Below, in pieces: positions 1 through 64,000 of a DNA stretch of 64,000 nt. Positions within the stretch are counted from its first letter, which is position 1. Each line of letters begins with the position of its first letter. Position numbers and translations under genes: made by a program. The stretch is from an uncultured bacterium (GTDB lineage Bacteria; Acidobacteriota; Vicinamibacteria; Vicinamibacterales; UBA2999): the NCBI GenBank assembly GCA_963923455.1, contig CAWULT010000006.1, positions 1,586 through 65,585 on the forward strand, read 5' to 3'. The notes beneath the pieces were generated by a model, which ran no database searches, was not told where the DNA came from, and saw nothing but the letters and a program-made list of their open reading frames with translations.

Positions 1-717
1 GACCGTGATCTGCATGTCGAGCGTGCCGACCGACGGGCGCGTGATGCGCTCGACCGTCCGCGCCCGGTCGGTCAACGGGCTGCCCTGCACGTCGAGCCAC
101 CCGCCGTCACGGAATCCGGCGGTCTCGACCACGAGCGTGTCGCCCTCCCAGCGTCCCACCGAGTAGCCGTACCACCAGGGCTGGGCATCGTCGACCGGTG
201 GCACGCGCCGGCCGTCGAGGAAGATCTGGCGCACGCCGCCGTTGGCCTCGTAGAGGATCACGATCAGGCCCGTCGTCTGGACGATCTTGCGCGGCTCGGG
301 ATGCGTGTGCAGCTGCATGTTGCCGAGCGGCAGGCAGTGGGCGTCGGGGTTGTCCTTGCTGTTGGCGGCCATCCGGGCGCGCCGCAGGTCGGCCGCCCAC
401 GGCTGGAGCGGCAGGCCGCCCGGAACAGCCGACCCGATGTCGAAGAAGATCCGCGTGTCCGGCGTCAGCGCAGCAGCCTGGCCGGGATTGCCGCCCGTGC
501 CGCTCGCGGTGCGCCGCTGCAGTTCGCGCCAGCCCGGGTTCTCCCACACGCCGGAGAAGTCGGGCTTGCCGTCCGGCATCCGTGGCGCCGGCGCGTTCAG
601 GTCGGGCCGTCCGTCGGCGCCGCGCGGCACGTTGGGCGTGGGATGCCGAGCCCACTGCGCGACGAGCGCCGGCGACGCGCATACGAGCACTGCAACGAGA
701 ACCGCGGCACGGCACAT
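1..717 (-). CDS. Secreted hypothetical protein, 3' end cut by the window edge
   Basis: Manual minus-strand translation from ATG 717 gives MCRAAVLVAVLVCASPALVAQ (signal-like), then ...DNPDAHCLPLGNMQLHTHPEPRKIVQTTGLIVILYEANGGVRQIFLDGR...GYSVGRWEGDTLVVETAGF... The frame stays open for 239 codons to position 1. It is absent from the track because no stop lies in the window. The domain pattern matches the C-terminal half of CDS 42863..43924. Confidence 0.6.
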   Translation of the reverse strand, partial: MCRAAVLVAVLVCASPALVAQWARHPTPNVPRGADGRPDLNAPAPRMPDGKPDFSGVWENPGWRELQRRTASGTGGNPGQAAALTPDTRIFFDIGSAVPGGLPLQPWAADLRRARMAANSKDNPDAHCLPLGNMQLHTHPEPRKIVQTTGLIVILYEANGGVRQIFLDGRRVPPVDDAQPWWYGYSVGRWEGDTLVVETAGFRDGGWLDVQGSPLTDRARTVERITRPSVGTLDMQITV

Positions 718-868
718 CACGGGCACGGCACACCTCCGGCGAAGCGGGCGAACGCGGATTATGCCACCAACCCGCGTGGCGCGGACCGTCCGGGGCTGAT
801 GCAGGTCGCCGCCGGACCAGCGCGCGCCCTGGCTCGCCCACCGGGCCGTTCGCTGGTATCGTCGTCGC

Positions 869-1558
869 GTGTCCTTCTCGCCCTCGTCCAAGGCCCGCCT
901 GACGACGCGCGACCTCGGCCGCTTTCCGGACGACTCGCTGTTCCATCGCATCGCACGCGCGGTGTGCGAGGCCGGGTGCCTGCCGCGCAAGGAGTTGTAC
1001 GAGGCGTGGGAGATGGCGCGCCGCGTGCGCCGGGTGTTCCGGGGCGGCCGCATCGTCGACTTCGCGGCCGGGCACGGCCTGCTCGCCCAGGTCCTGCTGA
1101 TCCTCGACGACACGTCGCCTTCCGCGCTCGTCGTCGACGAGCGGCTGCCGCCGTCGTGCGCGAAGCTGCACCAGGTCCTGCTGCGCCAGTGGCCACGGCT
1201 GGCGGGCCGCGTGATCTTCGTCACGAGCCGCATCGAGGACGTCGAGGTGCGGAAGACGGACCTCGTCGTGTCGTGCCACGCGTGTGGTGCGCTGACCGAT
1301 CGCGTGCTCGAGATGGCCGTCTGCGCCGACGCGCGTGTGGCGGTGCTCCCCTGCTGCCACGACGGTCACCAGAGCCGCACGGGTGGCCTGACCGGGTGGA
1401 TGGACGAGGCGCTGGCCGTCGACGCGGTGCGGGCCCTGATGCTCGATTCCAACGGATTCGCCGTGCGCACGCAGGTCATCCCGGCCGAGATCACGCCGAA
1501 GAACCGGCTGCTCATCGCCGACCCGGACCCGCCGCGGCGCCCGAGCACACGCCGATGA
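869..1558 (+). CDS. SAM-dependent methyltransferase-like protein (family assignment uncertain)
   Basis: GTG start, 229 aa. Motif-I-like RIVDFAAGHGLLAQVLL and Cys/His clusters SCHACG and LPCCHDGH. The stop overlaps the rsmE start (ATGA at 1555-1558). Confidence 0.6.
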   Translation: MSFSPSSKARLTTRDLGRFPDDSLFHRIARAVCEAGCLPRKELYEAWEMARRVRRVFRGGRIVDFAAGHGLLAQVLLILDDTSPSALVVDERLPPSCAKLHQVLLRQWPRLAGRVIFVTSRIEDVEVRKTDLVVSCHACGALTDRVLEMAVCADARVAVLPCCHDGHQSRTGGLTGWMDEALAVDAVRALMLDSNGFAVRTQVIPAEITPKNRLLIADPDPPRRPSTRR

Positions 1559-2298
1559 ACCTGGTGCTGCTCGAGCCGGGCGAGCTGTCCGGGGACGGCG
1601 CCGTCCGCCTGACGGATGCGCGCGCCGTTCACGTCCGGACGGTGCTCCGTGCCGTGACCGGCCAGGCCGTGCGGCTCGGGCTCGTGGACGGCCCGTTCGG
1701 CGTCGGGACGGTCACCGCCGTGACGGCGGACTCGGTCGAGCTGCGCTGCGTCCTCGAGCGCGAGCCCCCGCCCCGACCGCCGGTCGACGTGCTGCTCGCC
1801 GTGCCCCGGCCCAAGGTGCTGCGCCGGCTGTGGGCCCAGCTGGCGGCGCTGGGCGTCGGCCGCATCGTGCTGACGAACGCCGGAAAGGTCGAACGCAACT
1901 ACTTCGACACGCACCTGCTCGAGCCCGCGGGCTTCCGTCCGCTGCTCGTCGAGGGCCTGCAGCAGGCCCGGGACACGCGCCTTCCGCTCGTCTCGGTCCA
2001 CCGGCGGTTCCGCGCGCTCGTCGAGGACGAGCTGGACGGCCTCTGTCCGGACACGCTGCGCCTCGTCGCGCATCCCGAAGCCACGAGCCGCATCGGCGCG
2101 GCGGACCGGGACGACCGGCGCGTGCTGCTCGCCGTCGGCCCCGAAGGCGGGTGGAACGCGTTCGAGCTGCGCCTGCTCGAGTCGCGCGGCTTCACCGCGG
2201 TCGGCATGGGCCCTCGCGTGCTGCGCAGCGACACGGCCTGCGTGGCCCTGCTCGCGCTCGTCCACGACGCGGTGCGCGGCCGGGGCATAATGCGCTGA
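1555..2298 (+). CDS. rsmE: 16S rRNA (uracil1498-N3)-methyltransferase RsmE
   Basis: Internal ATG of track ORF 301..2298, in frame, 247 aa. MNLVLLEPGEL... and C-terminal LLAVGPEGGWNAFELRLLESRGFTAVGMGPRVLRSDTA are typical of the RsmE/SPOUT family. The upstream part of the track ORF is Arg/Pro-rich noise. Confidence 0.85.
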   Translation: MNLVLLEPGELSGDGAVRLTDARAVHVRTVLRAVTGQAVRLGLVDGPFGVGTVTAVTADSVELRCVLEREPPPRPPVDVLLAVPRPKVLRRLWAQLAALGVGRIVLTNAGKVERNYFDTHLLEPAGFRPLLVEGLQQARDTRLPLVSVHRRFRALVEDELDGLCPDTLRLVAHPEATSRIGAADRDDRRVLLAVGPEGGWNAFELRLLESRGFTAVGMGPRVLRSDTACVALLALVHDAVRGRGIMR

Positions 2299-3479
2299 TG
2301 TCGACCGCTCCTCCAGCCGGTGTCCGGCTCGGGTCCGACCTGCTGCTCTCGTCCCCGCGCCTCGAGGGCGCGCGCGTGGGGCTCGTCTGCAACCACGCAT
2401 CGGTGGACCACGGTTTCGTCCACGTCGTCGACCGCCTGGCGTCGGATCCGAAGGTCCGGCTCGCGGCGATCTTCGGGCCGCAGCACGGGTTCCGGTCCGA
2501 CGTGCAGGACAACATGATCGAGACGCCGCATCGCGACGACCCGCATCGCCGCGTGCCCGTCTTCTCGCTGTACAGCGAGACCCGCGAACCCACGGCCGAG
2601 ATGCTGCAGGGCCTCGACGTCCTGGTCGTCGACCTGCAGGACATCGGCGCGCGCATCTACACCTACATCTACACGATGGCCAACTGCCTGCGCGCGTGCG
2701 CCCGCCACGGCGTGCCGGTGATCGTCTGCGACCGGCCCAATCCAATCGGCGGCGACGACGTGGAGGGGGCGGCGCTCCGGCCCGGGTTCGAGTCGTTCGT
2801 CGGGATGTTCCAGATCCCGATGCGCCACGGCATGACCATCGGCGAGCTCGCCCGGCTGTTCAACGAGGAGTTCGAGCTCGGCGCCACGCTGGAAGTGGCG
2901 AGGATGCACGGCTGGCACCGCGAGATGTTCGCCGACGAAACGGGCTTGCCGTGGGTGATGCCCTCGCCGAACATGCCCACGCTCGACACGGCCGTCGTCT
3001 ACCCGGGCACGGTGCTCTTCGAGGGGACGCTCCTCTCGGAGGGGCGCGGTACCACGCGCCCCTTCGAACTGGTGGGCGCGCCGGGCATCGACGCCGAGCG
3101 GTTCGCGCGTGAGATGAACGCGCTGGGCCTGCCCGGCGCGGTCTTCCGCCCGGCGGTCTTCGAACCCACCTTCCAGAAGCACGCGAGGCTGGCGTGCGGC
3201 GGCTGCCAGGTGCACGTGACGGACCGGCGCGCGTTCAGGCCGGTGCTGACCGGCGTGGCGCTGATCGGCATGTTCCGCCGCTTCGCGCCGGACCGGGAGC
3301 TGTGGCGGCAGCCGCCCTACGAGTACGAGCAGGAGAAGCTGCCGATCGACATCCTGGCCGGGTCGGACGCGCTGCGATCGCAGATCGAGGCCGGCACCGA
3401 CCCACAGGCGATCGCCGAGACGTGGCGGCGCGACGAGCAGGCGTTCAAGGTGAAGCGGCAGCCCTACCTGTTGTACTGA
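2298..3479 (+). CDS. DUF1343 / NamZ-like exo-beta-N-acetylmuramidase family protein
   Basis: ATG 2298 overlaps the rsmE TGA by 1 nt, 393 aa. RVGLVCNHASV, IFGPQHGF, VVDLQDIGARIYTYIYT and VCDRPNPIGG are family-typical blocks (recognised from memory). Confidence 0.8.
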   Translation: MSTAPPAGVRLGSDLLLSSPRLEGARVGLVCNHASVDHGFVHVVDRLASDPKVRLAAIFGPQHGFRSDVQDNMIETPHRDDPHRRVPVFSLYSETREPTAEMLQGLDVLVVDLQDIGARIYTYIYTMANCLRACARHGVPVIVCDRPNPIGGDDVEGAALRPGFESFVGMFQIPMRHGMTIGELARLFNEEFELGATLEVARMHGWHREMFADETGLPWVMPSPNMPTLDTAVVYPGTVLFEGTLLSEGRGTTRPFELVGAPGIDAERFAREMNALGLPGAVFRPAVFEPTFQKHARLACGGCQVHVTDRRAFRPVLTGVALIGMFRRFAPDRELWRQPPYEYEQEKLPIDILAGSDALRSQIEAGTDPQAIAETWRRDEQAFKVKRQPYLLY

Positions 3480-4378
3480 TGGCCATCAGACTTCCTCTTC
3501 TCGTGCTGGCCGCGCTGCTCGCGGTGCCCGCACCGGACACCGCGGCCCAGGCGCCGCAGCCGGCAGACCGTTTCGTGACCGTCGGCGGCCTGCGCCTCCA
3601 TTACGTGGACTGGGGCAACCCCATGGCGCCGCCGATGGTGCTCGTCCACGGCCTCGACCGCGTGGCGCGCACCTTCGACCACGTGGCGCCCCACTTCGCC
3701 GGCAGGTACCACGTGATCGCGGTGGACATGCGCGGGCACGGCGACTCGGGCTGGGACCCGCAGGGCCGCTACCTCGTGGAGGACCACCTGACGGACCTCG
3801 AAGGCCTGGTGCGCCAGCTCGGGCTGCGCGACCTGACGTTGTGGGGCAACTCCACGGGCGGGCGCGTGGTGCAGGTGTTCGCCGGATCGCATCCCGAGCT
3901 GGTGCGCGCGCTGATCTCGGAAGACGTGGGTCCCGAGCGCACGCGCTCGATCGCCGACGCCTACCAGCGCCGCGTGGCCGCCGACGCCGGCGGCTGGGCC
4001 ACCGAGGACGAGCTCCATGCGCGGCTGAAGGCCCAGAATCCCGGCACGGTGGACGCCGTCCTGCGGCCCTACGTCCGGTACGCGACGAAACGGCGGGACG
4101 ACGGGCGGCTGGTCTGGAAGCGCGATCCGAACCTGGTCAAGGGCTTCGTCGAGACCGACCTGTGGCGGTTCGTGTCCAGGATCACGGCCCCCACGCTCTA
4201 CGTGCTGGGCGGCCGCAGCGCCATCGTGCCGGCCGAGACGCAGCAGCAGCTCCAGGCGCGGCTGCCGCGCGTGCAGGTCGTGATGATGCCGGGGCTCGGC
4301 CACTTCCCGAGCGACGAGAAGCCCGAGGAGTTCCTGGCGATCGTGGACCGCTTCCTGGCCGACCCGCCGGCACGCTGA
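3479..4378 (+). CDS. Secreted alpha/beta-fold hydrolase
   Basis: ATG 3479 (TGATG junction), 299 aa. Signal-like MAIRLPLLVLAALLAVPAP, VLVHGL, nucleophile-elbow-like GNSTGG, C-terminal PGLGHFP. Confidence 0.8.
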   Translation: MAIRLPLLVLAALLAVPAPDTAAQAPQPADRFVTVGGLRLHYVDWGNPMAPPMVLVHGLDRVARTFDHVAPHFAGRYHVIAVDMRGHGDSGWDPQGRYLVEDHLTDLEGLVRQLGLRDLTLWGNSTGGRVVQVFAGSHPELVRALISEDVGPERTRSIADAYQRRVAADAGGWATEDELHARLKAQNPGTVDAVLRPYVRYATKRRDDGRLVWKRDPNLVKGFVETDLWRFVSRITAPTLYVLGGRSAIVPAETQQQLQARLPRVQVVMMPGLGHFPSDEKPEEFLAIVDRFLADPPAR

Positions 4379-4379
4379 T

Positions 4380-5255
4380 CTACGAACGCGTCTTCGCGAT
4401 GGCCGGCGCCTTCAGCTCGTGCGGCGCCGTCGGCGTGAGGTGGTGCTCGATCAGGTGCGCCTTCAGCAGCTCGAAGGCGGACTCGGGCGTGTTGGCCCGC
4501 TTGACCAGGTCGCTGTCGCCGGGGCTGATCGCTCCCCACTCGGCCATCGGATCCATGTTGAGAATCGGGTCCCAGTAGTCGGTGCCGTAGAGAATCAGCT
4601 GGATCTTCTTGTCGAGCTTGTCGGTCTGCGCCAGCGTCAGGAACTCGAACATCTCGTCGAGCGTGCCGAACCCTCCCGGGAAGATCACGAGCGCCTTGGC
4701 CATGTACGCGAACCAGAACTTCCGCATGAAGAAGTAGTGGAACTCGAAGTGCAGGCCGTCGGTGATGTACCGGTTCGCCCCCTGCTCGAACGGGAGCCGG
4801 ATGTTCAGGCCGATCGTCTTGCCGCCGGCCTCGTGGGCCCCCCGGTTGGCGGCCTCCATGATGCCGGGGCCGCCGCCCGAGGTGACGACGAACCGGTGGT
4901 GCTCGTCGTCGACGGACCTCGTCCACTCGGTGAGCAGGCGCGCCAGCGCCCGGGCCTCCTCGTAGTAACGCGACCACTCCACGGCCTTGCGCCCCTTGGC
5001 CACGCTGGCCTCGAGGTCGCCGTTCCTGCCGTTGTCGCGATTCGTCCGGAGCCTCTGCTCGAGCCGTTCGAGCGCGAGGACGGCGTGCTCCTGGCTGTGA
5101 ATGCGGGCCGACCCGAAGAACACCACGGTGTCGCGGATGTTCTGCTCGCGAAACCGGCGCAGGGGCTCGAGGTACTCGGCCAGGATGCGGATCGGTCGTG
5201 CCTCGTCGCTGTCCAGGAACTCGGTGTCGAGGTACGCCAGCGGCTGCGGATTCAT
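4380..5255 (-). CDS. LOG-family (TIGR00730-type) nucleotide 5'-monophosphate nucleosidase
   Basis: 291 aa. Hallmark motifs SGGGPGIMEAANRGA and PGGFGTLDEMFE. Confidence 0.85.
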   Translation of the reverse strand: MNPQPLAYLDTEFLDSDEARPIRILAEYLEPLRRFREQNIRDTVVFFGSARIHSQEHAVLALERLEQRLRTNRDNGRNGDLEASVAKGRKAVEWSRYYEEARALARLLTEWTRSVDDEHHRFVVTSGGGPGIMEAANRGAHEAGGKTIGLNIRLPFEQGANRYITDGLHFEFHYFFMRKFWFAYMAKALVIFPGGFGTLDEMFEFLTLAQTDKLDKKIQLILYGTDYWDPILNMDPMAEWGAISPGDSDLVKRANTPESAFELLKAHLIEHHLTPTAPHELKAPAIAKTRS

Positions 5256-5312
5256 GCTGTGATTATCGGCCGAAGTGGACGTATGTCATGATCGGTTGGA
5301 CCCCGGGACCCC

Positions 5313-5498
5313 ATGACCGTTTCCGACTGGCTCGAGAACGCCATCCGTGATGCCGACACCCGAGGGCTGGGCAGCCTGCGATCCAGCCTGCAGGCGCTGG
5401 CGCAGGCGACGCTGGCCCTGCGCCGGGCCGACTGGAACGCCGACGCGTCGGCGGACCGCGCGCCGACGGCCCCCGGACAGGCATCCCCTCATGTCTGA
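5313..5498 (+). CDS. Small hypothetical protein (61 aa) translationally coupled to the amidase
   Basis: ATG start and GC3-rich codons. The stop (5496-5498) lies 8 nt inside the amidase ORF (ATGTCTGA). No family recognised. Confidence 0.4.
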   Translation: MTVSDWLENAIRDADTRGLGSLRSSLQALAQATLALRRADWNADASADRAPTAPGQASPHV

Positions 5499-6834
5499 AC
5501 CCCGAACCATCGTCGACCTGGCGCGCGCGCTGCGCGAGCGCCGGCTGACGGCCGTGTCGGCGACGTCGGCCTGCCTGGCCGCCATTCAGGCCGGCAATCC
5601 GTCGATCAACGCCTTCATCACCGTGCTGGGCGAGCAGGCGCTGGCCGACGCGGCCCGTGCGGACGAGGAGCTCGCCGGGGGCTGCGACCGCGGCCCCCTC
5701 CACGGCGTGCCCGTGGCGCTGAAGGACCTGATCGACGTGGCGGGCGTGCCGACGACCGCCGCGTCCAGCGTCCGCCGGGCCCACGTGGCGAGCGCCGACG
5801 CGCCCGTCGTGACGCGCCTGCGCGAGGCCGGCGCCGTCATCCTGGGCAAGAACAACCTGCACGAGTTCGCGTTCGGGACGACCAACGAAGACTCGGCCTT
5901 CGGGCTGGTGCGCCATCCGCTCGACCCGACGCGCTCACCGGGCGGCTCGTCTGGCGGCTCGGCCGCCGCCGTGCTGGCCGGCATGGCCTACGCGGCCATC
6001 GGCACCGACACCGGGGGCTCGATTCGCATTCCGTCCGCGGCCTGCGGCCTGGTCGGCCTGAAGCCGACGCTCGGCGAGATCCCCACCGAGGGCGTCGTGC
6101 CCTTGAGCACCACGATGGACCACGTGGGCCCGATCTGCCGTTCGGTCGCCGACGCGCGCCTGGTCTACGACGTGCTGCGTGGCGCCCCTCCCACCGCCGG
6201 CCAGGCCCGCGACGTGGCGAGCCTGCGCCTGGGCGTGCCCGGCGGCTACGTCCGCGAGCGGCTCGACGAGGAGGTGCTGGCGAGGTTCGACCGCGCGTGT
6301 GAGCGGCTCCGGGCGGCCGGCGTCGGCCTCGAGCCTGTGGTGATCCCCCACCTGGCCGACGCACCCGCGATCTACCTGCACATCGTGCTGGCCGAAGCCG
6401 CCGCGTATCACGCGGTGACGCTCGAGCACACGCCGGACGCGTACACGCCGAACGTCCGCCTGCGCCTCGAGATGGGCCGCTACGTGCTGGCCGAGGACTA
6501 CGTGCGCGCGCTGCGGGGCCGGCAGGTGCTGGCTGCGGAGGTCGAGGCCGCGCTCGATGGACACGACGGCCTGCTGCTGCCGACGCTGGCGATGCCGGCC
6601 GTACCACTCGGCACGGCCACGGTGCGCGTGGGCGCGCACGACGAACCGGTCCGCACCATCTCGATGCGGCTGACGCAGCCCTTCAACCTGTCCGGCCACC
6701 CGGCGATCACGATGCCGTGCGGCGCGACGTCCGCCGGCCTGCCGGTGGGCGCGCAGCTCGTCGGCCGGCGCCAGGCGACCCCGGCGCTGCTGGCCGTGGC
6801 CGCCGCGATGGAGCCCGTCCTCTCCCAGCCGTGA
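5491..6834 (+). CDS. Amidase-signature family amidohydrolase
   Basis: Internal ATG 5491 of track ORF 5347..6834, 447 aa. GVPVALKDLIDVAG, the AS signature GGSSGGSAAAV and GTDTGGSIRIPSA are present. Confidence 0.85.
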   Translation: MSEPRTIVDLARALRERRLTAVSATSACLAAIQAGNPSINAFITVLGEQALADAARADEELAGGCDRGPLHGVPVALKDLIDVAGVPTTAASSVRRAHVASADAPVVTRLREAGAVILGKNNLHEFAFGTTNEDSAFGLVRHPLDPTRSPGGSSGGSAAAVLAGMAYAAIGTDTGGSIRIPSAACGLVGLKPTLGEIPTEGVVPLSTTMDHVGPICRSVADARLVYDVLRGAPPTAGQARDVASLRLGVPGGYVRERLDEEVLARFDRACERLRAAGVGLEPVVIPHLADAPAIYLHIVLAEAAAYHAVTLEHTPDAYTPNVRLRLEMGRYVLAEDYVRALRGRQVLAAEVEAALDGHDGLLLPTLAMPAVPLGTATVRVGAHDEPVRTISMRLTQPFNLSGHPAITMPCGATSAGLPVGAQLVGRRQATPALLAVAAAMEPVLSQP

Positions 6835-7886
6835 TCGCACGCCTGTTCCACGCCTGGGAGCACCGGCTCGCCGACCGCACCAAGGACCGCCTCGTCAGGC
6901 CGTTCGACTGGGGCCTCGACTGGCTGCCCCCGGGCCACGAACACCTGGAGCCGCGCGAGCGCGTGGCCCGGTGGGTGGACGAGGTGATGGCCGACACCCA
7001 GGGCTTCTTCACCCCGCCGGTCACGACGGACTTCACGTTCGAGCCGGCGTCGCCCGAGGCCCGGCAGGGCGGCGAGGCCGGCACGCTGCGCTTTCCGAGC
7101 GCGTTCGTCTCCCCGTACCCGGAGAACAACGTGGTCAGCGCGCGCTGGTTTCCGTCGGCGGAGGAGCGCGACCGGACGTCGGGCGACCGCGGCCCCGTGG
7201 TGCTGGTGATGTCGCAGTGGAACGCGGACGTCCAGGGTCACGTGGGGCTGGCGAAGCTGCTGGCGCGCTTCGGCATCTCGGCGCTGCGGATCAGCAAGCC
7301 CTACCACGACGTGCGGATGCCGCCGGAGCTGCGGCGCGCGGACTACATCGTCAGCTCCAACATCGTCCGCACCGTGCAGTCGTGCCGCCAGGCCGTGCTC
7401 GACGCGCGGCGCGCGATCGACTGGCTCGCGGACCAGGGCTTCGAGCGCATCGGCATCCTGGGCACGAGCCTCGGCTCGTGCCTGTCGCTGCTGACGGCGG
7501 CGCACGAGCCCCGCATCCACGCGCAGGCGCTCAACCACGTCTCGCCGTGGTTCGCCGACGTCGTGTGGCGCGGCCTGTCCACGCGCCATGTGCGCGCGGG
7601 GCTCGACGGCCACGTGACGCTGGACGAGCTGCGCGACTACTGGCGGCCGATCAGCCCGTGGTCGTACCTGGGGCGCATCGATCACGCGCGAGCCCTGCTC
7701 GTCTACGCCCGGTACGACCTCACCTTCCCCGTCGACCTGTCGCGGACGCTCATCGCCGAGTTCGAACGGCGCCACATCCCGCACGAGGTGGCGGTGCTGC
7801 CCTGCGGGCACTACAGCACCGGCATGGCGCCGTTCAAGTATCTCGACGCGTACGTGCTGATCAGGTTCCTGAAGAAGGTGCTGTAG
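6831..7886 (+). CDS. Alpha/beta-hydrolase-fold protein
   Basis: GTG 6831 overlaps the amidase TGA (GTGA), 351 aa. Nucleophile elbow GTSLGS. The C-terminal CGH is a possible catalytic His. The composition looks like a real protein, unlike the upstream part of track ORF 6717..7886. Confidence 0.7.
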   Translation: MIARLFHAWEHRLADRTKDRLVRPFDWGLDWLPPGHEHLEPRERVARWVDEVMADTQGFFTPPVTTDFTFEPASPEARQGGEAGTLRFPSAFVSPYPENNVVSARWFPSAEERDRTSGDRGPVVLVMSQWNADVQGHVGLAKLLARFGISALRISKPYHDVRMPPELRRADYIVSSNIVRTVQSCRQAVLDARRAIDWLADQGFERIGILGTSLGSCLSLLTAAHEPRIHAQALNHVSPWFADVVWRGLSTRHVRAGLDGHVTLDELRDYWRPISPWSYLGRIDHARALLVYARYDLTFPVDLSRTLIAEFERRHIPHEVAVLPCGHYSTGMAPFKYLDAYVLIRFLKKVL

Positions 7887-7904
7887 TACCCTGCGCGCCG
7901 GCAC

Positions 7905-8312
7905 ATGGACCGGCTGATGCGCTTCCCGGGGGCGGTGAAGCGGGATCCCGCGATCGACGCCTGGCTGCGGGGCCAGCGAGACGACTTGCGCCCGCTCGCG
8001 GAGACGTGGTTCGCCCGGATGCGGCAATGCGGCGACGACGTGCGCGAGCTGATGCACGATGGAGCCCCGACCGCCTGCATCGGCGACGCGGCGTTCGCCT
8101 ACGTGAACGCATTCAGCCACCACGTCAACGTCGGCTTCTTCCTCGGCTCGGCACTCCACGACCCGGCGGGCCTCCTGGAGGGGACGGGCAAGCGCATGCG
8201 ACACGTGAAGCTGAGACCGGACCGGGAGCAGGACCACGCGGCCCTGGCCGCACTCATCGACGCCGCGTATCGGGATCTCAGGGCACGCCTGCGCCCGGAT
8301 CACGCCGACTGA
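7905..8312 (+). CDS. DUF1801-like (YdhG-like) small protein
   Basis: 135 aa. FAYVNAFSHHVNVGFFLGSAL...GTGKRMRHVKL resembles DUF1801 proteins (recall only). Confidence 0.6.
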   Translation: MDRLMRFPGAVKRDPAIDAWLRGQRDDLRPLAETWFARMRQCGDDVRELMHDGAPTACIGDAAFAYVNAFSHHVNVGFFLGSALHDPAGLLEGTGKRMRHVKLRPDREQDHAALAALIDAAYRDLRARLRPDHAD

Positions 8313-8314
8313 CG

Positions 8315-9355
8315 ATGGGTCTGCGGCGGCTGCTCGGCGTGGACCTTCCGATCATCCAGGCGCCCATGGCCGGCGTGCAGGGCAGCGCCCTGGCGGTGGC
8401 GGTGTCCAACGCAGGCGGCCTGGGCTCGTTGCCCTGCGCGATGCTCGGCATGGACGCCCTGCGCCAGGAACTGGCGGCCATCGTGGCGCAGACCACCAGG
8501 CCCTACAACGTCAACTTCTTCTGTCACCAGCCGCCGGAGCCCGACCCCGAGCGCGAGGCCGCCTGGCGGGCCGTCCTCTCGCCCTACTTCGTGGAGTTCG
8601 GCATCGATTCGACGGCCATCCCGGCGGGACCGGGCCGCCGGCCGTTCAGCGCCGAGTCGGTGGACGTGCTGGAGGTGTACGCGCCCCGCGTGGTGAGCTT
8701 TCACTTCGGCCTGCCCGCACCAGACCTGCTGGCACGCGTCCGACGCTGGGGGGCGACGGTGCTGTCGTCGGCGACCACCGTTGACGAGGCGCGCTGGCTG
8801 GAAGCACACGGCGTCGACGCCGTCATCGCGCAAGGATTCGAGGCCGGAGGGCATCGGGGCATGTTCCTGACGGACGACGTCGGCACACAGGTCGGCACGT
8901 TCGCGCTGACCCGCCAGATCGTGCAGGCGGTGAGGGTTCCGGTCATCGCCGCGGGAGGCATCGCGGACGCCCAGGGCGTCGCCGCCGCCATGGCGCTCGG
9001 CGCCGCGGGGGTGCAGGTGGGCACCGCGTACCTGTTGTGTCCGGAGGCCACGACGAGCGCGGTGCACCGGGCCGCACTCGAGAGCGCGGCGGCCCGCGTG
9101 ACGGCCGTGACCAACGTGCTCACCGGCCGCCCGGCCCGCGGCATCGTGAACCGGCTCATGCGCGAGCTGGGCTACGTCAACCCGGCTGCCCCGCCCTTCC
9201 CCCTCGCCGCGGCGGCCGTCGCCCCGCTGCGCGCAAGGGCCGAGAGCATGGGCAGCGGCGCTTTCTCGCCGCTCTGGGCCGGGCAGGGCGCGGCTGGATG
9301 CCGCGCGCTCGCCGCGGGCGACCTCACACGAGCGCTGGCCCGTGGGGCCCGATGA
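8315..9355 (+). CDS. Nitronate monooxygenase (2-nitropropane dioxygenase family, FMN)
   Basis: Internal ATG 8315 of track ORF 6971..9355, 346 aa. [22 protein letters not shown] and [11 protein letters not shown] motifs. Confidence 0.85.
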
Positions 9356-9423
9356 TATGCTCGGTCTCCTCAGGCGAGTCTGACTTCCATGCCCCCGTCG
9401 CGCGATGGGTGGGAGGCGTTGCG

Positions 9424-9903
9424 ATGAGCACGGCCGCACCAAAACGCGTCACCGCGAAGATCGACGGCGACTTCGTCGTCTTCCTGATCGGCATGCGCAT
9501 CAACAAGCCGCTGAAGGTCCATAAGTGGCTTCCGGTGTTCCTGGCGATGCCCAGGATGCTCAAGGAGCTCGAGGGGCGTCCCGAATCCGGATTCCTCGGG
9601 CACATCATGAGCGTCGGGGTGATCGTCCAGTACTGGCGCTCGTTCGAGCACCTCGAGGCCTACGCGCGGGACCCGAGCCAGTCGCACTGGCCAGCCTGGC
9701 TCGACTTCAACCGGCGCGTCGGCAGGAGCCGCGGCGACGTAGGCATCTGGCACGAGACGTACCAGGTGCGCGCCGGCGAGTACGAATGCGTCTACAGCGG
9801 GATGCCCCCGTTCGGTCTGGCCAAGGCCAGCGCGAGCGTCGACGCCGTGGGCCCCCTCGAGTCGGCCCGGGGACGACTCGGAGGGGCGGACCCGCGGCAC
9901 TGA
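9424..9903 (+). CDS. DUF4188-like protein
   Basis: Internal ATG 9424, 159 aa. [22 protein letters not shown]...[13 protein letters not shown]...HWPAWLDFN matches my recollection of DUF4188. Confidence 0.6.
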
Positions 9904-10023
9904 GGAAGGCGCTGTCGCCGAGCAGGCGCGCGCCTGGAGGGCCTGGGCGAGACGCTCACCGGTACCCGGGCGGGATTCGAGTCGATGAACCGCGCGTCGA
10001 AAGCCAGGGCCGAGTCGGCCTGA

Positions 10024-10269
10024 TCAGAGATACGCGAGCAGCGCGGCCAGCGCGTCGTAGACCACCTGCGCGAGCTGCAGCACGAGTAGCGAGATCTCGC
10101 CCGAGTCGACGGCCGTCGCCACGGTGACGGGGTCGGTCAGCAGGAGCCAGATCGTCGCGCCGGCGATCACGGCGGCGATGATGCCCACGACCACCCCGAC
10201 GCGTACGACACGGTCGAACGTCTGTTCGTCCGAGGCGGGCGGACCGGTGGACCGGTCGGATTCGGGCAT
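10024..10269 (-). CDS. Small membrane protein, hypothetical
   Basis: 81 aa, GC3-rich codons, one strongly hydrophobic span VVVGIIAAVIAGATIWLLL. No family recognised. Confidence 0.45.
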   Translation of the reverse strand: MPESDRSTGPPASDEQTFDRVVRVGVVVGIIAAVIAGATIWLLLTDPVTVATAVDSGEISLLVLQLAQVVYDALAALLAYL

Positions 10270-10394
10270 GGCGGCCTGATGTGGAGACGGTTAGCGTACT
10301 ACGACGCGCGGACCACCGTTCTGGCCGGAAGCCGGCCGATGCAGAAACGTTGGCGGCGCGGCCGCAGGCAAGTTCCCCCGGATGCGTAGGAGCA

Positions 10395-11774
10395 CTACCG
10401 ACGCGGCTCGACGGGCAGGAGCTCTGGCTCGCCGATGTCGAGCGTGCGCAGCGGCCCCTCGATCTGGGCGGGGTCGCCGACGATGACCGTGTGCATCTTC
10501 GCCGGGTCGAGATAGCGCTCCGCGGCGCGCGTGACGTCGGACGCCGTCACGGCGTTGATCTTCGGCACGAACTCGGCGAAGTAGGCGTCGGGCAGATCGT
10601 AGAGCACGAGCTGCGACACGGCGCGCGCCACCTGCTGGGTGGTCTCGAACCCGCGCGGATATCCCCGCGTCAGGGACGCCTTCGCCAGGGCCAGCTCCGC
10701 GTCGGTGACGGGCTTCGGGCCGCGGATGCCGGCCAGCTCAGCCAGTGCTTCCTCGACGGCCTCGGCGGTGGAGCCCGTGTGGACGCTCGTCTGCAGCGCG
10801 AACGGCGCGAGGCCCCGGCGCCAGTCGAAGCCGGAGCGGGCGCCGTAGGTGAACGCCTTTTCCTCGCGCAGCTTCAGGTTCAGGCGGCTGACGAACTGGC
10901 CCCCGAGCACCGCGTTCATCACCGTCAGCGCCGAATAGTCTGGCGTGCCGCGCCGTGCGGAGAGGTGCCCGATCCGCAACTCGGACTGCGCGGCGCCCTC
11001 CCGTGGCACGATGGCGAGGCCGCCGCGCGTGGCCGGCGGCTCGATGTCGGCGGCTGCCGGCTCCTGGGCCACGCACCCGGCGGGATCCTCCCAGCCGCCG
11101 AACGCTTCAGCCACCGCCTGCAGCAGCGCCTCGTGCGACAGGCGCCCGACGGCCACCACCGTCGCCGCCGACGGCCGGCACCGCCAGGTCTGGAACGCCT
11201 CGACGTCGGTCAGCGCCAGCGACGACAGCGCCGCCTCGGTGCCGATGGAGAGATGCCCGTAGGGGTGAAGACCGTAGAGCCGGCGCAGGAAGGCGCGGTC
11301 GGCCGTCGGACCCGGCATGTCCTTGAGCTGCGTCAACCTGTCGATCCGCAGCTGGCGGACGCGGTCGAAGTCCGCCTGACGCAGGCTCGGCCGCGAGATC
11401 ATCCGCGCGGCGAGGTCCGCTCCGCGGGCGGCGAAGCGGGTCAGCGTCGTCAGGGAGAAGCTCGTGGCGTCGGCGCCGACCTCCACCTCGTACTCGGCGC
11501 CGATGCGCTCGAGCGCGTCGGAGACATCGATGGCGCTGAGGTCGCCCGTGCCCTCGTCGGCCATGTCGGCCGTGATCGCCGCGAGCCCCTCGCGGCCGGA
11601 CGGATCCGCACCGTAGCCGCCGTCGATCTGGACGATGAAGGTCACGACGGGCACGCCGTGGTGCTCTACCGTGCACACGCGCGCGCCGTTGGCCAGCTGA
11701 TGGCGGGCGATGCGCGGGAAGGCGAACGCCGGGTCCGGGCCGACGGCCGGCAGCGCCGAACGATCCACGGCCAT
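10395..11774 (-). CDS. M16-family peptidase-like protein, non-catalytic partner (no HxxEH)
   Basis: Internal ATG 11774 of track ORF 10395..12986, 459 aa. M16 fold blocks are present (..GREGLAAITADMADEGTG.., ..FVSRLNLKLREEKAFTYGA..) but the zinc motif is absent. TGATG junction with the upstream M16 gene. Confidence 0.8.
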   Translation of the reverse strand: MAVDRSALPAVGPDPAFAFPRIARHQLANGARVCTVEHHGVPVVTFIVQIDGGYGADPSGREGLAAITADMADEGTGDLSAIDVSDALERIGAEYEVEVGADATSFSLTTLTRFAARGADLAARMISRPSLRQADFDRVRQLRIDRLTQLKDMPGPTADRAFLRRLYGLHPYGHLSIGTEAALSSLALTDVEAFQTWRCRPSAATVVAVGRLSHEALLQAVAEAFGGWEDPAGCVAQEPAAADIEPPATRGGLAIVPREGAAQSELRIGHLSARRGTPDYSALTVMNAVLGGQFVSRLNLKLREEKAFTYGARSGFDWRRGLAPFALQTSVHTGSTAEAVEEALAELAGIRGPKPVTDAELALAKASLTRGYPRGFETTQQVARAVSQLVLYDLPDAYFAEFVPKINAVTASDVTRAAERYLDPAKMHTVIVGDPAQIEGPLRTLDIGEPELLPVEPRR

Positions 11775-13099
11775 CACGACACCACCACGGGCTCGGAGCC
11801 CGGCAGCGCGAGCGCGACCTGCCCGCGCGGCACCACGCTCAGCGCCACGCGGGGCTTCGAGGTCAGGTGCGCAGCGACGGCGCCCCGCACCGACGCGCGC
11901 GTGGCGGCGCGGTAGCGCTCGAGATCGCGCCCGAAGAAGCCGGGGTCGCCCGTGAAGACGTTGTAGAGATTCAGCTGGTCGGACTTGCCGCCGAAGCCGC
12001 CCACCGTCTGCAGCCGGTACATGAAGTGCGCCTCGGCGTGCGCGGCACCGCGTTCCATCTCGGCGTCGGTCGGGCCGTCGGCGGCCACGCGCCGCAGCTC
12101 CTCGTCGACGATGGCGGCGATCTCGGCCAGCCCGTGGCCCGGTGCCGCGGTCACGGCGAGCAGGAAGAAGCTGCTCAGCAGCCGTGAGTGCTGCGAGGCC
12201 GAGACGTCGAGCGCGATGCGCCTCTCGTAGACGAGCGTGCGATAGAGGCGCGAGGTCTTGCCGTTGGCGAGCAGGTCTGCCGCAAGGTCCAGGTCCGCGT
12301 CGCCAGGCGCGAACATCGCCGGCGAGTGCCACGCCAGGTACAGGCGCGGCAACTCGACGCGGTCCTCCTGCACGAGCGCGCGCCCGCGGTCGAGCGACGC
12401 GGTGGCCGTCACGGCTGGCGGTCGCTCCCCGGCGGGGAAGTCGCCGAAGTAGCGGTCGGCCAGGTCGAAGGCGCGCGCGGTCTCGATGTCGCCCGCGAGC
12501 ACGAGCGATGCGTTGCACGGCTGGTAGTACGTCCGGAAGAAGGCCTGCACGTCCTCGAACTGCATCGCGCGGATGTCGTCGGCCGCGCCAATGGTCATCC
12601 AGCTGTAGGGATGCCCTGGAGGAAACAGCGCGTCGACGATGGCCATGAACGCCAACCCGTACGGCCGGTTCTCGTAGCTCTGGCGCCGCTCGTTGAGCAC
12701 GACCCCGCGCTGGGTCTCGAACCGCTCGCGCGTCAACGCGGGCAGCAGGTAGCCCATCCGGTCGGACTCCATCCACAGCGCCAGGTCGACGGCGCTCGTC
12801 GGCACCACCTCCCAGTAGTTGGTCCGGTCGGTGCTCGTCGAGCCGTTGAGCAGCGCACCCGCCTGCTGCAGCGGAGGAAAGTAGCCGGCGTCGTGGTGCT
12901 CGGAGCCCTCGAACATCAGGTGCTCGAACAGGTGCGCGAAGCCGGTGCGGCCGGGACGCTCGTCCTTCGAGCCCACCCGGTACCACAGGTTCACGGCCAC
13001 GATCGGCACGTGGCGATCCTCGTGGACGATCACGTCCAGGCCGTTGCCGAGGGTGCGCCTGGCGAACGGCAGCTCGATCGACGACACGTCGGCGCTCAC
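11774..13099 (-). CDS. M16-family zinc metallopeptidase (HxxEH present)
   Basis: GTG 13099 overlaps the apbC TGA (GTGA), 441 aa. HLFEHLMFEGS zinc-binding motif and LNGSTSTDRTNY. Confidence 0.85.
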   Translation of the reverse strand: MSADVSSIELPFARRTLGNGLDVIVHEDRHVPIVAVNLWYRVGSKDERPGRTGFAHLFEHLMFEGSEHHDAGYFPPLQQAGALLNGSTSTDRTNYWEVVPTSAVDLALWMESDRMGYLLPALTRERFETQRGVVLNERRQSYENRPYGLAFMAIVDALFPPGHPYSWMTIGAADDIRAMQFEDVQAFFRTYYQPCNASLVLAGDIETARAFDLADRYFGDFPAGERPPAVTATASLDRGRALVQEDRVELPRLYLAWHSPAMFAPGDADLDLAADLLANGKTSRLYRTLVYERRIALDVSASQHSRLLSSFFLLAVTAAPGHGLAEIAAIVDEELRRVAADGPTDAEMERGAAHAEAHFMYRLQTVGGFGGKSDQLNLYNVFTGDPGFFGRDLERYRAATRASVRGAVAAHLTSKPRVALSVVPRGQVALALPGSEPVVVS

Positions 13100-14196
13100 C
13101 GGACCGGGATCAGCGGGATCTTGCCCTTGAAGGCCTCGGCGTTCTTGTGGGCCGAGATCGACACCTGCGCGGCCGCACGCTCGGCCACCGTGAAGAACGC
13201 GCGCGCCGCCGCCGACGCAGGCTCCGACACGACGATGGGCACGCCCGTGTCGCCTCCTTCGCGGATCGGCTGGTAGATCGGCAGGCGGCCGAGGAACGGC
13301 ACGTTCATGTCGCGCGCGAGCCCCTCGCCCCCGCCGTGGCCGAAGATGTCGGACTCGTGGTGGCAGTTGGGGCACGAGAAGTAGCTCATGTTCTCGACGA
13401 TGCCGAGTGTGGGGATCTTGAGCTTCTCGTACATCCGTACGGCGCGACGGCTGTCGGCCAGCGACACCTGCTGCGGCGTCGTCACGACGACCGCGCCGAC
13501 GACCGGCACGGTCTGGCTCAGGCTGAGCGCCACGTCGCCGGTGCCCGGCGGCATGTCGATGATCAGGTAGTCCAGGTCCTTCCAGGCCACTTCCTTGAAG
13601 AACTGCTGGATGGCGCCGTGCAGCATCGGACCGCGCCAGATGATGGCCGAGTCGTCGTTGGTCATGAAGCCAATCGACACCACCTGCACGCCGTGCTTCT
13701 CGGCCGGCAGGATCTTCTGCCCGTCGGTCGTCAACTGGGTGTTGAGGCCGAACATCATCGGCACGTTCGGACCGTAGATGTCGCCGTCGAGAATGCCGAC
13801 CTTGCTGCCGAGCCGCGCCAGCGCGAGCGCCAGGTTCACCGCGACCGTCGTCTTGCCGACGCCGCCCTTGCCGGCACCCACCGCGATGACGTTCTTGACG
13901 CCTGCGAGCGGCGGCCCGCCCTTCTCCGGCGCCGACGCCGACCGCACCCGGGCCGTCATCTGCACCTGCACGTCGGCCACCCCGGGCAACGCCCTCACGG
14001 CGGCCACGGCCTGGTCGCGCATCTGGTCCTTGACGGGACAAGCGGGCGTCGTCAGCTCGATCTGGAACGACACACGGCCGTCGGCAACGGCGAGGTCCTT
14101 GACGAACCCAAGCGTCACGATGTCGCGGCGCAGGTCGGGGTCGTTCACCGCGCGCAGCGCGTTCAGGATGGCGTCACGGTCAGCAGTCGGGGACAT
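13096..14196 (-). CDS. apbC: Fe-S cluster carrier ATPase, Mrp/NBP35/ApbC family
   Basis: 366 aa. N-terminal DUF59-like ILNALRAVNDPDLRRDIVTLGFV, deviant Walker A GKGGVGKTTV, CPNC motif. Confidence 0.9.
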   Translation of the reverse strand: MSPTADRDAILNALRAVNDPDLRRDIVTLGFVKDLAVADGRVSFQIELTTPACPVKDQMRDQAVAAVRALPGVADVQVQMTARVRSASAPEKGGPPLAGVKNVIAVGAGKGGVGKTTVAVNLALALARLGSKVGILDGDIYGPNVPMMFGLNTQLTTDGQKILPAEKHGVQVVSIGFMTNDDSAIIWRGPMLHGAIQQFFKEVAWKDLDYLIIDMPPGTGDVALSLSQTVPVVGAVVVTTPQQVSLADSRRAVRMYEKLKIPTLGIVENMSYFSCPNCHHESDIFGHGGGEGLARDMNVPFLGRLPIYQPIREGGDTGVPIVVSEPASAAARAFFTVAERAAAQVSISAHKNAEAFKGKIPLIPVR

Positions 14197-14206
14197 GCTT
14201 CCGATC

Positions 14207-14593
14207 TTATCCCTTGCGGCCGACCGTGAAGAGGCGGTCGCCGCCGTGGGTCAGCAGCACCCAGAACGCATAGGCACCGAGCGCGGTCCCGAAGGGCAGC
14301 ACCAGCAGATCGACGCCGGCCAGGCCGAGCATCAGCAGCCGCCCGACCGGCCGGTGCCGGCGCAGCATGGCCGACACCCACAGGTGGGCGGCGCCCCAGG
14401 TGACCGCGATCAGCCCGAAGATCGCGACGGCGGCGGCCGTCAGGCCGGCGGCCACGCCGAGTGCCGGACCGGTCGGCACGAGCCCCTGCGAGAACGCGCC
14501 CGCGGCCAGCAGCAGCAGGGACACGCCCACCAGGGCCGCCAGCGCACCCCACACGGCGGCCAGCACCGCGAGCAGCGCGAGATGGCGTTCCAC
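14207..14593 (-). CDS. Integral membrane protein, hypothetical
   Basis: 128 aa with about four hydrophobic spans. Lies 10 nt upstream of apbC on the same strand. Confidence 0.5.
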   Translation of the reverse strand: MERHLALLAVLAAVWGALAALVGVSLLLLAAGAFSQGLVPTGPALGVAAGLTAAAVAIFGLIAVTWGAAHLWVSAMLRRHRPVGRLLMLGLAGVDLLVLPFGTALGAYAFWVLLTHGGDRLFTVGRKG

Positions 14594-14599
14594 GGCGGA

Positions 14600-15058
14600 T
14601 CAGGCCACCGAGACGCGCAACTCGACCAGGGTGGGCGGATGGTGCCGGGGCGTGACGGTGAAGTGGAAGCGGGCGCCGTCGGCGACGCCGGCCGGCAGGC
14701 TCACCTGCACCTGGTGCTGCAGGTATTCGGCGCCGGTGCCGGCGCACCCGGCGCAGTGCTCCGCCCACGACTCCCCGCGGCCGCCGCACTGGCGGCAGAC
14801 GCAGCGGACGGCCACCTCGAGCGGCAGCACGGCGCCGGCGGCGGCGTCCCGCCGGGTCAGCCACAGCGAGGCCATCACCGGCAACGGACGCTCGGGCGCG
14901 ACGAAACCGCGCCGGATCCGGTCCACGGCCTCGTCGATCGACGGAAAGTCGATCGCGACTTCGTCGGCGAAATACCGGGACGCGCGGCGGCGCTCTTCCC
15001 CCGCCAGCACGGCCACGGCGCCGCCCCCGAACGGCCGGAACGTCGGATCGCCCATCAC
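14600..15058 (-). CDS. Protein with a DnaJ-type CR zinc-finger segment, hypothetical
   Basis: 152 aa. Two CxxCxGxG repeats (CRQCGGRG, CAGCAGTG) as in the DnaJ cysteine-rich domain. No J domain. Confidence 0.5.
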   Translation of the reverse strand: MMGDPTFRPFGGGAVAVLAGEERRRASRYFADEVAIDFPSIDEAVDRIRRGFVAPERPLPVMASLWLTRRDAAAGAVLPLEVAVRCVCRQCGGRGESWAEHCAGCAGTGAEYLQHQVQVSLPAGVADGARFHFTVTPRHHPPTLVELRVSVA

Positions 15059-15095
15059 AGAGCTGGTACCATAGGAGCCGGGTCAGGAGAAGTCA

Positions 15096-15263
15096 ATGCC
15101 ACCGAAGGAATGCCCGATGTGCGGCGAGTTCATGCGACTCGTCGAACGCCAGCTGACCGATCGCGTTCCAGGCACGCCCCAGACCGCGACCAAGACGCTG
15201 CAGGAGTGGGTGTGCCCGGAATGTGACTACTTCGAAGAACTGAACAAGGACGGGGAAGACTGA
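15096..15263 (+). CDS. 55-aa zinc-ribbon protein (not in the ORF track)
   Basis: Manual translation: MPPKECPMCGEFMRLVERQLTDRVPGTPQTATKTLQEWVCPECDYFEELNKDGED. Two CxxC pairs (C6/C9, C40/C43). GGAGAA lies 6 nt upstream of the ATG. Confidence 0.5.
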   Translation: MPPKECPMCGEFMRLVERQLTDRVPGTPQTATKTLQEWVCPECDYFEELNKDGED

Positions 15264-15274
15264 AGGGAGGCGAG

Positions 15275-15290
15275 GCGGCCGGGCGGCCGC
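15275..15290. terminator. GC hairpin between convergent small ORFs
   Basis: GCGGCC-GGGC-GGCCGC, a 6-bp stem lying exactly between the stops at 15263 and 15292. No T-tract. Confidence 0.3.
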
Positions 15291-15291
15291 G

Positions 15292-15537
15292 CTAGCGGGC
15301 GCCGAGCGTCAGCAGCAGTTCCTTCCGGACCCCTTCGTCGACGTCGTCGATGTTCAGGGCCGTCTCACACTCGTCGCAGAGCAGTTCGAGCACGTTCGGG
15401 CGCCCCTCTTCCGACACGTCGACCCGGCCATCCTCGAGGCTGACGATGTGCATCTGCAGCGTCTTGACGAGGAACTTCTGGTCATTCCCGCAACTGGGAC
15501 AGGTCAACGCCACGAGCGTCTCCTCTTTGGTGGTCAA
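15292..15537 (-). CDS. 81-aa zinc-ribbon protein, hypothetical
   Basis: TTG start with GAGGAG 7 nt upstream. CPSC (13-16) and CDEC (54-57) pairs. Acidic C-terminal half. Confidence 0.55.
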   Translation of the reverse strand: MTTKEETLVALTCPSCGNDQKFLVKTLQMHIVSLEDGRVDVSEEGRPNVLELLCDECETALNIDDVDEGVRKELLLTLGAR

Positions 15538-15602
15538 CGGTCACTCCTCGGTGAAGCGCACGGCTCACGGTCCCGGCACCCGCCCGCGACCCGCCGGATC
15601 CG

Positions 15603-15632
15603 ATTGTATGGGAAGGCTTCCGGGAGGCGCAA
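15603..15632 (-). promoter_or_regulatory. Candidate sigma70-type promoter for the 81-aa ORF
   Basis: The minus strand reads TTGCGC-18 nt-TACAAT, about 65 nt upstream of the TTG start. Confidence 0.25.
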
Positions 15633-15729
15633 TCAGAATCGGGCCCAAATCTGGTGATATTTCGGCCAGACGCGCCCAGATGCACGCTTTCGCCGTCCAT
15701 CGTCAACGCAGCCCGAAGCCGCGTCGTAT

Positions 15730-18700
15730 CTATTTCGCCTCAGGGGTGGCGTAGACCAGGAGCGAGGTGACCGGTATCCCAGAAAACACGGACTGTGCGG
15801 CCCGGCGGTAGAACCCGGCCTGCACCTCGTGCTCGGGCTTGGGACGCCCGGTCTTGAACTCCAGCACCGTGACCGCGCCCGAGGCCGACCGCACCAGGCA
15901 GTCGATGGTGCCGCGCACGACGCGGCCCTGTTCCACCATCGAGAACGGGACCTCGTAGAACGCCTCGGCGTCGCGCAGCACCTCCTGCACGTCGGCCCGC
16001 CCGCGGATGGCCTCAAAAGCCTCGACGGCCTGCTCGATCCAGGCGGCGCGGTCGACCGCCTCTGCCCCCTCGTCGTCCCCCAGCAGCCTGGCTGCCGCCG
16101 CCCGCACACGACCCCGGGCTGCCCGATCGCCGGGCTCGGCAACCAGCGCCGGGTCCACGCCGGCCCGCTGCAGCAGCCGATGCACCAGCACCCCGATCGC
16201 ACGGCTGGAGGCATCGCCCTGCAGGGCCCGGCGCACCCGCGCGGCGTCGCCGCCCGCGACGGCCTCGGCCGCAGCCGCGGTCGACGACACGGGACCCGGC
16301 GCCGCGTCGACCGGCGCCAGATCGTCGTCGGTCGAGCCCCGCGCAGCGTCGGGCGACGCTGGCAGACCACCCCCCTGCGGGGTGAGGGCAACGGCCCGGT
16401 CAGCGGCCGGGAACGGCGCGCCCGCCCCGGACGCGATCCCCGTCCCGACAGCCGCCGGAGCCGACTCCGGGCGGCAGACCCGGAAGGTGTGGACAGCCCC
16501 CGACCGCGCCGACCAGGCCACCGGATCCGCCCCCGCCAGCGCCTGCGAAAAGAGCGCCTGGACCGGGAGCGGCAGCACGGAGGCCAGGCTGCCGGTTCCG
16601 GGCGCGAGCCGCCCGTCCTTGAGCGCCGACGCCAGGTACAGGCGGTCGCGCGCGCGTGTCAACGCGACGTAGAGCAGTCGCTTGGTTTCCTCCGCGTCGC
16701 GCGGCGCCTCGTCCTCGTCGGCCTCGGACAGGAAGTCGCCGACCGATACGGAAGGCGACCCGTCGGGTGCGCCGCTGAGGCGGATCGGATCACGGCGGTT
16801 GCCCGTGCCCCGCGACAGGTTCACCAGGAACACCACCGGAAACTCGAGGCCCTTCGAGGCGTGGACCGTCATCAGGTTCACCGCGTCGGTGGCGTCGATC
16901 GCGGCGTTGGCCTCGTCGCCCACGGCCAGCCGGTCCAGGTGCGACACGATGCGATCGAGCGTGGCGTAGCCGCGGTTCTGGATCCGGCGGACGAGGGCAC
17001 GGAACTTCTTCAGGTTCTCGCGGGCCTGCGGCCGCCGCGGTCCGCGCAACTCGAACGCATAGGCCGACTCCCGCAGGACGACGTCGAGCAGTTCGGCCGG
17101 CGGGACCCGGTCGACGAGCGTGCGCCAGCGCGCCGACGATGCTCGCGCCGCCACGAACACGCGCCGGTCGTCCTCATCGAGCGTGCCCACCGCCGGCGGG
17201 GCCTCGGGCATCCGCAGCGCGTCGGCCAGGCGCGGAGCCAGCCGGCGCAAGCCCTCGTCCGACACGCGGACGAACCGTGACCGCAGCCATGCCGCCGCCC
17301 GCAGGTCCGAGACCGGGTCGGCCAGGTACCACAGCAGCGCCAGGACGTCCTTGATCTCGTCCGCGTCGAAGAAGCCCAGGCCCTTGTAGACGTACGAGGG
17401 GATGCCGCGCCGCTCGAGCGCCTGCTCGAACTCGCGGTGGCTCTCGCGGGTACGGAACAGGATCGCGACGTCACCCGGCCGCACGTCGCGGGGCAACCCG
17501 GTGTCACGGTCGCGCACCTGGGCCTTCTGGTCGATCAGCCGGCCGATCTCGACCGCGGTCAGCCCGGCACACGCCTCGGGCGTGTCGGCCGCGAGCAGCC
17601 CGAGCGCCTCGCCCATGGGCGAGGCGACCGCACCGTGGAGGGGAAACCGGTCGGCCTCCTCGTAGGCGAAGGCGTCGGCACGGGCCGGCACCTTGTCGAT
17701 CTCGGCGCAGACGTCGTTGAAGAAGCCGAGCAGCGCGGGCCCCGATCGGTAGCTGCGCGAGATCGACCGGCGCACGTCGCCGCCCGGCCGCAACGACTCG
17801 AGGTGCCGCCCGGCCTCGCGGAGCACCGAGACGTCCGCGTCGCGAAAGCCGTAGATCGACTGCTTGCGGTCACCGACGATGAAGATCGACGGCTCGAGCG
17901 GGCCCTGGTGCGCCAGGCCCGCGCCGGCGCCCCACGCCTGCACGAGCAGCGACACGAGCTCCCACTGCGCGCGGCTCGTGTCCTGGAACTCGTCGACGAG
18001 CACGTGGTGATAGCGCGACTCCAGGCGGTATCGGCTCTGCGAGAACTCCTCCATCTGCCGCAGCAGCTGCAGGGCGCGCAGCAGCACGTCCGAGAAGTCG
18101 AGCACCGCGTGCGTGTCGAGCGTGCGCCGGTACTCCTGCTCGGCGACGCGGAACACCCGCATCACGCCGCGTGACACCAGCACGTTGAGGTCCTGGCGGT
18201 AGGCCGCGTACGCCTGGACGAAGGCGGCTGCGTGCCCGACCACGGCCTCCTTGTGGTACCGGTAGTCGGCCTCGGACGCGAACTGGCTCTTCGGGTGGCC
18301 CGGCCGCTTGCGTGGCTCGCCCTCCTGTGTGCAGAACACCGGCCGGCACCGCGCAAAGGCCGCCTGCACGCTCGCGGGTTCGTGGCGTCCGTCCTGCAGC
18401 ACCGCGCGCAGCTGGCGCGCGACCAGCCGGAAGCCCGGCGCCAGCGGGCCGCGCTCGATGAACCCCTCGACCCCGCCCCGCATCCCGGCGAACAGGTCGC
18501 GCAGGCGCTCGGCGCCGCGCCGCGCCACGGTGGCCACGTCCCAGTCGCGGGGCCCGCTGGCGAGGTAGCGTTCGAGGATGCCGGGCGCGACGATGCGGCG
18601 CCCGAGCAGGGCGGCGAGGCCGGCCCGCAGGCGGCGGTCGCCCAGCTGCGCGAACACCAGCGCGACGTCTTCGTCGCTGCCGGCGATGCCGCGACAGATC

Positions 18701-19182
18701 CGCAGCGCGCGATCGAGCGACGCGTCGACCAGGCGCGGCACCTCGGTCTCGTCGGCCATCGAGAAACCGGGATCGAGATCGGCCTCGAGCGGAAACTCGC
18801 GCAGCAGCGACAGGCAGAACGCGTCGATCGTGCTGATCGCGATGTCGGCGCGGCGATCCTGCAGCTCCCGCCAGCGCTCGGGCCGGATCGCGCCGGTTCG
18901 CGCGGCCGCCTCCAGCGTGGAGACGATGCGCTCGCGCATCTCGGCCGCGGCCTTGCGCGTGAAGGTGATGGCCAGGACGTTCGCCGGGTCCACGCCCTCC
19001 TTCAGCAGGTTGACGTAGCGGTCGACGAGCACCCTCGTCTTGCCCGTGCCAGCCGACGCCTCGAGGGCGACGTTGGCCCGCGGATCGACGGCGCGCGCGC
19101 GGGCGTCGCGATCGCGCGCGTCGATCCGCGACTCGACCGACGTGTCCTCGGCGTCGAACGGCAGCCAGGGGTCACTCGTCAC
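15730..19182 (-). CDS. addA: AddA-type UvrD-family helicase with C-terminal PD-(D/E)XK nuclease
   Basis: Walker A ASAGTGKTRVL, TFTRKAAAEMRER and helicase blocks throughout. C-terminal nuclease GTIDCLV...VLEFKTGRP. GTG 19182 is chosen as start (VTSDPWLPFD...) because the 65 codons upstream are Arg/Pro-rich and overlap addB. The start is uncertain by a few codons. Confidence 0.8.
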   Translation of the reverse strand: MTSDPWLPFDAEDTSVESRIDARDRDARARAVDPRANVALEASAGTGKTRVLVDRYVNLLKEGVDPANVLAITFTRKAAAEMRERIVSTLEAAARTGAIRPERWRELQDRRADIAISTIDAFCLSLLREFPLEADLDPGFSMADETEVPRLVDASLDRALRICRGIAGSDEDVALVFAQLGDRRLRAGLAALLGRRIVAPGILERYLASGPRDWDVATVARRGAERLRDLFAGMRGGVEGFIERGPLAPGFRLVARQLRAVLQDGRHEPASVQAAFARCRPVFCTQEGEPRKRPGHPKSQFASEADYRYHKEAVVGHAAAFVQAYAAYRQDLNVLVSRGVMRVFRVAEQEYRRTLDTHAVLDFSDVLLRALQLLRQMEEFSQSRYRLESRYHHVLVDEFQDTSRAQWELVSLLVQAWGAGAGLAHQGPLEPSIFIVGDRKQSIYGFRDADVSVLREAGRHLESLRPGGDVRRSISRSYRSGPALLGFFNDVCAEIDKVPARADAFAYEEADRFPLHGAVASPMGEALGLLAADTPEACAGLTAVEIGRLIDQKAQVRDRDTGLPRDVRPGDVAILFRTRESHREFEQALERRGIPSYVYKGLGFFDADEIKDVLALLWYLADPVSDLRAAAWLRSRFVRVSDEGLRRLAPRLADALRMPEAPPAVGTLDEDDRRVFVAARASSARWRTLVDRVPPAELLDVVLRESAYAFELRGPRRPQARENLKKFRALVRRIQNRGYATLDRIVSHLDRLAVGDEANAAIDATDAVNLMTVHASKGLEFPVVFLVNLSRGTGNRRDPIRLSGAPDGSPSVSVGDFLSEADEDEAPRDAEETKRLLYVALTRARDRLYLASALKDGRLAPGTGSLASVLPLPVQALFSQALAGADPVAWSARSGAVHTFRVCRPESAPAAVGTGIASGAGAPFPAADRAVALTPQGGGLPASPDAARGSTDDDLAPVDAAPGPVSSTAAAAEAVAGGDAARVRRALQGDASSRAIGVLVHRLLQRAGVDPALVAEPGDRAARGRVRAAAARLLGDDEGAEAVDRAAWIEQAVEAFEAIRGRADVQEVLRDAEAFYEVPFSMVEQGRVVRGTIDCLVRSASGAVTVLEFKTGRPKPEHEVQAGFYRRAAQSVFSGIPVTSLLVYATPEAK

Positions 19183-22129
19183 CGACGTAGTCCTTCCGGC
19201 AGATCGTCGCGTAGGGGCAGTACCCGCAGCGCATCGGCTCGTGGGGCCGCGGCGGGAACTCGCCCCGCGCCATGCCGTCGAGCACGCCGAACAGCCGCTC
19301 GCGGGCCCCGTCGAGCGCCTCGGCCGCGCCCCTGCCGGAGGCCTCCACGATCGCCGTCTCGGCGCGCCTGGCGGCAAACGAGACGTAGCCCGCTTCGGCG
19401 ACGGTCCAGGGCGCGCCGTCGCGTTCGCTGAGCCGTTCCTGCGCGCAGAGCGCGTAGATCGGCACCTGCAGCGCGCGTGAGGCCTTTGGCGGCTGCCCCG
19501 TCTTGTAGTCGACGACGCGCAGCCGTCGCCCGGACAGCAGGTCGATCCGGTCGGCCACCCCCCTGAGCGCCACGCGGCGCCCGTCCGCCGCGCCGAGCGC
19601 GAAGTCGCCCTGAAGCTCGTATTCGAGCCACCGCTCCTGCACCGCGTCCGGCGGCCGCGACGCCTCGATGCCGAGCACGACGTCGATCACGCCCGTCGAG
19701 ATCGCCGAACCGAACAGCCGCGTCCGCTCCAGCGCGCCGTCGGCCTGCGGCAGCGCGGCCAGCAGCGGCTCGGCCACTTCGGCCGCCACGGCCCGCGCCT
19801 CGTCGATCGTGTCCACGGTGATCGGCCCGCGCCCGCGCGCATCCCATGCCGCGAGGAAGCGATGCAGCACGTCGTGCACGAAGGTGCCGTGCGCCCTCGG
19901 CGTCAACGCGGACTGGTCCTCGACGGGCTCCCCGACACCGAGCACGCGGCGCGCGAAGAACGTGAACGGGCAGTCCTGGTACTGCTCGAGCGCGCTCAGC
20001 GAGATCGGGCCAGGCTGGTACCCGGAGGTGATGCCCCGGTAGCGCGGCTCGTCGCGGCCGGGCGCGGCCACGCGCAGATTCGCCCACGTCCGGGCTGGGT
20101 CGGCCAGGGCAGTCACCTGCACGGGGTCCAGGCTCAGGGCCTCGTCGTCGAAGACCCGTCCGGCGGCGCGCGGGGCCTCCGCCGCGTCGAGCGCCGCGGA
20201 CTGGAGCACGTCGACGAGCGGCGACGTGCTGACGAGCGCGTCGGCCTCGAGCTGGAACGTCGAGACGATGAGCCGGGCCGAGGGCAGGGTCAGCAGGTCC
20301 GCGAAGGCGGCGCGGACCCCTTCGAGCCGCTCGGTCTCTGCGGGCCAGCCGAGCTCGCGGAGCACGCCTGGCGAGTAGAAGATGCTGCGCCGCGGATGGT
20401 CCGGCCACTCGCCCTCGACGAGGCCGGCCAGCTGCACGTCGTCGAAGTCGCCGAACCGCGCGCTCGCCGCGTCGACCAGGTGCACGCCGGCGTCGCCGGC
20501 CCGCGGCGCGAAGGTCTGCGACTCGATCCACCGCCGCACCAGCGCGGTCACGTGCGCGAAGTCCACCTCGACCGGGTCGAGCGCCTCGTGTGCGTCACGC
20601 AGGGCCGCGAGCGTGCCCAGGATCGCGCCGCGGGCGCGCAGCTGCCGGGTGCGCAACGGATCGTCGGGGCCCGGCAGGTGCTCGTAGCGGGCCAGGAACT
20701 CGAGCAGGCGCGCCAGGAGCGTCGCCACGGGTGCCGGCGTGCGCAGCGGCTCGAGTTCGGTCGCCAGACGCAGCAGCACGTCGCCCGCGCGCGTGGCCCT
20801 GGCCGTGCTCGCCGCGCGACGGTCGTCCACCGGCGTCGAACGCCACCGTGCGAGCAGGTGTGCCAGCTGCGAGGCCTCGCCGAGATACCCCGCCTCGGCC
20901 AGCGCGTCGTCGAGCGCCCGGATGTCGCGCGCACCGAGCGGCGTGCCGTCCGCCACGAAGCGGAAGTGCGGCGAGCGCAGCAGCGCGATCGCCGGCAGGC
21001 GGGCATACGCCGTCTCGATCACCGCGCACACGAGATCCAGCGCCGCGGCGAAGGGCTCGGCGGCCAGCGGCAGCGCGTCGAACATCTGACACGGCACGCC
21101 GGCGGCCCGGAGGACCTCGCGCGTCAGGTAGACGTAGGGCAAGGGCTGGCGGACGACGAGGGCCGCGCGCTCGAGTCCGGCCAGCTCGCCGCGCCGGACC
21201 GCTCCCTTGACGTGGCGCGCGAAGCGCGCGATCTCCTCCTCGCGGTCGCGAGCCACGTGCAACGCCTCGCCAGACGGCGTCACGAGCAGCACCGGAGCCT
21301 GGACCGGCAGGCCGTCGCCGACCCGCACCTCGTCGATGCCGGGCAGCATCTGATGGAGCTTCTCGTGATGGGCCCCGGCGAGAACCGCCTCGGTGACGAC
21401 GAGGTCGAGTCGCTCGAGGCCGGGCACGCGCGCCAGCAGGTCCCAGTCCGCGGGCGGCAGCCCGTGCGGGTCGAACGCGCGATCGCCGACGGCGACGACC
21501 AGGTGCCGGTACGGGCGCGCGGCTGGCGCCGTGATCAGGTGCCGCCGCAGATCGTGCACGTCGAGGCCGATCGCGGCGCGCGTGCGCTCGAACGCGCGGA
21601 AGGCCGCGACGAGGAACCTCGTCTGACGCACGAGCCGCTCGGCGCCGCGGTCGTCGACGGCGCCCGGCTCGAGCAGCGCCAGCGTCAGGCGCTCGAAGGT
21701 GTCGAGGTCCTTCTGGTGATCCCGCAGCGCGTCGTAGAAGCGCAGAATCTCGGCCACCAGGCCCGCGCGCAACTGGAACGGCGGCTCGACGCCCGACGCC
21801 CTGGCTTCGCGGCACGCCACGCCCAGCAGCACCTCGCGTTCGGCGTCGCTCAGCACGGGATGGTCGAGCGACAGGCGCTCGGCCATCTTCGGCACGAGTG
21901 TCGACCCGGTTGCGAATTCGGGCAGGATCGCGGCCACCGCGCCGCCGCCCGTGGCCAGACGTGCTTCGAGGCCCCGGCGCAGGTACTCCGCCGCGGCGCG
22001 GGTGGGCACCACGACGAGGCGATCGCGGGCGTCGAGCGGCGGACCGTCGCAGGCGAGATCGCGCAGGGCCGCACGGAACGCCTGGAGGTGGGGGGCACGG
22101 ACCAGGCGCGTCGTCCGAGGCGTGATCAC
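19172..22129 (-). CDS. addB: AddB-type nuclease subunit with an Fe-S (iron-staple) PD-(D/E)XK domain
   Basis: GTG 22129 overlaps the upstream TGA (GTGA), 985 aa. C-terminal VVDYKTG nuclease motif plus Cys ligands QDCP ... CGYCPYATIC. No Walker A at the N-terminus. Directly precedes addA with an 11-nt overlap. Confidence 0.75.
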   Translation of the reverse strand: MITPRTTRLVRAPHLQAFRAALRDLACDGPPLDARDRLVVVPTRAAAEYLRRGLEARLATGGGAVAAILPEFATGSTLVPKMAERLSLDHPVLSDAEREVLLGVACREARASGVEPPFQLRAGLVAEILRFYDALRDHQKDLDTFERLTLALLEPGAVDDRGAERLVRQTRFLVAAFRAFERTRAAIGLDVHDLRRHLITAPAARPYRHLVVAVGDRAFDPHGLPPADWDLLARVPGLERLDLVVTEAVLAGAHHEKLHQMLPGIDEVRVGDGLPVQAPVLLVTPSGEALHVARDREEEIARFARHVKGAVRRGELAGLERAALVVRQPLPYVYLTREVLRAAGVPCQMFDALPLAAEPFAAALDLVCAVIETAYARLPAIALLRSPHFRFVADGTPLGARDIRALDDALAEAGYLGEASQLAHLLARWRSTPVDDRRAASTARATRAGDVLLRLATELEPLRTPAPVATLLARLLEFLARYEHLPGPDDPLRTRQLRARGAILGTLAALRDAHEALDPVEVDFAHVTALVRRWIESQTFAPRAGDAGVHLVDAASARFGDFDDVQLAGLVEGEWPDHPRRSIFYSPGVLRELGWPAETERLEGVRAAFADLLTLPSARLIVSTFQLEADALVSTSPLVDVLQSAALDAAEAPRAAGRVFDDEALSLDPVQVTALADPARTWANLRVAAPGRDEPRYRGITSGYQPGPISLSALEQYQDCPFTFFARRVLGVGEPVEDQSALTPRAHGTFVHDVLHRFLAAWDARGRGPITVDTIDEARAVAAEVAEPLLAALPQADGALERTRLFGSAISTGVIDVVLGIEASRPPDAVQERWLEYELQGDFALGAADGRRVALRGVADRIDLLSGRRLRVVDYKTGQPPKASRALQVPIYALCAQERLSERDGAPWTVAEAGYVSFAARRAETAIVEASGRGAAEALDGARERLFGVLDGMARGEFPPRPHEPMRCGYCPYATICRKDYVGDE

Positions 22130-23529
22130 TGCAGCTTGGGCGGTTCGAGGAGGCCCTGGATCTCGAGCTGGACGCGGGAGATCATCATCAGCGCGCCTGC
22201 GGCGGCCGACGACGCCTCCCACGCGCGGGCGACGTTGCCGCTGGCAATCGCCTCCTGCCGTCCCTTGACGGCCGTCTCGGCGAAGCGCCACGCCCCGACC
22301 AGCAATTCGTGCGCGGCGCGCAGGTCGGACGGAATCGGCACGCGGGCGAGCCGCTCCGCGCCGCCGCTGAACTGGGTCTTCAGGGAGTTGAGCGCCGCGG
22401 GCTTCGGCCCCTCGAGGCGGCGGATCGCCTCGAGTGACGGCTGCGACTGCACCAGCTGCGTCAGCTGCGAACCCACCAGCTTCTGGTAGTCGCGGTAGAT
22501 GGCACGCCGCACCTCCCACTGGTCGCGCAGCAGCCGCAGCCGGCGGGCGTCCTCGAGGCGAGTCTCGACGGTGGCCCGCAGCGCCTGCATGGTCTCCGGA
22601 CGCTTGCGCCCGAGCCGCGCATCCTCCCGCTCGATCCGCGACAGCAGGCGCTCGACGCTGGTGATCTGCGCCCGGCTGGCGGCCTTCTTCGCCTGAACCG
22701 CCAGCGACGTCGTCAGGCGCGCGTAGCGCCGATCGGTCGACTGCTCGGTGCGGATCTGCCGCTCGATCGAGCGACGGATCGCGGTGGACTCGGCCACGCC
22801 GAGCGCGGTCGACTCGGTGGTCATCGTCAGCGCCGACTGCAGCAGCGCCAGCCGCTCGGCGGCGTTGTCGGCGAGCCCCGCCAGCGTCAGCACGTGCTGG
22901 AGCTGCTCGCGCGAGGTCGGCACGGGCAGCATCGGCTCCCGCTCCGGCATCACGACCGGCGGCGGCGCCACGAGCGACAGGTCGAAGGGGCTGGCGCCGG
23001 GCGCGGCCTTGAGGCCCACGATCGCCTCGTCGATCAGCGCGACGATCTCCCGGACGTCGTCGGCCCGGTACCCGTAGTGTTCGCGGGGCCAGTCGGCCAG
23101 GGCCCGCCGCGCCTGCTCGGCCGCCGCCAGCGCCTTGGCGCGGTCGGTGGTCAGCGCGATGTCGTTGAGCACGCGCGCCACCTCGTTGCTCAACTCCTGG
23201 AAGTCCGACTCGGCGCGGGTGGTGGCGTAGCGGTCGTAGCGGGCCGAGGCCGCGTACCGATCCGTCCGGCCCCAGTCGACCTGCGAGGCCGGCACCGAGA
23301 CGATCTGCAGGCGCGGGTCGTCGGAGGGGCCGCCGACCGGAATCGAGAAGATCACGCGGCCGTCGACGCGGGAGAACTCCCCGTAGCTCGCCACCGAGGA
23401 CCCGTCCTTCAGGAAGATCCGGAAGATGGTCGCGTCAGGCGCCGCGGCGGCGATTCCCGCACCGGCCACGACGAGCGACACGGCGAGCGCCAACCTCGAA
23501 AGCACAGGCATGAGTCGGGGACGCCACAT
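22126..23529 (-). CDS. Exported, largely alpha-helical hypothetical protein
   Basis: Internal ATG 23529 of track ORF 22126..24576, 467 aa. Signal-like MWRPRLMPVLSRLALAVSLVVAGAGIAAAAP, then a Leu/Ala/Arg/Glu-rich helical sequence. No family recognised. Confidence 0.6.
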   Translation of the reverse strand: MWRPRLMPVLSRLALAVSLVVAGAGIAAAAPDATIFRIFLKDGSSVASYGEFSRVDGRVIFSIPVGGPSDDPRLQIVSVPASQVDWGRTDRYAASARYDRYATTRAESDFQELSNEVARVLNDIALTTDRAKALAAAEQARRALADWPREHYGYRADDVREIVALIDEAIVGLKAAPGASPFDLSLVAPPPVVMPEREPMLPVPTSREQLQHVLTLAGLADNAAERLALLQSALTMTTESTALGVAESTAIRRSIERQIRTEQSTDRRYARLTTSLAVQAKKAASRAQITSVERLLSRIEREDARLGRKRPETMQALRATVETRLEDARRLRLLRDQWEVRRAIYRDYQKLVGSQLTQLVQSQPSLEAIRRLEGPKPAALNSLKTQFSGGAERLARVPIPSDLRAAHELLVGAWRFAETAVKGRQEAIASGNVARAWEASSAAAGALMMISRVQLEIQGLLEPPKLQ

Positions 23530-23602
23530 TGTATCCCCGCCGCTTCGCGCGGCGGTGTTGAAAACCTGTGGACGCACGGTGCAAATCCTGTGGAGATCCT
23601 GA

Positions 23603-23621
23603 CGACGAAAATATTTCGTCG
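23603..23621. promoter_or_regulatory. AT-rich palindrome, candidate operator in a divergent intergenic region
   Basis: CGACGAAA-ATA-TTTCGTCG (8-bp arms). Nearby direct repeats of CCTGTGGA at 23565-23572 and 23587-23594 (22-bp period). Hairpin CCGCCGC-TTCGC-GCGGCGG at 23537-23555. Confidence 0.3.
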
Positions 23622-23742
23622 ACGCGATCCGGAATACCCGGCGGCCGATCGTGGTGTGGACGTCGTCTTCGCGATCCGCTTCGCTTGATCGCTCGCGCCA
23701 CGCACGTAAGATCGTCGGCGTTCTCTGCCGACGGACACCACC

Positions 23743-23988
23743 GTGACGACGCATCACTTCGAAGAGACTATCGGCGGACGGACCTTCGAAATTGAGGTCA
23801 CTCCGGCCGGTAATCAGTGGCGGGCTCAGCTGCGGCGCCGCCCCGGCACACCAACGGCCATGATGCCGTTCTACGGCCCGACGCCCGAGGCCGCCTTGAG
23901 CCAGCTCGCGCAGTGGCTGGCGCTGGCGAACCAGCGTCGGACCGCCGCGGCTGTGGCCTCGCCGGCCACGGGTCCCCTCAGGGCCTGA
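23743..23988 (+). CDS. Hypothetical protein (81 aa)
   Basis: GTG start. Non-repetitive composition (MTTHHFEETIGGRTFEIEVTPAGNQWRAQL...). No family recognised. Confidence 0.4.
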   Translation: MTTHHFEETIGGRTFEIEVTPAGNQWRAQLRRRPGTPTAMMPFYGPTPEAALSQLAQWLALANQRRTAAAVASPATGPLRA

Positions 23989-24134
23989 CCAGCTGAGCTG
24001 GCCGGGCCGCTCCCCCGGCCCCGGCTCCTGCCGGGCGGGTGGATCGATGCCGGTCGGGGATGGCACGGCGGACGGCTCGGCCGTCGCCGCCGTCCCCGGC
24101 CTGGAACCCCCATGGGAACAGACGCGGGACCCGC

Positions 24135-24695
24135 CTATTCGGCCGGCGGGCGTGGCCCCTGGGAGGTCATCATCAGGCGGCTGACGTCGAAGCCGTTCGC
24201 GGCGGCGACGTCGAGGGCCTGACGCAGCGTGGCCTCGTCCACACGCGGGGTCCGCGCCAGCACCCACAAGTACTTGCGGTCCGGCGTGCCGACCGTCACC
24301 CACGAGTAGTCCGGCGCGAGGCCGAGCACCCAATAGTCGCCCCAGACCATCGGGAGCCACGACAGGATCGCGGGCGCGAAGCGGACCTTGAGCTTGGCCC
24401 GCGTCGTGGTATCGACGACCTTCGCGACGCCCCGCGCCTCGGTGACCGTCCCGTCCGCCCTGCGGCAGCGGTTGGTCACGTCGAGGCGGCCATCGGGCCG
24501 CGTCGCGTAGATGGCCTGCACGTCGCCGGCGCACGACTTCTGGAACCAGTTCGGATAGCGCCCGATCTCGTACCACGCGCCCAGGTACCGCTCGAGGTCC
24601 ACGCTGGCGACCGTTGCGACGGCAGCCCCGGTCGTCTGCGCCGACGGGCGGACGGCGGCCAGCCCGAGGGCCGCCACGAGGCTCACGACGACCAT
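24135..24695 (-). CDS. blc: Bacterial lipocalin (Blc-like)
   Basis: Internal ATG 24695, 186 aa. Signal-like N-terminus, lipocalin motif YLGAWYEIGRYPNWFQ and YWVLGLAPDYSWVTVG. Starts 7 nt after the photolyase stop. Confidence 0.8.
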   Translation of the reverse strand: MVVVSLVAALGLAAVRPSAQTTGAAVATVASVDLERYLGAWYEIGRYPNWFQKSCAGDVQAIYATRPDGRLDVTNRCRRADGTVTEARGVAKVVDTTTRAKLKVRFAPAILSWLPMVWGDYWVLGLAPDYSWVTVGTPDRKYLWVLARTPRVDEATLRQALDVAAANGFDVSRLMMTSQGPRPPAE

Positions 24696-24702
24696 CAACG
24701 CG

Positions 24703-26106
24703 TCAGAACGCAAGGCGATCCTCGCGCGGCCGGCGCGCACCGTCCGGCGCCCAGCGGCCAATGAAGGCGCGGGCGTCGAACTTTCGCGACGTGCTCTCGA
24801 GCGACATCCATCGGATGGTGCCGAACACGGGACGTTCGAACCAGGGCCGGTCGTGCTTGCCGCCGAGCGCCCACGCGATGTTGGCATAGCCGTTCGGGTC
24901 TCGGCCGTCGAGCTGATAACGGTCGTTGAGCGCGATCGCGGTCGCGAAGGCCTCTTCGGGCGACGCCGACCATTCCAGGATCTTCTTGGCCCAGTACATC
25001 CGCACGTACCCGTGCATCCAACCGAGCCGCGTCATCTGCGCCTGTGCGGCGTTCCACAGGGGATCGTGCGTCGCCGCGGCCTCGAACTGCGCCAGCGTGT
25101 AGAGGTGCGGGCGCGGGTCGCCCCGGTGCGCGTCGAGCGTGCGCCGCGCCCACGCCTCGCACCCGCCCAGTTCGTCGTACCGCGGGCTGAACGTGACGAA
25201 GTTGACCGCCAGCTCGCGGCGGACGATCAGCTGCTCGATCAGTGCGGCCACGGCGTCGGGCGGCGCGCCGGAGTCCCGGACGGCGAGGGCGACCTCGCGG
25301 GGACCGATGTGGCCGAAGTGCAGGTAGGGCGACAGGCGGCTCGTCCCGTCGGCCTCCGGGTGGTTGCGCGCTTCGTCGTACTCCGCGAGTGCGCCGCCGA
25401 CGAACGCGGCGAGGTGCTTCCGGGCCTCGGCCGTGCCGCCGCGCAGGCCATCGACGGGGCTCACCGCGCGGTCGATCGGCAGGCCGTCGAGCAGATCCCC
25501 GGATGCCGCGAGCGAGGCGGGGGAGGACGCGGCCCCCCACGACACGCGCGCGTGGACGTCCCTGGGGCTCACGAGAAACTCCCGGAGCCGCTCGTGGATG
25601 CGCGGACGTATCGTGCGCGCCGCGTACTGCTCCTTCCCCATCAGGCGCGACGGGACGACGACGTCGGCGTCGACCGTCCAGAACGGCACGCGCAGCGTGT
25701 CGGTCAGCGTGCGGCGCCAGGCCTCGCCCTGGCGCAGCGGGTTCTCGTCGCCGATCACGATGGCCGGGCGCACCTGCTCGAGGAACGGGCCCAGCCGGTG
25801 CTCGGGATGGCGCCGCAGCACGAGGGTGACACCTCGGCGCCGGAGCCCCTCTTCGAGACCGGGCAGGCCCTCGACCAGGAACTGGTAGTGCCGCAGGTTG
25901 GCCCGCGTGACGAACGGGTTCAGCCCGAAGAACACGGCCACGGGCTTGCCCAGCACGTTGGCCAGGTTGATGGCGACGTCGAGGGCGGGGTTGTCGACGG
26001 CGCGCTGCGCCCGCTGCATCCAGTAGACGACGCAGGTGCCGTCCGGGTCGGGCGGCCCGCCCCGCCGCACGCGCACGCGCGGATCGGCCGCGGACACCTC
26101 AAACAT
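24703..26106 (-). CDS. phr: Class II CPD photolyase (deoxyribodipyrimidine photo-lyase)
   Basis: 467 aa. VVYWMQRAQRAVDNPALDVA, LSPYLHFGHI and WNAAQAQMTRLGWMHGYVRMYWAKKILEW are typical of class II enzymes. Confidence 0.9.
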   Translation of the reverse strand: MFEVSAADPRVRVRRGGPPDPDGTCVVYWMQRAQRAVDNPALDVAINLANVLGKPVAVFFGLNPFVTRANLRHYQFLVEGLPGLEEGLRRRGVTLVLRRHPEHRLGPFLEQVRPAIVIGDENPLRQGEAWRRTLTDTLRVPFWTVDADVVVPSRLMGKEQYAARTIRPRIHERLREFLVSPRDVHARVSWGAASSPASLAASGDLLDGLPIDRAVSPVDGLRGGTAEARKHLAAFVGGALAEYDEARNHPEADGTSRLSPYLHFGHIGPREVALAVRDSGAPPDAVAALIEQLIVRRELAVNFVTFSPRYDELGGCEAWARRTLDAHRGDPRPHLYTLAQFEAAATHDPLWNAAQAQMTRLGWMHGYVRMYWAKKILEWSASPEEAFATAIALNDRYQLDGRDPNGYANIAWALGGKHDRPWFERPVFGTIRWMSLESTSRKFDARAFIGRWAPDGARRPREDRLAF

Positions 26107-27058
26107 GGTTGCGCAGCATCAGCTCTTTCGGGTGCGGCTGGAGGTACACCTGATCGAGCAGGTAGCGGACGTCGTGCCGGCGCGCGTGGTGCGCGATGAG
26201 CGTGATGGGGACGACGAGCGGCACCAGCCCTTTCTGATAGTCCTCGATGGTCTGGCCCAGCTCGCGCCGCGACTCGGCATCGACCAGCGTCTGGAAGTAG
26301 CCGGCCATGTGCTGCAGCACGTTGGCGTGCCGCCCGCGGGACGCCAGCACGGACAGCGCCGCCATGAACGACTCCGCGTAGGCGTCCATCACCTTCCGCG
26401 AGAGCCGGCCGCGCACGGACGCGACCATGCGGCCGAGTTCCGCGTACTTCGCCGGCGCGTGCGCGAGCAGCAGCAGCTTGTGCCGCGTATGGAACCGCAC
26501 CAGGTCGCCCGCGCGCGGCTCGGCGCCGAAGAACTCCCGCAGGCGCCGGTAGGCGAACACCCGCTCGATGAAGTTCTCGCGGAGCCGCGGGTCGCCCAGC
26601 CGGCCCTCTTCCTCCACGGGCAGCAGCGGCAGCGCCTCGACCAGGGCCGTCGCGAAGAGCCCGCGACCGTTCCGCTCGTTGTGCCCCGACTCGGCGTACA
26701 CCTTCACCCGGAACAGGCCGCACGACGGCGAGTCCTTCTTGAGCACGTAGCCGTCGAGATCCAGCTTCACCAGCGACGGAATCCGGTGGTCGACCGCCCG
26801 CGCGAGCTGCGCCGTCACGTCCACCTTGGTCCGCACCGTGACGAGCCGCACGTCGTCATCGACCCGCACCAGGCGCATCGCCTCGCGCGGCGTCCCGAAC
26901 CCCGCCTCGACCTCCGGGCACACCGGCACCCAGTCCACGAAGTGGGCGAAGGCGTCGTTCAGGAACGGGTCGCGTTTGTGCCCGCCGTCGAAGCGGACCT
27001 TCTCTCCGAGGAGACAGGTGGAGACGCCGATGCGGACGGCCGATGCGGAGATGGTCAT
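26099..27058 (-). CDS. YbgA-like DUF523 + DUF1722 protein
   Basis: 319 aa. N-terminal GVSTCLLGEKVRFDGGHK (DUF523/TudS-like) and a C-terminal helical DUF1722-like half. 8-nt overlap with phr. ybgA-phr linkage is known from E. coli. Confidence 0.8.
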   Translation of the reverse strand: MTISASAVRIGVSTCLLGEKVRFDGGHKRDPFLNDAFAHFVDWVPVCPEVEAGFGTPREAMRLVRVDDDVRLVTVRTKVDVTAQLARAVDHRIPSLVKLDLDGYVLKKDSPSCGLFRVKVYAESGHNERNGRGLFATALVEALPLLPVEEEGRLGDPRLRENFIERVFAYRRLREFFGAEPRAGDLVRFHTRHKLLLLAHAPAKYAELGRMVASVRGRLSRKVMDAYAESFMAALSVLASRGRHANVLQHMAGYFQTLVDAESRRELGQTIEDYQKGLVPLVVPITLIAHHARRHDVRYLLDQVYLQPHPKELMLRNHV

Positions 27059-27576
27059 GCTTCAGTGTGTACCGTTCCCAGGCGGCGCAGGCTGTCGCGC
27101 AGCGCGCGGTGCCGCTGGGCGAAGCCGACGGCCAGCAGCCGACGCACGATGGGCCCTGCCAGGCGACGCCAGAACCGCCCGCCCTTCAGTGCGTACTCGA
27201 TGTGGTCCTCCATCGCGCACGCGCCCGGCCCGACGGGCACCACCCGATGCGTGTGGCGCCACACCCGGAACGGGCCGCTGACCTGCTCGTCGCAGAACTG
27301 GACGCCCTCGACGTAGCCGTAGTGGCGCGCGTGCCATTCGATCGCGAACGGGCCGACGCCCATCCGAAAACGCAGGCGTCCCCCGTCCCGGATGCCGCCG
27401 TCCCGCTCCAGCAGCGTCACCAGGCGGCGAGACGGCGCAAGCTCCAGGAAGGCGTCGGGCCGCTCGTGCCACGCGAACACCTCTCGCGCCGGGGCCGGCA
27501 CGATGGACCGCCACTCGAACGTCGCGACCTCGTCGGCCACCCCGTCGATGGAGTGAGCCAGTGCCTTTGCTGCCAT
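27055..27576 (-). CDS. SRPBCC (START/Bet v1-like) superfamily protein
   Basis: 173 aa. 4-nt overlap with the ybgA-like gene. Composition and length fit the SRPBCC fold (recall-based). Confidence 0.6.
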   Translation of the reverse strand: MAAKALAHSIDGVADEVATFEWRSIVPAPAREVFAWHERPDAFLELAPSRRLVTLLERDGGIRDGGRLRFRMGVGPFAIEWHARHYGYVEGVQFCDEQVSGPFRVWRHTHRVVPVGPGACAMEDHIEYALKGGRFWRRLAGPIVRRLLAVGFAQRHRALRDSLRRLGTVHTEA

Positions 27577-27582
27577 GCGTCA

Positions 27583-27610
27583 ATTGTCGAGCAAAGAATT
27601 GTGCTTTCAA
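27583..27610 (-). promoter_or_regulatory. Candidate promoter of the photolyase operon (possibly leaderless)
   Basis: The minus strand reads TTGAAA-16 nt-GACAAT-TGACGC-ATG, so the -10 ends 7 nt before ATG 27576. It sits in a conspicuously AT-rich 50-bp spacer with AATTGT repeated at 27582-27587 and 27597-27602. Confidence 0.4.
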
Positions 27611-27624
27611 GTTAAATATTCGCA

Positions 27625-28287
27625 ATGGGCAAGCGTGAATGCCCAGTGAGAAACTCCGACTCACGTTCGTTGAACCGCGTTCAAAACGGAGCCAGACACG
27701 TGCTGTCCGACACGCTGAGAGACGGGCTCGATGCCTATGCCATCGGCCCGAAGATTCGCGCGCTGCGCCAGAAGCAGAAGATGGGGCTGGTGGAGCTGGG
27801 GCGCCACACCGGCCTGTCACCCGCGATGCTCTCGAAGATCGAGCGCGGCCGCCTGTTCCCCACGCTGCCCACCCTGCTGAGGATCGCACTGGTGTTCAGC
27901 GTCGGGCTCGACCACTTCTTCACCGGCGACAGGGACCGGCCGGCGGTTGCCGTCGTCCGCACGAAAGACCGGCTGACGTTTCCGGCCGAGGGCGACGACG
28001 GCAACGCCGTGTTCGAGTTCCAGTCGCTCGACTTCCCCGCCACCGAGCGGCGGTTCAACGCCTTCTACGCCGACTTCCTGTTCAGCGGCCCAGGTCCACT
28101 CCGCCTGCACGCGCACCCGGGCGGCGAGTTCCTCTACGTGCTGCGCGGCCGGCTGGAGGTGGACATCGCCGGCGAGCCGTACGTGCTCGACGCCGGCGAC
28201 TCGATGTACTTCGACTCGAGCGCGCCGCACGGCTACCGCCGCGTGGGGACGAAGCCGTGCAGCGCGATCGTGGTGACCGCACGCTGA
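27625..28287 (+). CDS. XRE-family HTH + cupin-domain transcriptional regulator
   Basis: HTH IRALRQKQKMGLVELGRHTGLSPAMLSKIERG and C-terminal cupin HAHPGGEFLYVLRGRLEV...SMYFDSSAPHGY. The true start may be GTG 27700, which is in frame with GGAG 7 nt upstream. Confidence 0.8.
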   Translation: MGKRECPVRNSDSRSLNRVQNGARHVLSDTLRDGLDAYAIGPKIRALRQKQKMGLVELGRHTGLSPAMLSKIERGRLFPTLPTLLRIALVFSVGLDHFFTGDRDRPAVAVVRTKDRLTFPAEGDDGNAVFEFQSLDFPATERRFNAFYADFLFSGPGPLRLHAHPGGEFLYVLRGRLEVDIAGEPYVLDAGDSMYFDSSAPHGYRRVGTKPCSAIVVTAR

Positions 28288-28363
28288 GGCCCGGGAGCGC
28301 TCGTCGCGGAATGCGACCGGGCCTTCGGCGACTGCCCGGGAACGGCGGTGTAGAGTAAGCGGC

Positions 28364-28894
28364 ATGCCGCCGCACGCCCTCGTCCACCGCACCGCCTCGC
28401 TTGGCCTCGCGGCCTTCCTGTCGATCGCCGGCGCCGGCGCCCCGGCCGCGGCCGGGCCTCGCGAAGAGGCGATGGCCGTCCTCGAGCGATGGGTGCAGGC
28501 CTTCGGCGCGTCGGACGTCGACGCCATCACGAAGCTCTACGCGCCCGACGCGCTCTTCATGGGCACGGGCAGCCGCACCGTCGTGACGGAGCCGGCCGGC
28601 GTCAGGCAGTACTTCGAACAGGCGCTGCTGACGCAGCGGCCGCGGTCCGCCAGGGTGCTCGAATCGACGGCCATGGTCGTCTCCGACACCGTGGTCGTCG
28701 TCAACGGCCTCGACGTGACCTACGCCACGCGCGACGGCAACACGATCGAGAACCCAGGGCGGTTCACCTTCGTCGTGGCGAGGCGGCCCGAGGGCTGGAG
28801 GATCGTGCACTTCCACCGGTCCACCATGCCGGGCGGCGGGGCGGGACGCACCGGACGCGCCGCGGGCGCGGGCAGCACCGGCCCAGGGCGCTGA
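28364..28894 (+). CDS. Secreted SnoaL/NTF2-like (DUF4440-type) protein
   Basis: 176 aa. Signal-like N-terminus. VLERWVQAFGASDVDAITKLYAPDALFMGT...GWRIVHFHRS is typical of the NTF2-like fold. Confidence 0.7.
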   Translation: MPPHALVHRTASLGLAAFLSIAGAGAPAAAGPREEAMAVLERWVQAFGASDVDAITKLYAPDALFMGTGSRTVVTEPAGVRQYFEQALLTQRPRSARVLESTAMVVSDTVVVVNGLDVTYATRDGNTIENPGRFTFVVARRPEGWRIVHFHRSTMPGGGAGRTGRAAGAGSTGPGR

Positions 28895-29056
28895 CGACCG
28901 TTCACGCCCGGTGCTCGAGGAGGGCAACGCCGCTGTGCCTCCTGCGTGTCGGCACACGCCGCGCCGGCCCCGTCACGCCCCCCTCGCCGACGCGGAGCGT
29001 CATGCGCGAAGCGGAGCGCCGTCAGGGCTGCCGAAGGTCGAACGACGTGAGGGAGT

Positions 29057-29132
29057 TGGTGGACCTGACCGGGATCGAACCGGTGACCTCATGAATGCCA
29101 TTCATGCGCGCTCCCAGCTGCGCCACAGGCCC
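29057..29132 (-). tRNA. tRNA-Ala (anticodon GGC), CCA encoded
   Basis: Minus strand: GGGCCTGTGGCGCAGCTGGGAGCGCGCATGAATGGCATTCATGAGGTCACCGGTTCGATCCCGGTCAGGTCCACCA. It has a 7-bp acceptor stem with the G3:U70 Ala identity pair, D stem GCGC/GCGC, anticodon stem CATGA/TCATG with loop AT-GGC-AT, and T arm ACCGG-TTCGATC-CCGGT. Confidence 0.93.
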
Positions 29133-29188
29133 ACTCGAGAGATGAGGTACTTCACTATGGTAAGCGGAGGCACCCCGACCTTGCAAGG

Positions 29189-30400
29189 CTACGCCTCGGA
29201 GCCGGCCTTTCGGCCGTAGGCCGGCAGCAGCAACATCAGCGCGGCCACGAGGAACGTTCCGCCCGCCACCTGCGCCAGGAAGGTCTGGTAGGACCCGGTC
29301 ACGTCGAACGCCCGCCCGGCCAGCACCGGGCCGAGCGCGCCCGCCACCGCGTAGAACGTCCACGTGAAGCCGTAGAGCACCGAGAACGACCGCAGCCCGA
29401 AGTAGCGGGACAGCGCGTACGGCGTCACGTCGGCCTCGCCGCCCATCCCGAACCCGATCAGCGCCGCCGCCGCCACCCCCGCCGGCAGCGACGCCGCGTG
29501 CGCCAGCCAGTAGGCGCCCGCCGCGGCGATGGTGAGGTTCGCGAAGGCCACGCGGCCCGCGAAGAAGCGGTCGAGCAGCCAGCCGGTGGCGAGCCGGCCG
29601 ACGAGGCTGGCGGCGCCGAGCGCGGAGAGTGCCAGCGCGGCGCCGCCTGGCGTGACGCCCCGGTCGCTCAGCAGCGCCGGCAGGTGCGTCAGCGCCGCGT
29701 TCTGCGCGATGGAGCTGAAGAACAGCACGACGACGAGAATCCAGAAGACGCGCGAGGCCAGGCCGTCCCTGACCGACGCGCCGTCCGCGGTCGACGAGGC
29801 CGCGTGCGCCGGCGCCTCCCGTTCCCGGACGAACAGGGCTGCCGCGGGCACGCCGACGACCAGCGTCATCGCACCCAGCACCGCACAGGCCCCGCGCCAG
29901 CCGAGCGCGCGGATGAGCACCTGGGCGGCCGGCGGCAGCACGATGGCGCCGATCGCGCCGCCGGCCATCACGATCGCCAGCGCGGTGCCCCGCGTCGCGG
30001 TGAACCAGCTCGACACGGCGCGCGCGTACGCCATCTGCGCGGTGCCGTTGCCGACGACGCCGATCGCGAAGAACACCGCGTAGAGGTGCCACAGCCGCGG
30101 CGTCAGCACCGCGAGCGACGCGAAGCCGGCTCCGAACACGGCGACGCACGGCACGATCACGCGCCGCGGCGGCACGCGGTCGAGGAGATACCCGAGCGGC
30201 GGCGAGCACGCGGCCACCGTCATCGCGGCGATGCCGAACGCCGCCGACACGGCCTCGCGCGACCAGCCGAACTCGTCGGCGACCGGCTTCAGGAAGATGC
30301 CGAACGTGTAGACCAGCAGCGACGCGAAGCCGACGAACACGCCGACGCCAGACGCGGCAGCGACGCGCCACCCTTCGTAACGCGGGCTGGTCTCGTCCAC
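29189..30400 (-). CDS. MFS transporter
   Basis: 403 aa with about 12 hydrophobic spans and MFS-like loop motifs (GYLLDRVPPRR, GRLATGWLLDRF). Confidence 0.85.
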   Translation of the reverse strand: MDETSPRYEGWRVAAASGVGVFVGFASLLVYTFGIFLKPVADEFGWSREAVSAAFGIAAMTVAACSPPLGYLLDRVPPRRVIVPCVAVFGAGFASLAVLTPRLWHLYAVFFAIGVVGNGTAQMAYARAVSSWFTATRGTALAIVMAGGAIGAIVLPPAAQVLIRALGWRGACAVLGAMTLVVGVPAAALFVREREAPAHAASSTADGASVRDGLASRVFWILVVVLFFSSIAQNAALTHLPALLSDRGVTPGGAALALSALGAASLVGRLATGWLLDRFFAGRVAFANLTIAAAGAYWLAHAASLPAGVAAAALIGFGMGGEADVTPYALSRYFGLRSFSVLYGFTWTFYAVAGALGPVLAGRAFDVTGSYQTFLAQVAGGTFLVAALMLLLPAYGRKAGSEA

Positions 30401-30413
30401 CGGCGTCGCGCGC

Positions 30414-33400
30414 TCAGAAGATCAGCTTCAGGGCGAACTGCATCAGCCGCGGCGGACCCGCCGACAGGATGCGCCCGAAGTTCGGCGAGTTCAGGTCCGC
30501 CACCGGCAAGCCGAGGTTCACGTGATTGAGGACGTTGAACACCTCCGCCCGCACCTGCAGCCGGGTCTGGCCGCGCAGCGCGATGTCGCGCACGAGCGAC
30601 ATGTCGAGGTTGGCGTAGCCGGGTCCGCGCGCGATGTTGCGGCCGGCGTTGCCGAACTGGCCGGCCTGTGTCTGGATGTCGAGGCGCTGGAACGCCGAGC
30701 GGCTCAGCCACTGCTCCACCGTGCGTGGCCCGGCATTCGGGTCGCCCACGAGATTCGGGCGGCTCGCCGGGAAGCCCGAGATGGGCGGGCTGTTGGCCTG
30801 CAGCGCCACGTTGGCCGAATCCGACACGGTGAACGGCGTGCCCGAGTTGGCCGTGCCGATGGCGTTGATCTGCCAGTCGTCGAAGACGGCCCGGACGCCG
30901 GCCGGCGCGCCGGCCGGCACGTGGCCGATCCAGCTGACGCTCGCAACCAGCCGATGGCGCGCGTCGAACAGCGACGGGCCCCACTCGGCCTCGAGGTCGA
31001 ACGGGTTCTGCGCGAGATCGTTCTCGCCGGCGAGCGGCTTGGCGGCCGCACCCGAGAGGTTCATCGACGACAGGTGGTCCATCGACTTCGACAGCCAGTA
31101 CGACACGTTGAAGCCGACGTTCGAGTCGAAGCGCCGCGACACGCTGAACTGGCCCGCGTGGTACGACGAGCGCGCCACGCTGCGGAGCATCGCGATGGTC
31201 GAGAAGTCGCAGGCGCTGCCGTCGGCTGGGCAGTTGGCGTAGAGGCGCCGGCGGTCCGCGTTCTGCGCGGTCGCGCCGGGCCCGTGCACGGCGGGGTTGT
31301 ACTCGACGTTGCGCGGCAGGTGGCGGCCCTCCGCGCCGACGTAGCGCGCCTCGACGAGGTAGAGGCCGAACAACGACCGCTGCACGCCGATGTTCCAGTT
31401 CTGCACGGACGGCGGTTTCGCGTCGACGTCGAGTGCGAACACCGTCGAGGGCCGCACGAAGGTGTCGGGCGACGGATACACCCGGCCCGCGTACGGGTTC
31501 TGGAAGTTCAGGCCCGCGCCACTGTACTGGTTGAACTGCGCCGCCGGCGTCGCGCTGATCGCCACCTGCGAGGCCGTGCCCGCCCCGTTCTGGAACTGGT
31601 CGTAGTAGAGACCGTAGGCGCCCCGCACCGACCACGTGCCGTCGCCGGTCGGGTCCCATGCGAAGCCGCCGCGCGGCATGAACGCGTTGACGCTCTGCGC
31701 GATGCCCTTGCCGACGCCGGCATCACCCGGGAACAGGAGACCACGCGGGGCGTCGGGGCGCACGGTGGACTGCTGCCCCGGCACGAACGCGTTCAGCCGG
31801 TCCTGGACTTCGGTGAACGGGTTGATGCGCTCGTAGCGGAGGCCGACGTTCAGCGTCAGGCGCGATCCGACGCGCCACTCGTCCTGCGCGTAGGTGCCGA
31901 GACTCCAGACGCGGACGCCGCGATTGAAGTCGCCGAGGCCCTGGTAGAACGTCACCGGCGAGCCGAGCAGGAGGTTCGCGATCGCGTTGTTGGTCGGGAA
32001 GGTGCCCGCGAACACGTAGAAGGCGTTGGGCGCGATGGCCTGCACCATGTCGATGCCGGTGCGGCGGTACTCGCCGCCCACCTTCATCAGGTGCGACCCG
32101 CGCGTCCACGCAAGGCCGTCCTGCACTTCGAACGTCGTCTGCGTGCTGTTGCGCGGCCCGGTGATCGCCCCGCCGATCGGCGTGTAGCCGACGATGTTGA
32201 AGAAGGGCGGCCCCTGCCCCACCTCGTTGCTCGACGCGTACCCGAAGCCGAGCGCGCTCGGCGGCGTGCGGTTGAGCCGCTCGTCGAAGAAGAACTTGTG
32301 GCGCAGGAACGTGCCGCGGAGCGAGTTGGTCATCGACGGCGACAGGATGTGGTTGTTCGATACCACGCCCGAGTGCGTCGCGATGTCGTCGCGCGTCGGG
32401 AACCCGGGCACGTCGCTTCCGCGCACCGAGATCGGGTTGATGTTGTGCCCGCCCGAGTACGAGTAGCGGGCGAAGACCTGGTCCGCCCCGGACGCGTTGA
32501 TGTCGACGCGGCCGCCGGCCTGGTTGACGATGTTGTCGCCCACGACCGTCTCGCGGTAGATCGACGGCGACACATTGCCGAGCGGATACATGTTCAGCAC
32601 GTTCAGGGCGATCGGGTTGATCGTCGCCGCCGGAATCTGGTTGCCGGGGAACGGCACGCCGCCTGCGGCGAGGTTCAGCAGCGGGGCGCCGAGGCCGGAG
32701 AAGTCGCCACGCCGCTCGGCCGCCGTCGGCACCGTGGCCTGCGTCGTGATGCCCTGGTGGTTGCGGAAGCCCTCGTAGTACCCGAAGAAGAACGCACGGT
32801 CCTTCGCCACGGGCCCGCCGAGGGTGCCGCCGAACTGATGCTGCTCGAGTGGCTCCACCTTCTCGGAGAAGAAGTTGCGGGCGTCGAACGCGTCGTTGCG
32901 GACGAACTCGTAGACGTTGCCGTGCACCTGGTTGCCGCCCGACTTGGTCACGACCGCCGTGGTGGCGCCGCCCGTGCCGCCGAACTCGGGCGGCGCGCTC
33001 TGGGTGAGGATGCGGAACTCGGCGATCGCGTCGACCGGCATGCGCAGCGCATAGCCGCCGTCCATGCGGTTCATGTTCTGCGACCCGTCGATCAGGTACA
33101 CGTTCTGCTCCGGACGCATGCCGTTGACGGCGTACGCCTGGCCCTGCCGGAGGCTCCCTCCGGCCGTCGCCACGCCCGCGGTCAGCGGGGCGACGCCGGT
33201 CTGCAGCAGGCCGAGTTGCGTGAAGTTGCGGCCGTTGAGCGGCAGATCGACGATCTCGCGCCCCGTGACCACCGCGCCGAGCGTGTTCGTCGTCGTGTCG
33301 ACCAGCGCGGACCGCCCGGCGACCGTGACGGTCTCGGCGACGGTCGCCAGTTCGAGCCGGGCGTCGACGCGGGCGGTCTGGCTGACGTTCACCGTGACCG

Positions 33401-33686
33401 GCTCCTGCACGAGCCGGGCGAACCCGGAACCCTCGACGGTCAGGCGATACTGGCCCACCGGCAGGAGCAGCAGTCGGAAGAAGCCATCGGCGCCACTCGT
33501 CGTCTGCCGGGTGAGACCAGTGGCGAGGTGCTGGGCCGTCACGCGGGCGCCCGGCACCACGGCGGCCGTCGTGTCGGCCACCGCCCCCTCGATCGCGCCG
33601 GTCGAATCCTGCGCGAACGCCGCCGCGGCCGTCATCAGCCCGAACAACGCGGCGCAGACGGCGCGCCGGAACTTCCAGACTCGCAT
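30414..33686 (-). CDS. TonB-dependent receptor with an N-terminal carboxypeptidase-regulatory-like domain
   Basis: Internal ATG 33686 (GAGGAA upstream), 1090 aa. Signal MRVWKFRRAVCAALFGLMTAAAAFAQD, a CarboxypepD_reg-like GAVADTTAAVVPGARVTA...GFFRLLLLPVGQYRLTVE, plug LPLNGRNFTQL and a terminal aromatic ...LKLIF. Confidence 0.9.
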   Translation of the reverse strand: MRVWKFRRAVCAALFGLMTAAAAFAQDSTGAIEGAVADTTAAVVPGARVTAQHLATGLTRQTTSGADGFFRLLLLPVGQYRLTVEGSGFARLVQEPVTVNVSQTARVDARLELATVAETVTVAGRSALVDTTTNTLGAVVTGREIVDLPLNGRNFTQLGLLQTGVAPLTAGVATAGGSLRQGQAYAVNGMRPEQNVYLIDGSQNMNRMDGGYALRMPVDAIAEFRILTQSAPPEFGGTGGATTAVVTKSGGNQVHGNVYEFVRNDAFDARNFFSEKVEPLEQHQFGGTLGGPVAKDRAFFFGYYEGFRNHQGITTQATVPTAAERRGDFSGLGAPLLNLAAGGVPFPGNQIPAATINPIALNVLNMYPLGNVSPSIYRETVVGDNIVNQAGGRVDINASGADQVFARYSYSGGHNINPISVRGSDVPGFPTRDDIATHSGVVSNNHILSPSMTNSLRGTFLRHKFFFDERLNRTPPSALGFGYASSNEVGQGPPFFNIVGYTPIGGAITGPRNSTQTTFEVQDGLAWTRGSHLMKVGGEYRRTGIDMVQAIAPNAFYVFAGTFPTNNAIANLLLGSPVTFYQGLGDFNRGVRVWSLGTYAQDEWRVGSRLTLNVGLRYERINPFTEVQDRLNAFVPGQQSTVRPDAPRGLLFPGDAGVGKGIAQSVNAFMPRGGFAWDPTGDGTWSVRGAYGLYYDQFQNGAGTASQVAISATPAAQFNQYSGAGLNFQNPYAGRVYPSPDTFVRPSTVFALDVDAKPPSVQNWNIGVQRSLFGLYLVEARYVGAEGRHLPRNVEYNPAVHGPGATAQNADRRRLYANCPADGSACDFSTIAMLRSVARSSYHAGQFSVSRRFDSNVGFNVSYWLSKSMDHLSSMNLSGAAAKPLAGENDLAQNPFDLEAEWGPSLFDARHRLVASVSWIGHVPAGAPAGVRAVFDDWQINAIGTANSGTPFTVSDSANVALQANSPPISGFPASRPNLVGDPNAGPRTVEQWLSRSAFQRLDIQTQAGQFGNAGRNIARGPGYANLDMSLVRDIALRGQTRLQVRAEVFNVLNHVNLGLPVADLNSPNFGRILSAGPPRLMQFALKLIF

Positions 33687-34240
33687 CAGCTGGTTCCTCT
33701 CGTCACGGTGGACGCCGCGTACCCGTGCTCGGCCACGATCGCGGCGCGGGCGCGGTAGAAATCCGGATCCTCGGGCGCCCAGGTGGCCAGTCCATCCACG
33801 TAGCGGTTGCACATGCAGAACACGGCGGCGATCAGCACCGTGTCGTGAATCTCCAGGTCGGTCGCCCCTGCGGCGCGCGCCCGCGCGACGTCGTCCGCCG
33901 TCACCTGCCGGCCGCCCTCCGCCGTCCTGGCGGCGATGGCCAGCAGGGCCTTCAGCTTCTCGCTGATGGGCGCCCGGGCCGGGTCGCGCTTGACGTCCAG
34001 CACCAGCCCTTCGTCCTGCAGGTGGTGCGCCGCGACCGCGCCGTGGATCGTCTGGCAGTACTGACAGTCGTTCTGCGACGACACGTAGGTCGCGATGAGC
34101 TCCCGTTCCCCTGGCGTCAGCGTGTGCGGACCGCGCAGCAGGACGTCCACCAGTTCGTTGAGCGGCCTGGCCGTCTCGGGACGGAACGCCATCGGCCCCC
34201 GGATGCCCGGCAGGCCCGGTGGCAGGTCGATATGGGCCAT
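33686..34240 (-). CDS. AhpD/carboxymuconolactone-decarboxylase-like peroxidase-related protein (paralog 1)
   Basis: Internal ATG 34240, 184 aa. CxxC motif NDCQYCQ and EIHDTVLIAAVFCMCNRYVDGLA. The stop overlaps the receptor ATG (TGATG). Confidence 0.75.
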   Translation of the reverse strand: MAHIDLPPGLPGIRGPMAFRPETARPLNELVDVLLRGPHTLTPGERELIATYVSSQNDCQYCQTIHGAVAAHHLQDEGLVLDVKRDPARAPISEKLKALLAIAARTAEGGRQVTADDVARARAAGATDLEIHDTVLIAAVFCMCNRYVDGLATWAPEDPDFYRARAAIVAEHGYAASTVTRGTS

Positions 34241-34343
34241 GAATCCTCGCGTCAGTCCCGGGACGTCGCCGTCTCGATGCGCGGGCGGCGCGTGCCAGGC
34301 TGTGGGTTGGCGTCGACGCCGGGCGGGAAGCACGACGCCACGT

Positions 34344-34907
34344 TCAGCGGGGCCCCGCGCCGGCCGCCTCCGGCGGACGCACGTAGCCCTGCTTCGCCAT
34401 CCGCTGCCCCATCGCGTCGTACGCGGCCTCGTCTGTCGGCGTGACCGTGGCCAGCCCGTCGACGTAGCGATTGAACATGCAGAAGGCCGCGGCGATGAGG
34501 ACGGTGTCGTGGATCTCGACGTCGGTCGCACCCTGGGCCCTGGCGGCGGCGACATCGGCGGCCGTCACCCGCCTGCCCCCTTCCTGGACCCTGGCCGCGA
34601 TGGCGAGCAGCGCCTTGAGCTTCGGCGACACGGCCGCCGTGCGGTAGTCCGCGCGCACGGCGTCGACGAGCGCATAATCGCCGCCGAGGTGATGCGCGGC
34701 GGCGGCGCGGTGGCTCAGTTGGCAGAAGTCACAGTCGTTGCGCGAGGACACGAACGTCGCGATCATCTCGCGCTCGCCGCTCGTCAGGGTGTTGGGGCCG
34801 CGCAGCAGCACCTCGGCCAGCTCGCGCATGGGCTTCGCCGTCTCGGGCCTGAAGGCGAACGCGCTGGAGATGCCGGGCAGGTCGACGGGCAGGGCGATGT
34901 GTGGCAC
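34344..34907 (-). CDS. AhpD/carboxymuconolactone-decarboxylase-like peroxidase-related protein (paralog 2)
   Basis: 187 aa, collinear with paralog 1. Shared blocks include FRPETA, VLLRGP, NDCxxCQ, KLKALLAIAAR and EIHDTVLIAA.FCM.NRYVDGLAT. Confidence 0.75.
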   Translation of the reverse strand: MPHIALPVDLPGISSAFAFRPETAKPMRELAEVLLRGPNTLTSGEREMIATFVSSRNDCDFCQLSHRAAAAHHLGGDYALVDAVRADYRTAAVSPKLKALLAIAARVQEGGRRVTAADVAAARAQGATDVEIHDTVLIAAAFCMFNRYVDGLATVTPTDEAAYDAMGQRMAKQGYVRPPEAAGAGPR

Positions 34908-34971
34908 AGGCCGCGATTCTAGGTGCCGCGGCTGGGACCCTCAATACTGCGAAGAGAGTAGACGGGGCGGT

Positions 34972-35577
34972 CTAGTGTGAACGCATGAGGTCGTCGTACT
35001 CGCCCGGCGTGTCGACGTCGATCAGGCAGCGGTCGTCGTCGACCGGCTCGTTCCAGATCTCGGCCTCGTGCGCGCGCACGACGCTCTTGGCGCCGTGTGC
35101 GAGCGGTGCCGCGCGCAGGTCGTCGAACAGGCGCCGGTCGAAGAGCACGGGGTGCCCGTGCGCCTCGCCACGCGCCGGCCGGACGATTGGCGCCTGCGTG
35201 CGGCGCCAGGCGTCGAGGACGCGCCGCACGACGCCCGCCGTGATGCCGGGCACGTCGACGAGCGTCATCAACACGGCTTCGGTCGACTGCTCCACGACCG
35301 CGTCGAGGCCGACGAGCAGCGACGACAGCTGGCCGCGGGCGGGATCGGGATTGCGGACGCACCGCGCGACGCCCGAGGCCCCCTGGTCCGCCCGCACCGC
35401 CGCGTCGATGGCGTCGTGCGCGGTCCCCGTCACCACGATCACGCGCGTGATGCCGGCGTCGGCGAACGCGCGGACGATCTGCACCACGAACGGCAGGCCG
35501 CCCGGTGCCGTCAGCAGGGCCTTCGGGGACCCCATCCGGCTCGACGCGCCGGCCGCCAGGACCACCGCGGGTACCAT
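34972..35577 (-). CDS. MobA/MocA-like nucleotidyltransferase (molybdenum cofactor cytidylyl/guanylyl-transferase family)
   Basis: Internal ATG 35577, 201 aa. N-terminal AVVLAAGASSRMGSPKALL signature and later LVDVPG. Confidence 0.75.
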   Translation of the reverse strand: MVPAVVLAAGASSRMGSPKALLTAPGGLPFVVQIVRAFADAGITRVIVVTGTAHDAIDAAVRADQGASGVARCVRNPDPARGQLSSLLVGLDAVVEQSTEAVLMTLVDVPGITAGVVRRVLDAWRRTQAPIVRPARGEAHGHPVLFDRRLFDDLRAAPLAHGAKSVVRAHEAEIWNEPVDDDRCLIDVDTPGEYDDLMRSH

Positions 35578-35643
35578 GACCCATCGTAGCCCGGCCCCCG
35601 CGAGAACGGCCGAAAATCCGGGAAAGTCGGGGTGGTCCGTAGC

Positions 35644-35672
35644 TTGACTTCGCATCCCGGACTCCCTACACT
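35644..35672 (+). promoter_or_regulatory. Sigma70-type promoter of the cold-shock gene
   Basis: TTGACT-17 nt-TACACT. It predicts a 5' UTR of about 115 nt before ATG 35794. Confidence 0.5.
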
Positions 35673-35793
35673 GGCCCATCCTTCAGGCCGACGCGCGGCG
35701 GTTCGCGACCATTCTTCGTGGCCTCATGCGTCCGCTCAGGCGGTCTTTCGCGCCTGGGGTGTCTCACGGATAGCGCATCGGAGGCGCACGGCT

Positions 35794-36000
35794 ATGGCGA
35801 ATGGCACGATCGCACGGCTTCTCATCGACAAGGGATTCGGCTTCATCCGTGACGAGGGAGGCACCGAACACTTCTTTCACCGCAGCGCGGTTCGTGGGGC
35901 GGTGTTCGAACTGCTGCGGGAAGGACAGCGGGTGGAGTTCCAGCCCGAGGACTCCGCCAAGGGCCCGCGCGCCGGTGACGTCCGCCTGATCGAGGGCTGA
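35794..36000 (+). CDS. Cold-shock domain protein (CspA family)
   Basis: Internal ATG 35794 with GGAGG 9 nt upstream, 68 aa. RNP1-like KGFGFI and FFHRSAV. Confidence 0.85.
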   Translation: MANGTIARLLIDKGFGFIRDEGGTEHFFHRSAVRGAVFELLREGQRVEFQPEDSAKGPRAGDVRLIEG

Positions 36001-36028
36001 CGCCCCGCCCGCGCACCCGCAAGACCTG

Positions 36029-36050
36029 CCCGGTCCGCTCGAGGACCGGG
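36029..36050 (+). terminator. Hairpin downstream of the csp gene
   Basis: CCCGGTCC-GCTCGA-GGACCGGG followed by CTTCTCC, a weak T-tract. Confidence 0.4.
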
Positions 36051-36138
36051 CTTCTCCGCTGTCAGGCTTCTTCCGACACGCCAGCCCCGACCGTGGCGCG
36101 CGTGGTTCAGGCTTCTGGGCCTGCGCCTGCATGCCGGC

Positions 36139-36855
36139 TCACGAGAACCAGCGACGCCAGCCCGACTCCGGCGTGAGTTCGCCCGATCCCGGCTGCCACG
36201 TCAGCACCGTTCGCGCGACGTCGCGCGCAAAGGCCTTCTCTGCCGTGAGTACGAGCACCGACAGGCGCCGGCGCTCCACGATGCGCGTGACCGTGTCGGC
36301 GAACGCCGCGACGTCGCCGCCCTGCAGCGTGGCCGTGGGGTGTTCGAGCAGCAGCAGGTCGGGGCCGAGGGCGAGCGTCCGGCCCAGCCGCAGGCGTGCC
36401 CGCTGCGGTGGCGTCAGCGTCTCGGTGACCTGGCTGAGCTCGGCTGGCGACAGGCCGACTTCGTCGGCCAGGCCCCGCACCCGCGCGCGCACGTCGTCGG
36501 AGAGCGACTCCACGGCCAGCGACAGCGGGATGGCGAGATTCTGCTCGGCCGTGAACTGCTCGACGAACACCGTCCGCTCGCTGAACAGGCCGAAGCGCTC
36601 GAGCGACGTCAACCAGGCGTCGGCATTCGGGATGTCTCGCGTGTCGCGGCCGAAGGCGATCACCTGCCCGGCGTCGGGCACGGTCGACCCGGTGATCAGG
36701 TCGACCAGCACCTGCGCGGCCTCGCGGTCGAGCCCGATCAGCGCCTTCGACTCGGCGTGCGCGAGGTCGAGCGCCTTCACGCGCAGCGGACGCAGCCCGC
36801 GATAGTCCTTCACGACGGACCGCAGGCTGACGACGACCGCGCCCGCGTCAGACAC
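36139..36855 (-). CDS. ABC-ATPase-fold protein with all catalytic motifs substituted (pseudo-ATPase)
   Basis: 238 aa, collinear with ABC NBDs. The Walker A position reads ALIGLDREAAQVLVDLITG, the signature LTPPQRARLRLGRTL, Walker B LLLLEHPT and the H-loop position LTAEKAF. 8-nt overlap with the upstream PHP gene. Confidence 0.65.
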   Translation of the reverse strand: MSDAGAVVVSLRSVVKDYRGLRPLRVKALDLAHAESKALIGLDREAAQVLVDLITGSTVPDAGQVIAFGRDTRDIPNADAWLTSLERFGLFSERTVFVEQFTAEQNLAIPLSLAVESLSDDVRARVRGLADEVGLSPAELSQVTETLTPPQRARLRLGRTLALGPDLLLLEHPTATLQGGDVAAFADTVTRIVERRRLSVLVLTAEKAFARDVARTVLTWQPGSGELTPESGWRRWFS

Positions 36856-37672
36856 CGTGCCGCGCGGCGCGCAGCCTGGCCCAGGCGTCGGCCGGCAGCG
36901 TCACCGACCCCGGCGACGGCGCGTGGCTCGCATCGCCGTGGAAGTCCGACCCGCCCGTGACCAGCAGCCCCAGGTCAGCGGCGAGACCGGAATAGTGCGC
37001 CACGAGCTCGGCGTCGTGGTCCCAGTGGAACACCTCGAGCGCGTCGAGGCCGGCGTCGCGCAGTTCGGGAATGCGTTTCGCCACCTTGGTGCGGGCCGGA
37101 TGCGCGAGCGACACCAGCCCGCCGCCCTTGTGGACCACGTCGATCACGACCTCGGGCGTGGGGCCGATGCGGGGCACGAACGCCTGGCACCCGTCCCCGA
37201 GCCATTCGTCGAAGGCCTCCTGCAGCGAGGCGACGTGGCCGGCCGCGAGCATCGCGCGGGCCAGCACCGGCCGCCCGATCGCGCGGCCGGGCTGCGAGCG
37301 GACGACGTCGACCATCGGGCCCACGTCGATCGGCACACCCAGCTCGGCGAGCCGCTCGCCGATCAGTTCGATGCGGCGGATGCGCGCCTCGCGCTGCACC
37401 GCCAGGAACTCGAGGAACGACGGCTCGTCCGGGTCGATGAAGTACCCGAGCATGTGCACGTCGCGGCCCGCGTCGACGGCGGTGATCTCGATGCCGGGCA
37501 CCGCCTCGATCCCGCGCGCCCTCGCGAGCGACCGGACCTCGGCCACCGCCGCGGTGGTGTCGTGATCGGTGACCGCCATCACGGTCAGACCGGCGGCCGC
37601 GGCCTTGTCGACGAGTTCGAGCGGAGTGGAGAGACCGTCGGACGCGGTCGTGTGCAGGTGCAGATCGATCAT
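36848..37672 (-). CDS. PHP-domain phosphoesterase (TrpH/YciV-like)
   Basis: Internal ATG 37672 (ATGA overlap with the upstream stop), 274 aa. MIDLHLHTTASDG, AVTDHDT and GGSDFHG metal-binding motifs. Confidence 0.85.
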   Translation of the reverse strand: MIDLHLHTTASDGLSTPLELVDKAAAAGLTVMAVTDHDTTAAVAEVRSLARARGIEAVPGIEITAVDAGRDVHMLGYFIDPDEPSFLEFLAVQREARIRRIELIGERLAELGVPIDVGPMVDVVRSQPGRAIGRPVLARAMLAAGHVASLQEAFDEWLGDGCQAFVPRIGPTPEVVIDVVHKGGGLVSLAHPARTKVAKRIPELRDAGLDALEVFHWDHDAELVAHYSGLAADLGLLVTGGSDFHGDASHAPSPGSVTLPADAWARLRAARHGV

Positions 37673-38649
37673 CGCGTGCGGGGGCGCGGCCCCGCGGCGG
37701 CGCGAGCGAGCTTCTCGGGCCGGTCCTGGCGTTTGACGAGGGACCGGTACTCGCGCTCGAGCAGCTCCAGATGATCCCGTTCCTCGTCGGCGAACTCGAG
37801 GAAGATCTGCTTGCCCTCGGAGTCCTCGAACTGCTCGCCGTACTTCTTGAAGAAGCTGTGCGATCCGCGCTCGCATCGGATGCCGATGAGCAGCGCCTGC
37901 TGGTCGTTGACGCCCTTGAGCAGCTGCTCCGCGCCCTCGGCGAAGATCCCGTTGGCCGCGCCCTTGAAGAACAGGAACGTCGGCCGCGATTCGAGCACGG
38001 GGTCGCGTCGCAGCAGCTCGGCGTAGCGTTCCTCCAGCTTCGCCAGGTGCGACTTCTCCTCGAGCGCCAGGTGCTGGAAGACCTTGCGCCCCTGCGCGTC
38101 CTTGGTGACCCGCGCGGCCCGGGTGTAGAACTCGAGGCCGCTCCGCTCGGTGGCGATCGCGATGCGCAGTGCGTCGCGCGCGAACACCAGGTCGGTGTGG
38201 CCGTCGTGCGCGGTGACCGTCCGGCCCGCCTGGCAGTCCTCGCAGGCGCCGTAGATCTGCACCACGCTCTGCGCCACGTTGAAGCGCCGCGCGACGGCGA
38301 CCTCCTCGACGAGCGACTCGATGTCGGAGCTGAGGAACTCGAACGAGCGATGGCAGGTCTTGCAGATCAGGTGGAAGTGGCGGGGCTGCCGGTACGAATG
38401 CTCGAACCGGAACCGGCCCTCGCCGAAGTCCACCTTGCGCGCGATCCCGGCGTCCACCATCCACTGCAGCGTGCGGTAGACGGTGGCGCGGCTGATCCGA
38501 TGGTCGTCCCGGCGGATGACGTCGACGAGGTCGTCGGCGCTGAGGTGCCCTTCCTGGCGCAGGAAGACGTTGACGATCTGCTCCCGCTTGCTGGAGCGCT
38601 TACCGCCAGCCGGCTTCAGTCTGCTGAGATCGGGAACCGCCGTTGCCAC
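37669..38649 (-). CDS. Fur-family transcriptional regulator fused to a rubrerythrin/ferritin-like diiron domain
   Basis: 326 aa. N-terminal Fur-like region with SRATVYRTLQWMVDAGIA and CxxC pairs CKTC and CEDC. The C-terminal domain has two E...ExxH repeats: ATERSGLEFY + EEKSH, and RCERGSHSFF + EERDH. Confidence 0.75.
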   Translation of the reverse strand: MATAVPDLSRLKPAGGKRSSKREQIVNVFLRQEGHLSADDLVDVIRRDDHRISRATVYRTLQWMVDAGIARKVDFGEGRFRFEHSYRQPRHFHLICKTCHRSFEFLSSDIESLVEEVAVARRFNVAQSVVQIYGACEDCQAGRTVTAHDGHTDLVFARDALRIAIATERSGLEFYTRAARVTKDAQGRKVFQHLALEEKSHLAKLEERYAELLRRDPVLESRPTFLFFKGAANGIFAEGAEQLLKGVNDQQALLIGIRCERGSHSFFKKYGEQFEDSEGKQIFLEFADEERDHLELLEREYRSLVKRQDRPEKLARAAAGPRPRTR

Positions 38650-38676
38650 GCTGCCCGCCGGGACGTCTGAGGGTGA

Positions 38677-39027
38677 CTAGTGGTGGTGACCGCCGCCTTC
38701 GCCGTCGACGCTGAACGACGACCCGCACCCGCAGGTGGACGTGGCGTTCGGGTTGCGGATCGTGAAGCCGCCGCCCGTGACGGTGTCGACGAAGTCGACC
38801 TCCGCGCCCTTCAGGTAGCTGACGCTGACCGGATCGACGAACAGCTTGATGCCGTTCGATTCGAACACCTGATCGCCGACGCCGCCGCCCTCCTCGATCA
38901 TGAGGCCGTACTGGAAACCGGAGCAGCCGCCGCCCTGCACGAACACGCGCAGGCCGCTGGTCTCCTTGCCCTCTTCCACGAGCAGCTCGGTGATCTTGGT
39001 CGCCGCCGCTGGAGAAACGTTGATCAT
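38677..39027 (-). CDS. erpA: A-type iron-sulfur cluster insertion protein (ErpA/IscA/HesB family)
   Basis: 116 aa. GGGCSGFQY and C-terminal CGCGSSF cluster ligands. Unusual 11-residue tail SVDGEGGGHHH. Confidence 0.9.
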   Translation of the reverse strand: MINVSPAAATKITELLVEEGKETSGLRVFVQGGGCSGFQYGLMIEEGGGVGDQVFESNGIKLFVDPVSVSYLKGAEVDFVDTVTGGGFTIRNPNATSTCGCGSSFSVDGEGGGHHH

Positions 39028-39056
39028 CGCTGGTGACTCCTCGAGTGTGTCGGGCC

Positions 39057-39062
39057 ATTATA
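39057..39062 (-). promoter_or_regulatory. Perfect TATAAT -10 box upstream of erpA
   Basis: The minus strand reads GGGCTATAATGGCC, then GGAG, then ATG 39027, giving a leader of about 25 nt. It is flanked by the imperfect inverted repeat GGCCTATA...TATAATGGCC. Confidence 0.4.
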
Positions 39063-39108
39063 GCCCAGAAATACGACCATTCGGGGCGTATAGGCCAAGT
39101 CTCTGATT

Positions 39109-40638
39109 CTAGGACATTTCCGAGGCCATCGCAGCCAGCTCTCCGGCCGACGCCCGCTCGACGTCGCCGTGCAGGCTGTTGCCATGGGCGTCCATCGTCA
39201 CGATGGCCGGGAAATCCTCCACCTGCAGGTGCCACATGGCTTCGGGCGTGCCGAACTCGAGCAGCGAGACGCCGTCGACCTGCGTGATGGTCCGCGCGTA
39301 GAACTGGGCCGCTCCGCCGATCGCGTTCAGGTAGACGGCCCCGTGCTCCTTCAGCGCCGCCAGCGTCCTGCCGCCCATGCCGCCCTTGCCGATCACGGCG
39401 CGCACGCCGTAGCGGCGGATCACGTCGGCCTGGTACGGCTCCTCGCGGATGCTGGTCGTCGGGCCTGCGGCCGTCACGCGCCACCTGTCGCCGTCCTTGG
39501 CGACCACGGGGCCGCAGTGGTACAGCACGGCGCCGCGCAGGTCGACCGGCGGCTCGTGGCTCATCAGGTGATGATGCACGGCGTCACGGCCCGTGTAGGC
39601 CCGCCCGGACACCAGCACGATGTCGCCGACCTTGAGCGACCGCACCGCTTCCTCGGTGAGCGGCGTCCGCAGCACCACTTCGCGGCCCGTCCGCTGGAAG
39701 CCCGCCTGATCGGCCATCGCGAGCAGCGGGCTCGCCGGGTCGCGGTAGAGCCACCGCTTGATGGCCCCGGTCCGGGCGTCGAGCACGACGCCGAGGCGCC
39801 GGAAGGCCCAGCAGTCGTACGCCACCGACACGAAGAAGCTGGCCGGCAGGCGGTTCAGCGCGCCGATCTTGCAGCCGATGAGCGACACGGCGCCGCCGAA
39901 GCCCATCGTGCCGACGCCCAGCTTGTTGATCTCGCCCATGATCCGGGCCTCGAGCCCGGCGAGCCGCGAGTCCGGGTTCACGTCGTCGAGCGTCCGGAAC
40001 AACTGCTCCTTGGCGTGCACGTAGCCCGAGGTCCGGTCGCCGCCGATGCAGACGCCGATGGCGCCGGGCGCACAGCCCTTGCCCTGCGCGTGCCACACCG
40101 CGTGCAGGATGCACTTGCGAACGCCCTCGAGCGAGCGGTCGGCCCGGCCGAGGTTCGGCAGTTCGACGGGCAGCGCGTACTGCGAGTTCATGTTCTCGCA
40201 GCCGCCGCCCTTGAGAATCAGCTTCACCTCGATCTCGTCGTCGTTCTCCCACTGCTCGAAGTGGACGATCGGCGTGCCGGGCCCGAGGTTGTTGCCCGAA
40301 TTCTCCCCGGTCAGCGAGTCGACGGAATTGGGGCGAAGCTTGCCGCGCTTGGTGGCCTCGGCCACGGCCTCGCGGATCAGCTTCTTCATGACGATCTGGT
40401 TCGCCCCGACCGGCGTCTTCACCTCGAACGTGGGCATGCCGGTGTCCTGGCAGATCGCGCCCTCGCCTTCGGCGGCCTGGTCGATGTTGAGCGCGATGAT
40501 GTTCAGCGCCTGCGCCGACCGCGAGCCCGAGGCCTCCTGCCCCATGGCCACTTTCATCGCGGCTCGCACGTCCGGCGGCAGATCCGTGGAGGTGCGCACG
40601 ACCAGGGACACGACGCTGTCGAAGAACGATGGAAGCAT
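39109..40638 (-). CDS. Class I (Fe-S dependent) fumarate hydratase, fused alpha/beta type
   Basis: 509 aa. AICQDTGMPTF, KGGGCENMN and a C-terminal beta-subunit-like GPTTSIREEPY...VIGKGGMG. Confidence 0.85.
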   Translation of the reverse strand: MLPSFFDSVVSLVVRTSTDLPPDVRAAMKVAMGQEASGSRSAQALNIIALNIDQAAEGEGAICQDTGMPTFEVKTPVGANQIVMKKLIREAVAEATKRGKLRPNSVDSLTGENSGNNLGPGTPIVHFEQWENDDEIEVKLILKGGGCENMNSQYALPVELPNLGRADRSLEGVRKCILHAVWHAQGKGCAPGAIGVCIGGDRTSGYVHAKEQLFRTLDDVNPDSRLAGLEARIMGEINKLGVGTMGFGGAVSLIGCKIGALNRLPASFFVSVAYDCWAFRRLGVVLDARTGAIKRWLYRDPASPLLAMADQAGFQRTGREVVLRTPLTEEAVRSLKVGDIVLVSGRAYTGRDAVHHHLMSHEPPVDLRGAVLYHCGPVVAKDGDRWRVTAAGPTTSIREEPYQADVIRRYGVRAVIGKGGMGGRTLAALKEHGAVYLNAIGGAAQFYARTITQVDGVSLLEFGTPEAMWHLQVEDFPAIVTMDAHGNSLHGDVERASAGELAAMASEMS

Positions 40639-40648
40639 AGACGGTCAG

Positions 40649-40654
40649 TATAAT
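40649..40654 (+). promoter_or_regulatory. Perfect TATAAT hexamer in the 33-bp fumarase/methyltransferase spacer
   Basis: TATAAT ends 18 nt before ATG 40672. No convincing -35 was seen. Confidence 0.3.
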
Positions 40655-40671
40655 TTGATCCCGAGCACCGC

Positions 40672-41334
40672 ATGCCGCCACGGCTCCCCTGTCTCGCCGT
40701 TCTGCTCGCGGTGGCGGTGCCCATCGCCCTCTGGGCCCAGGCGCCGGCGTCGGGCGGCAACCGCCGCCTCTTCCCTCCGCAGGATCTCGGCCTGCTCGAA
40801 GGCCCCGACCGCGCCACCTGGCAGCGCCCCGACCAGATCATGGACGCGCTGGGCATCGCCGACGGCGCGAGCGTGGCCGACATCGGCGCCGGCGCCGGCT
40901 GGTTCACGATCCGCCTGGCCCGGCGCGTCGGGCCGAACGGCACCGTCTACGCTCAGGACGTCCAGCGCCAGATGCTCGAGGCGATCCGGAGGCGCGTGGC
41001 GCGTGAGGGACTCCGCAACGTCCAGACCCGCCTCGGCCAGGGCAGCTCGCCGAATCTGCCGAGGGGCGCGCTCGATGCCGTGCTGGTCGTCGACGTCTAC
41101 CCGGAAGTCGAGGACCGCGTCGCGTTCCTGCGCAACCTGACCGTGTCGCTGCGTCCGGGCGGCCGGATCGGCATCGTCAACTACAAGCCAGGCGCCGGCG
41201 GTCCCGGGCCCGCGCCGGGCGAGGGCTTTCGCGTGGACCGGACCGTGGTGGAGAAGGACGCGATCGAGGCGGGCCTGCGGGTGCGCGCAACCGAGAACCT
41301 GCCCTACCAGTACTTGCTCGTCCTCGGCAGGTAG
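40672..41334 (+). CDS. Secreted class I SAM-dependent methyltransferase
   Basis: 220 aa. Signal-like N-terminus and motif I VADIGAGAGWFTIRLA. Confidence 0.8.
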   Translation: MPPRLPCLAVLLAVAVPIALWAQAPASGGNRRLFPPQDLGLLEGPDRATWQRPDQIMDALGIADGASVADIGAGAGWFTIRLARRVGPNGTVYAQDVQRQMLEAIRRRVAREGLRNVQTRLGQGSSPNLPRGALDAVLVVDVYPEVEDRVAFLRNLTVSLRPGGRIGIVNYKPGAGGPGPAPGEGFRVDRTVVEKDAIEAGLRVRATENLPYQYLLVLGR

Positions 41335-41350
41335 GACACAATTTCGCCTC

Positions 41351-42010
41351 ATGGCATCCCTGTCTCCTGCTCCCGCCGGCCTGGGCCTCCGCGTCATCGA
41401 TCGGCTGCGCCACCGTCCAGGAAGAGCCGGCCGGCTCGATCACGAGCCCGCCGTGCAGACGGCCTCCGTGCTGTTCATGGCGGTGCTGACGGCCGTGGCC
41501 GCGCAGGTCAGCATCCCGGTGCCGTTCTCGGCGGTGCCCTTCACGTTCCAGCCAACGGTGGTCCTGCTCGGCGGGCTCGTCCTCGGCGCGCGTCTCGGCG
41601 CCGCCAGCCAGTGCCTCTATCTGGCGGCAGGCATCGCCGGCCTGCCGGTGTTCGCCAGTTCGCTGACGCTGCCACCCGGCCTGCTGCGCCTGTTGGGGCC
41701 GACCGGCGGATTCCTGATGGCCTATCCGCTGGCCGCCTTCGTGACCGGCGCGCTCGCGCAGCGAGGGTTCGACCGCCGCTACCTGACCTCGGTGCTGGCG
41801 ATGCTGGCCGGCATGGCGGTCATCTACGCCGGCGGCGCGGCGTGGCTGGGCCTGGCGGCACGCACGGTCGCCGGTGCCTCGGCCGTGGGTCTGCAGGCCG
41901 CCATCGCCACCGGCGTCGCACCGTTCGTGGTGGCGGACGTGTTCAAGATCGCGGCCGCGGCCGGCGCGGTGCCCGGGCTGTGGCGCCTGCTCGGCGCCCC
42001 CCGCGCCTAG
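41351..42010 (+). CDS. bioY: Biotin transporter BioY
   Basis: 219 aa. AAQVSIPVPFSAVPFTFQPTVVLLGGLVLG and LLGPTGGFLMAYPLAAF are BioY-typical. The start may lie further downstream because the N-terminal 35 aa are atypical. Confidence 0.8.
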   Translation: MASLSPAPAGLGLRVIDRLRHRPGRAGRLDHEPAVQTASVLFMAVLTAVAAQVSIPVPFSAVPFTFQPTVVLLGGLVLGARLGAASQCLYLAAGIAGLPVFASSLTLPPGLLRLLGPTGGFLMAYPLAAFVTGALAQRGFDRRYLTSVLAMLAGMAVIYAGGAAWLGLAARTVAGASAVGLQAAIATGVAPFVVADVFKIAAAAGAVPGLWRLLGAPRA

Positions 42011-42066
42011 CACGCCCCGGGCACACGGACACGCCGGCGACGGACGCCGCCGGCGCCGACGCTTTC

Positions 42067-42849
42067 ATGCGCATCGCGCTCACCATCGCCGGCAGTGACT
42101 CCGGAGCCGGCGCTGGCATCCAGGCCGACCTCAAGACCTTCGCCGCCCACGGCGTGTACGGCACGTGCGCGATCACGGCCGTCACGGCACAGAACACGCT
42201 CGGCGTCACCGCCGCCGACGTCCTGCGCCCCGATCTCGTGCGGGCGCAGATCGCCGCGGTCGCGTCCGACCTGGCTCCGCATGCGGCCAAGACCGGCATG
42301 CTCGCCAGCGCCGCCGTCGTCGAGACGGTGGCCGAGGCCGTCGCCGAACTGGGGATCCCCTTCCTCGTGGTCGATCCGGTCATGATCGCGAAGAGCGGCG
42401 CCTCCCTGCTCGACGAATCGGCCCTGAACGCACTGCGCAACCGGTTGCTGCCCGTCGCCCACGTCGTGACGCCCAACATCCCGGAGGCCGAGGCCCTCAC
42501 AGGGCTGACGATCCGCACCGACCACGACCGGCAGGAGGCGGCGCGGCGGCTCGTGGGGCTCGGCGCGCGCGCCGCGATCGTCAAGGGCGGCCACCTGGCC
42601 ACGTCCGACATCGTGGACCTGCTGTTCGACGGACAGGACTTCGCCGAGTTCCGGCACGAGCGGATCCCGGGCCGCCACACGCACGGCACCGGGTGCACGT
42701 TCGCCGCGGCGATTGCGGCGCACCTGGCCCAGGGCCGGCGGCTCGAAGAAGCGGTGCCGCTGGCGCAGTACTACGTCGCCGGCGCCATCCGCCACGCACC
42801 GGACCTCGGCCGCGGGCACGGCCCGATGGATCACTTCTGGATGCGGTGA
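42067..42849 (+). CDS. thiD: Hydroxymethylpyrimidine/phosphomethylpyrimidine kinase
   Basis: Internal ATG 42067, 260 aa. ALTIAGSDSGAGAGIQADLKT, VVDPVM and THGTGCTFAAAIAA. Confidence 0.9.
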   Translation: MRIALTIAGSDSGAGAGIQADLKTFAAHGVYGTCAITAVTAQNTLGVTAADVLRPDLVRAQIAAVASDLAPHAAKTGMLASAAVVETVAEAVAELGIPFLVVDPVMIAKSGASLLDESALNALRNRLLPVAHVVTPNIPEAEALTGLTIRTDHDRQEAARRLVGLGARAAIVKGGHLATSDIVDLLFDGQDFAEFRHERIPGRHTHGTGCTFAAAIAAHLAQGRRLEEAVPLAQYYVAGAIRHAPDLGRGHGPMDHFWMR

Positions 42850-42862
42850 GTCGAGCGGAGTC

Positions 42863-43924
42863 CTACTTCCCGGCGACCGTCCTGACGGTGCCGGTCAGCC
42901 CCTCACGCGAGCAGTTGAACGGCTCGATCTTCAGGTCCGACGGCATGTACTCCATCACGGCGCGCGGGAACGGCTGCGTGAAGAACACCGGGTCCTGCAT
43001 GTCGATCTCGACCACCAGCCGCTGACGCTCCACGTCGAGGCGCACCCGCTCGACCGACGTGAGCGCGGACGAGTGCAACAGGCCGCGCGTGGGCTGGCCG
43101 GGCTGTTCGACGTACTGGTTGAGCACCCCGGCGGCGTAGTTCGCCGTGTCGATCACCAGCGTGCCGCCGTCGAAGCGTCCGATCGAGTGGCCGAGCGTGC
43201 TCCCCTTCGCGTCGGCCGGGTGACCCGCGGCGTTCATGTGGATCACGCGGCGGACGTCCATCCACTCGTGGTGCAGCACCACGTCGTTGCCGGCGCGGAC
43301 GATCTCGAGCGGCGTGCCGGGCGCGCCCCAGGCACGACGGATGCCGACCGGGTCGCAGCGGAAGGTCGGGTCGTCCTTGAACGGATCGTACGCATCGACG
43401 GCCTTGCGGCCGGCCGGCGTCAGCATCGCCATCATCGGCTGCGGACCGCTGGTGCTGCGCCCGGGCCTCGGCGCCAGCAGCCACGTGCCGTAGATGTCCT
43501 TGCGGGGCGCCTGCCTGACCGCCTGCGCCGGCGCGGCGCCGCGTGGGCCGTTGACGCTCAGCACGCGGCCGTCATCCAGCTCGACGCTGTCGAAGAAGCA
43601 CATGTACGGGCTGTGCCGCGACAGCGACCCGGAGACGCGGATGCGGCTGCCCACCTTGAGGATCTGCGGCGTGATGCCGTTGCGGGTGAGCTGGGTGACA
43701 CCGTGCGACTCGCAGACGTACTCACGAGTCCGCCCGTTCTCGTCGACGGCGGCGATGTGCACGTAGCTGTGCGGGTTGCGGGCCTCGTACTGAGTAACCG
43801 TGCCGGAAATGCTCACCGGCTTGCTGGCGTCGAAGTGCGGCGCGAAGCTGTGGTGGGCGACCGCCGGCGAAACCACGCCGAGGGTGCCGATGGCGACCGC
43901 GGGAACCAGGATCTTCGACCACAT
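42863..43924 (-). CDS. Secreted hypothetical protein (same family as the partial CDS 1..717)
   Basis: Internal ATG 43924 with AGGAGGG upstream, 353 aa. Signal MWSKILVPAVAIGTLGVVSPAVA, a HHSFAPHFD...NPHSYVHI module, then DDPTFRCDPVG...GHSIGRFDGGTLVIDT..., collinear with CDS 1..717. Confidence 0.65.
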   Translation of the reverse strand: MWSKILVPAVAIGTLGVVSPAVAHHSFAPHFDASKPVSISGTVTQYEARNPHSYVHIAAVDENGRTREYVCESHGVTQLTRNGITPQILKVGSRIRVSGSLSRHSPYMCFFDSVELDDGRVLSVNGPRGAAPAQAVRQAPRKDIYGTWLLAPRPGRSTSGPQPMMAMLTPAGRKAVDAYDPFKDDPTFRCDPVGIRRAWGAPGTPLEIVRAGNDVVLHHEWMDVRRVIHMNAAGHPADAKGSTLGHSIGRFDGGTLVIDTANYAAGVLNQYVEQPGQPTRGLLHSSALTSVERVRLDVERQRLVVEIDMQDPVFFTQPFPRAVMEYMPSDLKIEPFNCSREGLTGTVRTVAGK

Positions 43925-43952
43925 GGGTGTCCCTCCTGAGGCAGACGGGCTG

Positions 43953-43996
43953 AGTATAGGCCCAACACGGCCGGAAACCGCCTCCCGCCCTATACT
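43953..43996. promoter_or_regulatory. Inverted repeat carrying twin TATACT -10-like boxes for divergent genes
   Basis: AGTATAGG (43953-43960) and CCTATACT (43989-43996) are reverse complements. The plus-strand TATACT ends 7 nt before moaE ATG 44003. The minus-strand TATACT precedes the SD and ATG of CDS 42863..43924. Confidence 0.4.
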
Positions 43997-44002
43997 GAAT
44001 GG

Positions 44003-44485
44003 ATGCCGGCTGCCCTGGTCGCCGTGACCCCCGACGTACTGCAGCTCGACCCGCTGATGGCCGCCGTGACGGACGGCCAGACGGGCGACGGCGCGGTGAC
44101 GTCGTTCGTCGGGCTCGTCCGGCACGAGAACCGGGGGCGCCGGGTGTCGTTCCTCGAGTACGAAGCCTACGAACCGCTGGCGGTCCGTGCGCTGCAGCGC
44201 ATCCTCGACGAGGCCAGGGAGGCGTGGCCCACCGCGCGGCTCGGCATCCATCACCGGACCGGACGCCTGGAACTGGGCGAGGCGAGCGTGATCATCGTGT
44301 CGGCATCGCCGCACCGGGCCGAGGCCTTCTCGGCGTGCCGCTATGCGATCGAGCGCATCAAGCAGATCGTGCCGATCTGGAAGCACGAGCACTTCGACGG
44401 AGGCGACGTGTGGCTCGAAGGGGCCACGGCCGACCCCGACGACACCACGGCGCGGCAGACCGCGTATCGCATCGCATGCGCGTGA
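44003..44485 (+). CDS. moaE: Molybdopterin synthase catalytic subunit MoaE
   Basis: 160 aa. FVGLVRHENRGRRVSFLEYEAYEPLA and PIWKHEHFDGG are family-typical. Confidence 0.88.
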   Translation: MPAALVAVTPDVLQLDPLMAAVTDGQTGDGAVTSFVGLVRHENRGRRVSFLEYEAYEPLAVRALQRILDEAREAWPTARLGIHHRTGRLELGEASVIIVSASPHRAEAFSACRYAIERIKQIVPIWKHEHFDGGDVWLEGATADPDDTTARQTAYRIACA

Positions 44486-44721
44486 CCATTCGCCTCTTCG
44501 CGCGGCTCCGCGACCTCGCCGGCACCGGCGAGCTGGTTCGCGAACTCCCCGACCCGGCCACGATCGACACGGCCTGGCGGGTGCTCGTCAAGGAGATGCC
44601 CGCGCTGGCCGAGTACGAGCGCACGATGTCGGTGGCCCGGAACGCCGACTACGCCCGAATGTCGACCGCCGTCCACGACGGCGACGAGGTGGCGTTCCTT
44701 CCGCCGGTGTCGGGCGGCTGA
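44476..44721 (+). CDS. moaD: Molybdopterin synthase sulfur-carrier subunit MoaD
   Basis: Internal ATG 44476, 81 aa. Ubiquitin-like ThiS/MoaD pattern ending in [12 protein letters not shown]. 10-nt overlap with moaE. Confidence 0.85.
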
Positions 44722-44749
44722 TCGCCGCGAGGATCCGGACCCAGGCTGT

Positions 44750-45826
44750 ATGTTCGACAAACTCAGATCCGTCGAAGCCCGCTACGACGAGCTCATGGCC
44801 CAGCTCGGCACGACCGAGGTGCAGGCCGATCCGTCCGAGTACCGGAAGGCCGCCAAGACGCTCTCGGAGATCGAGCCGCTCGTCCAGAAGTTCCGCGAGT
44901 ACAAGGACGTCGAGCGCGACATCGCCGGCGCCACCGAGCTGGCCCGCGGCTCCGACCCCGACATGCGGGAACTGGCCGAGGAGGAGCTGAAGTCGCTCGT
45001 CGAGCGCAAGGCCGCGCTGGAGCACGAGCTCAAGATCCTGCTCATCCCGAAGGATCCGAACGACGAGAAGAACGTACTGCTCGAGATCCGCGCCGGCACG
45101 GGCGGCGACGAGGCGGCGCTCTTCGCGGCCGACCTGTTCCGGATGTACAGCCGGTACGCCGAGCGGCACGGCTGGAAGCTGGACGTGCTGTCGCAGAGCG
45201 ACAGCGCGGCCGGCGGCCTCAAGGAAGTGATCGTCTCGATCGAGGGACGCGGCGTCTACAGCCGGCTGAAGTACGAGAGCGGCGTGCACCGCGTGCAGCG
45301 CGTGCCCGCCACCGAGGCGGCCGGGCGCATCCACACGTCGACGGCCACCGTGGCCGTCCTGCCCGAGGCCGAGGACGTCGACGTCCAGATCAACGAGAAG
45401 GACCTGCGCATCGACACGTTCTGCTCGAGCGGCCCCGGCGGCCAGAGCGTCAACACCACCTACTCCGCCGTCCGGCTGACGCACATCCCCACCGGCCTGG
45501 TGGTGTCGCAGCAGGACGAGAAGTCGCAGATCAAGAACCGCGCGAAGGCGATGAAGGTGCTGCGGGCCCGTCTCTACGAGATGGAGATGCAGAAGCAGCA
45601 GGACGCGATCGCCAAGGAGCGCCGCGGACAGGTCGGCACGGGCGAACGCTCCGAGAAGATCCGGACCTACAACTTCCCGCAGAGCCGCATCACGGATCAC
45701 CGGATCAACTACACGACGCACCAGCTGCACGCCGTGCTCGAGGGAGACGTGGGCGAGCTGCTCGACCAGGTGGCCTCGTACTACAACGCCGAGAAGCTGA
45801 AGCAGGCCACCCAGGAAGGGGCGTGA
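44750..45826 (+). CDS. prfA: Peptide chain release factor 1
   Basis: 358 aa. GGQ motif [11 protein letters not shown] and the RF1-type PAT tripeptide ([10 protein letters not shown]). Confidence 0.95.
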
Positions 45827-46689
45827 TGCCGACGACGCCGCTTCACTCCACCCTGGCGGCCGCGCGGACGCGGCTCGTGGACGCCGGCATCGCGCCACAG
45901 GAGGCCGCCGTCGACGTCGACCTGTACGCGCGGACCATCCTCGGCTGGGATCGCGCGCGCATGATCGTCGAGCAGACCGCCGGCACCCCCGACGCGCTCG
46001 AGCCTCGCCTCTCCGAATGGGTGGCCCGACGGTCGCGGCGCGAGCCCTCGGCCTACATCGTGGGCACGCGTGAATTCTGGGGCCTCGACTTCGCGGTCTC
46101 GCCCGCGGTGCTCATCCCCAGGCCCGAGACCGAGTTCATCGTCGAGGAGGCGCTCCGCCGGCTCGACCGCACGCGGCCCACACGCATCGCCGACGTCGGC
46201 ACCGGCAGCGGCAACATCGCCGTCGCGCTCGCCCACGAGGTGCCCTCGTGCCAGGTCGTCGCCACCGACGTGTCGGCCGACGCGCTGGCCGTCGCGCGGC
46301 AGAACGCGGGGCGCCACGGCGTCGCCGGGCGCGTCATGTTCGTCTGCACGTCGTACCTGGCGGGAGTGGAGGGTCACTTCGACCTCATCACGGCCAACCC
46401 GCCCTACGTGCGCGAGGGCGACCGCCGGGGCCTGTCGCCGACGGTGCTCCACGAGCCCCACGTAGCCCTCTTCGGCGGCGAGTCCGGCCTCCGCGACATC
46501 GAGGGGGCGCTGGACGCGGCGGTCGAACACCTGCGCCCGGGCGGGTGGTTCCTGATGGAGTTCGGCCTCGGGCAGGACGACGACGTCCGCGCGCGCGTGG
46601 CGGCCAGGCCGGCCCTGCGCCTCGAGCGCGTGATCGCCGACCTCCAGGGCATTCCGCGCACGCTGGTGGCCGAGCGGCTGGCGCCGTAG
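45823..46689 (+). CDS. prmC: Release factor glutamine N5-methyltransferase PrmC
   Basis: 288 aa. [19 protein letters not shown] and NPPY. GTGATG junction with prfA, so the start is GTG 45823 or ATG 45826. Confidence 0.9.
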
Positions 46690-46707
46690 CGCACCCGGAG
46701 ACCCACC

Positions 46708-47052
46708 ATGAGCGACTGTCTCTTCTGCAAGATCGCCGCGGGGCAGATCCCGGCGAAGATCGCCCACAGGGACGACGAACTCGTCGCCTTCCACGACATC
46801 GCACCCCAGGCGCCCCTGCACGTGCTGATCGTGCCGACGAGGCACATCCCGACGCTGAACGCGCTCGAGTCGGGCGACGAACCCCTGGTGGGATCGATGC
46901 TGCGCCGCGCCGCCGCGATCGCGGCCGAGCACGGCTACGCCGAGCGCGGCTACCGCACGGTGTTCAACTGCAACCGCGAAGCCGGGCAGACGGTGTTCCA
47001 CCTGCACCTGCACCTGCTGGCCGGGCGCGGGCTGGCCTGGCCTCCCGGCTGA
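46708..47052 (+). CDS. HIT-family (histidine triad) nucleotide-binding protein
   Basis: 114 aa. CLFCKI and the histidine triad HLHLHLL. Confidence 0.9.
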   Translation: MSDCLFCKIAAGQIPAKIAHRDDELVAFHDIAPQAPLHVLIVPTRHIPTLNALESGDEPLVGSMLRRAAAIAAEHGYAERGYRTVFNCNREAGQTVFHLHLHLLAGRGLAWPPG

Positions 47053-47129
47053 CGGCGGCTCACCTCGTACGACGCACCGCGATCACACGCGAGTCGACCG
47101 CGCGGCGCGCCTCGGAGGGGGCGACACGG

Positions 47130-47999
47130 ATGACACCTCGAATCGGCTTCATCGGACTGGGCGCGATGGGCGCGCCCATGGCGCGGAACCTGCTGCGGCG
47201 CGGTCACGCGCTGACGGTCTGGTCGCGGCGACCCGAGGCCATGGCACCGCTCGTCGCGGAGGGCGCGACCGCAGGCGCCTCACCTGCCGGGGTCGCGGCC
47301 GCCTGCGACGTCGTGATGACGATGGTGCTGGACGGCCGCGCCGTCGAGGACGTCGTCCTTGGCGAGCGCGGCGTCGTCCGCGGCGCCCGTCCGGGCCTCG
47401 TCATCGTCGACCACAGCACGATCGAGCCCGACACCGAGCGACGGATCGCCGACTCGCTGCGAGCGCACGACGTGGACATGCTCGACGCCCCCGTGTCGGG
47501 CGGCAGCCTCGCCGCCGAAGCGGGCACGCTCGCGGTGATGGCGGGTGGCCCCCGCGAAGCCTTCGACCGCGTCGCGCCGCTGCTCGCGGCCTACGCGGCG
47601 CGGGTGGTGCACGTCGGCCCGAACGGCGCCGGCCAGGTCGCCAAGGCCTGCAATCAGATCTGCACGATCGTCAACCAGCTCGGCGCGGCCGAGGCGATGC
47701 TGCTGGCCGAACGGTCCGGTGTCGATCCGCGGAAGGTGCTCGAGGCCCTGATGGGCGGCTTTGCCGCGAGCCGGATGCTGGAGCTGCAGGGCCCGAAGAT
47801 GATCGCGCGCGACTTCGACGGCAAGGTCGAGTCGCGCCTGCACCACAAGGACATCGGCATCGTGCTGGACCTGGCCCGGTCGCTCGGTATCGAGCTGCCG
47901 GCCAGCGCGGCCGCCGCTGACGTGCTGGCGCGGCTGCAGGAACGTGGCGGCGCCCGTCAGGATTCGGCCGCAGTGTTCCGGGTGCTCGACGAAGGCTAG
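47130..47999 (+). CDS. NAD(P)-dependent 3-hydroxyisobutyrate/2-hydroxy-3-oxopropionate reductase-family dehydrogenase
   Basis: Internal ATG 47130 with GGAGGGGG upstream, 289 aa. Rossmann IGFIGLGAMGAPMARNL, DAPVSGG and GAGQVAKACNQ. Confidence 0.85.
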   Translation: MTPRIGFIGLGAMGAPMARNLLRRGHALTVWSRRPEAMAPLVAEGATAGASPAGVAAACDVVMTMVLDGRAVEDVVLGERGVVRGARPGLVIVDHSTIEPDTERRIADSLRAHDVDMLDAPVSGGSLAAEAGTLAVMAGGPREAFDRVAPLLAAYAARVVHVGPNGAGQVAKACNQICTIVNQLGAAEAMLLAERSGVDPRKVLEALMGGFAASRMLELQGPKMIARDFDGKVESRLHHKDIGIVLDLARSLGIELPASAAAADVLARLQERGGARQDSAAVFRVLDEG

Positions 48000-48297
48000 C
48001 TCCAGTGCTCGGGCGGAATCGCGGCCCGCGGACTTGGCCCGGATCGCCCTCGAAGCGGCGGACATCGCGGCCACGGTAGCCACTGGCGCAGGACGTGCAC
48101 GGGCGATCGTGGGCGCGGCCGAAGAGCACTCCTGACTCTCGCGAGCCCAGGCATGCGGGCCGCCCGTGCCCATCGGGCAGATGCCGTCCAACCAGCGCTT
48201 GCAGCCGACGGCGCGCGGTGGGATGCTGAGCGCGCCGCGGCTGAACCGCGGTCGTTGGACCCTGGCAACCCCGATTGCAGAAAGCGAAGGCAACGTC

Positions 48298-48729
48298 ATG
48301 CGGAAGGTCCTTGCCCTGGTGCTCGTCGGAATGTTCGTGGGAGCGCCTGGTGTCCCGGCGCAACAGGCCTCGTGGCCACTGCCGCCGGCGCTCGCGGACG
48401 GCCATCTCGTCAACCAGCCATTGAGAGACGCCGCACGTCGTGAAGTCATGCGCGTCACCACGGAGGAGACGCCACCACTCGGATCGTCCCTGGCGGCGTC
48501 GCTGCAGGCATCGGCGCAGGCATCGGCGAGCAAGGGGAAGGGTCACCCCGTGGCAATCGGCGCCGGGGTCGGACTCCTCCTGGGCGCAGTCGTCGTGACG
48601 CCAGCCATGTGCCATGCCTGGGGCGGCTGCGCGGGAGAGGGTGTGGCTCTCCTGGCGGCTGTCGCGCTGTTTGGAGGAATCGGCGCAGGCGTCGGCGCCG
48701 CGATCGGCTACATCGTCTCGCGCCGTTAG
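48298..48729 (+). CDS. Small secreted/membrane Gly-rich protein, hypothetical
   Basis: Internal ATG 48298, 143 aa. Signal MRKVLALVLVGMFVGAPGVPAQQ and C-terminal glycine-zipper-like GAGVGLLLGAVV...GGIGAGVGAAIGYIV. Confidence 0.5.
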   Translation: MRKVLALVLVGMFVGAPGVPAQQASWPLPPALADGHLVNQPLRDAARREVMRVTTEETPPLGSSLAASLQASAQASASKGKGHPVAIGAGVGLLLGAVVVTPAMCHAWGGCAGEGVALLAAVALFGGIGAGVGAAIGYIVSRR

Positions 48730-48798
48730 TCGGGACAACGCACATCAGGAGGCGCTGCCGGTGACGGCGGACGCGAACCCGCGCGGACGCCGGCGGCG

Positions 48799-49500
48799 TC
48801 AGAGTCCAGGCAGCAGCGCCGGCAACTCCGCGAGCGTGCGGATCACGGGCACGTCAGGCAGCTCGGGCAACGGGTCCGTCGAGCGGTGCACGAGCACCCC
48901 GCGCATGCCGGCGCGGCGCGCCCCTTCGATGTCGTGCGCAATGCTGTCGCCGACCATCACGGACTCGTCGGCCCGGGCGCCCGCTTGCGCCAGCGCCTCC
49001 TCGAAGATGCTCGGGTGCGGCTTCATCCGCCCGTGTTCGGCCGACGACACGGCCGCCGACACGAACGCCTGCAGCGCGAAATGCTCCTGGAACGACGTCA
49101 GGCAGCGATGGGAGTTGGAGATGAGGCCGATCGTCAGCCCACGGGCGGCCAGCGCCGGCAGCACGCCCTCGACGTCGTCGTAGAGGAAGAAGTGGTGATT
49201 GGTCGCCCACTCGCGGTAGACCTCCGCCGCGCACACCGCGACCTGCGGCCCGGCACCACCCATCTCCTCGATGATGCGTCCGGTGTAGCGGATGAAGATG
49301 TCGTCCTCGTAGACGTGCTCCTGGTGCTCGTCGAGCAGCGACGAGGCCGCCTTGACGGCCGCCGGGAACCGGGCCTCGTCGAGCGCCAGGCCGTGGCGCG
49401 CGCCGAAGTTCACGTAGCCGACGCCCTGGAACGTCGGGCCGGGATAGATCAACGTGAAGTCGACGTCGAAGAACACCGCGCGCACGGGGCGGGCGCTCAT
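48799..49500 (-). CDS. HAD-superfamily hydrolase
   Basis: 233 aa. Motif I FFDVDFTL, ISNS and VGDSIAHDIEGA. Confidence 0.85.
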   Translation of the reverse strand: MSARPVRAVFFDVDFTLIYPGPTFQGVGYVNFGARHGLALDEARFPAAVKAASSLLDEHQEHVYEDDIFIRYTGRIIEEMGGAGPQVAVCAAEVYREWATNHHFFLYDDVEGVLPALAARGLTIGLISNSHRCLTSFQEHFALQAFVSAAVSSAEHGRMKPHPSIFEEALAQAGARADESVMVGDSIAHDIEGARRAGMRGVLVHRSTDPLPELPDVPVIRTLAELPALLPGL

Positions 49501-50771
49501 GCCAGGCCTCCCGCGTACGGCCCGGCGACGACCACCGTGGCCCGTGCCGGATCGAGCAGCGCGCGGGCCGAGGCCATCACCTCGTCACGCGTGACCGCGC
49601 GCAGCAGGCCTGGCAGCCGGCGGTCGTAGTCCAGGCCGAGGCCGAAGAACTCGACCGTCTGCAGGAACCTCGCGATGGCGGCGTGTGTCTCGAGCTGCCG
49701 CGGCAGCGAGCCGATCAGGTACTGCTTCGACTCGGCCAGCTCCTTCTCCGTCGGCCCGCCGGCGAGGAACGCGGCGATCTCGGCGTCGATGGAGGCGACC
49801 GTCCGCTCGACGTTGGCCGGATCGACGCCGGCCCGCACCACGAGCGGGCTGGGCAGAACGGCGGGATCGAACTGCGTCATGGCGTAGTAGGCCATGCCCT
49901 GCCGCTCCCGGATGCTGTCACCGAGCCTGCCACCCATCGAATACTGGCCGAGGATGTTGTTCATCACCCAGGCTGCGTGGAAGGCGGGATCGGTCCTGGC
50001 GATGGTGACGAAGCCGTAGGCGATGTCCGCCTGCGCCTTGTTCATCATCGGCACCACGACGGCCCGGCGGCCCGTCGCCGGCGGCACCGGCTGGAGCACC
50101 GACCCTGGCGAGACCGGCGCGTCCCAGTCGCCGAACGCAGCGGCCACCACGTCGCTGGCGGCCTCCGGCTCGACGTCGCCGACCACGGCCAGCGTCAGCG
50201 TGGACGGCCCGACACGGGCCCGGTGGAACGCCGCGAGGGCGTCGCGGCCGATGCCGCGGACGCTCTCGGCGGTTCCGCGCGACGGCCGGCCGTACGGGTG
50301 CGCCCGGCCGTAGAGTTCGGCGGCCAGGCGCTCGACGGCCACAACGGCCGGGTTGTCCTGATCCTGCCGGATCAGCGTCAGGACTTCCCCGCGCCGCAGC
50401 GCGACCTCGGTCTCGGGCAGGGTCGGGCGCATGACGACGACGGCGAGCAGCCGCACCAACGCGGCGAAGTCCTCGGCGAGGCACGTCGTCACGAGCGTCA
50501 GGGCATGCCGGTTCACCGACACGACCAGCGACGCGCCGCGCCCGTCGAGCGACTCGCCGATCTCGTCGCCCGTCCAGTCACCAGCACCGCGGTCGATGAC
50601 CTTCGACAGGAAGTGCGCCACGCCGCCGAGGCCGTCCGGATCGCAGACCGTGCCGGCCTCGAGCGACAGGTGCAGCGTAACCGCGGGCGTGACGCGCGAC
50701 GGCTGCACGAGCAGCCGGACCCCGTTGGGCAGCTCGGTGCGAACCGGCGCGAGCCCGCGGCCGGCCGTCAT
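49497..50771 (-). CDS. M16-family peptidase-like protein, non-catalytic partner
   Basis: 424 aa. M16 fold, but HFLSK replaces HxxEH. 4-nt overlaps with both neighbours. Confidence 0.8.
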   Translation of the reverse strand: MTAGRGLAPVRTELPNGVRLLVQPSRVTPAVTLHLSLEAGTVCDPDGLGGVAHFLSKVIDRGAGDWTGDEIGESLDGRGASLVVSVNRHALTLVTTCLAEDFAALVRLLAVVVMRPTLPETEVALRRGEVLTLIRQDQDNPAVVAVERLAAELYGRAHPYGRPSRGTAESVRGIGRDALAAFHRARVGPSTLTLAVVGDVEPEAASDVVAAAFGDWDAPVSPGSVLQPVPPATGRRAVVVPMMNKAQADIAYGFVTIARTDPAFHAAWVMNNILGQYSMGGRLGDSIRERQGMAYYAMTQFDPAVLPSPLVVRAGVDPANVERTVASIDAEIAAFLAGGPTEKELAESKQYLIGSLPRQLETHAAIARFLQTVEFFGLGLDYDRRLPGLLRAVTRDEVMASARALLDPARATVVVAGPYAGGLA

Positions 50772-52090
50772 CGGGGCCCGTCCACCGCCGCGGCGGAGGG
50801 GTCGAACCAGCCCACCGTCCGTGACGCCGGGACCAGCCTGGCGGCGGCCGCCGCGACGGCCTCGGGTGTCACGTGCTCGATGCGCCGCGCGATGTCGGCG
50901 TAGTCGCGCCAGCTCGCGATCGTCGCGAAGAACCCGAGCTGGTGGCCGATGTTGACGATGCTGTCGTTCTCGAACACCGATCGCGCCCGGAGCTGCGTCT
51001 GGGCCTTCCGGAGCTCGTCTGGCGTGATGCCAAGCACGCGAACGCGGTCGAGCTCGGCGACCAGCGCCGCCTCGACGGACGCGAGCGGGGTGCCCTCGGC
51101 AGCGGTCGCCGAGATGGTGTAGACGAACGGGTCCTCGGTGGGCATCAGCGCGCCGGACACCGACGATGCCAGGCCGCTGTTGACGAGTGCGTGGTACAGC
51201 CGGGCGCTGCGCTGCGGCGGCGGGGTCCGGAAACTGGCCCAGAGGTTGACGCCCTTGGCGCCGGTGAGCACCGCATCGAGCACGAGCATCGGAAAGAAGT
51301 CGTCCTCGGCGAAAGCCGGCGCGCGGTGCGCCACCTTCAGGTACGCCGCCTGCCCCTCCCGTGCCACGGTGACCCGTCGCTCGCCGAGCGGTTCGGGCTC
51401 CTGCGTGCGCAGCCGGCGACCGACGTCACCGCCGGGAATGCGACCGAAGTGCCCATCCACGCGGCGCAGAACGTCGTCCACCTCGACGTCTCCGACGACC
51501 ACCAGCGTCGCGTTGTTCGGCACGTAGAAGCGGCGGTAGTGCGCGTACAGATCGTCGCGCGTCATCGCACGCAGGTCGGACAGCCAGCCGATGGTGGGGT
51601 GCCGGTACGGGTGCGCCCGGAAGGCGGACGCCACCAGCTCCTCGTCGAGCAGCTGGTCCGGGTCGTTCTGGCCGCCCTGCAGCTCGGAGATGATGACCGT
51701 CCTCTCCGATTCGCAGTCCTCCGGGTCGTAGAGGCAGCCCCCCATCCGCTCGGCCTCGATGAAGAGCATCCGGTCGAGCGCGTCGCGAGTGGCGGTCTCG
51801 GTGTAGGTGGTCTGGTCTATCCAGGTGTAGCCGTTCCAGTAGCCGCCGTACTGTTCGATGATGCCCTTGACCTGGTCGCGCGGGATGTTCGTCGAGCCCT
51901 TGAAGTTCATGTGCTCGACCCAGTGCGAGGCGCCCGTGAGGCCGGGAGCCTCGTCCTTGGACCCCACCCTGTACCAGCACCAGACCGAGGCCAGCGGGGC
52001 CGTGTGGACGGGCAGGACGAGCACCCGGAGGCCGTTGTCGAGCACCGCCTCCTGCACCGCGGGGGACGGTCCGCCCGCACTCGTCGCCAT
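50768..52090 (-). CDS. M16-family zinc metallopeptidase (HxxEH present)
   Basis: [11 protein letters not shown] zinc motif. ATG 52090 (MATSAGG...) is preferred over the track start GTG 52120, because a TATAAT box lies inside the 10-codon extension. Confidence 0.85.
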
Positions 52091-52096
52091 CCCGGG

Positions 52097-52117
52097 ATTA
52101 TAGGGCCGGGATACAAT
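52097..52117. promoter_or_regulatory. Back-to-back -10 boxes in the 41-bp M16/ileS spacer
   Basis: Minus-strand TATAAT (52102..52097) ends 7 nt before ATG 52090. Plus-strand TACAAT (52112-52117) ends 15 nt before ileS ATG 52132. Confidence 0.4.
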
Positions 52118-52131
52118 CACGTACTGACCCT

Positions 52132-54954
52132 ATGCCCGAGTGGAAAGATACGGTCAACCTGCCTCGCACAGGTTTTCCGATGAAAGCGAACCTCCAGACG
52201 GCCGAGCCCGAGGCGCTCGCCCGCTGGGAAGCCATGGACCTGTACGGCCGGCTGCGCGAGCTCCGGCGAGGGGCGCCCAAGTTCGTTCTCCACGACGGGC
52301 CGCCGTACGCCAACGGCCAGATCCACCTGGGCACGGCGCTCAACAAGATCCTCAAGGATCTCGTCGTGAAGTCGAAGTCCATGGCGGGCTTCGACGCCCC
52401 GTACGTGCCGGGCTACGACTGCCACGGCCTGCCGATCGAGCTGCGCGTCGACCGTGAGCTCGGGCCGAAGAAGCGCGAGATGACGGTGGCCGAAGTCCGC
52501 CGGGCCTGCCGGTCGTATGCCGAGCGCTTCATCGGCGTCATGACGACGGAGTTCCAGCGACTCGGCGTCTACGGCGAATGGTCGCGTCCCTACCTGACGA
52601 TGGCCTACCGCTATCAGGCCGACATCGTTCGCGCGCTCGGCCGGTTCGCCGAGCAGGGGCTCGTCTACAAGGGCAAGAAGCCCGTCCACTGGTGCATCCA
52701 CTGCCGCACGGCGCTGGCCGAGGCCGAGGTCGAGTACGCGGACCACACGTCGCCGTCGATCTACGTCGAGTTCCCGCTGGCGCCGGCGAGCGCCGCGACG
52801 CTCGCCGGGCGCGTGCCGCAACTGGCGGGCCGGCCGGTCTCGGTGCTCATCTGGACGACGACGCCCTGGACCATTCCGTCGAACCTCGCGATCGCGTTCC
52901 ACCCCGAGTTCGACTACGCCGCCTACGACGTCAACGGCACGGCCGTCATCGTCGCCGAGGAGCTCGCGGCGCGGGTGTCGGCCGTCGTCGGCCACGCGCT
53001 CTCGAGCCCGATCGCGCGGATGAAGGGCCGTGAGCTCGAGGGCATCGCGTTCCGCCACCCGCTCTACGCCCGCGACTCGGTGGGCGTCGTCGCGGATTAC
53101 GTGACGCTCGAGCAAGGCACGGGCGCCGTGCACACGGCGCCCGGCCACGGCGCGGACGACTTCCTGACCGGCAGGAAGTACGGGCTCGAGATCTACGCCC
53201 CCGTCGGCCCTGGCGGCCACTACCTCGACACGGTGGAGCTCTTCGCCGGCGAGCGTGTGTCGGAGGCGAACCCGAAGGTCGAGGAGGCGCTCAAGGCCCG
53301 CGGCCGCCTGTGGCACCGGCAGACGATCGAGCACCAGTACCCGCACTGCTGGCGGTGCCACAACCCGGTGATCTTCCTGGCCACGTCGCAGTGGTTCGTG
53401 CGGATGGACGGCGACCCGGTGATCCTCTGCGAGGACGGCCAGACGCGGACGCTGCGCGATGCGGCCCGCCACGCAATCGACCACCAGGTGCAGTGGATTC
53501 CGGCCTGGGGCCGCGACCGCATCTTCAACATGGTGTCGAACCGCCCCGACTGGTGCATCTCGCGCCAGCGGGCCTGGGGCGTGCCGATCCCGGCGGTCGA
53601 CTGCACGGCGTGTGGCGAGGCGGTGCTGACCGGCGAGCTGGTGGCCAACGCGGCCGCCGTGTTCGAGACCCATGGCGCCGACGCGTGGTACGAGCGGCCG
53701 ATCGAGGAGTTCCTGCCGAAGGGACTGGCCTGCCCGTCGTGCGGCGGTACGGCCTTCGAGCGCGAGCGCGACATCCTCGACGTCTGGTTCGACTCGGGCT
53801 CGAGCCACGAGGCCGTGCTGCCCCGGTGGGACGACCTGACCTGGCCTTCGGACATGTACCTCGAAGGCAGCGACCAGCACCGGGGCTGGTTCCAGAGCTC
53901 GCTGCTCGTGGCGCTGGCCACCCGCGGCCGCCCGCCGTTCCGCCAGGTGCTGACGCACGGCTTCCTGATCGACCTCGAAGGCCGCAAGATGTCGAAGTCG
54001 GTCGGCAACGTCATCGCGCCGCAGGACGTGATCAAGGAGAGCGGCGCCGAGATCGTCCGCCTGTGGGTGGCGATGACGGAGTTCACCGAGGAGCTCCGCG
54101 TCAGCAAGGAGATTCTGACGCGCGTCATCGACGTCTACCGCAAGTTGCGCAACACGACCCGCGTGCTGCTCGGCAACCTGTACGACTTCGACCCGTCGGC
54201 CGACCTGGTGCCGCTGGCCCAGATGAACGCGGTGGACCGCTTCGCACTGGCCCGCTACGCCGAGGCCGCGCGGAAGGCACGCCGCGCCTACGACGCATAC
54301 GACTTCTCCACCGTCACCCAGACCCTCAACACGCTCGTCACGGTGGACCTGAGCGCCTTCTACGTGGACGTGACCAAGGACGGCATGTACACGCTGGGCG
54401 CCCGTTCACACGCGCGCCGCTCCACGCAGACCGCGATGTACCTGATCACGGACGGCCTGGCCCGGCTGCTGGCGCCGATACTCCCGGTGACGGCCGACGA
54501 TCTCTGGCGGCACCTGCCGGGCCCGCGGTCGGAGTCGGTGCACCTGGAGCGGTTCGGAGACGCCGACGCCTGGCTCGACCCGGCGCTGACCGCCACCTGG
54601 CAACGCCTGCTGGCGGTGCGCGAACAGGTGAACGCCGCGCTCGAACAGAGGCGCAAGGACAAGACGATCGGCACGTCACTGAGCGCCCGGGTGGTGATCA
54701 CGGCTGGCGGCGACCTCGGCGCACTGCTCGAGGAGCACCGCGACACGCTGCCGACGCTGTGCATCGTCTCCGACCTCGAGCTGCGCGTGACCGGCACGTC
54801 GGGCCCGGACAGCCTGGACGTCGAGGTCGGCAAGGCCGGCGGCGTGAAGTGCGAGCGCTGCTGGAGGTTCGTGCCCGCCGTGCGCCAGGAACCCGAGTGG
54901 GCGGGCATCTGCGACCGGTGCGTCGAGGCACTCGCCGAGCCGGCACGCACGTGA
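52132..54954 (+). CDS. ileS: Isoleucine--tRNA ligase
   Basis: 940 aa. [16 protein letters not shown] (HIGH region), KMSKS and C-terminal zinc-finger cysteines CERCWRF...CDRC. Confidence 0.97.
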
Positions 54955-54956
54955 CG

Positions 54957-55448
54957 ATGAACCGCTCGTACGGCACGATGGTCCTCGCGGGGGCCGTCGT
55001 CGTGCTTGACCAGGCGACCAAGCTGCTCGTCCGGCAGCGGTTCGCCCCGTTCGACAGCGTTCAGGTCATTCCGGGATTCTTCGACCTGGCGCGGGTGCAC
55101 AACACCGGCGCCGCGTTCGGAATGCTCAACGGTGTAGACCTGCCGTACAAGACGGCCCTGCTGGCGCTGGTGGCGGTCGCGGCGCTCATCGGGCTGACGG
55201 TCTTCGCGGCCTCGCTGCCGTCCACCCACTGGCTCGCGCGCGTCGGCGTGCCGCTCGTCGTGGGCGGCGCAGTCGGCAACCTGATCGACCGGCTGACGCT
55301 CGGCTACGTGGTGGACTTCCTGGACTTCTACTGGCGGGGCTGGCACTTCTGGGCGTTCAACGTCGCCGACGCGGCCATCACGGTCGGGATGGCGCTCATC
55401 ATCCTGGACCAGATCGGAGCGGGACACCGTGTTTCCAGAGCTGTTTAG
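54957..55448 (+). CDS. lspA: Lipoprotein signal peptidase II
   Basis: Internal ATG 54957 (or GTG 54951, which overlaps the ileS stop), 163 aa. NTGAAFG and FNVADAAITVG motifs. Confidence 0.9.
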   Translation: MNRSYGTMVLAGAVVVLDQATKLLVRQRFAPFDSVQVIPGFFDLARVHNTGAAFGMLNGVDLPYKTALLALVAVAALIGLTVFAASLPSTHWLARVGVPLVVGGAVGNLIDRLTLGYVVDFLDFYWRGWHFWAFNVADAAITVGMALIILDQIGAGHRVSRAV

Positions 55449-56238
55449 CATCGGCCCGGTGACGATCTACACGTACGGCGTGCTGCTGGCCGCGTCGTAC
55501 CTGCTGGGCCTGCGCCTGGCCATGGCGCGCGCGAAGCGCTGGGGGCTCGACCACAACCGCGTGCTCGACCTCGGCATCTACATCATCATCGCGGCGCTCG
55601 TCGGGGCGAAGCTGCTGCTGCTCGTCGTCGACTTCGACTCGTTCCGCCGCTCGCCGGCCGACCTGCTCTCGCTGGCGCGCTCCGGCGGCGTGTTCTACGG
55701 CGGCCTGATCCTGGCCGTAACCGTGGCGTTCTGGTACATCGCCAGGCACCGCATGCCCTTCTGGACGACCTGCGACGTCTTCGCGCCCGGCATCGCCCTG
55801 GGCCACGTGACGGGCCGGCTCGGCTGCTTCGCGGCGGGCTGCTGCTACGGCAGGCCGACCGACGTCTCGTGGGCCGTCGTCTTCACCAACCCGCTGGCCA
55901 ACGCCAACGTCGGGACGCCGCTCGGCATCCCGCTGCATCCCACGCAGCTCTACGAGGCGGGCGCGGAGCTGCTGATCCTCGTGCTGCTGCTGGCGACGGA
56001 GCGCCGCGGCCGGCAGTTCGCGGGCCGGACGTTCTGGTCGTACATGTTCCTGTATGCCGTCTCGCGGTACGTGATCGAGATCTACCGGGGCGACCCGCGC
56101 GGCACGGTGTTCGGCACGCTCTCCACGTCGCAGTTCATCTCGCTGCTGCTGGGCCCGCTCAGCGTCGTCATGCTGGTGTGGCTGATGCGCACGATGGCCG
56201 ACGCCGCCCACGGGATGCCGCGTCGCCGCGAGGCCTGA
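55429..56238 (+). CDS. lgt: Prolipoprotein diacylglyceryl transferase
   Basis: GTG start, 269 aa. GRLGCFAAGCCYG and HPTQLYE motifs. 20-nt overlap with lspA. Confidence 0.9.
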   Translation: MFPELFSIGPVTIYTYGVLLAASYLLGLRLAMARAKRWGLDHNRVLDLGIYIIIAALVGAKLLLLVVDFDSFRRSPADLLSLARSGGVFYGGLILAVTVAFWYIARHRMPFWTTCDVFAPGIALGHVTGRLGCFAAGCCYGRPTDVSWAVVFTNPLANANVGTPLGIPLHPTQLYEAGAELLILVLLLATERRGRQFAGRTFWSYMFLYAVSRYVIEIYRGDPRGTVFGTLSTSQFISLLLGPLSVVMLVWLMRTMADAAHGMPRRREA

Positions 56239-56244
56239 GGCCCG

Positions 56245-57210
56245 GTGGACCCGACCGATTTCGTCGTGACGCCCGAGGGCGAGGGCCAGCGCCTCGACCG
56301 GTACCTCGTATCGGTCATGGGCGACCAGTCGCGGTCCCAGATCCAGAAGCTGATCGTCGACGGCTGCGTGACCGTCGAGGGCCGCCAGGCGCGGGCCAAC
56401 CTGACCGTACACGAGGGCGACCGGGTCTACGTGCAGGTGCCGGCGGCCGCACCGTCGATGCTGGCGCGGCAGGCGCTCCCCCTCGAGATCGTCTACCAGG
56501 ACCTGGACCTCGCCGTCGTGAACAAGCCGGCCGGCATGGTGGTGCATCCGGGCGCCGGCCACGAATCCGGCACGCTGGTGAACGCGCTGCTGCACCACCT
56601 GACCGATCTGAGTGGCATCGGCGGCGAGCTGCGGCCGGGCATCGTGCACCGGCTCGACCGGGGCACGTCCGGCCTGATGGTCATCGCCAAGCACGACACC
56701 GCCCACCGGGAACTGGCGCGCCAGTTCCACGACCGCGAAGTCGAAAAGGAGTACATCGCGCTGGTCTGGGGCGTGGTGCACGCGGGACGCCGCATCGACG
56801 CGGCGATCGGCCGCGACCCCGGCGACCGCCAGAAGATGTCGGCCCGGGCGAAGCATGCCCGCCACGCGGTCACGCGGATCACGCGCGCGCTGCACCTGCC
56901 GGGCCTGACGCTCTGCCAGGTGGCGATCCACACCGGACGGACGCACCAGATTCGCGTGCACCTGAGCGCCATCGGCCACCCGATCGTCGGCGATTCGGTG
57001 TACGGCGGGGTGCACCGCCGCGTCGCGGGCGACATCCGCGCCGTGCAGCGGCTCGAGCGGCCGTTCCTGCACGCGGCCCGGCTCGCGTTCACGCACCCCA
57101 CCGACGGCCGTCGGCTCGAGTTCACGGCGCCGCTGCCGGCCGACCTCCAGCGGGTGTTGGACGACCTGCCGGGCGTCGAGGCGCTCGCGGAAGGCGGCGA
57201 GGATGAGTGA
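56245..57210 (+). CDS. rluD: RluA-family 23S rRNA pseudouridine synthase (RluD-like)
   Basis: 321 aa. N-terminal S4-like domain, catalytic HRLDRGTSGLMV, and GRTHQIRVH. Confidence 0.88.
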   Translation: MDPTDFVVTPEGEGQRLDRYLVSVMGDQSRSQIQKLIVDGCVTVEGRQARANLTVHEGDRVYVQVPAAAPSMLARQALPLEIVYQDLDLAVVNKPAGMVVHPGAGHESGTLVNALLHHLTDLSGIGGELRPGIVHRLDRGTSGLMVIAKHDTAHRELARQFHDREVEKEYIALVWGVVHAGRRIDAAIGRDPGDRQKMSARAKHARHAVTRITRALHLPGLTLCQVAIHTGRTHQIRVHLSAIGHPIVGDSVYGGVHRRVAGDIRAVQRLERPFLHAARLAFTHPTDGRRLEFTAPLPADLQRVLDDLPGVEALAEGGEDE

Positions 57211-57745
57211 CGCGATCACGCCGAGGGCCGTCCGCGAGGTGTTCCGCGGCCGCGTCTTCACGCTGCAGGTCGAGTCGATCACGCTGCCGTCGGGACACGC
57301 GCTCGACGCCGAGATCATCCGGCACCCCGGGTCGGTCGTAATCATCCCGGTCACCACCGACGGGTGCATCGTCCTCGTGCGGCAGTACCGGCATGCCATC
57401 GGCCGACACGCCTGGGAGCTGCCGGCCGGCAGCCTGAAGCCCGGCGAGGCCCGCGAGTCGGCCGCCGTCCGTGAGTGCCACGAGGAGACGGGGTGGATTC
57501 CGTCGTCGGTCGCGCCCGTCGGGTCGCTCTTTCCGACGCCCGGCTACTGTGACGAGGAGATGCACTTCTACCGGGCCACGGGCCTGCGCCGGCCCGGTGC
57601 CGGCGACGCGGCTGCGCACCCCGACGAGGACGAGGACATCGAGGCGAGGGCGTTCACGCCGGCCGAGGTGCGCGCGATGATTGCGGCCGGCGATATCGTC
57701 GACATGAAGACCGTGTCGGGCCTCGCGCTGATCCACGAGGCCTGA
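57203..57745 (+). CDS. NUDIX hydrolase (ADP-ribose pyrophosphatase-like)
   Basis: 180 aa. Nudix box GSLKPGEARESAAVRECHEETG. Confidence 0.85.
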   Translation: MSDAITPRAVREVFRGRVFTLQVESITLPSGHALDAEIIRHPGSVVIIPVTTDGCIVLVRQYRHAIGRHAWELPAGSLKPGEARESAAVRECHEETGWIPSSVAPVGSLFPTPGYCDEEMHFYRATGLRRPGAGDAAAHPDEDEDIEARAFTPAEVRAMIAAGDIVDMKTVSGLALIHEA

Positions 57746-57770
57746 CCCGCCACGCGCCGGAGGGCGGGTC
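57744..57770. terminator. Hairpin between the convergent NUDIX and lon genes
   Basis: GACCCGCC-11 nt-GGCGGGTC, an 8-bp GC stem within the 28-nt gap. No T-tract. Confidence 0.4.
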
Positions 57771-57773
57771 GCG

Positions 57774-60209
57774 TTACTGCAACGGCGGCTGGGTCCGGCG
57801 GTCCGAGCGGTCGGAGGTGACGGGCGCGGGCGGCGTGAGCGCGAGCAACAGCACCTCGTCGACGCTCTGCACGTAGTGGATGGTCAGCTGTCGCCGCAGC
57901 TCCTCGCTCAGGTCTTCCTTGACGTTCTTCTCGTTCTGCCGCGGCAGGATCACCTCGCGGATGCCGACGCGACGCGCCGCCAGCACTTTCTCCTTGATGC
58001 CGCCGACGGGAAGCACGCGGCCCGACAGGGTGATCTCCCCGGTCATCGCAATGTCACCCCGCACGGGTCGCCGCGTCACCTCGGAGGCGAGCGCCGTGGC
58101 GATGGTGATGCCCGCCGACGGGCCGTCCTTCGGAATGGCGCCCGAGGGCACGTGCAGGTGCACTTCCGCGTTCTTGAAGAACTCCGGATCCGCACCGTAG
58201 GAGGCCGCGTGCGCGCGGAACCACGACAGCGCCGCGCGGGCCGACTCCTTCATGACGTCCCCCAGCTGTCCGGTCAGCGTCAGCGTGCCGCCGCCCGCCA
58301 TCCGCGAGGCCTCGATGAAGAGCACGTCGCCGCCGGCCGGCGTCCAGGCCAGGCCGATCGCCACGCCCGGCCGCCGCGTGCGCTCCCCGACCTCCTCGTC
58401 CTGGAAGCTCGGGGCTCCGAGCATCTCCACGACGACCGCCGGCGTGATCGCCAACGGCGCCTCGTCGCCCTCGGCCCGCCGCCGCGCTGCCTTGCGGCAC
58501 AGGGCGCCGATCTCCCGCTCGAGGTTCCGGACGCCGGCCTCGCGGGTGTAGCCGCGGATCACGGCGCGCAGCGCGTCGTCGGTCACGGTCAACTGCTCGG
58601 CGGACAGCCCGTGGTTGACGACCTGCTTGTGCAGCAGGTGGTCGCGGGCGATCGCCAGCTTCTCGTCCTCGGTGTAGCCGGGGATCTCGAGCACCTCCAT
58701 CCGGTCCCGCAACGCCGGCGGGATGGGGTCGAGCACGTTGGCCGTCGTGATGAACAGCACCTCCGACAGGTCGAAGGGCACGTCGAGGTAGTGGTCGCGG
58801 AACGTGGCGTTCTGCTCGGGATCGAGCACTTCGAGCAGGGCCGACGCCGGGTCGCCCCGGAAGTCGGACCCGAGCTTGTCGATCTCGTCCAGGATGAACA
58901 CGGGGTTCTTCGAGCCGGCACGGCGGAGCCCCTGGATGATCTGGCCGGGCAGCGCCCCGATGTAGGTGCGGCGGTGGCCACGGATCTCGGCCTCGTCCCG
59001 CATGCCACCCAGCGAGACCCGGACGAACGTGCGACCGAGCGACTGCGCGATGGAGCGCGCCAGCGAGGTCTTGCCGACGCCGGGCGGCCCGGCGAAGCAG
59101 AGAATCGGTCCCTTCAGCGACGGATTGAGCTTGCGGACCGCGAGGTACTCGAGGATGCGGTCCTTGGCCTTGTCGAGGCCCGAGTGCTCCGCGTCGAGCA
59201 CCTGCTTGGTCCGCGGCAGGTCCACGGTTTCCTCGCTCCTGGCCTGCCACGGCAGGCACACGAGCCAGTCGAGGTACGTGCGCGACACGGTGTACTCGGC
59301 GGCGGCGGCTGGCATCTTCGCCAGGCGCTCCAGCTCGCGCACCGCCTCCTTCCTGACGGCCTCGGGCATTCCGGCCGCCTCGATCTTCTCGCGCAGCTCC
59401 TCGATTTCCTTCGTCTGGTCGTCGCCCTCGCCCAGTTCCTTCTGGATCGCCTTGAGCTGTTCGCGCAGGAAGTACTCGCGCTGGTTCTTGCCGACCTCGG
59501 ACTGCACCTGGGACTGGATCTTCGAGCCGAGCTCCAGGACCTCGAGTTCCTTCACGAGGATCCGGTTCAGGCTGGTCATGCGCTCGCGCACGTCCAGCGT
59601 CTCGAGCACCTCCTGCTTCACCGACGTCGGGATGGTCGTCAGGCTCGAGGCGATGAAGTCGGCGAGCCGGCCGGGCTCGTTGACCGACGCCGCCAGCGTC
59701 TGCAGGTCGTCCGAGAGCAGGGGCGACAGGGACACGACCTGCTGGAAGTTCGCCTTGATGTTCCGCATCAGCGCGTCGGCCTCGACGCGATCGCCCTCCT
59801 GCAGCGCCTCGGACGCACGCGAGACGCGCGCCACCAGGTAAGGCTTGCTGGCGGTGACGTCGTCGAGCGTCACCCGTGCCAGACCCTGGACGATCAGGCG
59901 CAGGCTGCCGTCCGGCAGCTTGAACATCTTGTGGATGTGGCTGATGGTGCCAACCCGGTGCAGGTCGTCCTGCGACGGCTCCTCGATGGTCGGATCCTTC
60001 TGCGTGAAGACGCCGACAGGCCGACCCGCCCCCATCGCCTCGTCGATGAGCTGCACGGAGCTCTCGCGGGCCACGGCCAGGGGCATGTAGGAGTTCGGGA
60101 ACAGCACGGTGTCGCGCAGCGGCAGGACCGGCAGCTCCGGCGGCACCTCGAACGAGGCGTCACCGGGCGGCAGCTGCGGCGGCGGAACGGGCTCGGGACG
60201 TTCAGACAT
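57774..60209 (-). CDS. lon: ATP-dependent Lon protease (endopeptidase La)
   Basis: 811 aa. Walker [13 protein letters not shown]+ blocks and catalytic [10 protein letters not shown]. Confidence 0.97.
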
Positions 60210-60280
60210 GGTGTGCGCTCCTAATCAGCTTAGCAGCCGCGGCGCGCCTGGCACGCGCCGGTTCGGAGGCGGGACCGGTC

Positions 60281-60332
60281 AAAAACGAAAGACCCGGCAC
60301 CCGGCCGCAGGTTGGCCGGGAGGTGCCGGGTC
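60281..60332 (-). terminator. Rho-independent terminator of dksA
   Basis: The minus strand reads GACCCGGCACCTCCCGGCC-AACCTGC-GGCCGGGTGCCGGGTC followed by TTTCGTTTTT. It is the only canonical stem + T-tract terminator I found in the window. Confidence 0.8.
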
Positions 60333-60353
60333 GTGGTCGGGCGCGGAACGCGC

Positions 60354-60803
60354 TCAGTTCGAAGTGTCGAACAGGAACGCTGACGAGCTGCGGCGCTGCG
60401 ACATCCGCTCGCGGTGCTCAGCGGTCTCGCGGGCCTCTTCGCAATCCTTGCAGCGCACCGCGAAGGGCAGCGCACGAAGGCGTGCCTCGGAAATCTCGTC
60501 GCCGCACTCGAAGCAGTCACCGTAGCTGCCGTCTTCCAGCCGCCGGAGCGCCGCGTCGATCTTGTTCAGCGTCTCCGACTTCATCTGGATGAGGGCGAAC
60601 TCGATGTCCTCCTGGATGTCGACCTCGGAGCTCTCGCCCTGGTCGAGGACATCGCGTTCCTTGTTCGTGTTGTCGGCGCGCACGTCGCGAATACGACCCT
60701 GCACTTCGACCATCAGCTCGCGGCGGCGGTTCTCGAGCATCTTCTTCAGCTCGTTGTAGCGACTCGTCTTGGTCGAGCCCTTCGTCTTGGTCATCGTAGC
60801 CAT
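60354..60803 (-). CDS. dksA: DksA/TraR-family C4 zinc-finger RNA-polymerase-binding protein
   Basis: 149 aa. Coiled-coil N-terminal part and zinc finger CFECGDEISEARLRALPFAVRCKDC. AAGGAG lies 9 nt upstream of the ATG. Confidence 0.88.
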   Translation of the reverse strand: MATMTKTKGSTKTSRYNELKKMLENRRRELMVEVQGRIRDVRADNTNKERDVLDQGESSEVDIQEDIEFALIQMKSETLNKIDAALRRLEDGSYGDCFECGDEISEARLRALPFAVRCKDCEEARETAEHRERMSQRRSSSAFLFDTSN

Positions 60804-61317
60804 GGTGCCTGCCGCTCCTTGGCGCCTTGCGCCGCTTCCCGGGTAATACTGCCTGGCATTCGTGGCCAGGCGCTGATATCAGTCCGTCGTTGTGTCCAGG
60901 CTATATGCAGTTCGCGTGCCGAATTTGGCCTTCTTGAGCACCGGGAACGCTCTCCCCTGAGGGTGGGCTCGGCCATGTCCTGGACTCAGGCCAACAAGAC
61001 TCTATTAATCAGTCATTTATCGGAGACGATGGCAACCGGGATTCGCGCTCGTCACCCGCACAGCCAGTAAGACGCCGACCGACGTCGTACGGTCTCCTCA
61101 AGGTAGTGCCCACTAAAGTGGACTGGCAAATCTGCCCTGTTCCACAGTCCGGCCTGCCGACAGCACGCTTGGACGTCGGATCTCCGGCCCACTGGCCTGC
61201 CAGCTCTGCCGTGTAGCTGCGGATCGGCAATGTGCATAATAATCTACATACTGGTGATGTACAAACACACCAGTTCAGTCTTCCGCAATCCAGGCCCGAT
61301 GTGCGAAGCTGTCGCCG

Positions 61318-61995
61318 ATGACCTGTCCCCTGTGCCGCCAGCGCAAGGCCAAGCGGCAGTGCCCGGCGCTCGGCCAGACGATCTGCGCCGTCTGCTGCGC
61401 GACGAAGCGCGAGAAGGAGATCGCCTGTCCAGCCACGTGTGCCCACCTGACGGCTGGCCGTGACCATCCAGCCGCCGTGGTCCGGCGCCAGCAGGAACGC
61501 GACGTCGCAGCTCTCCTGCCGTCCATGCGAGGGCTGACCGAGCGTCAGCAGCAGCTCTACTTTCTGTTCCAGACGGTCATCGCCAGCCAGAAGCCCGACG
61601 GGCTGGCCCGCCTGGTCGACCTTGACGTGGCGGAGGGGGCCGCGGCCGCCGCCGCGACACTCGAGACGGCGGCGCGAGGACTGATCTACGAGCACACGCC
61701 GCCATCGGTGCTGGCCCAGCGGCTGGCGCGGGAGTTCCAGGCGCTGCTGGCGCGCGTGCGGGAACACGGCGCCAAGGTCTTCGACCGGGAAGCGGCCCTC
61801 GTGCTGAGGGCCATCGAACGGGGCGCCCGCGAAACCCACGACAGGGCGCCGGACGCGCCCGACCCCCAGACGGCGTATCTCACCGTGATGGCAAGGCTGC
61901 TGCACATCAGCGGCCGCGGCCCGACGCCGGCGGACGGGGCGGACACGGCCGGCCCTGGCGGCCCGGGCACGCCGGGCTCACTGATCGTGCCGTAG
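61318..61995 (+). CDS. Cysteine-rich hypothetical protein
   Basis: 225 aa. Eight Cys in the first 41 residues (C3,C6,C15,C23,C26,C27,C37,C41: [41 protein letters not shown]), followed by a helical Ala/Arg/Leu-rich body. Confidence 0.65.
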
Positions 61996-62083
61996 ACCTG
62001 CTACAATTCAGAGTTTGTTCGACGGGCGCCAGGCCCGGCCACGGGTGGACGGCGGCCATTCACGAGACAGGACAGAGGATTTC

Positions 62084-62275
62084 ATGGCGAAGCGGTGCGA
62101 AATCTGCGACAAGGGCCCGGTGGTCGGCCGGACCGTCTCTCACGCCCACAACGTCGGCCCGCGGCGATTCGAGCCGAACCTGCAGTCGGTTCGGGCGCTC
62201 GTCAACGGCGCGGTGAAGCGGATGCGTGTCTGCACCCGCTGCCTGCGGAGCGGCAAAGTCACCAAGGCGGCCTAG
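62084..62275 (+). CDS. rpmB: 50S ribosomal protein L28
   Basis: Internal ATG 62084 with AGAGGA upstream, 63 aa. [34 protein letters not shown] is typical of L28. Confidence 0.92.
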
Positions 62276-62655
62276 TGCTGCGAGCGGTGTCCTCGCCCGA
62301 CGCACCGGGCGCCATCGGACCGTACTCGCCGGCCATCGTGGCCGGCAACCTGGTGTTCCTGTCGGGTCAGATTCCGCTCGACCCCGCCACGGGTCAGCTC
62401 GTCGACGGCGACGTCGCCGCCCAGACCGATCGCGTGATGCGCAACATCGCCGCCCTGCTGAAGGCAGCGGGCACCGGGTTCGAGCACGTGGTCCGGACGA
62501 CGGTGTACCTCGCGGACATGAACGAGTTCGCGGCGATGAACGCCGTGTACGGCCAGTACGTGTCGGAGCCGCCACCGGCCCGGGCGACCGTGCAAGTCGC
62601 CCGGCTGCCCAGGGACGTCAGGGTCGAAATCGACGCGATCGCAGTTCTGGCCTAG
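62275..62655 (+). CDS. ridA: RidA/YjgF-family reactive enamine/imine deaminase
   Basis: GTG 62275 overlaps the rpmB TAG by 1 nt, 126 aa. APGAIGPYSPAIVAGNLVFLSGQIPLDP and PARATVQVARLPRDVRVEIDAIA. Confidence 0.88.
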   Translation: MLRAVSSPDAPGAIGPYSPAIVAGNLVFLSGQIPLDPATGQLVDGDVAAQTDRVMRNIAALLKAAGTGFEHVVRTTVYLADMNEFAAMNAVYGQYVSEPPPARATVQVARLPRDVRVEIDAIAVLA

Positions 62656-62668
62656 TCACGCGTCGCCG

Positions 62669-64000
<1,332 letters not shown>

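Follow-up and report, generated by a model that had tools for sequence, protein, structure and literature searches.

Could a Fur-type repressor carry a second, diiron-binding input on the same polypeptide, and what would such a domain contribute? The question is raised by a minus-strand gene in a 64,000-nucleotide stretch of DNA (hereafter, the window) from an uncultured bacterium of the Vicinamibacterales, which a sequence-only reading had described as a Fur-family module joined in a single chain to a ferritin/rubrerythrin-type domain. Profile searches confirmed this architecture. Pfam FUR (PF01475) matched residues 15-133 with 88.4 bits (GA 23.1, E 5.1e-25), and Pfam Rubrerythrin (PF02915) matched the whole protein in two stretches with 45.5 bits (cut-off 22.8, E 1e-11) and the isolated C-terminal domain with E 1.8e-12, as it did the corresponding domain in 25 of 25 diverse members. 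As both domains exceed curated thresholds and hundreds of near-full-length homologues carry the same two Pfam domains, the combination is far beyond chance. Homologues of 325-330 aa with 82-88% identity align from residues 1-3 through the C-terminal end. The features of the gene and its surroundings are collected in Table 1.

Table 1 Features of the fusion gene and its neighborhood (positions in the window)
Feature	Position	Strand	Details and basis
fur-ferritin-like fusion gene	37669..38649	minus	326 aa; GTG start 38649, TGA stop 37669-37671; ORF list and sequence
Winged-helix DNA-binding domain, Fur module	38398..38607	minus	residues about 15-84, TVYRTL recognition helix; Pfam FUR, AF2, Foldseek
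Fur dimerisation domain	38227..38397	minus	residues about 85-141; structural Cys4 C96, C99, C136, C139
Fur regulatory site S2 (codon span)	38338..38547	minus	H35 38545-38547, E83 38401-38403, H91 38377-38379, H93 38371-38373, E104 38338-38340; aligned with the Fur proteins of C. jejuni and E. coli
Inter-domain linker	38197..38226	minus	residues about 142-151; AF2 pLDDT down to 68
Ferritin-like four-helix bundle	37696..38196	minus	residues 152-318; Pfam Rubrerythrin, AF2, profile and Foldseek matches
Diiron ligands (codon span)	37771..38148	minus	two E...ExxH motifs; E168 38146-38148, E198 38056-38058, H201 38047-38049, E260 37870-37872, E290 37780-37782, H293 37771-37773
Basic C-terminal tail	37672..37695	minus	residues 319-326; AF2 pLDDT about 59; conserved in close relatives only
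erpA-type A-type Fe-S carrier gene	38677..39027	minus	Pfam Fe-S_biosyn E 6e-19; 27 nt upstream of fusion gene
erpA promoter/leader region	39028..39108	minus	-10 TATAAT 39057-39062 (minus strand); -35 degenerate here
PHP-domain phosphoesterase gene	36848..37672	minus	Pfam PHP E 7e-10; ATG overlaps fusion TGA (ATGA)
ABC-ATPase-like gene	36139..36855	minus	Pfam ABC_tran E 7e-7; 8-nt overlap with PHP gene end; probably last gene of the erpA-fur/ferritin-PHP-ABC unit

The Fur module and its metal sites

In the AF2 model (pLDDT 85, pTM 0.75), the Fur part matches the closed, holo conformation and can be superposed on Fur structures in the holo and DNA-bound states, with Foldseek matches to 4rb1_B (rmsd 2.2 Å) and PaFur 1mzb (target-normalised TM 0.85). 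Its winged helix comprises a beta wing and three helices (20-31, 38-46, 54-66), and the winged-helix motif SRATVYRTLQWMVDAGIA spans residues 53-70, within which T56, V57, R59, T60 and L61 are invariant or nearly so among homologues. Conservation was counted over 287 full-length fusions sharing 30 to 100% identity. Two CxxC pairs, CKTC (96-99) and CEDC (136-139), form the predicted structural Zn site of the dimerisation domain, and all four cysteines are 100% conserved.

Metal sites were assigned through alignments to CjFur, MtFurB and EcFur. The regulatory site S2 is complete, with H35, E83, H91, H93 and E104 aligning to E. coli His33, Glu81, His88, His90 and Glu101, and each of these residues is at least 99% conserved. 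The histidine cluster ahead of the first CxxC (RHFHLIC, 90-96) had been read as a reduced regulatory site, which might suggest weakened Fur-type sensing; it is indeed reduced, but the histidines that were kept, H91 and H93, belong to S2, and the loss affects only the accessory site S3, at R90, F92 and S128. Here, E. coli His87, Asp89, Glu108 and His125 align with R90, F92, E111 and S128, residues that are the same in all 167 Vicinamibacterales homologues, while most other acidobacterial fusions carry His at these positions. Not every Fur protein has an S3 site.

With 326 aa and a third domain, the protein exceeds the two-domain Fur protomer of about 130-170 aa. It scored below the NCBIfam Fur equivalog threshold (71.8 vs 146 bits) and below the cut-offs of the NCBIfam PerR models (63.3 vs 180, 39.4 vs 200, PerRA 28.2 vs 200 and PerRB 21.0 vs 250). 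The regulatory site of B. subtilis PerR has Asp at both carboxylate positions (D85 and D104), and whereas PerR proteins (B. subtilis, 2fe3) are typically Asp/Asp, S2 of the fusion carries invariant Glu83/Glu104 as in Fur. Among Fur proteins without the extra domain, the nearest comes from Elusimicrobiota (151 aa, 47% identity). As S2 is intact and invariant, classical Fur metal sensing has most likely been retained, and the diiron domain would thus be an added input rather than a replacement.

A ferritin-like bundle with six diiron ligands

When modeled alone, the C-terminal domain was predicted as a four-helix bundle (pLDDT 91.5, pTM 0.84), with helices A (152-181), B (185-215), C (249-273) and D (278-318) and a crossover at 216-248 in the full-length protein. 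All six diiron ligands pointed out in the sequence-only reading are in place, E168 in ATERSGLEFY (166-175), E198-x-x-H201 in EEKSH (197-201), E260 in RCERGSHSFF (258-267) and E290-x-x-H293 in EERDH (289-293), and they are 95-100% conserved in the 287 fusions, in Vicinamibacterales and distant lineages alike. Y175 (E168+7) is conserved, as it is in ferritins and rubrerythrins, and the bundle of the fusion family has invariant features of its own (R158-D159, P223 and an FLxF crossover). Taken by itself, the set of four Glu and two His is common to enzymes and iron-storage proteins and is no sign of sensing.

The earlier label “rubrerythrin-like” holds for the bundle with its E...ExxH motifs but is loose, as there is no rubredoxin-type Fe(Cys)4 module after the bundle, the sole CxxC pairs being those of the Fur dimerisation domain, and the top matches are uncharacterised proteins of the COG1633 type. 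Profile matches of the domain were 2fzf (1e-10), 1vjx (6e-10) and 2oh3 (2e-5), and Foldseek matched the bundle to 2fzf (E 4.7e-3), 2oh3 (target-normalised TM 0.71), 3fse, Dps-like proteins and Bfr. Rubrerythrin structures were absent from the sequence matches, where only symerythrin appeared (E 0.012), and from the 50 Foldseek matches listed. The best NCBIfam match was the ferritin domain of PRK12775 (E 1e-15), which shares its chain with a GltD-like reductase, and fold similarity to cage-forming ferritins (ferritin/Bfr/Dps) was weak (TM 0.4-0.6).

Distribution and genomic context of the fusion

Relatives are encoded by at least 308 species-level genomes, and divergent copies with 30-45% identity occur across Acidobacteriota. 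As the sequence-only reading had proposed to check in related genomes, the reading frame is uninterrupted, the gene being intact at 80/80 loci kept from the 308 species-level genomes with a relative. The 95-100% conservation of S2, Cys4 and the diiron ligands at 30-100% identity indicates that both metal sites are under purifying selection. C139 and R158 lie 18-19 residues apart in 265/286 homologues, and the two halves have diverged in a correlated manner (Pearson r = 0.98 for all pairs, 0.43 for distant pairs); together, the correlated halves and near-fixed linker are consistent with a single ancient fusion that has been inherited as a unit. Among the top matches there was no genuine stand-alone close homologue of the C-terminal domain, the short entries being fragments or frameshifts. 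Several diiron ligands have been lost in P0267, a divergent member, and the Fur module may therefore be able to work without the diiron site.

The erpA gene lies directly upstream in 80/80 Vicinamibacterales loci, and the PHP and ABC genes downstream in 70/80 and 78/80, respectively. The ATGA start/stop overlap of the fusion and PHP genes suggests translational coupling, and no terminator-like site was found anywhere in 35600-40900. Synteny with erpA, fumarase, PHP and ABC genes extends to 70-80 of the 80 loci from Vicinamibacterales, whereas the three distant lineages examined had no part of it. Being confined to one order, it was not taken as strong functional evidence, and the differing gene contexts of distant lineages are easier to reconcile with a global than with a locus-specific regulator.

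The erpA upstream region had also been proposed for tests of repressor binding, but a role as target is not supported by the alignments: its conserved element is a promoter, no conserved operator could be recognized and the linkage exists only in Vicinamibacterales. A -10 box (TATA[AC]T) is present in 80/81 aligned erpA upstream regions, 56 of which have TTG 15-22 nt further upstream, mostly as CTTGC[CT]-N17-TATAAT, a sigma-70-type promoter. No conserved palindrome or operator was seen in the 81 regions, and the upstream regions of three distant homologues have nothing obvious in common. In the window, no site came within six mismatches of the 19-bp E. coli Fur box (best site, 7 of 19 mismatched), a consensus from which the acidobacterial box may differ.

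Possible roles of the diiron domain

Our preferred reading, held tentatively and with little short of even confidence, is a metal-dependent Fur repressor in which an in-cis diiron centre serves as a second input for iron or oxidant, this second input being the part that we infer. The protein would be a dimeric repressor with a presumptive regulon and would probably serve these Acidobacteriota as their main iron regulator of the Fur type. Its N-terminal 145 residues would act as a classical Fur, with Zn(Cys)4 holding the dimerisation domain and, presumably, Fe2+ (or Mn2+) at S2 closing the hinge and so enabling operator binding. The C-terminal 170 residues form a bundle predicted to bind dinuclear iron via E168, E198, H201, E260, E290 and H293. 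Loading of this site when iron is sufficient, its oxidation by O2 or H2O2 (Fe(II)2 to Fe(III)2), or both, may alter the bundle, and the change could be passed through the short, fixed-length linker to tune dimer geometry or DNA affinity. By such putative allosteric coupling, one protein would integrate iron supply with oxidant load.

It is also possible, although we consider it unlikely, that the protein is a bifunctional enzyme-repressor, whose bundle is an active peroxidase, ferroxidase or oxidase and which perhaps arose by fusion of a perR-rbr type operon. Such a bodyguard would remove H2O2 or Fe2+ beside DNA-bound, iron-loaded Fur, following a Dps-like logic; in a variant, the turnover state would feed back on repression as a by-product, like the FAD redox state in PutA. 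Genes for a Fur-family regulator and rubrerythrin do adjoin in known operons, e.g., C. difficile rbr-perR-rbo-gltD, the ligand set is identical to those of rubrerythrin and bacterioferritin ferroxidase centres, and the PRK12775 match places the domain in a family found in redox-cycling contexts. Against this, the protein has no dedicated electron-donor module (rubredoxin or flavin domain), no reductase partner was found in the gene contexts of the distant lineages examined, and true rubrerythrins are absent among the matches, the best of which are uncharacterised COG1633 proteins (Foldseek E, 4.7e-3 at best). Moreover, regulators are usually of low abundance, which would make for a poor bulk detoxifier.

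Also unlikely is the view that the ferritin-like diiron centre is itself the primary sensing cofactor of a phylum-wide master regulator, with its state gating DNA binding allosterically. O2 or H2O2 together with iron supply would then set the Fe(II)2/Fe(III)2 state, and re-reduction might proceed via the adjacent Fur Cys4 acting as a rubredoxin-like centre, a “reverse rubrerythrin” within a repressor. If true, this would make it the first bacterial transcription factor with a sensory domain of the ferritin fold, and Acidobacteriota would couple iron uptake to oxidant load in a way unlike Fur, PerR and Irr.

A link to Fe-S status, in which Cys4 holds iron or an ErpA-delivered Fe-S centre instead of Zn and the diiron domain aids its assembly, repair or redox control, appears improbable. 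It would make sense of erpA immediately upstream with a shared promoter in 80/80 Vicinamibacterales loci and of the second CxxC just 18 residues ahead of the bundle, and there is a precedent in E. coli Fur, which was reported to bind [2Fe-2S] via its Cys site, with IscU needed for activation (PMC10318462, PMC11001641). However, the three distant lineages examined keep the fusion with its ligands although erpA is not linked to it there, synteny inside one order may be mere shared ancestry, and the intact S2 speaks for classical mononuclear sensing.

We attach still less probability to a purely structural appendage, which would add an oligomerisation surface (e.g., for a dimer of dimers) or stability and play no metal-dependent part. 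Dimers and cages are common among ferritin-like bundles, there are Fur proteins that act as tetramers (Chem Rev 2024) and diiron ligands have been lost in P0267, but the near-invariance of the six ligands and Y175 in 287 sequences, some with only about 30% identity, would be left unexplained. Finally, a merger of adjacent fur and rubrerythrin-like genes by a sequencing or assembly frameshift, to which some short “rubrerythrin”-only database entries might point, was rejected, given the intact loci and the nature of the short entries, which are themselves frameshifted or fragments. In both short entries checked on long contigs, the Fur half lay immediately upstream in a different frame, and the fumarase and PHP genes of these assemblies were broken too; the apparent stand-alone calls are frameshifted long-read assemblies, and P0338 (175 aa) falls into one 90% cluster with a 323-aa protein.

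Relation to known regulators and diiron proteins

In textbooks, Fur is the iron regulator of bacteria, and a third domain of metal-binding type goes beyond its two-domain definition. In a recent review, every Fur-superfamily protomer consists of a wHTH and a dimerisation domain only (Chem Rev 2024), and a 2026 sequence-network survey dropped multidomain proteins by length. The sequence-only reading had known of no characterised member, and searches of the full-text literature, with subscription-only papers outside their scope, likewise turned up no description of the Fur plus ferritin-like architecture. The third domain has been kept with all of its ligands across Acidobacteriota, which are among the most abundant soil phyla. 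If its diiron centre modulates DNA binding, it would provide a new link between iron acquisition and oxygen or peroxide exposure and a new class of sensory domain, of the ferritin rather than the hemerythrin fold. The iron economy of these hard-to-culture organisms probably centres on the regulator, so that knowledge of its logic would help to read soil metatranscriptomes, and since the protein is small, looks soluble and can be made from a synthetic gene, the question is directly testable.

The fusion shares its wHTH, dimerisation domain, Cys4 and S2 with canonical Fur proteins (E. coli, with 33% identity; P. aeruginosa, 1mzb; M. gryphiswaldense, 4rb1; C. jejuni, 4ets), but has about 180 extra C-terminal residues that form the diiron-type four-helix bundle and, in its Vicinamibacterales branch, has lost S3. 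In the C. difficile operon, regulator and rubrerythrin-type diiron protein are neighboring genes with paired functions in iron and peroxide biology, whereas here they make up one chain in a Rosetta-stone-like manner; in perR-rbr operons PerR represses rbr with no physical coupling known, and the diiron domain of the fusion is not close to true rubrerythrins. Its top matches in sequence and fold are the COG1633-type proteins (TM1526, 1vjx; P. furiosus, 2fzf; M. magnetotacticum, 2oh3), which are likewise single-chain four-helix bundles with two E...ExxH motifs but are stand-alone and uncharacterised, and the similarity is weak (TM 0.5-0.7, rmsd 5-10 Å). Ferritin-like diiron domains serve as accessory modules elsewhere too, as in Erythrin-VIT1 (MbfA), the DJ-1 plus ferritin-like protein 3fse and PRK12775, where the partners are transporters or enzymes, whereas that of the fusion is a transcription factor.

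Diiron four-helix bundles of the hemerythrin type sense iron or oxygen on output modules in mammalian FBXL5 and in bacterial signalling proteins such as DcrH and Bhr-DGC; these have a different fold and a His-rich site, whereas the bundle of the fusion is ferritin-like and carboxylate-rich. None of these sensors is known to have a Fur DNA-binding output. A small helical Fe(II)-binding protein that contacts Fur and alters its DNA binding according to iron status is known from Firmicutes as Fpa/YlaN (PMC11559061). The YlaN-type family was not among the Pfam matches of the fusion protein and there is no sequence or fold relationship; the likeness is one of concept only. Fpa offers a precedent for a helical Fe(II) partner modulating Fur, acting there in trans with mononuclear Fe(II), whereas the module of the fusion is in cis and predicted to be dinuclear.

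Domain architecture and distribution of the fusion gene

Pfam searches of the 326-aa product recovered both domains proposed by the sequence-only reading, FUR at residues 15-133 (E 5.1e-25; 88.4 bits, gathering score 23.1) and Rubrerythrin as two separate segments (E 1.2e-11; 45.5 bits, gathering score 22.8), and every motif quoted there was located where it had been placed. No NCBIfam equivalog model reached its threshold for the fusion protein (Fur, 71.8 vs 146; PerR, 63.3 vs 180; Zur, 58.2 vs 167). The top NCBIfam match for the C-terminal half (residues 125-303, E 1e-15) was the terminal ferritin domain of PRK12775, a protein in which this domain is fused to a GltD-like reductase. No other Fur-like or ferritin-like gene was found in the 64-kb window.

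More than 100 near-full-length homologues (325-330 aa, 82-88% identity) came out of a word-indexed search; each contains FUR and Rubrerythrin, and the few with a name appear as "Fur family" or as "transcriptional repressor [Vicinamibacterales bacterium]". Scanning one genome per species identified 308 genomes encoding a relative, and the gene was uninterrupted in all 80 loci kept from these, bearing out the single ORF read earlier. Databases also hold short entries consisting of "rubrerythrin" only. Two of these (P0232 and P0123) were rejected as stand-alone proteins owing to frameshifts on both long contigs checked (L087, 2547-3495; L088, 2571-3486), where the Fur half (frame 3) lies directly upstream of the ferritin-like half (frame 1) and the fumarase and PHP genes are likewise split; both entries are artefacts, caused by frameshifts in error-prone long-read metagenome assemblies. 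A third short entry clusters at 90% with a protein of 323 aa. That the fusion itself is an artefact rather than a genuine single gene is scarcely conceivable. Kept loci were labeled nearly throughout as Acidobacteriota, Vicinamibacteria or Vicinamibacterales. Three contigs (L024, L048 and L043) came from bins labeled Acidimicrobiia or Bifidobacteriaceae and are most likely mis-binned acidobacterial DNA, because they carry the fusion at 78-84% identity within full Vicinamibacterales synteny.

Searched exhaustively with HMMER, 1.84 billion cluster representatives yielded full-length fusions with only 33-40% identity, these being Acidobacteria wherever named. A profile built from six divergent fusions found 850 further proteins; among the 120 listed, nearly all had the FUR plus ferritin-like architecture and those with names were Acidobacteriota or Terriglobia. 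Pairwise divergence of the two halves was correlated (Pearson r = 0.98 for all pairs, 0.43 for distant pairs) and 265 of 286 sequences have 18-19 residues in the linker from C139 to R158; both results fit one old fusion that would have been passed down as a unit. The closest plain Fur seen was a 151-aa Elusimicrobiota protein (47% identity).

Metal sites and predicted structure

Alignment to C. jejuni Fur and to E. coli Fur placed the regulatory S2 site (E. coli H33, E81, H88, H90, E101) at H35, E83, H91, H93 and E104, the structural Zn site (Cys4) at C96, C99, C136 and C139, and the accessory S3 site (E. coli H87, D89, E108, H125) at R90, F92, E111 and S128. In a set of 287 full-length fusions, of which 167 are Vicinamibacterales-type and 120 come from other lineages, S2 residues were at least 99% conserved and the four cysteines 100% conserved. 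All six canonical diiron ligands claimed from the sequence (E168, E198, H201, E260, E290, H293) are present and 95-100% conserved; position Y175, at the +7 spacing from E168 seen in ferritins and rubrerythrins, is always Tyr or Phe, and R158-D159, where helix A begins, is invariant. S3 is lost from every Vicinamibacterales sequence, with His at those positions in most other lineages. The His cluster RHFHLIC, previously taken for a reduced regulatory site, is indeed reduced, but by lineage-specific loss of S3, S2 being complete. With Glu at both 83 and 104, the site reads as Fur-like more than PerR-like; B. subtilis PerR has Asp/Asp in place of the Glu/Glu of Fur.

Around ligand E260, Cys259 and His264 (RCERGSH; window 37870-37887, residues 259-264) are invariant in the Vicinamibacterales branch, with Met/Leu and Tyr/His/Phe, respectively, elsewhere, and may represent a lineage-specific second-sphere or redox feature. 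In a divergent 316-aa fusion (P0267), the helix A Glu is replaced by Ala and the ExxH motifs by IxxR and QxxR; since Cys4 is retained, as is the Fur metal site in part, this protein may be a natural "diiron-dead" variant of use in comparison.

AlphaFold 2 modeled the whole chain (pLDDT 85.2, pTM 0.75; 149-sequence alignment) as a winged helix-turn-helix, an alpha/beta dimerization domain, a lower-confidence linker (141-150, pLDDT 68) and a four-helix bundle whose B-C crossover is long (helices 152-181, 185-215, 249-273, 278-318). The modeled Fur module superposed on holo and DNA-bound Fur (4rb1_B, rmsd 2.2 Å; 1mzb, target-normalized TM 0.85) and fitted open or apo forms poorly (2fe3, rmsd about 16 Å). 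Modeled alone, the C-terminal domain reached pLDDT 91.5 and pTM 0.84. Its top profile matches were P. furiosus 2fzf (1e-10) and TM1526 (1vjx, 6e-10), followed by de novo "Due Ferri" diiron peptides, the COG1633 protein 2oh3 and encapsulated ferritins, with symerythrin and bacterioferritin marginal. Foldseek matches were weak (best E 4.7e-3, TM 0.5-0.7) and comprised 2fzf, 2oh3, the 3fse ferritin-like domain, Dps-like proteins and Bfr. As the leading matches, themselves weak, are to 2fzf, 1vjx and 2oh3, profiles and model assign the domain to an uncharacterized branch of ferritin-superfamily diiron-carboxylate proteins. The label "rubrerythrin-like" holds for the Pfam match and diiron bundle, but the domain is not a true rubrerythrin and has no rubredoxin module.

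Gene neighborhood

Features of the window around the fusion gene and at two further sites
Feature	Coordinates	Strand	Remarks
Class I fumarase	39109..40638	-	First in minus-strand order
Gap	39028-39108	-	81 nt, between fumarase and erpA; TATAAT at 39057..39062
erpA	38677..39027	-	27-nt gap to fusion gene
Fusion gene	37669..38649	-	GTG start, 326 aa
PHP-domain gene	36848..37672	-	Overlaps fusion gene by ATGA
ABC-ATPase-like gene	36139..36855	-	Overlaps PHP gene end; weak ABC_tran match (E 7e-7)
AhpD-like paralogue 1	33686-34555	-	CxxC motif; assigned by sequence similarity
AhpD-like paralogue 2	34344-34907	-	CxxC motif; Pfam CMD match
Putative DksA/TraR-like gene	60354-60803	-	By sequence look
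AT-rich stretch	60804-61317		514 nt
Fur-box-like match	61226		Weak; within AT-rich stretch
Cys-rich ORF	61318-61995	+	

In the 80 Vicinamibacterales loci, erpA directly precedes the fusion gene without exception, the fumarase gene and the downstream ABC-like gene are each present in 78 and the PHP gene in 70. No terminator-like site was found in 35600-40900 of the window, and no transporter permease was seen adjoining the ABC-ATPase-like gene. Upstream of erpA, a TATA[AC]T -10 box occurs in 80 of the 81 regions compared (from this window and the 150 nt before erpA in L001-L080), with CTTGC[CT] 17 nt before it in most and TTG at 15-22 nt in 56. A strong sigma-70-type erpA promoter (CTTGC[CT]-N17-TATAAT) is predicted just past the fumarase stop in nearly all loci; in the window its -10 is perfect and its -35 degenerate. 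Some loci (L005, L010 and L040) instead carry extended erpA leaders in which repeats and hairpins abound (GGTGGTTAGTG... / ...CCACCAACCACC).

The erpA linkage is order-specific, because three distant fusions have unrelated neighbors of the housekeeping type (prfB/recJ/lptD; fabA/lpxA/lpxI; Fer2/FGGY kinase). Judged by its gene context, the fusion protein looks like a global regulator more than a locus-specific one. No operator for it could be defined in the erpA upstream regions, those of distant homologues or a Fur-box scan of the window, where the best match had 7 of 19 mismatches to the E. coli consensus (the acidobacterial box may differ). The stretch holding this match contains only overlapping mechanical ORFs of at least 120 aa, is fairly AT-rich for a 71% GC window and gave no Rfam or tRNA match.

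The tandem carboxymuconolactone-decarboxylase/AhpD-like paralogues (DCQYCQ / DCDFCQ), the second of which has a match in only 2 of 80 related loci, may lend the vicinity an oxidative-stress flavor.

Proposed function and comparison with known systems

The architecture is abundant in databases under generic names, with one entry named "Fe2+ or Zn2+ uptake regulation protein/rubrerythrin". In agreement with the sequence-only reading, which knew of no characterized member, a full-text literature search found no paper describing it, and Fur fusions go unmentioned in a paper on the evolution of rubrerythrin. A 2024 Chem Rev review describes all Fur-superfamily protomers as a winged helix-turn-helix plus dimerization domain, and a 2026 sequence-network survey removed multidomain proteins by a length filter. 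The architecture is so far uncharacterized and we infer its function; it is a testable oddity within a textbook regulator family, conserved across a major soil phylum.

In this protein the regulatory site of the Fur scaffold is intact, as is the ligand set of the covalently attached diiron-type bundle; the linker has a fixed length, and selection has maintained both modules over deep divergence. We tentatively favor, at somewhat less than even confidence, a classical metal-dependent Fur repressor in which the in-cis diiron centre acts as a second input: its iron loading, or its Fe(II)2/Fe(III)2 oxidation by O2 or H2O2, would tune DNA binding by the Fur module. A catalytic "bodyguard" (peroxidase or ferroxidase) or PutA-like enzyme-repressor, possibly derived from a perR-rbr-type operon, is a rather unlikely alternative. 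An Fe-S or ErpA-linked role of the Cys site, for which published work on the Fur [2Fe-2S] cluster offers the comparison, appears quite improbable, and a purely structural oligomerization module, against which the invariance of the diiron ligands speaks, very improbable.

For the favored repressor with a diiron input, hemerythrin-type diiron sensors provide a precedent in logic without being homologues. The same applies to Fpa/YlaN, a partner protein that binds Fe(II) and relieves Fur repression in trans (PMC11559061).
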